From: Candidatus Neptunichlamydia sp.
Lineage (GTDB): Bacteria > Chlamydiota > Chlamydiia > Chlamydiales > Simkaniaceae
Assembly: GCA_965233865.1 (NCBI GenBank)
Contig: OZ247587.1
Location: forward strand, 256,001-320,000
DNA: 64,000 nt
Reading direction: 5' to 3'
A program made the translations under genes and the position numbers. The notes under the pieces were generated by a model. It saw only the letters and a program-made list of their open reading frames with translations, was not told the origin of the DNA and ran no database searches. This document shows positions 1 through 64,000 of this stretch, one piece after another (position 1 is the stretch's first letter; every line of letters starts with the position of its first letter).

Positions 1-10342: not shown

Positions 10343-10467
10343 AACTGTCAGATTAGAATCTATTACCTTGTTCTTGCTTTGTCAAGAAATTTAAAAACAA
10401 ACCCTAATCTGACAGATTTTGAATATCGAGCCTGACGTCAGGTTAGGGTACACTCTATTCTGACACC
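10343..10467. promoter_or_regulatory. res site for the resolvase
   Basis: Repeated TGTCAG/CTGACA half-sites; CGTCAGGTTAGGGTACACTCTATTCTGACA resembles Tn21-family res site I; directly upstream of tnpR. Confidence 0.7.
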
Positions 10468-10655
10468 GAAAAGATAAGAGCATATAGGTAATGGTGAGGT
10501 TTATAATGAAAGAAGTGTTTAAGATGAATTTTCATCTGCGCTAAACATGTTTTAAAAAATAAGACAGGAAAAATGTTCATTAAAATGTTCAAGATTTTGT
10601 ACTATCATATGTGTAGTTTTAGATAACATGGAAAATGACATAACACATAAAGGAA

Positions 10656-10955
10656 ATGAAAATGGCCAAAACAACTAAAGATGATTTAGTAGAGATGGGT
10701 GAATTAGAGGAAGGATCGCAAAAACAAGAAAGCCTTCATGAATCAGTAAAGCTTAAAAAGGTGAGAATTTCGGCTGAGATTTCTGGAGATGTTGCTGATC
10801 GGATAAAAAATGCAGTCTACTGGACACCAGGCATGACAATGGCTGGGTTTATTGAAGAGTCGTTAGCTAAGGCAATCGAAGAGCTAGAAGAGGGAAAAGG
10901 TGAAAAGTTTCCTCAAAGAGAGCGACAGCTTGTTGGTGGACGCCCAATGATTTGA
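10656..10955 (+). CDS. Small ribbon-helix-helix-like DNA-binding protein (plasmid-type)
   Basis: KVRISAEISGDVADRIKNAVYW..MTMAGFIEESL strand-helix-helix pattern; RBS AAGGA. Confidence 0.55.
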   Translation: MKMAKTTKDDLVEMGELEEGSQKQESLHESVKLKKVRISAEISGDVADRIKNAVYWTPGMTMAGFIEESLAKAIEELEEGKGEKFPQRERQLVGGRPMI

Positions 10956-11130
10956 TGTTCCTAAAATATTAAACGCCAGTTTCTTGCAGAAATTCAAGAG
11001 TTTAAAGAAACCTTTTTAAGGCGTTAAAATTTTAACTTTAATACAACTGAAAATAGGTTGTAAATATATAGCTAAAAGCTCATCGTAGCTTACGAAAACA
11101 ATTTCATTAATTACTAACAAGAAGTAGAGT

Positions 11131-11358
11131 ATGTCAATCGGAGGCCTAACAACAGGGATTGTTAATTGGTTTTCTAATATTTATAATAGGCAGCCATTAG
11201 AAGATTCTCAGACTGAAAAAAAAATATCTCCTTCTCAATCAGCTCCTTTACCTGATAAACAGATCGAGAAGTTGCGAGAAGACGCAATCGATAGTCTCAT
11301 GAAGGAAAGAGCCTTATCTCGAGAAGTGGCTGAATCACAAATTGATGCTCTTTCATAA
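11131..11358 (+). CDS. Hypothetical protein
   Basis: 75-aa ORF followed by a terminator. Confidence 0.5.
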   Translation: MSIGGLTTGIVNWFSNIYNRQPLEDSQTEKKISPSQSAPLPDKQIEKLREDAIDSLMKERALSREVAESQIDALS

Positions 11359-11380
11359 GAGATTAAGAAAAATTAAATAA

Positions 11381-11422
11381 AAAAGGGGTATTCCCTCACA
11401 GCAAGGAATACCCGGTTTTTTA
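11381..11422. terminator. Bidirectional intrinsic terminator
   Basis: GGGTATTCC...GGAATACCC stem flanked by A-run and T-run between convergent genes. Confidence 0.75.
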
Positions 11423-12136
11423 TCAGCTACCTTGCTGAATCGCTTGAGCTTCTTTGTAGCTTCCTGATGCTGGAAGTCTTTCAATTGAACTTTCTACGTC
11501 TCGGACAAGTTCTTCTGGTGGAGTTCTTGTTGAGTGTTTCATAAAGATAACATCTGGTTCACCATCTCGATCATAGTTCCAATCTTCCGGAGCAAAATCT
11601 CTATTAAACGATGTTTTGGAAACAGGCTCGAAACCGTTTCGTGCATATAGCTTTGGTAAAAATCCATTGAAGCAATCTAATCTGTTACCACCATTTTCCA
11701 AAGCTTTTGGTATTAAAAACTTATCAACCACACCTCTAACTTTACAGCTGGGGTGTTTGAATACGGAAACAATATCTCCATCTTTCACAGCCAAACCCGC
11801 AACGCCTTTTTCTGATCCGTCATTTAGCAGGAAAATTTTCATCTTAGAGTATTCTGCTGCTGGGTATGCATGTACGAATGCCCCATGCTGTTTTGAATTT
11901 TTAGTGAGGTAAGCTTTATTAAGCCCTTCATTTACAATGTTATGTGTTTTTGCTGCTGTAATAGATGCATGAAATTTCTCTCCACTAACGCTACGATCCC
12001 AATGAGGACCTTCAAGTTGTTGATATCTAGATTGATATAGTTTATATCCGACCAACCCAAGCGCTGCTGTAGTACCAATTCCTATCAACCCCGACTTAAC
12101 TGGGTTATTTCTCATATAATTAAAAATTGAATTCAT
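11423..12136 (-). CDS. GNAT-fold-like protein with N-terminal membrane anchor
   Basis: DGDIVSVFKHP...LDCFNGFLPKLYARNGF..F.RDFAPEDWNY..PDVIFM; N-terminal hydrophobic helix. Confidence 0.55.
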   Translation of the reverse strand: MNSIFNYMRNNPVKSGLIGIGTTAALGLVGYKLYQSRYQQLEGPHWDRSVSGEKFHASITAAKTHNIVNEGLNKAYLTKNSKQHGAFVHAYPAAEYSKMKIFLLNDGSEKGVAGLAVKDGDIVSVFKHPSCKVRGVVDKFLIPKALENGGNRLDCFNGFLPKLYARNGFEPVSKTSFNRDFAPEDWNYDRDGEPDVIFMKHSTRTPPEELVRDVESSIERLPASGSYKEAQAIQQGS

Positions 12137-12379
12137 TTTATTACCACTTATTATTATAATAAATAGTGTTACATAATATATTATATCATATTAATATTAA
12201 TTTATGAATTTTTTAAAAGAATTGTCTAAAATTCAGTGATTTATAGTTTTTATACGAAAAATAATAATTATTTGTTTAATAATAAGTAACTTATGAATAT
12301 TAAGACTTCTCTTCCGCGATCTTGATAGCTATGCTTACATCTTTTCTTCTAAAAGTTATTTGCATCGGCCTAACAATTT

Positions 12380-13381
12380 TTGAAAAACTTAAGTATCTTA
12401 AAATCAAACATTAAAAGAAGTATAAGACTCAATATTCATCAAAGCAATCTCGAGTATGAGCTAGGGTTATGGGAGTTTGTGGTTAATGTGACTAAAATCA
12501 TGCCAAATAATTTGACCAGTGACACATTAGCCCTTCATGGGTTGGACTCTAGAGCTAAAAAGATTAAAACAGAATTAAAAGATCTTCAAAGTCAGGAAGC
12601 TACAGAGGAAATTATTCAAAAAATACAAACTCTTAACACTGAATTTCAAGACGTAAAAAATGCGTATAGCGAAATAAAAAATGCAAATGAAACAGCAATA
12701 GACTTCACTACTATGGAGCTATCCAGAGATCTTACACATACAGAAAGCAGGTGGAATGCTGAAAAAAACCGCTTTGAAGGAAAAGAGTTCACCAAACCTG
12801 CGCAATGGTTTTTAGGCCCCTTCCAAGATCAAAATCGATTGGATGTTTTAGGGCCAAGCAACGAAAATAATGAGCAGGCTGCCTTAGGTAAGACAAGACA
12901 GCGTCGTTTCACCTTAGCAAGACATATAGCAAATGACTACGTCTTTATGCTGTCTACAGAGAATAAAAGCGGTTGGATCTCTCGCAAACACTATGCCCCA
13001 ATCAAAGCCGACAAGCAGCAAGCAGTTGAAATAGGATCTTTGATTTATCATTTGACTGGTGATGAAAGCCGGTTAGATTTGGTGCAAGATCAGCAGGCCC
13101 TCGGAAGGAATGCGTTCACTAGAAAAGCATCTGAAGATAGTGATTCTAGGGTAGAAGATCCAGTGGGAAATAAAGTTTTTAGAGAACCAAGAGCTGAGAA
13201 ATTTCTACTTAATGGGACGTTAAACATGAGTAGAGATGCGGCACCTTCAGAAGAGCACCTATTAGGATATAAGAGACCGTCTTCAAGTCTACCAGGAAGG
13301 AGAATGGCTTCATGTAAAGAAAGTGGGGGATCTAGGAAAAAAAGTGGCACATTCTCTTATCGCCCATTTAAAGCAGCCTAG
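12380..13381 (+). CDS. Hypothetical protein with coiled-coil N-terminus (start uncertain)
   Basis: 333-aa ORF; no recognised motif. Confidence 0.55.
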   Translation: MKNLSILKSNIKRSIRLNIHQSNLEYELGLWEFVVNVTKIMPNNLTSDTLALHGLDSRAKKIKTELKDLQSQEATEEIIQKIQTLNTEFQDVKNAYSEIKNANETAIDFTTMELSRDLTHTESRWNAEKNRFEGKEFTKPAQWFLGPFQDQNRLDVLGPSNENNEQAALGKTRQRRFTLARHIANDYVFMLSTENKSGWISRKHYAPIKADKQQAVEIGSLIYHLTGDESRLDLVQDQQALGRNAFTRKASEDSDSRVEDPVGNKVFREPRAEKFLLNGTLNMSRDAAPSEEHLLGYKRPSSSLPGRRMASCKESGGSRKKSGTFSYRPFKAA

Positions 13382-13579
13382 GTAAATCTCTTGACCGCCC
13401 TCCATGCTAGATGACGGGCCATCGTTTTAGGGGAATATTCTTAACAGATGGAGTAACGTCCAAGAAGAGTCATCCTAAAAAGGAAATGAGATTTTTAAGA
13501 ATGTTTCGAATAATTTCAAGAAAAATCTAGCTTTATTGGGGGTTGAAGGCCTACCTGCGTGGAAACGAGCTCTAAGGAC

Positions 13580-13789
13580 CTAGATTTTTTCAGCAGCTTT
13601 TTCTCTCCATTTTTTGGAGATGAAAATTTTCTTAAAGGCGGGTTTTTTCTGGTATCCTTTTTTAACAGAGATGCGTTTCCCCTCCAAAAATTGCCCATTG
13701 AGTTTCTCTATCACCATTTGAGCCTCTTCTTCAGAAACTGTCACAAACCCAAACCCTCGTGAAACACCCTCAGACTGGATGATCTTCAC
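13580..13789 (-). CDS. Partial RRM RNA-binding protein
   Basis: RNP1 SRGFGFV and IEKLNGQFLEGKRISV; AGGAGG upstream of a GTG start. Confidence 0.65.
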   Translation of the reverse strand: MKIIQSEGVSRGFGFVTVSEEEAQMVIEKLNGQFLEGKRISVKKGYQKKPAFKKIFISKKWREKAAEKI

Positions 13790-13819
13790 TAGATCCTCCT
13801 ACAATTCTAATACATTAAC

Positions 13820-14269
13820 TTAATCTTCAAACAAATTCAGCTGCAAACACTCCCTTTTAGGAAGCGTTAAGACCTTTTTAGCGAGCTCGTGTTTGATTGG
13901 TTCTTCAATTTGACCCCGTACCCCAACCTCCTTAAAAACAATCGAAGGGACAAGCCTTGGTTTGATCCCAGCCTTTTTGTTTGAATGGATCCTAAAGGGA
14001 GGTTTTAAAAAGATCTTCCCTTCATGATCAATCCGAAAAATCCCAATATTTCTTCTATTATCTCTAGGTGCTCCTCTTGGAATTTCCGGAGGTCTATGAG
14101 TGAAAGGATCTGGTGAAGGAGGAGGCTCTGGTGATCTTAAAATAGAGGGTAGTTTCGGCAAGCTCATTGGAGAACGATCCGCGGTTGTTTTCTTCGAAGA
14201 TGAGGCTGTATCAACAGATTTAACATTAAAAAAATTGTCGGATGAACTACTGGTTACTGGTGATGTCAT
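13820..14269 (-). CDS. Ser/Pro-rich hypothetical protein
   Basis: 149-aa ORF with low-complexity N-terminus (MTSPVTSSSS). Confidence 0.55.
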   Translation of the reverse strand: MTSPVTSSSSDNFFNVKSVDTASSSKKTTADRSPMSLPKLPSILRSPEPPPSPDPFTHRPPEIPRGAPRDNRRNIGIFRIDHEGKIFLKPPFRIHSNKKAGIKPRLVPSIVFKEVGVRGQIEEPIKHELAKKVLTLPKRECLQLNLFED

Positions 14270-14288
14270 GTTTTATTCCCTTGTTTTT

Positions 14289-14774
14289 TTAAGCTATCCT
14301 AAATCGTTTTTTCAGCCCTTTAGCTATTTTTTCAGCTTCTTCATCCCTCCCTTTGTTTGACAGATTATGTAAGCGATTAATGCGAAGAAGGTCCAGAGAA
14401 AAATAGAAGAACACTGCAGATTGTAAGATGCCGACCAATGTCAAAATCCACTGGTATGACTCCCATGCAGTAATTTTACACATGGATAACAATATAAAAA
14501 TTGGAGCGAGAATTAGCTGAATGGTTAGTAGCTTAGTGCCCTTTTTTATATAGGGGAAATAGAAGAAGCTCCATGTCAATCCCACAATAATGGAAGTACT
14601 AAATGATAGTGAAACCCATAACATTATATAGTGATCCCCCATGTTAAAAGGTTCGACGGTGAATTCCTTTTTAAAGAGAATTCTATAAATAAAATATATC
14701 ACCCCCAAAGACATATTAATTATATAAAGGCAAAGCCACCTTTTTCTGATGATTTTTTCTACTTTATCTATCAT
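14289..14774 (-). CDS. 4-TM membrane protein
   Basis: Four hydrophobic segments; ATG abuts the upstream stop (TAGATG). Confidence 0.65.
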   Translation of the reverse strand: MIDKVEKIIRKRWLCLYIINMSLGVIYFIYRILFKKEFTVEPFNMGDHYIMLWVSLSFSTSIIVGLTWSFFYFPYIKKGTKLLTIQLILAPIFILLSMCKITAWESYQWILTLVGILQSAVFFYFSLDLLRINRLHNLSNKGRDEEAEKIAKGLKKRFRIA

Positions 14775-15170
14775 CTAAAAATCCCTATCCCAGTTATCGC
14801 GATCATTCTCATGATCACACTCATTGCTTTCATATGCTTTTTCAGTTTCTATAGGGTTATAGAACATATCCAATCCTTTTGCTTCATTTTCTAATCGGTG
14901 TGCCTCATTTCGTTCTGCGCATCCATCTATCAAGTGATGGTGATTTTCACTGATTACTTTAACAGCATTCATTACACCGGTAGGGCTAAGGTTAACTATT
15001 ACATTAGCAGCGGCCTCTATTGGTGAGATGAAAAAATCTCTGAAGTGTTCGTTAGCCCTATCTTTATGCTCCTGAATCTTAACTTCTCGACCATTAAGAT
15101 CTCCTATCTGATTTTCTTGTTCATTATCGGAGCCTCCAGAAGGGTCGGATGTTACAGGCTCTATAGACAC
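14775..15170 (-). CDS. Hypothetical protein with GDLNGREV N-terminal motif and ENDRDNWDRDF tail
   Basis: GTG start with AGAGG RBS; tail shared with 1..322, N-terminal motif shared with 51271..51504. Confidence 0.65.
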   Translation of the reverse strand: MSIEPVTSDPSGGSDNEQENQIGDLNGREVKIQEHKDRANEHFRDFFISPIEAAANVIVNLSPTGVMNAVKVISENHHHLIDGCAERNEAHRLENEAKGLDMFYNPIETEKAYESNECDHENDRDNWDRDF

Positions 15171-16025
15171 TTAATACTAACCTCTAAAATTAAAAACTAA
15201 ATTCCATTGATTATTAACTAAAGAATCATATACCTCTATCCCTTTTGAGTCAAAAACCACCTCATGCACACTATGATATATTATATAATGCTCCCCAAAA
15301 TTTAGACAGCAACTCATTGCTAGTTTATTTTGCCCCTAATTTGTATGAAACGCTTTATTTGATTGCAGATGGATTGTAACCTTATCTCCGTATAGGAGTA
15401 AAAATGAGTAGAAGCAAAAAATACCAAAGCATTCCGACCTATTTGTCAGTAGAGGAATTTAATCAATTTGTCTTGCCCCATCTCACTGAAGGATCAAGAG
15501 GACCTAAGACAAAGGTGTCATTTTACCGTCTCTTCAACTACATTTTGAAGTTGATGCATACCGGGTGCCAACGGGAAGAAATTCCCATTAAAAAAGATGC
15601 ATCTGGCAAGCCGGAAATCCACCACACTCGCATATTCCGCACCTTTCAACGGTGGCATAGGGATGGCTGTTTCGAAAAGATATTTGTGGGTTCCGTTCAG
15701 CAGTTTTTTCAAAAAAAATATTGAATACCGATGTGATTCACGGAGATGGTAGCACGACAACGGCTAAAAAAGGGGCGATAATATAGGTTTCAACGGTCAC
15801 AAGCATATGAAAGGTGATAAGGTTGTCGCCCTATGTGATCGTAACTGCAATGTTATAGCACCTATGATCTTTGCGCCAGGCAACAAGAATGAGTCTCCCC
15901 TCATACGCGAAGCAATGGGCCCATTGAAGAGTATTGCAAAGGCTGTGGGGTTCAACATTAAAGGATCCACCATGAGCCTCGATGGGGTCTATGATTGCCG
16001 TAAAAACCGTAAAAAAATCTTCAAT

Positions 16026-16581
16026 CTCTTTGGGTTTGATTCCCCGCAGCTTGCTGCGTAAAAGCTGAACAAGTATAGTTTTTTGGCATGAGTGAATATA
16101 TTCATAAAAGTCATAATGTCTCAGTTTTGATGTACCACATAGTTTGTCCGGCCAAATACAGGAAAGCGGTATTTGACAAGAGTGTTGATGAAGAAATTAA
16201 GGTCATATGCCTTGAAATTTCAAAGAGATATGAGATAAATTTTTTAGAGATCGGTGTTGATAAGGACCATGTTCACTTTCTGATACAATTAGTTCCGATG
16301 TATAGCCCCAAAAAAACTGTTCAGCTAATAAAAAGCATCACGGCAAAAGAGATTTTTTTGAGAAGGCCTGAAGTAAAGAAGATACTTTGGGGAGGGGAGT
16401 TTTGGAGTGATGGATATTTTATAAGTACCGTGGGGAAGCATGGGGACGAGGAGAAAATAGGAAACTACGTCAAAAACCAAGGAAAAAAAGACTATAAAAG
16501 GTTACATCAGCAACTGGATTTTTGGAGCTAAGCAAAACCACCTGACAGATGCCCCGTAGCTCTGCTGCGGGGAGCCTTCAC
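16026..16581 (+). mobile_element. IS200-type element (tnpA only)
   Basis: Subterminal hairpins CCCCGCAGCTTGCTGCG and CCCCGTAGCTCTGCTGCGGGG; inserted in the IS5 transposase frame; ends approximate. Confidence 0.85.
16088..16531 (+). CDS. tnpA: IS200/IS605 Y1 (HUH) transposase
   Basis: YHIVCPAKYR, DHVH, FWSDGYF, YVKNQ. Confidence 0.95.
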   Translation: MSEYIHKSHNVSVLMYHIVCPAKYRKAVFDKSVDEEIKVICLEISKRYEINFLEIGVDKDHVHFLIQLVPMYSPKKTVQLIKSITAKEIFLRRPEVKKILWGGEFWSDGYFISTVGKHGDEEKIGNYVKNQGKKDYKRLHQQLDFWS

Positions 16582-17257
16582 TTCAGGCATGAAACCTAAC
16601 ATCAATCCCAACAAACGAAATAGGAAGAAGAGTAAGCGTGGCCGCAAACCCATGTTTAACCTCGAAGTTTTTAAAGAACGCTTCCGTACCATAGAGAGGA
16701 TTTTCGCATGGGAGGACAAGTTTAAACGGCTTCTTATACGATTCGAGAGAATTAGCTCGCATCATTATGGGATGAAGTATATCGCTTTTGCACTCATTAA
16801 CTTACGCCACTTTTGTAGTGTCTAGGCCCAAAATGAACCTACTTTCATCGAGACCAGTTTGTTTTGACAATGCACTCGCATGTCCAAAAATGGCTGTTTT
16901 CGTTCCATGCAGAGGAAGTAGGGCATTTTTTCGGCTCCAATGTGAATTTTCGACTTAGCTGCATAAATCTTCCATCTGATTTTCTGGGAAAACTAGCAAT
17001 GAGTTGCTGGATATTGACTTCCTAACGTTCCCTTTTACATGGAAAATTTGCAATCTTGAAATTTTTATTAAATTCCTCTCAAATTTTTTATTGCGAGAGT
17101 TGCTGTGACTTGTATTTTCAACTTGACACCTGCCTTATGCTTCTTATAACATTGTCGTATGATGAATTTCTTTTACCAATCTTATCGTCCATCCTTCCAT
17201 AATTGCTATTAGAGGCAATTGCTCTCTTGTGTTCATCAAAAATTTAGGAAGGATTCT

Positions 17258-18451
17258 ATGAAAACAAATATATTAAGAGTGATCAGCGGCACTTTTCTTA
17301 TCGCTGGAACAATGATTGGGGCAGGAATGCTTGGCATTCCTCTTATCACAGGCGTTTCAGGGTTTGTTCCTGGGGTTATTGTAACCTCTATTGTATGGTT
17401 TTTTATGTATTGCACAGGACTTCTCTTTTTGGAGGTTACCCTGTGGATGCCTGATGGGAGCAATGTTCTCTCGATTGCAGGGCGTTTCTTTGGAAAATGG
17501 GGCCGTTTTTTCTCTGGAGGGATGTTCATCTTTCTCTACTACTGCTTAATGGTTGCCTATTTTGCAGCCGGAAGTCCTCTCCTTGCAGAGGCGGTTTCAT
17601 CGCTTGGACTGACAGTAAGTGGATGGCAGATGTTTGCTCTTTTTGGTTTAGTTTTTGGCACGGTGGTTGCAATTGGCCCTAGGTCTATTAATCGGGTGAA
17701 TATCATTATGAGCATTGCGATGATTGCTGCGTGGTTTACTCTGATTGGAAGTGGGGGTTCTGAAGTTGAAATGCTTCGCTTAAGCTATACAAAATGGCCT
17801 GCTATGGTGATGGCAATGCCCGTTCTTTTCAGCGCCTTCGGATTTCACAACGTGATTCCATCTCTTTGCACCTATCTGAAACGTGATAAGCGTGCACTCC
17901 GAACGGCTGTGTTTTGGGGATCTTTTTTGCCTTTGATTGTTTATATCGTGTGGCAATGGCTTATCATCGGAGCAATTCCCCAAGAAGAAATAGCAAAAAC
18001 ATTGGTAGAAGGGACTCCAATAACGGCAGCATTTTCTTCAGTGACTGGAAAAGAGAATTTTTCCCAGATTGGACGTTTTTTTGCATTTTTTGCGATTGTA
18101 ACATCCATTTTAGGAGTTGCTTTTTCGATGGTCGATTTTTTGGGAGATGGATTCAATATAGAGAGGAGGAAAGGATGGAGACGTATTGCCTTGGCACTTC
18201 TTACTTTTATTCCTCCATTTATTTTAGCCACTCTGAACCCAGGAATTTTTACAACAGCACTTGGGATAGCAGGGGGATTTGGGGAAGCCTTTCTCAACGG
18301 CCTTCTCCCAATAGGCCTTCTTTGGGTGGGAAAATATACTTGTAAACTCAAAGCTGATTTAGCCTGGCTTGAAAACAAAGGAGTTCTTTCATTTTTGATC
18401 ATCTACTCGCTCTTTGTCGTTGGGCTTGAAATCGTTCACTTAATTCGATAG
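17258..18451 (+). CDS. tyrP: Aromatic amino acid permease (TyrP/Mtr, HAAAP family)
   Basis: GTFLIAGTMIGAGMLGIP, FGFHNVIPSL; multi-TM; RBS before MKTN. Confidence 0.88.
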   Translation: MKTNILRVISGTFLIAGTMIGAGMLGIPLITGVSGFVPGVIVTSIVWFFMYCTGLLFLEVTLWMPDGSNVLSIAGRFFGKWGRFFSGGMFIFLYYCLMVAYFAAGSPLLAEAVSSLGLTVSGWQMFALFGLVFGTVVAIGPRSINRVNIIMSIAMIAAWFTLIGSGGSEVEMLRLSYTKWPAMVMAMPVLFSAFGFHNVIPSLCTYLKRDKRALRTAVFWGSFLPLIVYIVWQWLIIGAIPQEEIAKTLVEGTPITAAFSSVTGKENFSQIGRFFAFFAIVTSILGVAFSMVDFLGDGFNIERRKGWRRIALALLTFIPPFILATLNPGIFTTALGIAGGFGEAFLNGLLPIGLLWVGKYTCKLKADLAWLENKGVLSFLIIYSLFVVGLEIVHLIR

Positions 18452-18662
18452 CGCGCTATCTCTTATGAGAGATGATCAAAAAAAACACTATCGATCACGA
18501 TATGACAAGGGTACTGGATTCTCATAAAGAAAGATATCCCAGGACCATGGAAACATTTGTCTTTTCCATATTTTAGGTGTTACTTTCCAATATCATAAAT
18601 AACGTATCCTCTAAGGTTTGTGTAAAAAAATGGTACTCACTTCTCGATCCCCCCTGGATGCC

Positions 18663-19266
18663 TCAGCCACTGAAGGGCGTGAGATAAAGCCCTTCTGTTT
18701 TGAGAAGATTTCCCCTAGAATAGGAAGCATAAATATTTAGTTTACAACTGTCTAGGAACCTATTTACGAGCATTTTATTTAAAGAAATTGTTGTCGTTAA
18801 TTGTGGTGTTAGGGAGTTGTGATTGTTCGGGAGATTTCTGTAGTTCAATCTTTGTAGAAGAAAATCTGCGCTCCATTTTACTGCTGATGTATACAAAAGG
18901 GATTCAGACATTTTCTCCTCATAAGGCTTTGCATTCAGAAGAAACAGCTTCCAGTGCTTCTTCGTAAGTTTCTTCACAAATTGTTTTGCGGGAATATTGT
19001 TTTTCTCCTCGAGTATAATAATCAAGAACTCCATTAGTTGCTGAAATATAATCAATTCTACCTAACGATGGACTTGATCGGTCTGGTTTGCTAATCCAAA
19101 TTCTGATTTCAACATTTTTTGCTGTAAAAGGGTAGTTGTGAAGATAAGGTCTAACCTCCTCATTACTATTGATATCAGATAAATACTCTCTAATAGCATA
19201 TACAATCAGTTCCCGCGCTGTTTGAAGGTCTACTTCTTGATAAAAATCAAAACTCATTGCCATCAT
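18663..19266 (-). pseudogene. 5'-truncated paralogue of the Rhs immunity lipoprotein plus start of its downstream gene
   Basis: MMAMSFDFYQEVDLQTARELIVYAIREYL... nearly identical to 35074..35436, including the following MSESLL start. Confidence 0.85.
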
Positions 19267-19523
19267 TTAGCTCGCATCATTATGGGATGAAGTATATCGC
19301 TTTTGCACTCATTAACTTACGCCACTTTTGTAGTGTCTAAGCCCAAAATGAACCAACTTTCATCGAGACCAGTTTGTTTTGACAATGCACTCGCATGTCC
19401 AAAAATGGCTGTTTTCGTGCCATGCAGAGGAAGTAGAGCATTTTTTCGGCTCCAATGTGAATTTTCGACTTAGCTGCATAAATTTTCCATCTGATTTTCT
19501 GGGGAAACTAGCAATGAGTTGCT
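19267..19523 (+). mobile_element. Right-end remnant of the IS5 element at 15307..17009
   Basis: Near-identical to 16752..17008 including the terminal repeat. Confidence 0.88.
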
Positions 19524-19636
19524 AGGGTGAATTCTGTGGAGATATTCAGGAGTTTTTTTCTTTTTTTTGTGGCATTTGAATGAAAACTACTCATTTGGAG
19601 ATTCAAAATGAGGCTTAAGTGATTAAGCTTAAATAA

Positions 19637-19680
19637 TGGGGCAGGTAGGACTTGAACCTACGACCAACGGATTATGAGTC
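19637..19680 (-). repeat. att site: 44-bp duplication of the tRNA 3' half
   Basis: TGGGGCAGGTAGGACTTGAACCTACGACCAACGGATTATGAGTC identical to 45426..45469. Confidence 0.95.
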
Positions 19681-19801
19681 TCTTTTCTCGCAATAATCCA
19701 CAACTACCCATAAAGCATAGCAGCAATAGAATTAAAAGTTTAGGGATTTTTCACAGTTGCTGAGATTTGCCGATTATTGTGCATATTTGTTCCTAAGTGT
19801 A

Positions 19802-20644
19802 GGTTGTGTTGAGAAATTTACTTTAACCATTGGAGAGCCGCGATAAAATGAAGGAATGCCTTGAACCTTGATGCTAACTTCTCGAACCGAGAAAACAATC
19901 GTCTATAATGTTTGAGGAAGCCAAATAAACATTCGATTTTGTGTCGTTCTTTATATATGTCTTTATCATGCTCTCGATGATCAATGCGATTTTTCTTTGA
20001 GGGAATGATGGCAACAGCTCCGATGCTCTTTACATGATCAATGATTGCATTGCTGTCGTAGCCTTTGTCAGCCAATAATCTTTTGTAATCCCTACCCTTG
20101 AGCAAAGGAATAGCTTGATGACAATCAGCTGCTTGACCACCTGTTAAAATAAAATCAAGTGGATTACCTAATGCATCACAGATACTATGGATTTTAGTCG
20201 TAAAACCTCCACAGGATCGACCTAAGGCCTGCTCGCTTTGACCTCCGGTTTTTTTTTATTGGCTCCTGCGGCACAGGCATGAGCGCGGAGGACTGTACTG
20301 TCGATCATAATATATTCCATGTCTGGATCATTTGAAAAATAGTAGAGCATCTTGTACCACACACCATGTTCAGCCCAGTCTGCAAAACGATGATAGACGG
20401 CATTCCAGTCTCCATATTCCTTTGGTAGCAAACGCCATTGTGCTCCGCTCTTGGCAATCCAAAATACAGCCTCTACAAAGCAACGAGTTTTCTCTTTGTT
20501 ATTTGTGTGTATTTTGGGGTAATTACTCAGATATTCGTAAAGTTTCGACCAGGCGTGGTCATTTATTTTATGCGGGTATAGCATATGGATCTCCTTCTTC
20601 AGGAAGTCAGCTTGCACCACTCATGGAAATTTCTCAACACAACC
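19802..20644 (-). mobile_element. IS5-family element (843 bp, two-ORF frameshift type), copy 1
   Basis: Inverted repeats GGTTGTGTTGAGAAATTT, TA duplication, A9 slippery site, SGAQWRLLPKEYGDW and ADKGYDS...YKERHKIE motifs. Confidence 0.92.
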
Positions 20645-20715
20645 TAGCAAAAGTGTGGCAAAAAATTGTTTATAGGGTTCTAGGGAAAGGGGCTATTTGT
20701 GCTTGTAGGGCTGAG

Positions 20716-21305
20716 TCACACACCTGGAAAACGTTCTAAAAACAGTGCAATAATATGTTTCAAGAGTATACACCTGGATGAGGTCACGTCCTTTCGAGAA
20801 ATGCTTTCAGTGTCCTTAATCCCTTCATTACAAGGGAGATGCGTATTCATTATCCACCAAACATCAATTTTTTCAATTAATTCTATAGCTTTATCTAGAA
20901 GAGCAATGTTTATCTCCTTATGAGGATCAATTAAAATTTTTGGGAGCTCGTGAGAAATAAAGTTTCTTTCCTTTCGAATGGAAAGTAGGAGGTTGGCTTC
21001 CTCATCTGATATCGCACCATTATCTAGAAGCCAATCGCAGCTAGCGCTATATTCATGCCGTTTGTTCCCTTGTTTGGTAAAATAGGTTTTCATTACCTCA
21101 TTGTATCTTTTTTGAGTCTCTAGTGTCTCGCCTTCAGAAATATTAAAAAAAAGCCTTTGATTTGCTCAACAACGCTAAATTGAAGGAGTTCGAATACCGC
21201 CAGGTATAGACCAGCAAGGGCCAGATTATGACACAATTTTTCAGAATCAAAGAGTGTAATATACTCTTTTTCTATTGATTTATTTGTTAATTTAGAGAAA
21301 CGCAT
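20716..21305 (-). pseudogene. Frameshifted HEPN-like protein
   Basis: ORFs 21120..21305 and 20716..21093 join at a T8 run; RKERNFISH is an Rx4H motif. Confidence 0.5.
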
Positions 21306-21686
21306 AAATTTTTTATATTTAATGTTATCAAAGTCAAGGTCAATCTATGACTTAAGGATCTAAATTGTAGCATTATTGCATAAAAACCCAGTAAAAACAA
21401 AACAAATACTTTTTAATCCGTGTTTTTTTTGGTTTTTATAGTATAATTCTATTTTGTTAATGTTTTTTTACAAAAATAATATGATTAGAATATGACAGTT
21501 GATATTGGAGTGATAGGTAGCGAAGTTATGGAGTCTCTTGAGGATAATGAGATGCAGAGTAGTTGGCGCTTCGTAGTTGACAGAGCACTAGCCTTAATTT
21601 TTACCTTTTTTCCTTCTTTCCCTTTCCATACAAAAGCTGCGTGGAGTTCTCATTCAAGCTTTTAGGTATGTTTAAGCAGACTCATC

Positions 21687-22070
21687 TCAGCGAGTTGTGT
21701 CGGTTTTTTTGAAATTAAAGGCCTGAAGGACCTTTTTTGATATGGTTCTAATTTCTTCCCATTGTGGAAGCTCTATGAGTTTTTCTGTAGATTTTTCTGA
21801 AGAATATATCCCATATGTGTCTGTAAACTTTCTTAATTTAACATGTAATTTCATCAATAGCTTATATTGTATTTCTGTAATTCCAAACTCCTTATATTTC
21901 TCTAGAATGTAATCCTCATCAAAAAAATCGCAAATGGTATCATCGATATCGTCGCACTCCGGTCCCTCAGAGCGTACCCATACCCTTTCTTGATAGTCCC
22001 TATCAGACATGCAAGCTATGTTCTCAATAAAACTGTCTAATGTTTGCTTCCTATCTGCATAGCTAATCAT
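21687..22070 (-). CDS. Putative immunity protein
   Basis: Acidic 127-aa ORF 2 bp after a toxin-like gene. Confidence 0.55.
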   Translation of the reverse strand: MISYADRKQTLDSFIENIACMSDRDYQERVWVRSEGPECDDIDDTICDFFDEDYILEKYKEFGITEIQYKLLMKLHVKLRKFTDTYGIYSSEKSTEKLIELPQWEEIRTISKKVLQAFNFKKTDTTR

Positions 22071-22072
22071 AA

Positions 22073-23128
22073 TTAATTTTTTCCTAACTCTCTATAAATA
22101 AATTCTTCAAGTGGTATATGTGCTTCTGCCGATTTATTTGAAACTATGTTACCATGTTTATCAAGGGATTTTCCATGTATTCTTTGATTCACATAGGATT
22201 TCTGTTGACACGGATTTTTGCTATGAACCTTTCCTGGCATGATTCTTACATAAGTCCCTTCATCGTGAGGATGCACGTACTTCATACCACCTGGTTTATC
22301 TGCTAGCTTAACTTTATAATTTTGAGGGATCCCTTTTGGCCGACTGAAAGTCGGAATGCCAGTTGTATGAATAAGTTCTTTAACTTCCGATTCCGGCATG
22401 TATCTTCCATGAAAAGGTTTTAATTTTTCTTCAGCCTTTTGAAATAGCTCTACAGACTCTTGCATTGATAAACTTAAATGATTGAATTCTTTTTGCAGAG
22501 TTGTTTCTAACTTGCCAGCCTGCTTTAATTGGCCCATTTCTTTTGCAGTAAATCCTAATTCGTCTCCTAAAAGAGCAGTCCTCCTTCTGTTACTTATGAT
22601 TTCCCCCGCCTTGGCGGTATTTCCAACTCCGGCGGCTGTTTCAAGAACCAGCGTTCTTTCAGCCTTTTGGAGATTTTTTAAGACAGCAGCGAGATCTCTC
22701 GCACTCTTTGCGCTTTTACTTGCAATTTTGGCTATAGCTCCAGGTGCTGCAATATCTGCGCCATGTTTTCCAAAGGCATATCCAGCAAGCTCTCCTCTTT
22801 TATCAGAAGGGAGGGTGTCCCATTGAGTAACCAACTGATGAATCTCTGGGGATAATACCTCTCCGATTACTCCCCACTCATCATCACGAGCAAGTCTAGC
22901 AAGTGTTGAGAGAGCATCATACATTTGTGTTGAAGTGTGAATAGGATGAGTGATTAAATCCCCGAGGAATAAAATAATCCCTTTTCCGGATTCGTAGATC
23001 CCTTTTGGTAGTCCCTTTGCAAAACTTAGGGTGAATTCTGGTGTAGAAAATGGAATGTTCTCAGGAGCCTTTTCAATTTGAGATGCGAAGTTATTAAAAT
23101 CTTCGATAGATTTATTGAATTGACCCAT
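22073..23128 (-). CDS. Polymorphic-toxin-like protein (5'-decayed) with C-terminal nuclease-like tip
   Basis: Pre-toxin-like helical linker then VRIMPG..NPCQQKSYV..LDKHGN..EAHIP; upstream region has stops. Confidence 0.6.
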   Translation of the reverse strand: MGQFNKSIEDFNNFASQIEKAPENIPFSTPEFTLSFAKGLPKGIYESGKGIILFLGDLITHPIHTSTQMYDALSTLARLARDDEWGVIGEVLSPEIHQLVTQWDTLPSDKRGELAGYAFGKHGADIAAPGAIAKIASKSAKSARDLAAVLKNLQKAERTLVLETAAGVGNTAKAGEIISNRRRTALLGDELGFTAKEMGQLKQAGKLETTLQKEFNHLSLSMQESVELFQKAEEKLKPFHGRYMPESEVKELIHTTGIPTFSRPKGIPQNYKVKLADKPGGMKYVHPHDEGTYVRIMPGKVHSKNPCQQKSYVNQRIHGKSLDKHGNIVSNKSAEAHIPLEEFIYRELGKN

Positions 23129-23376
23129 ATCAAAATAGGAGGCACTTCTCTCTTAGTAGAATGTCACTTTTTTCTTCCATCTTCAAACTCTCTTAACGCT
23201 TTTGCAATGTTCATAACCCTATTTTCTGCACAGTATCACAACCCTGGATTTCAAAAAAACAAGATATCTCAAATTTTTTAAAACCTTTTTTTGGATGCCT
23301 TTAGCTATTGCAAATCGAAATTCCTTGAAGCTTTGGGAAGATCATATTAACATGCATGTTTTAATTAGAGAGGGCT

Positions 23377-23793
23377 TTGAGTCACATGAAAAATAAGAAG
23401 GCAACTATGGATACCAATGGATCTGACCTATTAAGTTCTCTGAAGGATTACTCTCAAAAATTTATAAACGATCGAGAGTGGTCGAAATTTCATAGCCCAA
23501 AAAATGTCGCCATAGGCGTTTCTGTTGAAGCCGCGGAGCTGTTAGAGATTTTTCAATGGCTTACAGAAGAGCAATCATTTGCAATGAAAGATGACCCAGA
23601 AACCCTACAGAAAGTTCAGGATGAAGCTGCTGATATTTTTCATTTTCTTATTCGGTTATCTTCGGTTCTTGATTTCGATCTAATTAAGGCTTTTTGGAGA
23701 AAAATGAAGCAGAATGAATCGAAGTATCCTGCCCAACTCTGTAAGGGTGGTACTAAAAAATACTCAGAGTTGTGTTGTAATGAAGAAGGTTGA
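23377..23793 (+). CDS. MazG-like nucleotide pyrophosphohydrolase (dCTPase-like)
   Basis: REWSKFHSPKNVA..VEAAELLEIFQW...DEAADI...KM..NESKYP. Confidence 0.9.
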   Translation: MSHMKNKKATMDTNGSDLLSSLKDYSQKFINDREWSKFHSPKNVAIGVSVEAAELLEIFQWLTEEQSFAMKDDPETLQKVQDEAADIFHFLIRLSSVLDFDLIKAFWRKMKQNESKYPAQLCKGGTKKYSELCCNEEG

Positions 23794-24958
23794 TAAAAAA
23801 AGTTATAAGAAGGTTACAAGACAAGACTCAGGCTTTAAGCGTGTTGAGCATTACTTTAATAATAGAATTTCTCTGCTGTACGGTAATCAGAAAGAAGCTC
23901 TTAAAAAAATTTCTAAAAATAACGATCGAACCTGTGAGCTTCTCGTTGGAGAAACCGGTGAAGATTATGGTGTGATAGTCTATAAAAATGAACTTACCTC
24001 AGAATATACGTCTTTATCTTTTCCAGAGGCCTTTGAAATAAAAACTCTCTTCGTCGTAAATCCTTATAAAAATTCTGGACAAGGTATCGCAACTCATCTT
24101 TTAAATCATCTATCAAGAAGAGCTTATGCTTTGAAAGCAAAGAGCTTATTTGTAACTGTGAGTTCTAAAAGCCCAGAAGCTCTTGCTTTTTTTCTTTATC
24201 ATGGGTTTCGAGTAAGGACTATCAAACCAAATCTCTACCTCGAAGGGCAAAATGAGTATTTTCTCTTCCATACAAACCTAAAAAATCTGCTAAAAAGCAC
24301 TCGAGACATTCTTAGATCTCCTGCTTTAGGAAAAAGTACTCAGCATTTAGAGCATCCTGATTCTAAGAATATTGAATTCACAGAGAAAGAAACACATGTC
24401 ATCAATTTTCTGAAAACTCAAGAATTTCCGCTGAAGTCTTTTTTTAACTATTATGGCTTTCAGCTCTCGCAAGAGCTAATGCATGAAAGTGTTTGTAAGT
24501 TTGTTGATTGGGTTATGAAGTGGCAAAAAAAGGCATTAGCCAAACGGTATGTCATTTTGTTCACAAACTCCTTGTACGCAGATGATCAAAAAAACAATTT
24601 GATAGGAGAGCTCATTATTGGAATGACTCAGGACGCAGAAAGGCATCTTCTTGGGTGCATTCCATGCACATCTTTACCGCAGGTTTTTTGGAAACAGATT
24701 TTCAAATCTTTTAAAATAAATGGAATACGCACTATCGATATCTTTTGTAGCAGACATATTCAGGAAGTTTTGGATGCAGCGTCTTCTTGCTATCCTTCCA
24801 TGAAACTTGAAAAATTAAACTACCCGAAATCTTGGTCACCAAAAGGTTTTTCTCCTTATAGCTTGTTCTGTGAATTATCTCGGGACGTCCAATTTAGCGA
24901 TAGTCTACTTAAAGATGATCTGGTTCTTCAGGAGGGGTATATAGCTAGAGCTCCTTAA
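23780..24958 (+). CDS. GNAT acetyltransferase fused to a degenerate IS256 transposase core
   Basis: EIKTLFVV..NSGQGIATHLL..FFLYHGF, then YGFQLS..KWQKKAL..YVILFTNSL..FWKQIF..GIRTIDI..CYP; overlaps the MazG stop. Confidence 0.75.
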   Translation: MKKVDKKSYKKVTRQDSGFKRVEHYFNNRISLLYGNQKEALKKISKNNDRTCELLVGETGEDYGVIVYKNELTSEYTSLSFPEAFEIKTLFVVNPYKNSGQGIATHLLNHLSRRAYALKAKSLFVTVSSKSPEALAFFLYHGFRVRTIKPNLYLEGQNEYFLFHTNLKNLLKSTRDILRSPALGKSTQHLEHPDSKNIEFTEKETHVINFLKTQEFPLKSFFNYYGFQLSQELMHESVCKFVDWVMKWQKKALAKRYVILFTNSLYADDQKNNLIGELIIGMTQDAERHLLGCIPCTSLPQVFWKQIFKSFKINGIRTIDIFCSRHIQEVLDAASSCYPSMKLEKLNYPKSWSPKGFSPYSLFCELSRDVQFSDSLLKDDLVLQEGYIARAP

Positions 24959-25070
24959 AAGTAAAAATTGGAGCGTCTAAAACTAAAAGGTAGAGTATTT
25001 GAGTCGATTCAACTGTTGTTGAATTGTGAAAGCGGAGCCCCACCTCCGTCTCCAAGAAACCATTTATCCC

Positions 25071-25886
25071 TCATTGAGGCTTAGTCTTTTCCTCATATTT
25101 TTTAGCAACAATAAGATAATAATCAAAAGTACCCTCGATAAATCCTTTATACCAATTCCTATCCCAAGAAGACTTCAAATCACTTTGGTTTACCCAATCA
25201 TCCAAAAAACGCCAGACATATTCACCAATAGCGGTGGTGTAGATCTCAGCAAACCCCACGTTTTCGAGATCTTTAACAACTTGAGAAATATTAGTTAGTC
25301 TATCCACCCCATTTTTGATGGTAGGAATAAGGTTTGTTGCTAGGTCACGCTTACTTTCATCTTTCCCAAAAAAAGTTGCCACTCCTAACGTCCCTCCAGG
25401 TTTAAGTACCCGAAAAGCTTCAGAAAAAAAAGTTGCTAATGAGTTAAAATGTTGCGCAGCTTCAACAGACATAATATGAGAAAAACTCTCTTTTGAAAAA
25501 GGAAGTTTTGCACTATCACCAACGACAAAGTCAATCGCTTTATTAACTCTCTTTGCCCTTCGAATTTGGTCTGGAGAAGAATCTAACCCAATAATTTTTC
25601 GAGGAAAATACTCTTTTTTTAATAGAGCGGTTCCAACGCCTATCCCACAACCCACTTCAAGGATTAAACTCTCATTAGAAACAGAAAGTCGATTTGCAAC
25701 AAGCCTATACAAGTCTCTTTGGCTCTCTAGACGATCTTCTATTGTGAGAGACCCTAAAGCATTTTTGGAGTTTTTCCAATATCCAAAGTTAATAAATCCT
25801 CCAGCAAACATAGAGAGCTCGTGCAACTTGTCAGCATACATGGCCGCAACAGAATCAAGCCTGGGCAAGTTGTTTTTCAAAGTCAT
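25071..25886 (-). CDS. Class I SAM-dependent methyltransferase
   Basis: INFGYW, ILEVGCGIG, SVEAAQHF, RVLKPGG. Confidence 0.9.
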   Translation of the reverse strand: MTLKNNLPRLDSVAAMYADKLHELSMFAGGFINFGYWKNSKNALGSLTIEDRLESQRDLYRLVANRLSVSNESLILEVGCGIGVGTALLKKEYFPRKIIGLDSSPDQIRRAKRVNKAIDFVVGDSAKLPFSKESFSHIMSVEAAQHFNSLATFFSEAFRVLKPGGTLGVATFFGKDESKRDLATNLIPTIKNGVDRLTNISQVVKDLENVGFAEIYTTAIGEYVWRFLDDWVNQSDLKSSWDRNWYKGFIEGTFDYYLIVAKKYEEKTKPQ

Positions 25887-26074
25887 ACAACACTCAGGAA
25901 CGATTCAAGATCAGGCGTATTTCGATAGCCCATTTTCATTAATCCCGGTAGAGCGACTCTACTTTTATATAACCTCTTAGGAGATAAACATCTGTATAAG
26001 AATGCAATATAAATTTATATATCCAAAAAATTTGAAATCAGGTATACACGGATTAAAAAAAAATTGCAAATCAG

Positions 26075-27268
26075 ATGCTCAAAAATAAACCTCCTCTGCT
26101 TAGTGCTTCAATCGCTATATTTTGTATATTTTATGGCGATTGGGGTAAGATGTATTATTACGAAACAATTAAAGAATTTACTAATGTTTCGTATTACTTA
26201 AATTTAAATGTTTTTATTTCAACTGGAGCTTATCTTTTATTAGCATTTCTTTCAGATATCTGGTGCAGAAAGAAAATGCTATACTTATCAACTTTAATGT
26301 TAATATCTTCTGGTTTTTTTCTAAGGTTTCACCATCCTATGCTGTCAACAATTGCTATTTCTATAGCACCTGTCACCCCAATAGCAATAGCAGCATACTG
26401 TGACGTTCATATGTCAAACGATAGGGAGCCTAACGTTATTAATACTTTCATGATAAGGCCATTACCTTGGATGCTGTTTCCTCTTGTATATCAAGATATT
26501 AAGTTGTTTTTTTTAACCGATATCGCCCTTGGCATCTTGGTAGCTATTTTCACGATTTGGTTGTTTGTTGACTATCGCGATAAAGACAACAAGAAATTTA
26601 GTTTTGGAATATTGGACGCCGTTAAGGTTTATGGGCTCCGTGTCTGCATAGCAATATCCATTGCCTTTTTTTTCACGAACTGGGCTTGGAGCATGCTGTT
26701 TTACTATCTAGAAAAAGTGGAAAATGGATCTGTTGTAGCGACCAACTTTATGCTCTCTCCAGGGATATGTTTTTTTCTAGGCGCTGCTTTTTCTAGGGTA
26801 TTAATACGAAAAAAACGGATATTTACTACCTATTTCGAAGAAAAAAGCAGTCAAATATTTAAAGCTACCTATTTAAAATTAATAATATATATATCAATTG
26901 GAATTATACCGTTTGTGATTTTTATTTCACTCTTAATATCAATATTGAACGGAGATCATTCTAACGTTGTATTAAACAGCCTTCCCTTATTTACATTTTT
27001 AGGAGGTGTGTTCATCCCTTCAATCTACGCTTTCTTTGGAAGTCAACTAAAATACCACTCTTTAGGTCTTGTATATGCTGCACTAGAAGTTGTTCAGTCT
27101 GTATCAGAATTTACAGGGGCAGAAGTTGGAACACTACCCTTTTTTAAAGAGGAATTGAACCACATAGTTACATTTGCAATTTTTCTTTCACTTCTTTCGT
27201 TAGTGGTTCTAAATACTTTACCAAAAGATACATCTCCTAAAAAGCTTCTTTCTCAAGGTAATAATTAA
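26075..27268 (+). CDS. Divergent MFS-like transporter
   Basis: About 12 hydrophobic segments; LSDIWCRKK resembles MFS motif A. Confidence 0.65.
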   Translation: MLKNKPPLLSASIAIFCIFYGDWGKMYYYETIKEFTNVSYYLNLNVFISTGAYLLLAFLSDIWCRKKMLYLSTLMLISSGFFLRFHHPMLSTIAISIAPVTPIAIAAYCDVHMSNDREPNVINTFMIRPLPWMLFPLVYQDIKLFFLTDIALGILVAIFTIWLFVDYRDKDNKKFSFGILDAVKVYGLRVCIAISIAFFFTNWAWSMLFYYLEKVENGSVVATNFMLSPGICFFLGAAFSRVLIRKKRIFTTYFEEKSSQIFKATYLKLIIYISIGIIPFVIFISLLISILNGDHSNVVLNSLPLFTFLGGVFIPSIYAFFGSQLKYHSLGLVYAALEVVQSVSEFTGAEVGTLPFFKEELNHIVTFAIFLSLLSLVVLNTLPKDTSPKKLLSQGNN

Positions 27269-28220
27269 CATAATCACAAAGGTGAGTTTTTGCTAATAAC
27301 TTAGCTTTCTTCTTCCAATATTTATACTCTCTGAAAGTAAATAATGGAGGGGGGCGAAAGCAATTCCATTTGCTAGAGTAAAACAGCCTTGCGCCTAATG
27401 GATCAAAATCGGCAATATTCATTTGCCTGTTCAAGCTATGAAAAAGAAGTTGTGTTGGCTGCTCCCACGATACATTCTTTATTTTTATAGGAGCTTTTTC
27501 AAAAAGGACCTCCATTCCCTTTCTAGAGGGAAGTACAATGTGATATGGAGCGTGAATCCCTTCCCAAGCTTCCTTAAAAAACTTATAAGAAAATGACTCT
27601 ATACTAGGAATTCTAATTAAGCATTTTCCTCCAGGGCGCAAAAGTGAGTTGATTGTTTCAGATAGCAAGTGAACTTGTTCTACATGTTCAAACGAGTGAT
27701 GAAACATAATTAAATCAAACTTCTCTTCTAGATCAAAAATTGTAGCTTTTCTAACCATATCATCAGTGTTGGTATGACAATTAAAATTCAAAAATGGATC
27801 TATGCCAAGTACATCCTTAAAACCAATGCTATGTAACTGCCTTACTAGGCTACCATTTCCACAACCTACGTCGAGAATCCTCATTTCTTTTGTAAGATTA
27901 AGATTCGTTAAAGCTCTTAATTTAAGGGAGTCATATCTTTTATCAAAAGCTAAAGCTAAAATAGCGAATTTGTTCTTCTTCAAAAGAGCCTGCTTATAAA
28001 TTGCCCTCTCGAAAAAGCTTAAACCTTTTCCAAGCCCTTGGAAGTTGGGATAGCTTTGATAATATTGGGATAAGTCAGGAGGTATCATATTTATTGATAG
28101 CGAATTGCATTTAGAACATTCTATATATTCAAATTCACTTCTTATTCCAAGAGTCATTTCTTTTGGAAAAATGATTTTGTTGTGCCTATTATTTTTACAA
28201 ATTCTACAAGCTAAATCCAT
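27237..28220 (-). CDS. Class I SAM-dependent methyltransferase with N-terminal Zn finger
   Basis: CRIC..CSKC, ILDVGCGNG, FHHSFEHV, LRPGG, APYH. Confidence 0.88.
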   Translation of the reverse strand: MDLACRICKNNRHNKIIFPKEMTLGIRSEFEYIECSKCNSLSINMIPPDLSQYYQSYPNFQGLGKGLSFFERAIYKQALLKKNKFAILALAFDKRYDSLKLRALTNLNLTKEMRILDVGCGNGSLVRQLHSIGFKDVLGIDPFLNFNCHTNTDDMVRKATIFDLEEKFDLIMFHHSFEHVEQVHLLSETINSLLRPGGKCLIRIPSIESFSYKFFKEAWEGIHAPYHIVLPSRKGMEVLFEKAPIKIKNVSWEQPTQLLFHSLNRQMNIADFDPLGARLFYSSKWNCFRPPPLFTFREYKYWKKKAKLLAKTHLCDYVNYYLEKEAF

Positions 28221-28221
28221 C

Positions 28222-28827
28222 TCAACATTGGGAGTATTGATAATTTTGTTTTATAATCTCTTTTATTTTTTCTTTTGACTCTTTTTGAACAACAATTTTA
28301 AATTCCTTTAAAAACGAGTCAAAGCAACAGTATGGATCTAGAAGGGTTGGAGCATATTTGACGTCATATTCATTCCACTTTGAAGAGTTTGCTTCATTAT
28401 GCTGAATTTGAGCCTCCATTTTATCAAGGGCTAAAACAAATTTAGCTTCACTCGACGTGCAGTTTTCGAATTCATTCCATAGGTCCAAAATTTCATCTTT
28501 GATATTTTCTGGAAGATTTTTTACAAGCAGTTTCATTGCAGCCAATTCACTTTCATGCTTTTCTTGCTGCATCTTTTTATCTTGTATAAAAACAAAGTAT
28601 GGAGTATCTCCTGTAATAATCTCTGCTAAATCGTGGATTATAGCTAACTTAAGGCATTTTCCGATGTTAATTTCCTCGTCTAACAAAGGGCCAAGCAACA
28701 TGACCATCAAAGAAACTCTCCAGCAATGATCAGCAACACTTTCTCTGTTGTTACAAGATGTGAACCCATTCCGTTTTTCAGTTTTTAGCTTTTCACTTAA
28801 GTGAATAAATTCCAATAAGCTATTCAT
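28222..28827 (-). CDS. HD-domain hydrolase (YfbR/HDDC2-like)
   Basis: LKTEKRNG..RESVADHCWR..IIHDLAE..GD..EAKFV.ALDKME. Confidence 0.9.
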   Translation of the reverse strand: MNSLLEFIHLSEKLKTEKRNGFTSCNNRESVADHCWRVSLMVMLLGPLLDEEINIGKCLKLAIIHDLAEIITGDTPYFVFIQDKKMQQEKHESELAAMKLLVKNLPENIKDEILDLWNEFENCTSSEAKFVLALDKMEAQIQHNEANSSKWNEYDVKYAPTLLDPYCCFDSFLKEFKIVVQKESKEKIKEIIKQNYQYSQC

Positions 28828-28870
28828 TATTTTAATACCTCTATCAAACTGGTTTTTTACATATTTAGCA

Positions 28871-29845
28871 CTAAAAAACATGTAAAAATGCAACAAAGAA
28901 AGACCCAAACGCTGGGGTATTCTTCCCAATTACACTAAACCAATAACCCAGCAGCATGCCACTATTTTCAGTAAATGTAAACTCTAACTCTGGAGCAAGG
29001 GAAAGCTGGGCAGAAGAAGACACGAAAATCTTCGCTGGCATCTGCTCCGAATCAGCACCCCTTCGCCCAGAAAAACTCCCTGGAAAGTTTTGTTGATAAT
29101 TAGAATCAAATCCTATCGCCCATCTGTCATTTAAATTGTATTCTCCCGATAAATAAAATGTAAAATAACTCCCAGGAGAAACGGTACCTTTTGTACCAAG
29201 CCCGCCACCATATGAATTAAAATTTCTTACATTCACCTTTGATGGAAGGAAATAGCCTAAGCTAAATCTTGTTTGAAATTTATGATAATTAGAGATGTAA
29301 TACAATTTTTGAAAAGCAAAAAAAATACCTGTCTGGTATGATCCCAAACCAGTTGAATCAACACCTCCCTTCTTAGGATTAAGGTTTTGATATTGACCTG
29401 TTGGAACAGTTTCTTGAATAATAATCCTAAAGTTTGGCATCAACGATCCCGTCTTTTCGGTATTTATAACTTGGAATCCAACCCTTAAAACGGTGTCTTG
29501 CAGCCTTGTAGATTGCTGTCCTTGCTTTTTATTGGAGATCCATGAACCTAAAAATTCAATTCCTATAAATGAATTTAACCCAGCTTGAAAGTCAATATAG
29601 TTATAAAAAGACCACGTGTTTGGTGTATTTTTTGCCTTCCAGTTTTTAGAATAAATGCCATAAGTATTTTTTACTCCAAATGTTACTTCAATTCCAGGAT
29701 GAGATGGATCTGGCGTAATAGCCAATGGTGTAAGTAATGGTCCAGTAAACCACTGTTCGAACGTTTGACTCTCCGGTGGGCTAGCCGCAAGCGCTTGAAG
29801 TGTGAAAAAGAAAAGGATTGAAGAATAGGCTTTAATGTTTTTCAT
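28871..29845 (-). CDS. Outer-membrane beta-barrel protein
   Basis: Signal peptide, WFTGPLL, PTGQY..L.P..G.D.TG.GS, alternating beta-strands, C-terminal Phe. Confidence 0.7.
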   Translation of the reverse strand: MKNIKAYSSILFFFTLQALAASPPESQTFEQWFTGPLLTPLAITPDPSHPGIEVTFGVKNTYGIYSKNWKAKNTPNTWSFYNYIDFQAGLNSFIGIEFLGSWISNKKQGQQSTRLQDTVLRVGFQVINTEKTGSLMPNFRIIIQETVPTGQYQNLNPKKGGVDSTGLGSYQTGIFFAFQKLYYISNYHKFQTRFSLGYFLPSKVNVRNFNSYGGGLGTKGTVSPGSYFTFYLSGEYNLNDRWAIGFDSNYQQNFPGSFSGRRGADSEQMPAKIFVSSSAQLSLAPELEFTFTENSGMLLGYWFSVIGKNTPAFGSFFVAFLHVF

Positions 29846-29869
29846 TATTTTAACAGGTAAAAGAATCTT

Positions 29870-31459
29870 TTAAAAAATAGCTAAATGTTCATCCATTCTT
29901 CTGCTTGGCATATGAGTTTCGATATACTGATCTAAATTGGAGGTAGTGATCTCTGTTTCATTAATAAGGTGCTCTACAGCCTCTTGAGGAAGAACCTTTA
30001 GAAAAAGGGCTGTTTCGATGAGAGGGCTTGAGGCAAGGGTTGAAGCAAGCAATTTCATTTTTTTGTGAATTGTTATGATTGCTTTCTCCTCCTCATTTCC
30101 CATTTTCTCAATCTTGCACTCAAGAACCTGATTTGTGATTGAAAGAATAGCCATCGAAACTAAAAAAGTGGTCGCACAAGAAAGTGTGACCTCCATAAAA
30201 ATTTCTAATCCCTCATGAGAACCATAATAGTCTCTGCTTAGTTCAACCGCAGGGCCATACGATAGTGCAGCAGTTGCAAGCCCTAAAGCTTTAAGTGAAA
30301 AAGATAATTTTGGAGTTAGTTGATCAGAAAGTGTAGGCTGATAGCTACAGGTAAATAAATCTTTGAAAAGATTGAAGAGAATAACAGCGGTTTCTGGGAT
30401 AGCGGTTGCATTGAGATAGAGAGCTGTTCCTACATAAAGACTCGTAACTGTAGTATCTGCGTAGAGGTTATCAGTTAATTCATCTGTTCCTAGCCATGCA
30501 ATATAACCTAGGGTACCAATGTTGCATGCGGCACACAAATAGCCGTAAGATTTTACAGTGTAGTCTATATATTTAGCATATTTCGGTGGATTAAAAGTGC
30601 GATCAGATATTCTGCGTGTGAACAGAGTATAAAGCTCTTTCACACGGTCTGGAGCGCTATCAATTCTTTTGATTCTTTCATATGAGCCGATGAAATCATT
30701 TCGTGTCTCTTTCCCAACGACAGCAAGAAGTTGCCGATTTCCTTCGATTAAGGCATGCATTTTTCCTCTCACGCCCGATAGCCATTTTTCGTAATCTGTT
30801 AAGGACTGCCTCTCTCTCAGAGTTTTTAATCCCATATATCCCGAATAAACAGAGACCCAAGAATCAATCGCAAAAACCATGATTGGCATAACAAGTCCAT
30901 CGGGGTTGAGCGTTGAGGGTTCATTGTATTTATAGGCAATATAAGCAAATGGTATTTGGGTGCCGAACCCTAGAACTGTCGAAGCAGCAAAAAAAACTTT
31001 TTTAAGGCTAGGGCTAGTCCGAGACTCCATCAGCACCTGTTCTTCACGAGAAAGGGGCTGCATTTGTAAATTAACGATCTCAAGTAAGGAGTAAGAGACT
31101 AAGTACCCGAAGGAAGCGCAGGTGCCATAAGCTAGAAAACCTCCATAAACTTTATTATCTCCCCCTAACTGGAGATTTATTTCTATAAAGGGAATCCTAC
31201 CTGCAAACCCAGCAACTACACTGGCTGCTTGAAGAGCCCTTCGAGCTATCAAATGGACTTGTCCTTCTCTAGCTCCAATTTCTTTGATAAGGCGTTTGTC
31301 AATGAAGAGAGCAATATTGCTGTTTTGAAAATAATCACCGCCAACTTGCTGAATAACATAGTTGCGTGGTCTATCTTCGATGGAAATCAGAGGTGAAGAA
31401 GAGCTCATATTTTTGACCGATCGATTACCTTTAAAAAAGGATGTTAAACCTATCGACAA
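29870..31459 (-). CDS. Multi-pass membrane protein of unknown function
   Basis: 529-aa ORF with two clusters of hydrophobic segments separated by a soluble region. Confidence 0.65.
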   Translation of the reverse strand: MSIGLTSFFKGNRSVKNMSSSSPLISIEDRPRNYVIQQVGGDYFQNSNIALFIDKRLIKEIGAREGQVHLIARRALQAASVVAGFAGRIPFIEINLQLGGDNKVYGGFLAYGTCASFGYLVSYSLLEIVNLQMQPLSREEQVLMESRTSPSLKKVFFAASTVLGFGTQIPFAYIAYKYNEPSTLNPDGLVMPIMVFAIDSWVSVYSGYMGLKTLRERQSLTDYEKWLSGVRGKMHALIEGNRQLLAVVGKETRNDFIGSYERIKRIDSAPDRVKELYTLFTRRISDRTFNPPKYAKYIDYTVKSYGYLCAACNIGTLGYIAWLGTDELTDNLYADTTVTSLYVGTALYLNATAIPETAVILFNLFKDLFTCSYQPTLSDQLTPKLSFSLKALGLATAALSYGPAVELSRDYYGSHEGLEIFMEVTLSCATTFLVSMAILSITNQVLECKIEKMGNEEEKAIITIHKKMKLLASTLASSPLIETALFLKVLPQEAVEHLINETEITTSNLDQYIETHMPSRRMDEHLAIF

Positions 31460-31586
31460 AAATCATCAAGGGTTAAGTATAAGTAATTTTTACACATTGA
31501 ATTCTGAAAAAAGGAAGGAAGAAAGAGTTATGATAATATTTTGAAACTTAGCACATGACCGTTAGGGAAAGAAAAGCTCGGAATAC

Positions 31587-32492
31587 TCACTGATTCGCTG
31601 TTAACTCATTATTTTCCCTATTTAAAGCTTTAATCAGGTTACAAGCAGGGAGAATGAGGATCGCAGCTATCAGGAATGGAAAAGACCCTGTAAGGACAGA
31701 AAGGTCTGGAGCAAAGCAGGCCACAAAACAAGGCATCATAAGCAGTACTCTTTGCTTTTCGTTGGCGCGTGTGAACACTTCTAGGGAAGCCAAAAGGCTT
31801 AGCCCTAGAACAACCCCTCCAACTATGCATGAGTAAATTTTTTCAAAATGCATGGGCACTTCCTTCGGCCAGTTCAGGAGCAGATAAATACTGGAGAGGG
31901 TTATCCCTATTGTTGAAAGAAACAGAAGGACCGTTAAAGGGGAGGCTCCACTTCTCTTAGCAAGGAAGGCTAAACAGGCAAAGCCAGCAAGGAGTAGGGA
32001 ACTTAGGTGTAAGATAGAGAAGCTTCCTGTTGGATAGATTGATATCCCTATTCCCAAAGCTATTATCAGAACGCCGATTAGCTGGAGACGGCTTTTTTGC
32101 TGGTTAAAATACATTCGGAATATGACCCAAGTTAAAAAAGGAGCAAATGCGAAAAAGAAAGGCTTTTTTAAGGTGGGGTTGACGACGTCGATGAAGAGAA
32201 AGATTCCATAAGCTAGTCCTCCGGAGATCGCAGAGCTTAAAGCAAGAAAAACTCCTTTTGCAGGGGAAAGAAAACTCTCGTAGAGAGAAAAGCGGATCCC
32301 TGTGAAAATGCTAAAGCAAGGGATGCTCAGAGCGGTCCCAGTTGCAATCCAAAAAATAGAAGTGGGAAGGGGAAGAAGTTTAATAGGGCCTGTAAAAATG
32401 CCTTTTACTACAAGGAGAGCAACCCAAGCACAAATACTAACCAGCAGTAAATAACGGGTCTTTTCTAAATCGCTGGAAAGGTGTTTTTCCAT
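31587..32492 (-). CDS. EamA/DMT-like transporter
   Basis: About 10 TM; APFLTWVIFRMYFNQQKSRLQLIGVLIIALG pattern. Confidence 0.6.
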   Translation of the reverse strand: MEKHLSSDLEKTRYLLLVSICAWVALLVVKGIFTGPIKLLPLPTSIFWIATGTALSIPCFSIFTGIRFSLYESFLSPAKGVFLALSSAISGGLAYGIFLFIDVVNPTLKKPFFFAFAPFLTWVIFRMYFNQQKSRLQLIGVLIIALGIGISIYPTGSFSILHLSSLLLAGFACLAFLAKRSGASPLTVLLFLSTIGITLSSIYLLLNWPKEVPMHFEKIYSCIVGGVVLGLSLLASLEVFTRANEKQRVLLMMPCFVACFAPDLSVLTGSFPFLIAAILILPACNLIKALNRENNELTANQ

Positions 32493-32503
32493 AGATAATC
32501 TCC

Positions 32504-33351
32504 TTATACCAATTGCTGACTTTTATGAAGAAGGTACCGATAGGGAGCAATGGCAAGTTGCCCAAGGATTATTGCCACGATACCAAGAACAGCTCCTTTT
32601 AAGGAAGCGGTCACCAAGATGTTTTCCATCCATGCAGAGTATTTCAGGCTTAAAAGGGGGCTTATTCCGAAATTGATTAAAGAAAATGCAATCATCAATG
32701 CTGGAGAGATTCTTGCAAATGCGTATCCCATGAGGTACATGCCTTCAAAACTCCCTACAAAATCTCTAAAGTATTGCAGTTGATTACTAGACAACTTTGC
32801 TTCTGATCGAAGCCCTTTCATGGTGCAGTCGACGATCTGTGTATCAACAACCCTTTGTTTTTCTAAGTCTTTTGTTCCTAAAAGGAGAGCAAAGCAAAAA
32901 ATAAAGGTTGTAAATCCTGGGTGAGAAAACTGTGGTTGATCGAGAAGACGCAGGGCAACAAAGATAATCCAAGCAACAAGAAGGCATCCAACTGTCCAAT
33001 ATTTGTACGATTTTAACTTTTCTAAGTGGGATTCATGCTCTTCTTGGATTTCATTGTAACTTCTAACAGATTTACTTGGATTGGTTTTGTAGACTCAGTC
33101 TTTTTCTCTGGCTTTTTTCCTTTTTTAAGCATTCCAAAGCCAACCACCAAAAGAAAAACGATCAAACGAAAAAAGAAACTTTTCTGATCGCGAACGGATA
33201 GCTCTAAGACATTTTTTATTCCTACGGTTACCCATAATCCACTGAAAATCACTACCAAAGCCCATGTAATAAATCGTCTCATATAGGTTAAAACACCATC
33301 ATCAAGTTTTGCTTTAGGCTTCAGTATGTCTGATTGTGATCCAAATATCAA
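32504..33351 (-). pseudogene. Membrane protein probably split by a frameshift
   Basis: The frame of 32504..32821 stays open upstream to ~33095 (YWTVGCLLVAWIIFVALRLL), overlapping ORF 33022..33351. Confidence 0.5.
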
Positions 33352-33435
33352 CCAATCTTTTTATTGTTAGTGCCATTTTCCTTCGCAAAACCGAGTTCGA
33401 GGAAAGTATCCCAAAGCTCATAGTCGACCTCGAAG

Positions 33436-34620
33436 TTACGGGTGCGCTTGATCTATTTCTTTGAGAATCAAAGGAAAAAAAACTCCAGCTTGAGGAAGGA
33501 CCTCCATAAAAGACCATTTGAAGAAGAAAGACTCTAACTCTTGCAGGGCTTTTGGGAAGATTCTCTCTTCAGATAGCCAATCAAACAAGGGGAAGAAATA
33601 GAGTTGCTCTGCTCGCCTTAGTGGGGTTAGATGAAGATAGTCGACCCCTTCTTCCTTCCAGGGGTCTTTTTCTGTAGATTGGCTTAAGACTTCCTTCCCT
33701 CTTTTTGAAATGAGCTCTTGAATAGACATAAGATCCCCCTTTTCAATTGCTTCGAAGAGCGTCTGTAGTGGGGAATCTGGAGGGTATAGACGGAGAGAGC
33801 CGTTTCTTTTAAGGGAGTTTTTGATTTGAACATTTATTTTCTGTATCTTATCGAGGGCGTAGAACAGAGACAAAGGGGAATCCCTATTCTGAAGGGTTGA
33901 AAAAAGCGCTATGGAAAAATCATGATGCTCCCACTCTTTTTTCAGCTTTTTCGAGGGGAATTGAGGGAATTTGTTTAAAAGCATCTTAGCAATAGCCTCT
34001 TGCCTTGATGCGATTGCGAGGTGAACGGAAGAACAAAAGTGTCTCATTGGAAAAATAGCTTCATCGCATCTGATGCAATCAAATCCCACATTGCTGGAAA
34101 TGAGATCTGACAGTTGCACTGACCCTTTACGAATAGCGATATCTAATGGAGTGCCGATCATCGAAAAGTGATTAGAATTAAATCCTTTTTCAATCAGGTG
34201 CTTAGTCAGATCTAGATGTTGTCCAAGCACGGCATAATGAAGAGGAGAACAATGGGCATCGTCTTTAAGGGCTTCATCCCAAGGGTTGAAAGAGGTGGCA
34301 CGCGCTGAAAAAGCCCCATGGCCTAGAAGAAGATTCACCATTTCTAAGTGGCCAAAATAAGCAGCCAGATGAAGAGGCGTTTTTCCGCTGCTGCTTTCCT
34401 TTTTATTCACCCTAGCTCCTTTTTCTAAGAGCCATGCGGCACTTTTGAGCTGGTTTAAGGCAGCGCAAACATGCAAAAGAGTCATACCAAGTGGACCTAA
34501 GCGCTTGTTAATGCTTAGCTTAGAGCCTTCCACAAAAGCCTTGAAAGCATTAAGGTCTCCCTTAGCAATGAGATCGATGCATTCTTTCCATACTGAGGTA
34601 TCTGCAGATAGCAGGTTCAT
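33436..34620 (-). CDS. Ankyrin-repeat protein
   Basis: GMTLLHVCA, GKTPLHLAA, SPLHYAV, GTPLDIA; RBS AGGAGG. Confidence 0.9.
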   Translation of the reverse strand: MNLLSADTSVWKECIDLIAKGDLNAFKAFVEGSKLSINKRLGPLGMTLLHVCAALNQLKSAAWLLEKGARVNKKESSSGKTPLHLAAYFGHLEMVNLLLGHGAFSARATSFNPWDEALKDDAHCSPLHYAVLGQHLDLTKHLIEKGFNSNHFSMIGTPLDIAIRKGSVQLSDLISSNVGFDCIRCDEAIFPMRHFCSSVHLAIASRQEAIAKMLLNKFPQFPSKKLKKEWEHHDFSIALFSTLQNRDSPLSLFYALDKIQKINVQIKNSLKRNGSLRLYPPDSPLQTLFEAIEKGDLMSIQELISKRGKEVLSQSTEKDPWKEEGVDYLHLTPLRRAEQLYFFPLFDWLSEERIFPKALQELESFFFKWSFMEVLPQAGVFFPLILKEIDQAHP

Positions 34621-34862
34621 TTGAAGCCTCCTGTTTCTTTCCTCATATCAAGAAACTGTTTATGTGGGTAGAGAAAATCTCCCTGCTGTTCCAAGACGTT
34701 CAGCCTTGGAACTGTATTTACTTCCGATTTGATTAAGGTTTATTTATACAAGGGCGAACAGGCCTCCAGAAACATGTTTAATGTTAGTACGATACTCAAA
34801 ATGTATAGTGGGATGAAACAAGAGCGGCGACTATGCCTATAATTTTTTTTTCGATACTGGGA

Positions 34863-35081
34863 TCAGACGAAAAATAAAGTAAAAGGAATTGATAAGGGAA
34901 CGCATAACCACAAGCCAACAAATACTATTGCAATTGCTGTTGGAACAGTTCCGGCTACCATACCGAATAATCCCGCAAACCACAGTAAGAATGGGAATAA
35001 CAATGAGTAAATAATTGTTGCGTTTTGAGCATACTTTTTCGTTTTCTTTTGTTCTTCATTTTGCAAAAGGGATTCAGACAT
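34863..35081 (-). CDS. Short membrane protein (possibly truncated) after the immunity gene
   Basis: MSESLLQNEE... followed by two TM segments; overlaps the upstream stop. Confidence 0.5.
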   Translation of the reverse strand: MSESLLQNEEQKKTKKYAQNATIIYSLLFPFLLWFAGLFGMVAGTVPTAIAIVFVGLWLCVPLSIPFTLFFV

Positions 35082-35634
35082 TTTCTCCTCGTAAGGCTTT
35101 GCTTTCAGAAGAAATAACTTCCAGTGCTTCTTCGTAAGTTTCTTCACAAATTGTTTTGCGAGAATGTTGGTTGTCCTCTCGAGTATAATAATCAAGAATT
35201 CCGTTAATTGCTGAAATATAATGAATTTTCCCTGATGATGCCTTTGATCGATCGGGTTTGCTAATCCAAATTCTGATTTCGACATTTTTTGCTGTAAAAG
35301 GGTAATTCTGAAGGTAAGGTCTAACTTCCTTGTTGCTATTGATATCAGACAAATACTCTCTAATAGCATATACAATCAGCTCTCGCGCTGTTTGGAGGTC
35401 TACTTCTTGATAAAAATCAAAACTCATTGCCATCATTCGGATATTATGCATCATACCCCCTCCTGTCCCTGCAAGGAAAAGTCCTTTTTGCTTTTCTAAT
35501 TGTTGGGCCGTATTTGCTGTAATTTCATCTGCGATTTTTTCATAATCCACAGGTTGTGGATGACTAAGCGGAGAGCATCCGAAAAGAGAAGAGAAAACAG
35601 TCATTATCAATCCAAAAGTAAAAATCAGCTTCAT
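35074..35634 (-). CDS. Lipoprotein, putative Rhs immunity protein
   Basis: Lipobox SLFG-C; ATGA overlap with the Rhs stop. Confidence 0.7.
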   Translation of the reverse strand: MKLIFTFGLIMTVFSSLFGCSPLSHPQPVDYEKIADEITANTAQQLEKQKGLFLAGTGGGMMHNIRMMAMSFDFYQEVDLQTARELIVYAIREYLSDINSNKEVRPYLQNYPFTAKNVEIRIWISKPDRSKASSGKIHYISAINGILDYYTREDNQHSRKTICEETYEEALEVISSESKALRGENV

Positions 35635-38600
35635 TCTATACCTCCATAAGTTTTAACGTAATCTGCTATATGTTCTTGTATTTTACGCTCAAATGTAGGG
35701 CTTGCAAATTCATGATCCCAATACTTCGCATCAGGGTGAGGCTCCAGTATGTGAAGTTCATTTCCATATTTTAACTTCCCCATAATGTCAAGACGTGTAA
35801 CAAAATCTCGCCTACTCATGTAGTTATAAGATTCATAGCATAATCTTTTTGGAACAATAACAGAGGGATTAAGAGCTAGGACAATAATTTTTTGGCGGAC
35901 AGACTCTGAAGATGTTAAGAGAGCATTTTTAACGTGTTCAGCCCCACCACTATGACAGTTTTGAAGAAATTTTGCACCAGGTCCATGGGTAGCGATCAAG
36001 TGGTTCCAGGTGTTTTTTAAATGTTGGACAGGGAGTGTGTGCATGCCTATACGTCCTGCTATGCATTCTAATATATCGATACCCTGTGAATTGGTCGCGT
36101 TGTAGATGCCATACACTTTGGCTCCTTGAGCATATTGGCTGATTCTTGATGCGCTTTCCATAGATTCATATCTTTTGTTATCAATGCCATTGATAAAAAG
36201 AAGTGCGCCATTCGAAAGTTCAAAAGAGCCTACTTCATAATTGCTTGAACGTGTCAGATCATAGTTGGCACACACTGAAGAAAAAGCGTTTACCATATGA
36301 ATCATTGGGGGTTTAGTGACTTGATAGATCTGAGAGGCAAACCGCCCTGAGGGATCAAAATAGTTAACGGGATCGCCACCTGCGTAGGCGTAGAGATCCA
36401 TGCAGAGAGGATGTCTGATGGGATCAGGGCTTAAGAAACGGCCTCCTCTTGGGTCATAATATCTTTCTCCCATCCAGATGAGTCCGGTGGGGTCTTGGGA
36501 TTTGCTCTGCCAAGTAAGGGATTGTGCGTAAGAAAGGAGGTCATAAGAAATATGAGGAGGCAATTGAGGGCCATAAGCGGAGCAAACATTTGGGGTGTAG
36601 TGGGTGTTTTGCTGAGTGATGACTGCGACAAGCTCGCTCAGCGCATTATGCAGGAGGAAAGCAGAGGCGCCTGTTTCATCGAGGATTGCATCGCATGAGC
36701 TGGGGCCATAGAGTTTCCAGAAGGTTTTATTTCCTATCTGAATGCCAATTTCTTGGAATTCTTTTTCCGGGTCGTATAGAGAGGTTGCTTTTAGGGTTTC
36801 GCTTCCCTGAGTGGTATAGCGGGTTTGGAGACGTCTCCCGAGGGCATCATAGGAGGCTTCCCATGTGAAGGTCTCATTAGAGACTGTGAGGAGGCGTCCC
36901 CAGGGGTCCCACTCAAAGGTTTTTCCTCCTTGAGAGGTGACTTGTCCCATTGGATTGTAGTCTGTCGTGAGTCGGTCTTTTCCGATGGTTTCTAGGGTCA
37001 CTTTCCCGAAGGGGTCAAGCTTAGAAACTTGGGCATAAGGTGCTGCAGTGCGGACACCTGTTCCTTCTTTTTCAAAGTCAAATGTATAGTGTTCTTCCCC
37101 TGCAGATTTTAGGTGTCCTAGGGGTGTATAGGTGAAATGCTTTTGTTTTGAAGGAGAATGATAGGTAGAGAGTTTTCCTGAGGGGGTCCAGTCAAGGGAT
37201 TCTTGAAAGCCTCCTGAGATAATGGTTTCGGGAAGGCCAGAAGGATTATAAGTTACTCTTGAGGAGTAGAGGGGTGTGAGTTTGTCTTTGAGAGCTCCGC
37301 TTAGATAATAGGTGTATGCAAGCTCGAGATTTTTAGTGGATAGTTGAGTCAGTTGGTTGTTTTGATATACGAGTGTTCGCTTGTGATCTTCGATCTGTAG
37401 GGTTCTATAGGAGGGGCCCCATTCTTGGTGGGTTTCTTGAATCTGCTTAGAATTAAGGTAAATGGACTCATAGGTAAGGTGTCCATCTGCATCGTAAGAG
37501 CGCTCTACTATTGAATGCTCTTCTCGAGGGGTGTAAAACCAGCTCGAAACCCAAGAAAGGCTTTGGGAGCCTATTTGCTCTGCGGAGAGGAGAAACCCTC
37601 TTGGATCGTAGGTATAGGCTCTCTCCCATCCATAGGTGGTTTCTTGAGCAAGTCTGCCATGAGAGTCATAGGTGTATCTGCGACTGCGACCCATAGGGTC
37701 TATGATTTCTTTGAGATGACCTTCTTCATAAGAATAGTTCCATTCTTGCGCAGTTTCTCTTCCTGCTTGGATTTTTTCAGAGGTTTTTCTCTTCATAGAA
37801 TCATAGGAGGCTTCCCAGATATTCCCATTGGGAAGGTGGTACTCTATGAGGTTTGAGTCGAGGTCATAGTCAAACGCAAGGAGACTCCCATCAGGAAACT
37901 CTTTTTGCGTAATACGATGGAGCCGATCAAATGTTTGCCTTGTCATGTATCCTTCTCCATCGATGATGGCGGTGCAGTTTCCACATTTGTCGTATTCATA
38001 AGTCGTTATGACGGTTCCTTTTTGTACTTTAATGGGGAGACCGAAGGTGTTCATCCATGTGGTGGTTGTGACTTCCCCTTGTCTGATGATTTGAATATCA
38101 TTTTCAGGATCATAAGCATAGGACGAGGTGGCGATCAGGTTTCCGCAGGGGTCAAAAGTTTTCGATTCAGCAACTTTCCCTCCTTCATACCGATCGATAA
38201 CTTGCTCTCCACTGGAGAGGGGGGTGGTCGTTGTATCGTTTTGATAGTTCCAGGTTGTTTGCTTGCCGCTAAGCATTGTTTCTGTCTTGATGCGTCCGAG
38301 TCCGTCATAGGTCTTTTCTATGGCATATCCTGCTCCATCTATAATACGGATAAGGTTGCCATTAGCATCAAACTCTTTGGTTTCTGAAATTCCTGTTTCA
38401 ACATGGATGCAAGTTATTTGATGGTTTGAGTCATCATAGGTCATTTCCCATGTGATGCCGTTTTTAGTTTCTTGAATGGGACGGCCAAAAAAATCATAGA
38501 CGATGGTGGTTTTTGTTCCATCGGGATAGATTTCTTCTTTGAGAAGACCATTTGTTGTATAGTGACGGGTTGTTGTTGCTCCTGAAGGAGAGGTCATGGT

Positions 38601-40421
38601 TTTGACAAGACCTCCAGCTTCATAGGTATATTGGGTGCTATGCCCCTCTATTGTTTCACATGAGATATTTCCAAGAGCGTCATAGTCTCGGATGGTGCAG
38701 ATGCCAAGGGGGTCGACTTCTTGAGTGAGGAACCCTCGAGGATCATACTCATAGAGGTGGTAGGCTTTTTTATTGCTAGGGGTAAGGGTTTGCCATGAGG
38801 CTTTGAGAAGCCCTGAGGAGTTATAATCGAGGTGAAGGGTATTGTCAGGATTTGCTGTTTGCTTCCAAATGGGTTGATTATTTTGATTGTATCCTATGTA
38901 GGTTGCAGAAAGGAGCTTTCCTGATGGTGAAAAAACTTCCGATTGAATCAGGTTCCCCATTATGTCATAAGCATTTTCTTCGATGGCATCTGGTGACTCG
39001 GTTTTTGTGCACCGCCCCTGATAATTGTAGGAGTAAGTTGTCGTGTAGTCTGGATCCTCTGTCCCTGTTTTCTGCACTTTTTGATCAGGAAGATTGCGGC
39101 TATTATAGTGCCAAAAGGTGATTGATCCATTCCGATCTTCTCTTGTCACAAGACCCTGCGTGTTGTAATCGAAATCGATATAGGAGATCAGGTTTTTTTT
39201 ATGATATTTTTCAATCCTTTTAGGTTGGTAAGGAAATGTATCATCATAAATGGTATGGACTGTTTGTCCACAGGTCGCTTCTTCTGTGCAAAGGTTGTTT
39301 TCATTGTAAGCAAGCTTTTTGAAAACACGAGTATGCCCACCTCCAGTCAGATCTTTCCCTTTTAGCTCGATCTGAATAGGGTTCTCCCTTTGATCATACA
39401 GATAGGTGGTTGTCAGACCCCGTTTATCTGTGGTTGATTTAAGACTTTTTGGAAAAGCTCCTGACTCTTCCCAAGGAAGAATTTGCTCGGTTTCAGCGTC
39501 AAACCACGAGTCTTCTGTGACAAACCAAGATTGAAAAATCACGGATCCTACAGGGTCAATAACTTTATAGATTTGCTTATCATAAATCTTATAATTCGTT
39601 TTTCCTTGCATCCCATCTGTGGCTGTTGTTACCCCTTCCGTATAGGCAAAAGTTGCAGTGGTGACCATGACCTGGTCTGGCCCTGCTGGAGATCTCTGCT
39701 CTTTGACTCTTCCTTCATTGTCATAGATATTTTCTAAGATTTGCCCATGAGGTTTAGTTTCGCGAATAATGCGGTGATGTCGATCGTACTCATAAATGAT
39801 GTTAGCAGTATTGGGAAGTGTGACTTTAACAAGGTTTCCTTGGGAGTTGTAGTCATAAGAGATCGGTCTTCCATCTTTTGCATAGATCTCTGAAATATAT
39901 CCTTGGTGGTTGTAATGGAATCCTAAAGAGTCTCCATTTGAGCTTTCTATACGGGAAAGGTTTTCATCATCATAGTGGAAGGTAAGAGTAATTCCTTTAT
40001 GGTTAACCCACCTTTTCAAAAGTCCCTCTTCGAAAAACCGTTTTGAACCATCGGCTCCATAAAGGACATTATTCTGAATATAGGAATGAAAAAGACTTGC
40101 GTTTCCTCCAATTCCTTTTTGGTTAAAGTTATAAAGATCCGGATTATCATCTGGATCGACTTCATACCGGGAGTTTAAGCTATTATAGCTGTAGCAAATC
40201 ACGCTACCGTCAGCCTCTGCGGCAAAAAGTTTCCCCTTTTGTTTTACCAGAAAGGGGTTTAAGCTGAGCTTCCAGCCAGCCCCAAGGTTTCCATGAACAG
40301 GGTTTTGGCTATTGTAGTTGCGCCTAATTTCTAGCGGAAAATGACCAGGAAGCTCTAAGTCAAGCTCATCGACGTAAAAAGCTCCTGTAATAGTGTCGAC
40401 GGGGTCTGCAACGCTAGTCAT
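35631..40421 (-). CDS. Rhs/YD-repeat protein with C-terminal alpha/beta-hydrolase-like (DUF687-like) tip
   Basis: DPVDTITG..RRNYNS..GAGW start, many YD repeats, RYYDP..GRFLSPDP..DPVNYFDPSG core end, FINGIDN and CHSGG in the tip. Confidence 0.92.
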   Translation of the reverse strand: MTSVADPVDTITGAFYVDELDLELPGHFPLEIRRNYNSQNPVHGNLGAGWKLSLNPFLVKQKGKLFAAEADGSVICYSYNSLNSRYEVDPDDNPDLYNFNQKGIGGNASLFHSYIQNNVLYGADGSKRFFEEGLLKRWVNHKGITLTFHYDDENLSRIESSNGDSLGFHYNHQGYISEIYAKDGRPISYDYNSQGNLVKVTLPNTANIIYEYDRHHRIIRETKPHGQILENIYDNEGRVKEQRSPAGPDQVMVTTATFAYTEGVTTATDGMQGKTNYKIYDKQIYKVIDPVGSVIFQSWFVTEDSWFDAETEQILPWEESGAFPKSLKSTTDKRGLTTTYLYDQRENPIQIELKGKDLTGGGHTRVFKKLAYNENNLCTEEATCGQTVHTIYDDTFPYQPKRIEKYHKKNLISYIDFDYNTQGLVTREDRNGSITFWHYNSRNLPDQKVQKTGTEDPDYTTTYSYNYQGRCTKTESPDAIEENAYDIMGNLIQSEVFSPSGKLLSATYIGYNQNNQPIWKQTANPDNTLHLDYNSSGLLKASWQTLTPSNKKAYHLYEYDPRGFLTQEVDPLGICTIRDYDALGNISCETIEGHSTQYTYEAGGLVKTMTSPSGATTTRHYTTNGLLKEEIYPDGTKTTIVYDFFGRPIQETKNGITWEMTYDDSNHQITCIHVETGISETKEFDANGNLIRIIDGAGYAIEKTYDGLGRIKTETMLSGKQTTWNYQNDTTTTPLSSGEQVIDRYEGGKVAESKTFDPCGNLIATSSYAYDPENDIQIIRQGEVTTTTWMNTFGLPIKVQKGTVITTYEYDKCGNCTAIIDGEGYMTRQTFDRLHRITQKEFPDGSLLAFDYDLDSNLIEYHLPNGNIWEASYDSMKRKTSEKIQAGRETAQEWNYSYEEGHLKEIIDPMGRSRRYTYDSHGRLAQETTYGWERAYTYDPRGFLLSAEQIGSQSLSWVSSWFYTPREEHSIVERSYDADGHLTYESIYLNSKQIQETHQEWGPSYRTLQIEDHKRTLVYQNNQLTQLSTKNLELAYTYYLSGALKDKLTPLYSSRVTYNPSGLPETIISGGFQESLDWTPSGKLSTYHSPSKQKHFTYTPLGHLKSAGEEHYTFDFEKEGTGVRTAAPYAQVSKLDPFGKVTLETIGKDRLTTDYNPMGQVTSQGGKTFEWDPWGRLLTVSNETFTWEASYDALGRRLQTRYTTQGSETLKATSLYDPEKEFQEIGIQIGNKTFWKLYGPSSCDAILDETGASAFLLHNALSELVAVITQQNTHYTPNVCSAYGPQLPPHISYDLLSYAQSLTWQSKSQDPTGLIWMGERYYDPRGGRFLSPDPIRHPLCMDLYAYAGGDPVNYFDPSGRFASQIYQVTKPPMIHMVNAFSSVCANYDLTRSSNYEVGSFELSNGALLFINGIDNKRYESMESASRISQYAQGAKVYGIYNATNSQGIDILECIAGRIGMHTLPVQHLKNTWNHLIATHGPGAKFLQNCHSGGAEHVKNALLTSSESVRQKIIVLALNPSVIVPKRLCYESYNYMSRRDFVTRLDIMGKLKYGNELHILEPHPDAKYWDHEFASPTFERKIQEHIADYVKTYGGIE

Positions 40422-42815
40422 CTAAGACTTATTCCACGACCTGATATCGCTTGCTTGTCTTGTGATTTGCGGCACTGATACAGGGGCATTTGTGTGGCAA
40501 GAAAGAGAAGGGGAAGTTTCAAGAGAGTATTGGTTAAAACTCCCATTGTAAGTTGGAGTAAGTTCCCAGCTTTTAATGGAGTCAGGGGTTAGATAATAAG
40601 AGGGCAATGGAGAGCCGAGTCTTCCATGAAAAAGCAGGTTGTTATTAGAGATCAGAGCATATTGGGTATAGGGATGCAAAATAAGCGCTCCCGTCTCATT
40701 GTAGTTGCCATCTTGACTGGAGATAAGTCCTGGGGTGAGATAAGCGTAGCTCCACGGAGCTAGTGGATCTTTTTTATCGAGGAGACTTTTGGTGGCATCC
40801 CACTGTCCAGGTGATGCTTTTTTCACGCTCTGAAAATCGAGGCCTTTTAGTTCGGAAAAGTAAAGGCTCTTTGCAACCTCTGGTGTTTTGTCTGAGGCTT
40901 CAAAGCTTTCTGGAGTCAAAACGATGAATCCCTCCCCTTCGCCTCCTTGTTTTTCATGCTCAAGATGAGCAAGCTGCAGAAGTTTGACAGTGGAAATGGC
41001 ATAAGGATCAGAGAAAACTTCTCGCAAAATCTGGTGCCCATTGGAAGAAGAATCTACTGTAGTAAGAGCCTCCCATTGCATATAAGCAGAGTGCGTTTCT
41101 TGATTCCATACGACTGGAAGCGGATGGGAGGGTAGCTGGGAGCGGAACCAGAACATATCGACTTGAGGGAGACAAAGATCGTTTTGGTCCTTAAAGAGTC
41201 CTTTTGATAAATCGGGAGAAAGTTTGGCTAAGCCAAAAGCAAAAATAGTTCTTGGACTTATTTTATGCAATTCTGCAAGGAGCTCTTCCCCATAACCACA
41301 TTTTTCAAAATAGGCAGCTCCTACAAAGCTGAGCAAGGCATGGAGTTTCTTTTTTTCATCTTTTTCAAAAGAAAATTGTTTGTGAAACTGAGATGTCTTA
41401 TGAGGGGTTACTCCTCCAAAATGAAAGCAAAGAGCTGCACTTGTTCCTTTGGCGATTGAGAGTGTTTTGATGGCATGAAATCCGTCACTTCCTACGGGAA
41501 CGCTGTAACTGATTTTGATGTCGATAAGCTGGTCTTGGCTATCGAGGTCTAATGAACGTTCCTTATCCTCACCAATGAACTGAACGAGAAGGCGATGTTG
41601 ATCTTCTCCATTGGGAGTGAATTGAATAGGAACCGTTGAGCAGATAAAGTAGGTAAGCGGGAGTGTACACGAGAGGTGCTTCTGAGGGTTTTCGTGGGAC
41701 GAAATATCAATGATAACAAAGGCTTCAACATTTGGAATACTTCTAATAAAATCGAAAATTTGATGATTTCCTTGAACTCTGGGGCGAGGGAAATCTTCCC
41801 ACGAGGAGAATTGCCTCTTAAGTTGTGTACGCCTAATGCCAACGTCTGCAAGGGAAAGGCCTTGTTTTCTGAGCTTCTCCTCAATAAAGCGGGAAAAAAG
41901 GAGAGCTGCTGTGTCATTTCCATCGGAGGCCACATGCTTTAAAATGTTTTCATCCCCTTTCAAATAGCGCAAAATCCACCGATCTGCGCTCGCATAGTCT
42001 TCAGGCACGAGGTTGTACAAATCATACCCTTCATTGATTTGGATCTCTTTCATCCAAGGAAACAGAGAAATAGCGTCTTGTCCCTTTACAAAAATGACCC
42101 AAGGATATTTAGCTAAGGCTTCTTCTTGGGCCTTAGGTAGCTTTGTGAAGAGCATTCTTTCGGCAAAGTCTCTAGGGATAGACAGGGGATCACCCATAAC
42201 ATAACTTGCTTGATACCCTGCTTTTCGAAGTAAATAGACGAGCAGTTGGCATTGCTCCCAGGGAGAACCTCTTCGTTCTAAGTAGGTCATGAGAGGATTT
42301 CGATGAATGCCTGGAGCTTGAAACACCCCATTCTCTTGCTTAAGATAAGGGTCGACAAGGGCAATTTCTTGGTAGACATATTGGGCAATAAGCAAAGGAT
42401 CTTGCTTAAGCTCAAGAGCAAGTGTATCCAAAATGGGAAAAGGAACAGACTCGATGGGGGTGGGCTTTGTTTGAGCTGTATCGATATGACAGGAAAGAAA
42501 ATCTTCAATGACTTGTTTAGTTGGCGTATAGGTGTTTGGCAAAGCAGGTTTTTGAAGGCTGCTGAGTTGCCAGGGAGGAGGAAGAGAAAAGTGGCAACAA
42601 AAGAGAGGATCTTCTTCATCTAAAGAAAAAGAGAGTTGTAATCCAGGCTTCATTCCTTTCTGGGCAATAATCATGGAAAAAGTGCTTTTTGGATCGCAGA
42701 CAAATTTTAGTCGCAAATCTACCCCAAAATCCATTTTTAGTTTGGTTTCTGGGATGAATACCATTCCATCTGCTCTGAGTTTCTGTAAGCCTATTTTGGT
42801 CTGCTTCTTCTTCAA
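40422..42815 (-). pseudogene. Transglutaminase-like middle segment of the Rhs gene
   Basis: TYLERRGSPWEQCQLLVYLLRKAGY..YPWV; same frame as the Rhs ORF, separated by one TAG. Confidence 0.7.
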
Positions 42816-43698
42816 AAAGAGCGATCGAAGTTTTTAATTCCTCAAATCTCTTTTGGAAGCTTTTCTTTTCTTCTCCTTCACTGTTCTCCACAAGCGTTTC
42901 TAAAATGGGAAGGGTTTGCTTCTGTCGCTGATAACGACTTCGTTTTAAACCTCTCTCTTCAAAAAGTTTAGAGTCTTCAGTTAAAATCTCTAACTGCTCT
43001 TTTAGGGCAGCTTTTTGGGCTAAAACTTTTTCTGGCCACTCTTTGGCTTCTTTTTCGGCGGAGATTGCGGCTTGCTTGGCATTTTCAATGGTTTGCAAGA
43101 GGGTTGCTTTGCTTGTCTCATCACACGACGGGGCGGAGGTCAAAATGGTATAGGCCTTTTCAGCAAGAGATTCTGCTTCCCTGTATAGTTTTGCACTTTC
43201 GCTTAAAGAGGAAACAACACTATTGACATTGCTCAAAGTACGAGGACATTCTTGCATTTTGGTGTATGCAAGGTGGGTCTTTTCTAAGCTCTCATTATAA
43301 AGGGCTTTGGCTTTTTCAAAAGCGATAGATGAGCGGATATTATTAATGCCTTTTTTGAGTTCGCTGATCTCAGTATTGAGGTTTTTTTGATCTTGCTCAC
43401 ACACCTCCTTCATCGAAACACGCCATGGCTCTTTCCGTTTCTTTTTAGGCTTTCCAGCAATATCATTTAGGATGGCATCTACTTTCGAAAGTGCTCTTTG
43501 ACAGCAAGCAAGAGATGCTTGCAAAAGGCGAAGCTTTTCTGTATTTGATCCAACCGTTTTAAACTGTTCTATAAGCTCATTATGCCTTGCCCACTCAGAA
43601 GTGATTTGGGTCCTAATATCCGTGCATTCTTTTTGATTAAGCCCAAATAGTAAGCTAGGAATCAAAAACAAAAGGAAAAAACTGCAGTGCCATTTCAT
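42616..43698 (-). pseudogene. Signal-peptide, coiled-coil N-terminal segment of the Rhs gene
   Basis: MKWHCSFFLLFLIPSLLFG leader; 200-bp out-of-frame overlap with the next ORF. Confidence 0.65.
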
Positions 43699-43750
43699 GA
43701 AAATGCCCAGTACGATTTAATTTCTTCATGTTAATGGTCGAATGGTACTA

Positions 43751-44593
43751 GGTTGTGTTGAGAAATTTACTTTAACCATTGGAGAGCCGCGATAAAATGA
43801 AGGAATGCCTTGAACCTTGATGCTAACTTCTCGAACCGAGAAAACAATCGTCTATAATGTTTGAGGAAGCCAAATAAACATTCGATTTTGTGTCGTTCTT
43901 TATATATGTCTTTATCATGCTCTCGATGATCAATGCGATTTTTCTTTGAGGGAATGATGGCAACAGCTCCGATGCTCTTTACATGATCAATGATTGCATT
44001 GCTGTCGTAGCCTTTGTCAGCCAATAATCTTTTGTAATCCCTACCCTTGAGCAAAGGAATAGCTTGATGACAATCAGCTGCTTGACCACCTGTTAAAATA
44101 AAATCAAGTGGATTACCTAATGCATCACAGATACTATGGATTTTAGTCGTAAAACCTCCACAGGACCGACCTAAGGCCTGCTCGTCTTGACCTCCGGTTT
44201 TTTTTTATTGGCTCCTGCGGCACAGGCATGAGCGCGGAGGACTGTACTGTCGATCATAATATATTCCATGTCTGGATCATTTGAAAAATAGTAGAGCATC
44301 TTGTACCACACACCATGTTCAGCCCAGTCTGCAAAACGATGATAGACGGCATTCCAGTCTCCATATTCCTTTGGTAGCAAACGCTATTGTGCTCCGCTCT
44401 TGGCAATCCAAAATACAGCCTCTACAAAGCAACGAGTTTTCTCTTTGTTATTTGTGTGTATTTTGGGGTAATTACTCAGATATTCGTAAAGTTTCGACCA
44501 GGCGTGGTCATTTATTTTATGCGGGTATAGCATATAGATCTCCTTCTTCAGGAAGTCAGCTTGCACCACTCATGAAAATTTCTCAACACAACC
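43751..44593 (-). mobile_element. IS5-family element copy 2 (nonsense mutation in ORF1)
   Basis: Near-identical to 19802..20644; TGG>TAG at 44384-44386; TA duplication. Confidence 0.92.
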
Positions 44594-44595
44594 TA

Positions 44596-44788
44596 TGATG
44601 GCTTCCACTCCCCAACGGAGCTCGTGAGTATTTATGAGGCAGTCATCTGAAATTAGGGGGGGCTTTTGAGAAGGGTTATCTGGTTTCTTTACTGTAAAAG
44701 CTCCAGCATATTCGCGTTGCCCTCGTTTAACTTTCTTTTTAAATTGTTTTAGAGCAGAAGTGAAACGCTGGAGCCTAGTTTGGTGCAT
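44596..44788 (-). pseudogene. Hypothetical gene cut by IS5, coupled to the integrase
   Basis: TAATG overlap with the integrase stop; runs into the IS end. Confidence 0.4.
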
Positions 44789-45268
44789 TACTCTTCCTCA
44801 ATGAGTTGATCGACATGTTCAGACAACCGTTTAGTGAGCTTTGAGTCTAAATGGCAATAACGTTTGAGCATTTGCAGAGTGCGATGGCCCATAGCGGTTG
44901 CCAATTCTAGATTAGAAGCCCCGGTTTGAGCTGCGAAAGTGCAAAAATTGTGGCGCAAATCATGTAGTCGCAGATCCACCAATTCTGCCTCTTTGCAAGC
45001 TCGTATCCAAGCTTTACGGATATCAAGTTGACTAAACCGTTTTTTTCCTGGAAAGACTTTTTCTTGTTGGGGATTTTTTTCTATATGTAATTGACGTAGT
45101 GTTTCTAGAGTTTTTCCAACAAGTGCGATAGATCTAGGATGGTTATTTTTTGTTTTTTTGAGTTGAATGGTCCCTCTTTCAAAGCTGATACAATTCCAGG
45201 TTAATGAGAGGATTTCTCCTTTTCTGGCACCTGTTGTTAAAGCAAGCAAGACAATCGCATAAAGATAT
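44788..45268 (-). pseudogene. Tyrosine integrase, N-terminally truncated
   Basis: LALTTGARKGEI, KTKNN, RLHDLRH, MGH, RY. Confidence 0.9.
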
Positions 45269-45425
45269 TAGTTTGTGTGAGCACATGAGCTGAAGAATGT
45301 TGTAGGGTATTGAGGCTGAGTGTGCCAAAATTGTGCCATAAGCTATTTTTCGCCTGGTTTTTCTAATGATTTTTTATCATTATAGTAAACCATCTTTACT
45401 TATGCTACAACGACTTAAGGAAAAT

Positions 45426-45498
45426 TGGGGCAGGTAGGACTTGAACCTACGACCAACGGATTATGAGTCCGCGGCTCTAACCACTGAGCTACTGCCCC
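45426..45498 (-). tRNA. tRNA with CAT anticodon, probably tRNA-Ile2 (lysidine); Met not excluded
   Basis: GGGGCAGTAGCTCAGTGGTTAGAGCCGCGGACTCATAATCCGTTGGTCGTAGGTTCAAGTCCTACCTGCCCCA; CCA not encoded. Confidence 0.92.
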
Positions 45499-45599
45499 AA
45501 ATGAACCATTATATCAATTGAAGAATTATTTGTAACCGTTTTTGCGTTTGAGCACTGTGGGCAAATCTCTCTAAGGAGCTCCTGTAAAAGAGCCTTAGT

Positions 45600-46202
45600 T
45601 GTTATTCTTTACTCACTAGGAAAAGCATCGTATGGTTTTATAGCCAAATTGTTTGGAGTTACAAGAGCTGCCGTATTAAAGTGGATACGCAAAGAAGGTG
45701 AGCTCATAAATAAGCCTAAAATTCCTTCGAATATTAAGGAAATGGAGTTTGATGAGGTGTGGCACTTTATTGGTTCAAAAAAAACAAATTGTGGATCATC
45801 AAGGCCTTGGATCGTGCTTCAAGAAAAACTATCGCATGGGTGCTCGGTCGTCGTAGCGCTGCAACGTTCCGAAAGCTCTATGATAAAGTCTGTCATTTAA
45901 AAGAGTGTATATTTTTCACAGACGACTGGTCCGCTTTCGCAAAGGTTCTTCCCAAATCTCAGCATGTAATAGGAAAGTCTGGGATTACTGCTATCGAGCA
46001 GGATAATAGCAACACTCGCCATCACCTTGGGAAAATGACAAGGAGGAGAAAAGTGCTTTCTAAAACAAAGGAAATGGTTGATACAACTATTAAGTTGTGG
46101 TGTGCTCTTTCAGATCCCAAAATATTCACTGCGTTTCAAAAATTAGGGATATCAACAGATAAAGAGAAACATATTAGAATACATATCAGGAACAAAATCT
46201 GA
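45600..46202 (+). pseudogene. IS1-family transposase remnant
   Basis: EMEFDEVWHFIGSKK, A8C slip site at 45777-45785, FTDDW, IEQDNSNTRHHL. Confidence 0.85.
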
Positions 46203-46704
46203 TGAAAGAAATAGAGGTTTAACCCCTCACCCCCCTCCCTTCCAAACAGAAGAGATCCAGATGACCTTACACTTGGTGAATTAGATGATGACCACATCCG
46301 CAATTATTTTTATGATACTGATGATGATTTTGTATAGCCTAAACTATCTCAAACCGTTAAATTCAAAAAAAACTACAAACAGCCCATTTAGCAAAAAGTT
46401 TGCTTGAAGCTTCTATCAATTGCCAAACAAATGCTCCCGCAAACATACTCCCAATTAAGCGATTGGTTATGGGGTTTTTGTCTTATCTCTTTTATAATTA
46501 ATTTATTGAACTATACAAGTACCAACTGGGCATGCCAGATAGCTATAAAGTAGTTCGATGATTCACAGAAAAGCGGGAAGGCTAAAAGGCTTTCAATGAA
46601 TTTTGCAACAAAGCTGCATACTCATTAATTTTTTTTGATCATAATTCTAATGACTGGGTATATATAGAAGTAAGGGTCTTCTATAGACCAAATATCAGTG
46701 AAAG

Positions 46705-47886
46705 ATGAGTATTAAGAGTTTAGTAATAGTTACTTCCATTTTCTTTTGGGTTTGTTCTTTTTGTTTTGCAGATGAACCATTTTTTTCTGCGGGTCCGCCA
46801 ACACGCTCGGACAGTATTCCACGTGAACATGTTGAAAGTGAAGAAGATGCTTATTTAGAAGGATATATTCAGGCGCTAGTCAATGCTAATTTTTATGAAT
46901 TCGATGTCCTTGTGTATGTGGAAAATGAGGACGTATATCTTTACAATTTGCCGAAAAATGCTCTGATCAAAAATAGTATCATTTCTTTTGTGAGCGATAT
47001 TCCTGATGTGAATTCTGTGACTCCTGTTGATAAGTTTCCTGACGAAAAGTTAGCAAAACTTGAAAAAAGGGAGGTTCAGCCTCAGATTAAAGGAGTTTGG
47101 TTTCCCCAACAAACTGTTCTCTATCCTCCAATGATTGCGAATCCCAGAGCAATGATCTATTCAGCGGCGTACCATATTGGAGATAACGTCATTGGAAAAA
47201 AATCCATTGCTGTTTCTTTAGGGGACAACTTTCCGATTTTTCGATGGCGTAATGTTCTTCCTTGGCAAGGAGATATGCAAATTGACATTCAGGCAGGAAT
47301 TTGGTCTGTGTTTAAGATGGGTGTGGACTTCAATGGGGAGATTTCTGAACTCGTTAATACCGACTATCTTGTTGGATTTCCCTTAAGTTATGCTTTTGAT
47401 AAATGGGCGTTTCGCCTCCGTGCATATCATGTTTCGTCTCACTTAGGAGATGAGTATCTTGTTCATAACCCAGGGATTGAGCGATTGAACCCTAGTATGG
47501 AAGCGGTTGATCTATTTACTTCATACCAGGTGAATAGTGCTCTTCGAATCTATGGTGGATTTGGTTGGGTTTTTCATAGTGACAAGACTTACCCTATTAA
47601 GCCACCTCTCTATTTTGAGTGGGGAGGAGAAGTGCGTCTGTTTGGCCGCAAGTTTTTCTACCATCGCCTTTATGGAACAGCGTTTCTATCTGTTTACCTT
47701 AGAAATTGGCAAGTCAATGACTGGAATCTTGATGGGACATATATGGCAGGATATGAGATCAGTAAACTTCAAGGAGTGGGGAGGAAAATGCGGATTTTTG
47801 TTAATTATCACCGCGGCTACTCCGAAGGGCAATTCTTTAAAGATCGCACATCATGGACGGGTTTTGGCTTTTCTTGGGGCTTCTAG
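46705..47886 (+). CDS. DUF1207-family exported/outer-membrane protein
   Basis: Signal peptide; YLEGYIQAL, LVNTDY, RAYHVSSHLGDE, GYSEGQF; conserved chlamydial protein. Confidence 0.8.
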   Translation: MSIKSLVIVTSIFFWVCSFCFADEPFFSAGPPTRSDSIPREHVESEEDAYLEGYIQALVNANFYEFDVLVYVENEDVYLYNLPKNALIKNSIISFVSDIPDVNSVTPVDKFPDEKLAKLEKREVQPQIKGVWFPQQTVLYPPMIANPRAMIYSAAYHIGDNVIGKKSIAVSLGDNFPIFRWRNVLPWQGDMQIDIQAGIWSVFKMGVDFNGEISELVNTDYLVGFPLSYAFDKWAFRLRAYHVSSHLGDEYLVHNPGIERLNPSMEAVDLFTSYQVNSALRIYGGFGWVFHSDKTYPIKPPLYFEWGGEVRLFGRKFFYHRLYGTAFLSVYLRNWQVNDWNLDGTYMAGYEISKLQGVGRKMRIFVNYHRGYSEGQFFKDRTSWTGFGFSWGF

Positions 47887-47930
47887 CTCCTTGCTTAATA
47901 TTGTTTGAAAGTGGATAATCCGCTCCTATT

Positions 47931-49163
47931 ATGAGTGTTTATCGGAATAAAACGTTTGGAAGTACTCTCTTAGTTGGGGGAACCTCGATTGGGGCTGGAA
48001 TGCTTGCTCTCCCGTTGACGACTGGAGCTGGAGGATTTTTCCCTTCGAGTATCTTACTTTTTATTGCATTTGCTTTTATGCTTATGAGCCTATTTTTCTT
48101 GCTCGAAGTCACTTTGATGTCAGAGAAGATTAATGCTAATTTGATCACGATCTGTAAAGAACGTCTAGGTTCCGTAGGTAAATTTACCGCTTGGGTCTCT
48201 TTTTTGATGCTTCTTTACTCTGTGGCTGCTGCCTATCTTTCAGGTGGAGGCTCATTAATTGCAGATGTTCTGGGTTCAAGTCTTAAGATGAATGTTCCTG
48301 CAAATATTGGAATATTTATTTTCCTGGCTGTTTTTGGATTTATTGTAGTGTTTGAAACCAAGGCAGTTGATGCCATCAATCGCATTTGTATGATTGGATT
48401 AGCTCTTTCGTTTTTATTTCTCCTTATTTTTGTGACTCCTCACGTGGAAGCTAGCAATTATAGCGGAGGAAAGCCAAAATATTTATGGGCGGCTGTACCG
48501 GTAGTAGTCCTCTCCTTTACTTCGCATATTATTGTACCAAGTTTAAGGAGCTATTTGGGTGGCGATGTTGCAAAACTCAAAAAGGCCCTTTTGTATGGGA
48601 GTTTGATCTCTCTTGTCTTCTATTTAGTGTGGGAATTTTTAATTATTGGAATGCTCCCTTTATCTGGAAAGTATGGTCTCGAGACCATTGGGGGTTCACC
48701 TCATCCGGTTGCAGGCCTAACGGATGCTCTAAGTGCTATCTTGGGAGTTCCTTGGGTTGCAGTTGTTGTGGGTCTATTTTCGTTTTTTGCTCTTGTAACA
48801 TCATTTTTTGGTGTAGCTCTCAGCTTGTATGATTTTTTAGCTGATGGTTTTAAGATTAAGAAGACGATCAAAGGAAAAGCCTTTCTTCTTCTATTAATAT
48901 TTGCACCACCCCTTCTTTTTTCTCTATTCTATCCAGGAGGATTTATTTTAGCTCTAGGATATGCTGGAGTTTTTGTAGCGATCCTTTATGGACTTCTTCC
49001 AGCTTTTATGGTCTGGCGTGGACGCTATTTTGAAAAGAAGAAAGAACATTTTCGTGTCTTTGGTGGAAAGCTTACACTTTTGATTATGTTCGTAGGATCT
49101 CTGGCAATTATCTTTTTTCAGATTGCTGCGACTCAAGGGTGGCTTCCAACACTTACAGTTTAG
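47931..49163 (+). CDS. tyrP: Aromatic amino acid permease (TyrP/Mtr family), second paralogue
   Basis: GSTLLVGGTSIGAGMLALP, SFTSHIIVPSL, TSFFGVALSLYDFLADG. Confidence 0.88.
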   Translation: MSVYRNKTFGSTLLVGGTSIGAGMLALPLTTGAGGFFPSSILLFIAFAFMLMSLFFLLEVTLMSEKINANLITICKERLGSVGKFTAWVSFLMLLYSVAAAYLSGGGSLIADVLGSSLKMNVPANIGIFIFLAVFGFIVVFETKAVDAINRICMIGLALSFLFLLIFVTPHVEASNYSGGKPKYLWAAVPVVVLSFTSHIIVPSLRSYLGGDVAKLKKALLYGSLISLVFYLVWEFLIIGMLPLSGKYGLETIGGSPHPVAGLTDALSAILGVPWVAVVVGLFSFFALVTSFFGVALSLYDFLADGFKIKKTIKGKAFLLLLIFAPPLLFSLFYPGGFILALGYAGVFVAILYGLLPAFMVWRGRYFEKKKEHFRVFGGKLTLLIMFVGSLAIIFFQIAATQGWLPTLTV

Positions 49164-49174
49164 GAAAAGAAAAT

Positions 49175-49279
49175 ATGAAGCCAAGAAAGACAAACAAAAA
49201 GGTTATGATTGGGCTTTTGATTCTTTTTACTCTTTTTTTCTTGGTTTATTATTTTGCTTCGCTACTCTCAATCAGCTAA
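49175..49279 (+). CDS. Small single-TM protein (34 aa)
   Basis: MKPRKTNKKVMIGLLILFTLFFLVYYFASLLSIS after AGGA; below the ORF-track cutoff. Confidence 0.4.
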   Translation: MKPRKTNKKVMIGLLILFTLFFLVYYFASLLSIS

Positions 49280-49450
49280 TTCTTCTTGTAGAATAACCGG
49301 GTAACTTCTCCCAGATTTCCCTGACAAGATTGTCTTCTCTGTGGATGGTTGGGAACCCTCGCCTTTAAGAGGTTATTTAGGGGTGAGCTATTGGCGAACA
49401 AGAAGGTAAGCCCCCGCAAGACAACAGTCGATTTGTAGGGGAGAGGTTGC

Positions 49451-49802
49451 TTAGTTCTTTACAAGAGAAAGACCGAAAGTAAATTGGTTATTTTTCTTAT
49501 GAGGAGCAAAGGAGTGAACAAAGGTGAGGTGGAGACGCCAACTTGTGCTAATCATTGTGATTAGATCAAACCTTCCTTCATTATAATTAGGCTCTCCTCC
49601 ACGCCCCCAACCAATATGAGATTCAAGGCGCACAATCCACTGTGGAGCGATCTTAATTTGCAATCTGGAAAGAAGGGTATTTCTTCCATCTGATAGAAGA
49701 GAATGGAGGAGATTGTGGATAGCTCTTGTCACTTCCATGATGAAGTCATCGGGGTTATCTTTTCTCCAATCAAAGCAGTTGCAATGGCGGAACTCTGTTT
49801 TA
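49451..49802 (-). repeat. Diverged duplicate of the lptD 3' end
   Basis: Aligns without gaps to 51574..51925. Confidence 0.92.
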
Positions 49803-49816
49803 CTTGAGAGGCGACG

Positions 49817-50305
49817 ATGACTGCTATTGTTCCATCATTTTGGAGTGGCGCAGGAAGCGCAGTCCTAGCCGGTGGGGTCCATTTTTTTGAGTTTACGGAT
49901 ATTTTTGGAAAAGTGCCAAGGATGCCTCAAGCAGCCCTTTTTGCGACGACCATTAGCCTAGTCGATCGGGTGATTGAGTTTGAGGTGCGGCATGAGCTCA
50001 AAGATGTGCCCACGACAAAATTCAAGAGCGTCATCATGACGGCTCTTTTAGTCGGCATCAAAATCCTTACCCCTTATGTTCTTAAGTCGTCACTTGAAAA
50101 AGCTTTTCAGGTGAAAATTCCCACCTCTTTTCTTCACCTTCAAACTGCTATTTATGTAGGCGCTCTTGCTGACGGGGAGTTTGAAAACTTAGCAGCTAAG
50201 TGCTTACATCATCTGTGGACTGACCACGAAGACCACCGCCAGTTTACTGCTTTCGTCCGACGCATACACCTTAATTTCCTTGGCCTCTTAGGCGCAGACA
50301 TTTAG
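49817..50305 (+). CDS. Hypothetical membrane-associated protein
   Basis: 162-aa ORF with RBS GAGG, located between the lptD repeats. Confidence 0.6.
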   Translation: MTAIVPSFWSGAGSAVLAGGVHFFEFTDIFGKVPRMPQAALFATTISLVDRVIEFEVRHELKDVPTTKFKSVIMTALLVGIKILTPYVLKSSLEKAFQVKIPTSFLHLQTAIYVGALADGEFENLAAKCLHHLWTDHEDHRQFTAFVRRIHLNFLGLLGADI

Positions 50306-50886
50306 ACACGGCTTGTTGGACAAATCTTATAAAAACAAAATAAGTAATGGTTTTTTCTCGTTCTTGTTGTTCTTCGCAATTTTTTCTATATTGCTTTCTA
50401 GTTCTTTTATAATTTTGGGAAATTGTTTTTTGTCTCCAATTTTGTCATTATAATCAAATAGCACTTTTTCAGCATACATGAATACGTACCCCTGGGATTT
50501 GAAATCTGAATCAATGTCATCAGGAACAGCAGTTATATATTCGCTTGTTAATTGGTCATAAGGCTTGCCAGAATAAGAAGAACTAGGTCCAGCATCGGGA
50601 GGTCTTACAAACTCTAATCTCGCTAAAATGGAACCGATTGCGGATTCTTTTTTTTTGTTTTTCCAAGAACAATCGTCTACGAAAGCAACTTCAATAGCGT
50701 ATTGCTTTTCTAGCTGTCTCAGGGCAGATTCTACTTTCTTTCTTTCTTTCTACTTTAGATTCGGTTTCTACAAAAACTCCAAAAATGTCTCTATCGTTTT
50801 TGAGTGCAAATGCCTGAGTTTTTAATAAAACAAGACAAACGAATAGAAAACTCACAATTAATTTTTTCATAATCTTTCTCTAATGT

Positions 50887-51504
50887 TTAACATAATGGCT
50901 TTGTATAGTGGGGGTTACCTGTATAATGAGGATTTTCATTATAATGCCTCGAAGATTCATCTGCATCTAAGATAATTCCTTTCGTAATAAGGTCCTCCCT
51001 GTTTCTTTCTATTTCTTCCGCCCAATTGTAAAATCTCACATCAGAAAAGTCTTTTCCCTGATCCTTTACGTGTTTTTTGAATTCATCCACAGTCCTCAAG
51101 CAATCATTAGCTATATCCAAAACAACAATCCCTGTTGTTAACGCAGCACTCTTATAATCTCTTTTTATCACTAATGCGGCAATAGTTCCTATTTTTATGA
51201 CTGTATTAGCTAGAGATGTGAACATTTTTTTCTTTCGCTCTTCTTCTTCTGGTGATTGGCAATGTATTGCTCAAATCATCATTTGAATCTCAAATTCTTG
51301 TTCTTCTTTCTTTTCAGGATCAAAATATCCCCATAGGAAACTACAGGGCTTAGATTGGCTATTCAACATACTAAGGACCCTTTGACTAAAACAATCACCT
51401 AGATCTTTTTGATGTGCAACCACTCTGCCATTCATTTCGCCAGTGTCTTCTTTATCTACTTCACTCAGAGCTGTTATCTCCGAGGACACCGCTTCAATTG
51501 CCAT
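50887..51504 (-). pseudogene. Hypothetical effector-like gene split by one in-frame TGA
   Basis: 51271..51504 and 50887..51225 are in the same frame, joined by AIHCQSPEEEERKKK; strong RBS GGAGGTG. Confidence 0.65.
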
Positions 51505-51573
51505 CTTTTCACCTCCATTCCTATTAAAAGACTAAGGGAATTATGGATAATAATAGTTTTAAATAGAATGGCT

Positions 51574-53670
51574 TTATTTCTTAACAAGAGAGAGGCCGAA
51601 GGTAAATCGGTCGTTTTTCTTATGAGGAGCAAGGGAGTGAATAAAGGTGAGGCGGAGACGCCAACTTGTGCTAATCATTGTGATGAGATCAAACTTTCCT
51701 TCGTTATAATTGAGCTCTCCTCCACGTCCCCAACCAATATGAGATTCAAGGCGCACAATCCACTGTGGAGCGATCTTAATTTGCAATCTAGAAAGAAGGG
51801 TATTTCTTCCATCTGATAGAGGAGAATGGAGGAGATTGTGGATATCTCTTGTCACTTCCATGATGAAGTCATCGGGGTTATCTTTTCTCCAATCAAAGCA
51901 GCTGCGATGGCGGAACTCTGTTTTAAAGGCAAAGTTCTTGTTGATCGTCCAAGCTAAAGCTATGTTGGCGTAGTCGAGCACTTGCTTTTCTATGTTCCAT
52001 CCCAGCTGGCTATTCAGGTTCCAAGAAGGAAAGTTCCAAATAAGGTTTCCCTGGATTTTTGGAACAGTTTTAGCAAAGGTCTGATCCCCAAAAAAACTGT
52101 AGATATAAAGATCTGCAATGATATTGGGCTCGAAAAGGGGAGAACTCTTCATGTAAAAAAGGTTGCGTATTCCAGACTTAATCACATTGAGACGGTTAAA
52201 CCCATCGTGGATGCTAAAAATATAGGGAGTATTTGTGGCGATCGTCGGGTGGGTCATCCCTTCATAATTGATATAGGGTTGCAGGGTATGACGGACCGTT
52301 TCAAAATTGCGCTTTAAAGTTAAATCAAAAAGGAGCTGGTAGACTAAGACGCCTAGGGCTGCTGGTTTGTCTCTTTGGCTGTTTCCATATAAGACCCCTT
52401 CGACACCAACAAGCGGGGTGAGAGCAAATCCCCGATGCGCAAAAGGGCGGTAAAGGGTATTGCGAGTGGATAAGCGCACTGCATTAAAATCAAGGACGGC
52501 AGGTTCAATATCCTTTGCTGATACGTAGTCCAAGTATGCAACCTTCATTCGATTTTCTGAAATGATCCCTGAGTCTCCTATTGCAAAGGATTTAGGGGCC
52601 CAAAATGATTCAGGAAGTTCTTGTTTCATCCCCTGAAATCCGTTTACACGAAACTTTCCATCAATCCCAAAGATCATCCAATCTTGGTAGTTTCGCATTT
52701 CAATGCGGGTCTGCTTGGCAGTGGTAAGCTCAAAATCCTCACTTCCAAAGTCTGTTTGCATGTTTTTGTCGCTTAGCCAGTCGTAAGTTGCTAAAAGATG
52801 GGACTTTTCATCCTCACTTGTTGAGGTATAGATTCCTTGCAGTCGGTAGTGAGTTCGTGCTTTATCTGGATTGGAATCTCTATAGAAAGCATCGTGATCA
52901 ATGTAACTGCGGGTTCGAAAATTTGTCCGTTTCTCTAAGGATTGATAGTCTGACTCAAGCGCAGCACCGATTCCTTTCGAAGGGCGGACATTGAGGCGAA
53001 AAAAAAGGTCAAGATGCTCCCAAGAATAGATTCGGTAACGCATACTTGCCTTTGGCCATAGTCCCTTATCCAGACCTATTTTATATCTCACAGGAGACTC
53101 TGCTATTGATTTTAAATTGCTTTTAAAAGCGGGGAGCCAAAAAATTGGTGTTTCAAAAAATCTAAAGGTCACATTTTTTGCAGCTAAATAATTTTTCTTT
53201 GTAATCTCAACCTCGCGCGAATGGATTTTCCAGTCGGCATTCTTACTCTCACTTGTCGTTACAAAAGCATTATAGAGGTAGAAACTCCGGTCCGAGTTAA
53301 GGCGAATTTTTTCTCCACCTAAAAACCAGAGATCAATAGCCGTTACTCCATCGTAAACAATCCCAGTTTTAGTGACAAAATCATACTCTAAACGGCGTCC
53401 AACATAGGTGTGCCCTCCGCTGTCTAGCATCAAGTTTCCCTCTGCCACAACTCGGTGGATTGCCCCTCCTTTCTCCATGCGATTGGTATAGACAATATGG
53501 CGCGCTTGAACGCGCAACTCTGGAGAGCTAATCACTCCTCCAGCGTTGGTTGAAATTACTCCATTTTGATATTCAGGGTCTTTAAGATTAACGGTAAATT
53601 CCTGCGCGCCATACAGGGGGATCGCCAACAGAAAAAAGAAAAAAATACAAAGACGCATGGAGCCATCCAA
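51574..53670 (-). CDS. lptD: LPS-assembly protein LptD-like
   Basis: Signal peptide, OstA-like N-terminus (AEGNLML..G..LEYDF..KTG; AKNVTFRF..PIFWLP), beta-barrel; follows the HEAT-repeat gene as in chlamydiae. Confidence 0.8.
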   Translation of the reverse strand: MDGSMRLCIFFFFLLAIPLYGAQEFTVNLKDPEYQNGVISTNAGGVISSPELRVQARHIVYTNRMEKGGAIHRVVAEGNLMLDSGGHTYVGRRLEYDFVTKTGIVYDGVTAIDLWFLGGEKIRLNSDRSFYLYNAFVTTSESKNADWKIHSREVEITKKNYLAAKNVTFRFFETPIFWLPAFKSNLKSIAESPVRYKIGLDKGLWPKASMRYRIYSWEHLDLFFRLNVRPSKGIGAALESDYQSLEKRTNFRTRSYIDHDAFYRDSNPDKARTHYRLQGIYTSTSEDEKSHLLATYDWLSDKNMQTDFGSEDFELTTAKQTRIEMRNYQDWMIFGIDGKFRVNGFQGMKQELPESFWAPKSFAIGDSGIISENRMKVAYLDYVSAKDIEPAVLDFNAVRLSTRNTLYRPFAHRGFALTPLVGVEGVLYGNSQRDKPAALGVLVYQLLFDLTLKRNFETVRHTLQPYINYEGMTHPTIATNTPYIFSIHDGFNRLNVIKSGIRNLFYMKSSPLFEPNIIADLYIYSFFGDQTFAKTVPKIQGNLIWNFPSWNLNSQLGWNIEKQVLDYANIALAWTINKNFAFKTEFRHRSCFDWRKDNPDDFIMEVTRDIHNLLHSPLSDGRNTLLSRLQIKIAPQWIVRLESHIGWGRGGELNYNEGKFDLITMISTSWRLRLTFIHSLAPHKKNDRFTFGLSLVKK

Positions 53671-53693
53671 CTTTCAAAGGCCACAAGTATACC

Positions 53694-55361
53694 TTATTGA
53701 ATTGCCTTGAGCAAGAGTCCAGCGAGAAGAAAGCGGTTTTTTTCATGTCCCAAGCGGATTGCAGAGAGGAGAATATTGATCCCCTCAATCTCATGATTAT
53801 CTACAAGAGTTTCATAGCTCTCAATGAGCAGCCTGGAGGTTTCCTTCGGGGTTAAAATATAAGAGCCTTCCGTTTCTTTTCGGTCTGTCCAAGAAAGCAT
53901 TTCTCGAAATTGAAACAGCTCATGATCCCGTTGGCTTCCTACCCATTGGTAGATGTAATTTTTATGGGGTCCCTCAGCGCGCATCCGATGAAGTGCTAAG
54001 TGACAATATGTGCGAATAAAAGGAGCTCCTGCGTGGCGACACTCTTTCTTTAGAAGATTTTCAGCTCCCGGAGTACCCAGACTCTCAAGGAGGTGAATTA
54101 AGATAGGAATCAATTCATTTTCTTTTTTATCAAAGACTGCTTGAGCGATTTTTAGAAATTCCTCTTCTGGGAGTTCTAAAGCATCTTGCAAAATCTGTTC
54201 GCGCAGTGCCAGCGTAATACCTGGGATATCTTGCTGAGTTTTCTTAGCATAATGAGTAGATGAGGGGATAACTTTCCAAGCCATTAAAGCGTGTCCTAAA
54301 GAGTAGATTGGCTGAAACCCCAAGTCTTTTTCATCTTTGATAAGCATTTGTAGAAGAGTAGGAACACATTTTGGATTACGCTTCTTCAATAGTATCAGGG
54401 CAGCATTTGCACGAATATGGAAGTTGTAATCCGAGAGAAGTGTAATTAGAAAAGGTTCTGTATTGGGCATATCTAGAAGCATCGGAATTGCGAGGTTTTT
54501 TTTTTGAAGTGCGCTCTCAAGGATCGGTTCTCGATATGAGAGATCTCCAAGCAGCGCCAATGAATGGCAAGCAACAAGTTTCACATTGAGATGATTTGAC
54601 TTAGAAAGCTCTTTTAAGCGAGGAATGGAATGAGAATCCTTTAGATACCCAAGAGCTGCTGCGCAGGTCTCTTGCTCCGCATGATCAGAGTGGGTTGCTC
54701 CTGCCCGAATCTCTGATAAAAAATCATCCCGACCAAAGCGTGCTGCTGAAAGAATCGTAGAGAGTCGCACATTTAATTCGGAGTGCCCCACCATGCGCTT
54801 TAAGACTCCCATGGCATCTGGAGTTCCAATCATCGCAAAAAGTTCGGGAAAATAGACATGGAAAAAAGGGGGGAGTTTTTGCATCAAAGAATCGATCATT
54901 CCTGCCACTGCCTCAGAGCGGCGCTGTGCTAAAGAATGGGCAGCCTCCATCCGAATTACTAAATATGGGGAAGAGAAAGCCTTAAATAAGAGTTCCTCAA
55001 CCTTATCTTCTTGGAGACGGCTAAGAAACTGAATCGTTGCCATTTGGGTCGTGGGATTATGACTATTCATCCCTATCTCGTAAAGTTCCATTCCTTCCGT
55101 TGAACCAGCAATTCCCAGACCATACATACTGAGCAGAAGAGTTTCCTCATCTCCGCTAGTAGCCCCTTGTTTCAGGAGAATGAACCCCATCTGCTCAAGG
55201 ATGTCAAAGTCATGATTTTCATTTTCTTTGACCCAATCTTGATAGAGTTGAATTCCTCTTTCAACTTCTCCCGCCTGCACCAAATAGAGGACTTGATTCT
55301 TAGAAATAGTTGCGCAAAGAGGAGTAAAAAATATAAGGGTTATAAGGAGAAAGCGTCCCAT
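53694..55361 (-). CDS. HEAT-repeat protein (conserved chlamydial)
   Basis: IRMEAAHSLA, TCAAALG, IRANAALIL repeats; signal peptide at MGRFLL. Confidence 0.8.
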   Translation of the reverse strand: MGRFLLITLIFFTPLCATISKNQVLYLVQAGEVERGIQLYQDWVKENENHDFDILEQMGFILLKQGATSGDEETLLLSMYGLGIAGSTEGMELYEIGMNSHNPTTQMATIQFLSRLQEDKVEELLFKAFSSPYLVIRMEAAHSLAQRRSEAVAGMIDSLMQKLPPFFHVYFPELFAMIGTPDAMGVLKRMVGHSELNVRLSTILSAARFGRDDFLSEIRAGATHSDHAEQETCAAALGYLKDSHSIPRLKELSKSNHLNVKLVACHSLALLGDLSYREPILESALQKKNLAIPMLLDMPNTEPFLITLLSDYNFHIRANAALILLKKRNPKCVPTLLQMLIKDEKDLGFQPIYSLGHALMAWKVIPSSTHYAKKTQQDIPGITLALREQILQDALELPEEEFLKIAQAVFDKKENELIPILIHLLESLGTPGAENLLKKECRHAGAPFIRTYCHLALHRMRAEGPHKNYIYQWVGSQRDHELFQFREMLSWTDRKETEGSYILTPKETSRLLIESYETLVDNHEIEGINILLSAIRLGHEKNRFLLAGLLLKAIQ

Positions 55362-55677
55362 AAGTCGATTCCAAATTGACCAAGTAATTTTCAAAGAGTA
55401 TTTACTAGTAACCCTATCACATTGTAGAAACACCCTTCAATCCCTTTTCTAAGAAGACTTCTCATTAGTTCCCTTAGTGTATATAGCTAAAGTGAGTTGT
55501 TTTAGTTATATCATCTATGGAATAGAATAGGATTTTCAGGGAGTACTGACAATAACTAATTTAAGTCACTTTAGCCATATCATCGCACAGATGTCGCTCG
55601 TACCCTATAAAGAATTCTGTTGCAATATTTTCCAGTTTGATCTACCATTATCTAAAAGATAATGAGGTTATATTTTA

Positions 55678-57321
55678 GTGGAAGCAGTTTCAAATGATGA
55701 CCCTCTAAAGGGTGGTGATATTCCCCCTGACTTTCCCTTAGAGGCTTATGAAGTCGAAGAAACTCCAAAAAATGAGAGTATTGAATCGACCAATTCAATA
55801 AATTTTCTAAAAAAGTTTATTGAGAACGGTGGGTCTCAGGATGAATATCGTGATATCTTAAAAATTATCTATGGAGAAAATCTTACTCAGAGGATATTTC
55901 CGAAAGGATGGAAGCAGGAACTTTCCAAAGAAAACTGCCTTGAAATCTTGGAACGGATCGGCCATGGGATCACCATTGAGGATTTAGAAGGCTTTTATGC
56001 TGAGCTGAAGAGCGGGGTTATTGAAAGTAAAATATTGAAGCACGTAACGGTTCCTTATCTAAGGATGTGGTGGTCTTCAAGTGTTCGTGAGCTTCCTCCA
56101 TATTGGATGGGGAAGTTTATTGATCTTTTTAAGAATCCTTTGGAGGAATTAAAAGTAGAATTTGGGTTTGATAAGGCTAACTATATTAATCGAGGGGCAA
56201 CTCTTTTTACCCATTATAGTGATCAAATCAACCGTCTTCAGGAAAGAGGGGACCGCTCTCGTCCAGAATTTTTTTATGCCTCTCGCGAACTTTTAGCAAA
56301 GTCAATTGCTGGTACAGACCCTAAAAGTGTCTTTGATGGAGCGGTTATCCCTGTTTTTAGTGAAGAATTGGGCCGAAGGGTGTTTTATACATTAAAGGGA
56401 CAAATTCATGAAAATGGTCTTCATGCTTATCTGTTTGTTCCCCTTAAAAAGGGAGAAAAATTGCCTGCAAATCTTATTTTTCGAGGGACAAAGGGTCATG
56501 CAAGTTTTGGAAGAGACCTCGATCCAAAAGGAATTGGTAAGCGGGTCTTTGAAGCAAACATTGATAAAATCGAAGCACTTGTGAAGGAAGCCAAAACAAG
56601 TCAGATTGAGGTGATTGGGCATTCACTTGGAGCTGCTGATGTCCAAAGATCTGTTGCGCTTCTTGTCGATCCCAACAGAGAGTTTAATTTTAAGGAAATT
56701 TCTATTTATGCTTTTTGTGCACCAAAACTAGAGATCGAAAGGGTTACTAAATGGAAAGAAGAGTTGAAAATTCTAGCTGAAGAAAATAAACATCCAGTGA
56801 TCCACCTTAACTTTGCCCACCATGAAAAAGACATTGTCACATGGACGGGAGACTCTTACTTATCGGGGGCTGAGCTTGATTTTATCTACACTAATTATCT
56901 TATTGTTAAATCAAATTCAGGAGCACTAAACAGCCATATTCACCACACAAGCTCATTTTTCCTTGATGGAAATTTTAACTTTGATATCGATGGACGAACT
57001 TTTGAGTTAAGAAAGAGTTTTCCAAATAAAGAGCTCTCTTCTCAGCTCCAAAAGCTTGAAGAAACAAAAAACTCCTGGAGGTTTTGGCGAGGAGTTAAGA
57101 GCTATTTTATCGCAGTGGAATCGGAAGAAGAGATTGAAAAAAGAATTGAAGAAATGAAAGGCAATCAGGAGGATATTAGTGCTCTAGAGAAAGGGGGCTC
57201 GCAGAACTCTTGGATAGTTTACTCTGGTTGGAGCCTTGTTCGTTATACCGTTCAGCCAGTTATTTATCATACTTTTGAAGCAATACGTGGGATCGGACTA
57301 AGGAGCGTACCTAAAAGATAG
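55678..57321 (+). CDS. Alpha/beta-hydrolase (class 3 lipase-like)
   Basis: LIFRGT, VIGHSLGA, KDIV, HH. Confidence 0.8.
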   Translation: MEAVSNDDPLKGGDIPPDFPLEAYEVEETPKNESIESTNSINFLKKFIENGGSQDEYRDILKIIYGENLTQRIFPKGWKQELSKENCLEILERIGHGITIEDLEGFYAELKSGVIESKILKHVTVPYLRMWWSSSVRELPPYWMGKFIDLFKNPLEELKVEFGFDKANYINRGATLFTHYSDQINRLQERGDRSRPEFFYASRELLAKSIAGTDPKSVFDGAVIPVFSEELGRRVFYTLKGQIHENGLHAYLFVPLKKGEKLPANLIFRGTKGHASFGRDLDPKGIGKRVFEANIDKIEALVKEAKTSQIEVIGHSLGAADVQRSVALLVDPNREFNFKEISIYAFCAPKLEIERVTKWKEELKILAEENKHPVIHLNFAHHEKDIVTWTGDSYLSGAELDFIYTNYLIVKSNSGALNSHIHHTSSFFLDGNFNFDIDGRTFELRKSFPNKELSSQLQKLEETKNSWRFWRGVKSYFIAVESEEEIEKRIEEMKGNQEDISALEKGGSQNSWIVYSGWSLVRYTVQPVIYHTFEAIRGIGLRSVPKR

Positions 57322-57324
57322 CCC

Positions 57325-57400
57325 ATTGAAGAATACATCCAATCCTTAAATCGATTATAACAGGAGCTCCAAGGGCCATATTCTGGTGGGAGATAGGTCT
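57325..57400 (-). pseudogene. IS5-family transposase scar
   Basis: Minus frame reads YLPPEYGPWSSCYNRFKDW. Confidence 0.6.
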
Positions 57401-57488
57401 GAAGGCAAGTGAATGCGGCTTAGGACTCCTTTGCAGAGCCGCAAAGGAGCTGTTGGCAATATAATACCAGTAGTGCTATCCTTGCTCT

Positions 57489-57827
57489 ATGAGCAAGTTA
57501 TTGTCTCTCTTTAGACATAAAAATTCTTATCCTCTTCCCCCATTTTCGGAGCGCGTAGCAACTCTTCGCCCTTACCTTGGGTCTATGGGAGCTCAGAAAC
57601 GCGTAGAAGCTTTGATAGATGTTTCGAAAGTCTGGACCTACGATTACGACGAGCGTAAGGAATTTATGCAAGAACTCTTCAACTTCCTTCCAAAAGAGAT
57701 TCAATCCTCGCTCATTGACTTTCTCTCAAAATGCATCCCTGGTCGGAATATCGTTCAGGACATTCCCCTAGCACTTAGCGAAGTCAAAAAGGAAAAATTG
57801 GCTGAATTTGTAACTTTAATTGCTTAA
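57489..57827 (+). CDS. Hypothetical protein
   Basis: 112-aa ORF. Confidence 0.5.
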   Translation: MSKLLSLFRHKNSYPLPPFSERVATLRPYLGSMGAQKRVEALIDVSKVWTYDYDERKEFMQELFNFLPKEIQSSLIDFLSKCIPGRNIVQDIPLALSEVKKEKLAEFVTLIA

Positions 57828-58246
57828 TATCTCCTTTACGAAGTCCCTTTTAAAGACGAAAAGAAAGGAATATATGCGCCCCATTCTTGGATAGAATGGC
57901 CTTTAGCTGTTTTATGGAAAATCCAACAGGAAAATTCACCAAAGAGGCTCTACCAGCCTTTATTGGTAAAGTTTCAATCCCCTTGATGCCTAAGCAGGAT
58001 TTGGGAAAGTATGTTCGTGGAGGTACGTCGATGGATGCATACTATAAGGATAATATGCCATACTTAAGAGAGTTGTTTAATGCTCATCGTGAGGGTTAGC
58101 TTTTTCCTTCTTGTGACACACGGTGCATTCTTTTTTTTCAGGATTTCCACATCGCCTGCAGTTTAAAGGGTGTTTTGATTTCAAGAGTCGCCCTAGTCCC
58201 AACAACAATGCACATAAAAGAATGAGCGCAGTCGCTAAAATAAAAA

Positions 58247-60148
58247 TCACTTTTTCTTCTTTTCTAAAGTAACAGGGGCTCCTAGATCAATCCAGATCGG
58301 GGACGTCCAAGCGATGTGCCCGTCTTCTTGCTCTACTCGCATATAATAGTAGGTAAAAGGAGGAGCTTCATCCTTCGGTTTTAAAGCAACGTTTTCGAGG
58401 GGTTCATCATCATCAAAAATAAATTCAAAAGCGTCATTTTTGGGATTGAAGGTATGGTAAGGTTTTCCATTGCGGATGATAAGAACTTCTTTAATATGGC
58501 CGAGTCCCACAGCATATCCCGTGATATGCCGATTATATTCTAAGCCGGGCTTTGCTTTGGTGTTAAGTTCTGACCCCATTGGAGCCCCAGCAATTTCAAG
58601 CCCTGCAATGATGCGCGGCCCTGTTGTTGCATAGCATGATTTTTTATTCACCGCTTGGATTAATCCATCACGGGAGTGGTTTGTAGAGAGAATAGCAGTA
58701 AGCCCAGGTGTATATTGAACTTGCTCTGCATCAAAAAGATTACCGAAAACCCCACGGTCATCAAGCCCTCCAGAAACAAAGCCAAAGCGGATGTTTTTAT
58801 TGAGGGCTTTTCGTATAGATCCTTCCGCTTTTTCTTTTATTCCCTTCTTTCCTTTGGAAGTAATCGGGCGAGGGTTTCCTTCAGCTTTTGTGCACTCCGA
58901 AGATCCCCACGCATTATAAATTTCTACGACTTTCTCATATTCTGGAGCAAAATTTTCAAAGTCAAAGCACGTTTCAGACCCCATTGTGAACATTGGAACT
59001 GCAATAAAGTCTTTAGGAGTATGGCTTTTGTAAATCTTTTTTAGGTGGTTAGCCTTACTCTCCTTCTTTCGGAGAATGGGTTTTGAGTCCTTGAGATAGA
59101 TGATTTGTCTGAGGCCCTCTTCAATGGAGGTTCCTGACCACTGCATTCCTAGGAAAGTGGAAAATCGGTCATCCTCATTAAACTCGGCGACGTGAGATCC
59201 AACCCCTTTCCAAACATCGGAGGGAGTTTCTGCCTCACTTTCAAATGAAGAGGTGCTGTAAAACTGGTGAGCTTCTTCATCTCGCACGTAGCGGAGGCAA
59301 GATTCAATGTTTTCCCCAGCATCATGAAGAGCGGTTTCTCCATGGAAGGTTCCCCAATAGAGCTGTCTATCAGTACTAGAAAAGCACTTTATGGGTGAGG
59401 AGAAAAAGTTTTCTTCTGTGGAGAGATTCTTTAGCTTAATCTTATAAATTCCGGGCTCGTTGAAGTAGAGGTTAGGGAGGTTAATAAACCCTGTTTCAGG
59501 AACAAAAAGCTTCCAACTGATATTTTCTCGGAGTCTCTCATATGAAAATTCAATCAAAGTTCCTTCAGGAGCATTTCCAGTGAGGTTTCCAAATGCGTCT
59601 TCAAAGCGGACGATGACATCAAAACGCTGGTTCTTATTGATGACTGAAGGGACAATGATGCGGATTGAATGCAATATATTTCCTTTTACGTCAACGTGGA
59701 AAGTCTCACTTTCTTTATATTCTCCTTTTCCCTTAGGGTCGATATAAAGGTTGAAGGGCCGACGACGCAAGGTATGATTTTGAGCACGGTTTCCCTTTTT
59801 TTTGCCATCTGTAGTTTCAGGGCTTCCTATAAAAATAGCGATTTCCTCACCAGCTTTTACATCACCAGGAAGAATAAATTCAAATTGTGGAAGAGTATTT
59901 TCTGGAGTGGGGACTTCTACAGCGTTTAAAGCTTTTTTGCTGGGGGTCTGCATCCAAATAAGATTTTTTTTGCTCTTTAAATTAGTCTGAGGGATTTCCC
60001 AATCAAAAGCGCGCCCTTTTGAGCCTAAATCAAACTTCAGTCGCGCACCTTTGGGAAGGTCGTTTGCGGGAGTATAGATGAATTTCCAGGTTTTGGTTTC
60101 ACCTGCAAGAGCGGTTTTAGGTTCAGCATAACTTATGGAGCGGCGCAT
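58247..60148 (-). CDS. DUF3604-family PHP-like protein (conserved chlamydial)
   Basis: MRRSISYAEP, VVEIYNAWGSSE, CYATTGPRI, YYYMRVEQEDGHIAWTSPIW. Confidence 0.85.
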   Translation of the reverse strand: MRRSISYAEPKTALAGETKTWKFIYTPANDLPKGARLKFDLGSKGRAFDWEIPQTNLKSKKNLIWMQTPSKKALNAVEVPTPENTLPQFEFILPGDVKAGEEIAIFIGSPETTDGKKKGNRAQNHTLRRRPFNLYIDPKGKGEYKESETFHVDVKGNILHSIRIIVPSVINKNQRFDVIVRFEDAFGNLTGNAPEGTLIEFSYERLRENISWKLFVPETGFINLPNLYFNEPGIYKIKLKNLSTEENFFSSPIKCFSSTDRQLYWGTFHGETALHDAGENIESCLRYVRDEEAHQFYSTSSFESEAETPSDVWKGVGSHVAEFNEDDRFSTFLGMQWSGTSIEEGLRQIIYLKDSKPILRKKESKANHLKKIYKSHTPKDFIAVPMFTMGSETCFDFENFAPEYEKVVEIYNAWGSSECTKAEGNPRPITSKGKKGIKEKAEGSIRKALNKNIRFGFVSGGLDDRGVFGNLFDAEQVQYTPGLTAILSTNHSRDGLIQAVNKKSCYATTGPRIIAGLEIAGAPMGSELNTKAKPGLEYNRHITGYAVGLGHIKEVLIIRNGKPYHTFNPKNDAFEFIFDDDEPLENVALKPKDEAPPFTYYYMRVEQEDGHIAWTSPIWIDLGAPVTLEKKKK

Positions 60149-60271
60149 ACATTTCTCTTTTAAATTTTTATGATCACTGTACTATAAAAATCATAGGATT
60201 TCAACCCCTAAGTCATGCCTTGTGTTCTGTCAACTTTAAGTTTGCCCCAATATTTTTAAAGTAGACACGCT

Positions 60272-61579
60272 CTAGGAAGAGCAGGGGGTGATTAAAACTT
60301 GATCGATAACTCTTTCACTGGATGCCAGTACTTCAAGAATGAAGTTGTCGTTGTGAATTTTCCAACCTTTTGTAGGGATCATTCCAGCGCGGTGAAAGAC
60401 ATATCCTCCAATGCTATCGTATTCTGGGCCTTTTGGGATAACAATTTTCAACTCTTTTTCAATATCGAGGATGGTCATTTTTCCATCGACGATGAAACCA
60501 CCATGGGGGTGGGGGGAATAGAGCAGCTCTTCTTCAAGAAGATCATGTTCATCGGCAATCTCTCCAACAAGTTCTTCAAGGATATCCTCGATTGTGACAA
60601 TCCCTTTGGTTCCACCATACTCATCAACAACAATGGCTAGGTGGATCTGATTACTTCTAAATTCTTGAAGGAGCTGAGAGATTTTTTTGGTTTCAGGGGA
60701 ATATAGGATGGGTTTCACTAGTTTTTCTAAGGGTGTTTCAAGAGGCGATTGATCATTTTTTTCAATGCTACGGAAATAATATTCAATGACATCTTTATAG
60801 AGAAGGACTCCAATAATGTCATCGACAGTCTCTCTATAGACAGGAATTCTAGAATAGCCCTCGGAAATAAATTTTTGAGCGGCTTCATGGACTGTTTGAT
60901 TAACTGAGAGGGAAAACATATCAATGCGAGGAACCATAATTTCTCGGACAATTCGATCTCGCATTGAAGCAACCGCACTAATGGTGCGTCTGTCAAAAGG
61001 ATCAAGGTGGATCGAGAGCTCTGATTCATGAGCCAGTTCTAAAATTTTGTCCTTCACACGCGCTCTTGAAAATCCATGGGGTCTGGATTGTTTCGGATGG
61101 AATAGGAGCTTTTGAAGCTTTAGGAGAAGGAATGTAATTGGGGAGAAAATAAATAGAAAAAAAGTAGTGGAGGGGGTAACAATTCTTAGAAAAAGAGAAG
61201 GATTATATCCCGCAATAAATTGGAAGAAAAAATCAAAAATAAGGGCTACAGCAGCGATGACTCCAATCGCTGAAAAAATATGAGGAAACTGTAGGGCTGC
61301 ATCATCGAAAAAAATGGTAATAAGGTAGAGCAGAAAAGTTGTGGAGTAGAGAAGGCGGAGAAGGTGCTTGGTAAAACTGAGAAAGTAGAAGAGATTATCC
61401 CAAGGATCGTGCAAAAATATCCATTTGATGAAGTTATAGACAAAGAAATAATGGGGCTTTTTCTTGAATTCTTTCTTGCTCTGAATGCGACCTAGAATTT
61501 GCAGCGCCTTTGTGAACGCCGTAATTGAGCTGGATCCTAGAATGAAAATCAAAGGAAAAAGGAAAGATTGGAAGCTCAT
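60272..61579 (-). CDS. Hemolysin-family CBS/CorC membrane protein
   Basis: [48 protein letters not shown]. Confidence 0.92.
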
Positions 61580-62469
61580 TTTCTCTTCTTTTTATGGTTT
61601 ATAAGAGTTTTTTGGATGATTGACACTGCGGTAAGGTCGAAGGGGGTTTTCCCTCCTTCACACTTTATAGTGGGATCGGCTCCCTTATCGAGGAGGAGAT
61701 TAACAACCTCTAAAACATTGACGGTGTCAGGATTTAAAACGGCATAATGAAGGGGTGTAAAACCGGTCTGGGATCCTCGGGTGACCGCAGCATTCACTTG
61801 AATTTTTGGACTGGAGAGAAGATAGGAGACAATTTCAGTTTGCGCTTGCATAGCAGCAAAATGAAGTGGAGTGGCTCCCGAGTAGATCGCGTCATGTTGA
61901 GGGGCGTTGATGTCAGTGCAGGGGTGATCGATTAAGATTTTGGCCTCTTCAACAAGTCCTTGCATAGCGGCATAGTGGAGAGGGGTAGCGCCATCTGTAG
62001 TTCCAAAGTTGGGGTTTATATCAGGGTGGGATAAGAGAAGTTTAATCAATGGTGGAATTTGAGCAATTACCGCAAGGTGAAGAGGTGTAAAATTTTGCTG
62101 ATAGGTTTGATTTACACGGATTCCTTTAGCTGATAGTAAGAGCTTTGTAGCTTCATAATTTCCGTTCGAAACTGCGATGGTAAGAGGCGTTGATTCATAT
62201 TTATTCTGTGCATTAATATTGACCCCTTTGTCGATTAAAAATGCGACAACTTTTGCCTTGCTTCCCCCTTTTTTTGAACAACAAGCTATGTGCAAAGGAG
62301 TATTGCCATCTTTGTCACGGGTATATGTTAACCGGAGACCTTCTTTTTCATAGAGTTCTACAATTTTATCGTAATCTCCTTTTAGGTTAGCTCGCAAAAA
62401 ATCGTTTTCTGGAGTTGCAATGAGAGTAAAGCTAAAAGATACAAGGAGAAAAAATAGACCTTTATTCAT
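61576..62469 (-). CDS. Signal-peptide ankyrin-repeat protein
   Basis: GNTPLHIA, TPLHLAV, GATPLHYAA, GATPLHFAA, GFTPLHYAV; leader MNKGLFFLLVSFSFTLIA. Confidence 0.9.
   Translation of the reverse strand: MNKGLFFLLVSFSFTLIATPENDFLRANLKGDYDKIVELYEKEGLRLTYTRDKDGNTPLHIACCSKKGGSKAKVVAFLIDKGVNINAQNKYESTPLTIAVSNGNYEATKLLLSAKGIRVNQTYQQNFTPLHLAVIAQIPPLIKLLLSHPDINPNFGTTDGATPLHYAAMQGLVEEAKILIDHPCTDINAPQHDAIYSGATPLHFAAMQAQTEIVSYLLSSPKIQVNAAVTRGSQTGFTPLHYAVLNPDTVNVLEVVNLLLDKGADPTIKCEGGKTPFDLTAVSIIQKTLINHKKKRK

Positions 62470-64000: not shown

Follow-up and report, generated by a model that had tools for sequence, protein, structure and literature searches.

How does a piece of a transposase come to stand in an open frame behind a complete acetyltransferase domain, and what might it do there? 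The question is raised by a locus in a 64,000-nucleotide stretch of Candidatus Neptunichlamydia sp. DNA (contig OZ247587.1, positions 256,001 to 320,000; hereafter the window, with positions counted from its first letter). An earlier note on this stretch described a GNAT domain fused to an IS256-derived core, overlapped from upstream by a MazG-like pyrophosphatase gene, and proposed that the two genes form a domesticated module with a defence or toxin-antitoxin-like function.

The GNAT domain and its transposase-derived extension

The longest open reading frame of the fusion gene (23714..24958, forward strand) opens at ATG 23714 and has 414 amino acids. The actual start is probably ATG 23780, the codon to which both the orthologues and the database gene call point. 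With this start, the gene (23780..24958, forward strand) would encode 392 amino acids followed by a stop codon, and it would overlap the end of the MazG-like gene by 14 nucleotides instead of 80; the overlap described in the earlier note stands in this shorter form.

Residues 1-180 (23780..24319, forward strand) are assigned to a GNAT acetyltransferase domain by VIA-align and profile searching. This part superposes on Naa60 (Z 17.4, rmsd 2.1, 154 residues aligned) and on Naa50, Ard1 and RimI (Z 15.5-17), with Z at or above 8 in 890 of the 998 chains compared, and the matches listed are GNATs. The AF2 model of the whole fusion protein has a pLDDT of 92.7 and a pTM of 0.90, and its local pLDDT is 94-98 across residues 11-180 and 49-58 in the last 20 residues. 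Judged from this model, the GNAT fold is complete, as had been claimed. The pyrophosphate of acetyl-CoA is bound in GNATs by a loop with the motif Q/R-x-x-G-x-G/A. The candidate for this loop is the matching K-N-S-G-Q-G at residues 96-101, of which N98 and G100 are invariant in seven orthologues, and the last motif position is K or R in several. The window protein scores 21.7 against a Pfam cut-off of 23.6 for Acetyltransf_10 and 18.8 against 20.7 for Acetyltransf_1. Subfamily relatives pass the Pfam GNAT cut-offs (P0017, 31.8 bits; P0023, 31.0 bits), and a profile of the fusion family reaches a large GNAT subfamily with 547 proteins at E <= 1e-10. The fusion also has weak matches to RimI (NCBIfam, E = 2.8e-5) and Naa50 (profile, E = 2.3e-4).

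Three further parts follow the GNAT domain. The first is a three-helix segment derived from the transposase HTH domain (residues 201-246, 24380..24517, forward strand), which is delimited by profile alignment to the ISCth4 transposase and has helices at residues 202-211, 218-225 and 231-245 in the AF2 model. The second is a catalytically dead RNase-H-like core from the IS256 catalytic domain (residues 247-345, 24518..24814, forward strand), for which profiles, alignments, Foldseek and VIA-align agree and AF2 predicts strands at residues 256-266, 274-283, 288-294, 318-323 and 342-344. The third is a C-terminal tail of two helices (residues 346-392, 24815..24955, forward strand; VIA-align and AF2), the first of which stands where an RNase H fold has its final helix; there is no insertion domain.

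The C-terminal part is a homologue of the IS256 HTH and RNase-H-like core, far beyond chance, and the fusion proposed in the earlier note is confirmed. A seven-member family profile matches ISCth4 (6xg8) with E = 1.9e-19 (profile 206-352 to chain 111-261). When the C-terminal part is folded alone, the five best Foldseek matches are all chains of ISCth4, a member of the Mutator family (E 7.5e-8 to 3.6e-7). The best VIA-align superposition has Z 11.7, rmsd 4.1 and 100 aligned residues, and the ISCth4 chains score Z 11.7, 11.0 and 10.9, whereas the next unrelated chain has 7.9. The first-ranked alignment lays model positions 53..174 onto ISCth4 161..374 and skips the insertion domain. Pfam Transposase_mut (PF00872) is matched with E = 7.3e-5 (22.3 bits, cut-off 21; residues 247-364 of the 414-residue form), a match that spans only model positions 128-249 of 379. 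The NCBIfam IS256 model (NF033543) is matched with E = 7.3e-10 over positions 87-210 of 338 only, at 38.3 bits and far under its cut-off of 150. What the fusion shares in sequence and fold with IS256/Mutator transposases (ISCth4 TnpA, 6xg8/6xgw/6xgx; PF00872; NF033543) is the HTH and the RNase-H-like sheet, including the blocks KWQ...Y.I.F, G....GKR..LG and YW...F..LK..G.

The fusion differs from these transposases in nearly everything that transposition requires. In the available part of the ISCth4 paper (PMC7780238), the HTH comprises residues 108-165, the catalytic DDE residues are D175, D241 and E348, and a CxxH motif lies in the insertion domain. Alignments pair D175 (in FID) with N263 (codon 24566..24568, forward strand) and D241 (in CAD) with R325 (codon 24752..24754, forward strand), so the replacement of both DDE aspartates had been read correctly. 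An aspartate at the first catalytic position occurs in none of the family members in two family alignments; N, S or T is found instead. The model region that bears E348 has no sequence match in the fusion. Homology begins at the HTH (6xg8 chain position 111) and stops near position 261, and the N-terminal dimerisation and subterminal DNA-binding domains, the insertion domain and the CxxH motif are all missing. When the fusion is aligned with four IS256 transposases from related genomes, some 150 residues at the transposase C-terminus are left unpaired. The remnant also follows a GNAT, occurs as one syntenic copy, and has only 20% identity to the genome's own intact IS256 transposase. A whole-family match, a DDE triad, the accessory domains and multi-copy mobility, which would mark a functional transposase, are all lacking. 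The retained fragment, which comprises the HTH, the RNase-H-like sheet and one closing helix, is incapable of transposition and is not a mobile element.

The earlier note also expected the remnant to bind nucleic acid, and this expectation fares less well. No region of the protein is less conserved than the HTH-derived part (11-29% identity between clades), which is also near-neutral in charge (-2 to +5) and deleted in variants P0009, P0010 and P0014. By alignment, it lacks the DNA-contact residues named in the available part of the ISCth4 paper (PMC7780238), and net charge computed per domain gives no clear sign of nucleic-acid binding. Because of this weak conservation, neutral charge, loss of contact residues and deletion in three variants, sequence-specific DNA binding by the HTH-derived part appears doubtful.

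Selection, distribution and origin

The transposase-derived part is not a decaying insertion sequence, and it is under purifying selection in the closest relatives. Among loci L010, L011 and L012, pN over its 148 codons is 0.152, 0.242 and 0.256 compared with pS of 0.715, 0.676 and 0.724. Pairs that include the window copy have pN of 0.47-0.54 against pS of 0.69-0.87. Because dS is saturated throughout, the omega values are rough in general and unreliable for the window pairs. The dN/dS comparison that had been suggested as a check thus upholds constraint for the closest trio and is less clear for the window lineage. None of the 12 full-length members has an interrupted reading frame, W248, G276, G281, R288, G292 and W304 are invariant in seven sequences, and base composition alone would leave 197 codons open with a chance of about 2.4e-6. 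Other IS256 relics in the same genome score higher with the family model, yet they are truncated or contain stops. Conservation, an open frame and purifying selection in several genomes favour the earlier reading of domestication over one of fresh decay, and the fusion is very probably a domesticated gene maintained by selection.

Full-length, stop-free orthologues of the fusion lie behind a MazG gene in five of 41 related genomes, counting that of the window, and the four others have 34-40% identity to it. The unit is patchy even within the genus, where five of 17 genomes carry it. Further copies occur on a Simkania sp. chromosome, on the conjugative plasmid pSn of S. negevensis and on one metagenome contig, and six full-length clusters at 50% identity are found among 1.84 billion representatives. 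In the genome-contig scan, a single-protein query gave no relative and an alignment-based query gave five. The gene is single-copy in the 1.83-Mb genome of the window and has the same operon position in other genomes. An assembly artefact was considered and rejected on the strength of independent assemblies, the finished plasmid record and contigs from three public runs; the contigs of runs X4, X1 and X3 show no differences, with X4 identical over 23300-24362 and not covering the locus beyond. The sequencing runs listed for the locus include no RNA run.

A MazG gene is directly upstream, with an overlap of a few bases, in every fusion locus read. Of the 41 genomes searched, the five with the fusion, and no others, have a MazG match above 200 bits, which bears out the expected linkage: the fusion and the MazG gene are co-inherited. 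On the GNAT tree, all 12 full-length fusions group in a single clade (support 97/94), which indicates that the full-length fusion arose once. GNAT-only genes stand behind MazG genes in other Chlamydiales families (L024/L032 and L038), and the MazG-GNAT pair is consequently older than the fusion.

The MazG-like gene and its neighbourhood

The longest frame of the upstream gene opens at TTG 23377 (23377..23793, forward strand, 138 amino acids), and Shine-Dalgarno spacing makes ATG 23386 the likely start. The gene from this codon (23386..23793, forward strand) is assigned by Pfam and PDB matches to the MazG-like all-alpha NTP pyrophosphohydrolases of the dCTP pyrophosphatase 1 / RS21-C6 type. Its product matches Pfam PF12643 (E = 1.9e-10, 41.2 bits, cut-off 27) and the structures 4qgp (E = 1.1e-19), DCTPP1 6sqw (E = 1.8e-16) and RS21-C6 2a3q (E = 1.9e-16). 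The acidic metal-binding motif of MazG-like enzymes is E-x-x-E ... E-x-x-D, and E48, E51, E54, D79, E80 and D83 of this protein are invariant across eight orthologues. By sequence, it belongs to the MazG-like family with its acidic metal-binding motifs intact. It resembles DCTPP1 and RS21-C6 in keeping these residues and differs from them in being a bacterial protein of 135 amino acids that is putatively translationally coupled to an acetyltransferase. DCTPP1 prefers modified dCTPs. Complex prediction for the fusion protein with MazG returned a score of 0.00, which gives no verdict either way.

Several other genes lie near the pair. An HD_3 / YfbR-like 5'-deoxynucleotidase gene (28222..28929, reverse strand) belongs to a family that also adjoins the pair in L009, L024 and L032. 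An MFS-type membrane protein gene (26075..27268, forward strand) may be associated with the pair, since an MFS protein encoded next to the GNAT-only pair in L024 is a homologue of its product (E = 3e-30, 27% identity). It is flanked by two SAM methyltransferase genes recognised by Pfam (25071-25886 and 27237-28220, both on the reverse strand). The upstream 351-residue protein has no similarity to the 869-residue protein that precedes a DUF7945-like gene in L023. A scan for promoters and terminators found fewer promoter-like sites than in shuffled sequences and no terminator.

Across the wider GNAT subfamily, the usual fusion partner or neighbour is an ASCH domain, and neither this link nor the precedence of the MazG-GNAT pair over the fusion was part of the earlier note. 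ASCH is fused or lies within 1.5 kb in 16 of the 30 Chlamydiota loci surveyed with 1.5-kb flanks, and it occurs in 19 of 39 longer GNAT relatives chosen for scanning; a search with a ten-row GNAT alignment reached five metagenome loci only. Other subfamily members carry fused WD40, LRR or PDZ domains. The genome of the window has no ASCH gene. Where relatives have ASCH neighbours, the loci as read show them to be convergent and not co-transcribed, with signal-peptide-like N-termini. According to the available parts of two reports, ASCH proteins include N4-acetylcytidine amidohydrolases (PMC6972931; 10.64898/2026.02.27.708502).

Possible functions of the unit

The locus is probably best described as a conserved and selected two-gene accessory unit of Simkaniaceae, a putative operon that pairs a DCTPP1-like MazG with a GNAT carrying an exapted IS256 fragment and that may be directed at nucleotides or nucleic acids. 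The ancestral unit would have been the MazG-GNAT pair. In an ancestor of the Simkaniaceae, an IS256 copy may then have inserted at the GNAT gene's 3' end and been captured in frame, its remnant becoming a non-catalytic domain packed against the GNAT. ASCH domains are PUA-like and bind nucleic acid or modified bases. The remnant would take the C-terminal place that ASCH holds in most multi-domain members of the subfamily, and this position makes substrate targeting or scaffolding its most likely role. The acetyltransferase could act on a cytosine-type nucleotide, nucleoside or nucleic acid, and the corresponding free nucleotides could be processed by MazG, by the HD 5'-nucleotidase nearby and, where relatives have one, by the ASCH protein. 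Taken by itself, a nucleotide- or nucleic-acid-directed function of the fusion is a tentative proposal that we hold with some doubt. A more specific version, in which the dead IS256 module is a nucleic-acid-docking domain that guides N4-acetylation of cytosine in DNA or RNA by the GNAT while MazG, HD and an ASCH protein of amidohydrolase type clear the acetylated cytosine nucleotides that turnover sets free, is unlikely.

A GNAT that modifies proteins is a somewhat better prospect than this N4-cytosine version, although still not a probable one. The enzyme would be of the NAT/RimI type, acting on N-termini or lysines, the remnant would be a scaffold for protein binding or oligomerisation, and the MazG linkage would reflect co-regulation only. 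The nearest structures (Naa60, Naa50, Ard1 and RimI, Z 15.5-17.4) and the weak RimI and Naa50 matches point this way, although fold likeness among GNATs tells little about substrate. Fusions to WD40, LRR and PDZ within the subfamily would also suit a protein substrate, but the main partner is ASCH, which is not a protein-binding domain. The available part of the ISCth4 paper describes its HTH as doubling as a dimer interface (PMC7780238), which is compatible with oligomerisation. The tight, co-inherited overlap with a DCTPP1-like gene is left unexplained by this alternative.

The toxin-antitoxin or anti-phage function suggested in the earlier note is improbable. It would make the GNAT a toxin that acetylates aminoacyl-tRNA or nucleic acid and MazG its antidote or a nucleotide-depleting effector. 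An overlapping two-gene unit that is patchy and rides on a conjugative plasmid in S. negevensis has the look of such a system, and the part of PMC7641849 available to us describes a proposal of this kind for GNATs that are fused to PUA-like domains and have ASCH partners. However, PADLOC-DB 2.0 (2023 library) matches neither MazG nor its neighbours, and for the fusion it gives only PDC-M11A, a weak match (E = 1.3e-3, 15.5 bits). The loci read contain no other defence genes, and EVE and PIN domains are absent. Type II GNAT toxin-antitoxin systems such as TacT and AtaT have a small DNA-binding antitoxin of the RHH or DUF1778 type. The sole putatively co-transcribed partner of the fusion is the MazG-like gene, a conserved enzyme with intact acidic motifs and not an antitoxin of either type.

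Acetylation of a small molecule is less probable again. The GNAT would modify a nucleoside-type antibiotic or metabolite together with the methyltransferases and an MFS exporter, and MazG and HD would sanitise phosphorylated analogues. The window and the distant GNAT-only locus L024 each have MFS and methyltransferase genes next to the pair, and SDR and EamA genes lie downstream in pSn, with an SDR gene in L026, but such neighbours are not kept across most fusion loci and antibiotic acetyltransferase families are unmatched beyond noise (AAC(3)-I, E = 0.17). A functionless tail left by an old IS256 insertion and read through by chance is very improbable, since the poor conservation of the HTH part, its loss in some variants and the strong divergence of the window copy have to be set against a closest trio with pN far under pS, a frame open throughout the full-length members, six invariant residues, a predicted fold that is confident and compact, and the broken state of true IS256 relics in the same genome.

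The preferred reading, a nucleotide- or nucleic-acid-directed unit with an exapted IS256 fragment, can be compared with two kinds of known system. That transposases can be exapted as host proteins is well established from eukaryotes and from RNA-guided nucleases. FHY3/FAR1 and MUSTANG are eukaryotic domesticated Mutator-like transposases that became transcription factors and kept most of the transposase; like them, the fusion is a host protein from the same transposase superfamily that has lost transposition, whereas the window case is a bacterial fragment joined to an enzyme. The GNAT-ASCH and (PIN)-GNAT-EVE proteins, as far as the available part of Bell et al. 2020 describes them (PMC7641849, and Iyer et al. 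as cited there), share a C-terminal accessory domain of nucleic-acid type and a nearby ASCH gene, and ASCH is likewise the commonest partner of the window GNAT's subfamily. In contrast to those proteins, the accessory domain here is a transposase remnant and not PUA-like, and the unit has no link to PIN, EVE, AAA_17 or restriction-modification.

The titles and abstract openings returned by a full-text literature search include no bacterial DDE insertion-sequence transposase fragment that a metabolic or modifying enzyme has retained as a non-catalytic domain. The fusion shows a transposase reused as a domain of a host protein, something rarely seen in bacteria, and the process of capture is open to study because ancestral GNAT-only forms, full fusions and HTH-less derivatives are all extant. 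If the N4-cytosine version were true, this would be the first bacterial DDE insertion-sequence transposase exapted to target a nucleic-acid-modifying enzyme. The result also corrects public annotation, in which the Simkania negevensis pSn orthologue is labelled "transposase" in RefSeq and carries a DNA-transposition GO term. It further connects a large and uncharacterised GNAT subfamily with ASCH links to genes for dCTP-pyrophosphatase-like and 5'-nucleotidase enzymes, which offers a lead to its substrate.

The overlapping gene pair

The stretch (bases 256001-320000) lies within one 1.83-Mb contig. Its MazG-like ORF (23377-23793, forward strand) overlaps the fusion ORF, which in its longest form occupies 23714-24958 on the same strand and encodes 414 aa. 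The alignment of orthologues and the gene called in the database (P0001, 392 aa) both place the fusion's start at the ATG at 23780. With this start the genes overlap by 14 nt, and the pairs of relatives likewise overlap by a few bases.

The MazG-like product matches the Pfam MazG-like family above its cut-off (E = 1.9e-10), the archaeal pyrophosphatase structure 4qgp (E = 1.1e-19), and structures of dCTP pyrophosphatase 1 / RS21-C6 (E about 2e-16). Six of its acidic residues are invariant across 8 aligned orthologues and agree with the metal-binding motifs of the MazG-like fold. These matches and residues lead us to expect an active enzyme. Among 41 genomes searched, the five that score above 200 bits for MazG are exactly the five that carry the fusion; a weaker paralogue (about 100-112 bits) occurs in many. 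The operon copy is the only DCTPP1-like MazG gene of the window's genome, unlike three fusion carriers (G001, G010, and G014) that have a second, more distant MazG paralogue.

An AF2 model of the whole fusion protein (pLDDT 92.7, pTM 0.90) has a complete GNAT fold in aa 1-180. The nearest solved chains are N-terminal acetyltransferases: Naa60 (Z 17.4), followed by Naa50, Ard1, and RimI (Z 15.5-16.7).

The transposase-derived half and its domestication

Two family models, Transposase_mut of Pfam (E = 7.3e-5) and IS256 of NCBIfam (E = 7.3e-10, well short of that model's cut-off), match within aa 245-364 of the 414-aa form. An orthologue profile matches the solved IS256/Mutator-family transposase ISCth4 (E = 1.9e-19), with profile positions 206-352 aligned to chain residues 111-261. 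[quoted passage not shown] With a three-residue offset in chain numbering allowed for when mapping these limits, the homology takes in the HTH and, of the RNase H fold, the first five strands and two helices. N263 occupies the position of D175 and R325 that of D241 in the alignments, and none of the aligned fusion-family members has an aspartate at the first catalytic position. Alignment with IS256 transposases reveals no counterpart in the fusion of the CxxH motif and the remaining insertion domain.

When aa 196-392 are modelled alone (pLDDT 90.1), the five best Foldseek matches are all ISCth4 chains, and VIA-align scores ISCth4 chains at Z 11.7, 11.0, and 10.9 versus 7.9 for the next chain. 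In the top-scoring alignment, ISCth4 residue ~265 is followed directly by ~374, suggesting that a helix of the tail completes the RNase H fold at the former insertion-domain site. RefSeq calls the orthologue on the Simkania negevensis plasmid pSn (NC_015710.1, 3135-4331) a 'transposase' and assigns it the GO term DNA transposition. This label is misleading because the protein is missing the catalytic residues as well as half of the transposase.

The earlier note's proposal of domestication rather than fresh decay is borne out by stop-free copies in relatives, a single clade, and pN far below pS in the closest trio. Full-length, stop-free fusions occur in four further genomes among the 41 relatives searched (5 of 17 genomes of the genus, the window's included), on a Simkania sp. 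chromosome, on the conjugative plasmid pSn, and on one metagenome contig. A search of 1.84 billion representatives groups full-length fusions into six 50%-identity clusters and also finds three shorter variants in which the HTH is gone but the RNase-H-like part remains, and one 212-aa protein consisting of the C-terminal part alone. In a GNAT-domain tree of 48 rows, built after removal of a duplicate of locus L023 and a weak second domain of L043, the 12 full-length fusions form one clade with support 97/94. For the transposase-derived part in the three closest genomes, pN is 0.152-0.256 versus pS of 0.676-0.724, and omega is roughly 0.07-0.17 with saturated dS. Weighing against domestication are the window's own long branch, with 19-32% identity to the other copies over this part, and the HTH segment, which shows the lowest conservation in all fusions compared.

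The genome's true IS256 copies, one intact (405 aa) and the rest truncated or stop-bearing, all resemble the family model far more closely than does the fusion, which is only 20% identical to the intact transposase. One relic with two in-frame TGA stops lies at 2506-2850 (contig 258506-258850) and another just upstream of the window (contig 252916-253200). Both outscore the fusion against the IS256 model; they are ordinary decaying copies, in contrast to the domesticated piece. The fusion shares a GNAT plus an extra domain with known multi-domain GNATs and an exapted piece, here of IS256, with known exapted transposases. A full-text literature search, judged on titles and abstract openings, found no published account of a GNAT-IS256 fusion or a domesticated bacterial IS256 fragment.

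GNAT subfamily and gene neighbourhood

A seven-orthologue profile matches 547 proteins at E<=1e-10 among the 1.84 billion representatives, nearly all confined to profile positions about 10-180, which indicates that the fusion's GNAT belongs to a large, distinct subfamily. A Pfam scan of 39 hand-picked longer members finds ASCH, a PUA-like domain, in 19, WD40 propellers in five, and acetyl-CoA synthetase, PDZ, or LRR as single cases each. The WD40-joined proteins (P0032, P0033, P0062, P0077, and P0113; about 540-770 aa), one also with LRRs, could be effector-like. At nine Chlamydiota loci (L040, L041, L046-L048, L051, L052, L057, and L060) the GNAT match lies within open frames of 534-641 aa.

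A MazG orthologue is directly upstream in all fusion loci read. GNAT-only genes (195-202 aa) also follow MazG in two other Chlamydiales families (L024/L032 and L038) and share a supported half of the tree with the fusions. This arrangement argues that the MazG-GNAT pair is ancestral and that the transposase piece joined later. Of 30 subfamily loci in Chlamydiota, examined with 1.5-kb flanks, eight have an adjacent MazG, 16 have ASCH fused to the GNAT or next to it, and two carry HD_3. Downstream of the fusion, L009, L010, L011, L023, and pSn carry a convergent ASCH gene; no ASCH is found in the window or matched in its whole genome. By eye, the fusion-adjoining ASCH proteins (L009 2705-3223, L010 920-1459, L011 2703-3242, and L023 6122-6634) have hydrophobic, signal-peptide or lipoprotein-like N-termini, which would be unexpected for a nucleotide-salvage enzyme.

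The window has a family match to an HD_3 / YfbR-like 5'-deoxynucleotidase at 28222-28929, separated from the fusion by two methyltransferases and an MFS-type protein homologous to the MFS beside the GNAT-only pair in L024. On the reverse strand, an outer-membrane-type protein (28871-29845) and a 529-aa membrane protein (29870-31459) are homologous by eye to flanks of the MazG-fusion pair in L009, L010, L011, and L012. The region appears to be rearranged around a conserved neighbourhood. Also on the reverse strand, a 127-aa SCO4402-family / DUF7945-like protein (21687-22070; NCBIfam E = 7.2e-9, below cut-off) has directly upstream a 351-aa protein that matches no family (22073-23128); the two could form a toxin-immunity-like pair. 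A DUF7945-like gene is also found close to the MazG-GNAT pair in L023 (253 aa, preceded by an 869-aa protein) and perhaps in L024; the 351-aa and 869-aa proteins show no similarity to each other.

Possible substrates of the fusion

The analysis shows that the C-terminal part is homologous to IS256 transposases and has lost catalysis, that copies in relatives are under selection, and that the two genes are linked as an operon; from here we infer a mechanism. The ASCH member YqfB is described as hydrolysing N4-acetylcytidine (PMC6972931), ASCH proteins are reported as tRNA ac4C erasers (2026 preprint, 10.64898/2026.02.27.708502), and fusions of GNAT with PUA-like domains are proposed to act on nucleic-acid bases (PMC7641849). 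Together with the ASCH-like position of the remnant and the DCTPP1-like and YfbR-like neighbours, these links tentatively point to a cytosine-type nucleotide or nucleic acid as a possible substrate. A protein substrate agrees with the NAT-like GNAT fold and with the WD40, LRR, and PDZ fusions of the subfamily, and we consider it rather unlikely. The defence or TA-like module of the earlier note found no positive support and seems improbable. The transposase remnant takes the place that ASCH holds in most multi-domain GNAT relatives; if the substrate is of the cytosine type, the remnant may serve the acetyltransferase as a docking or scaffold domain.
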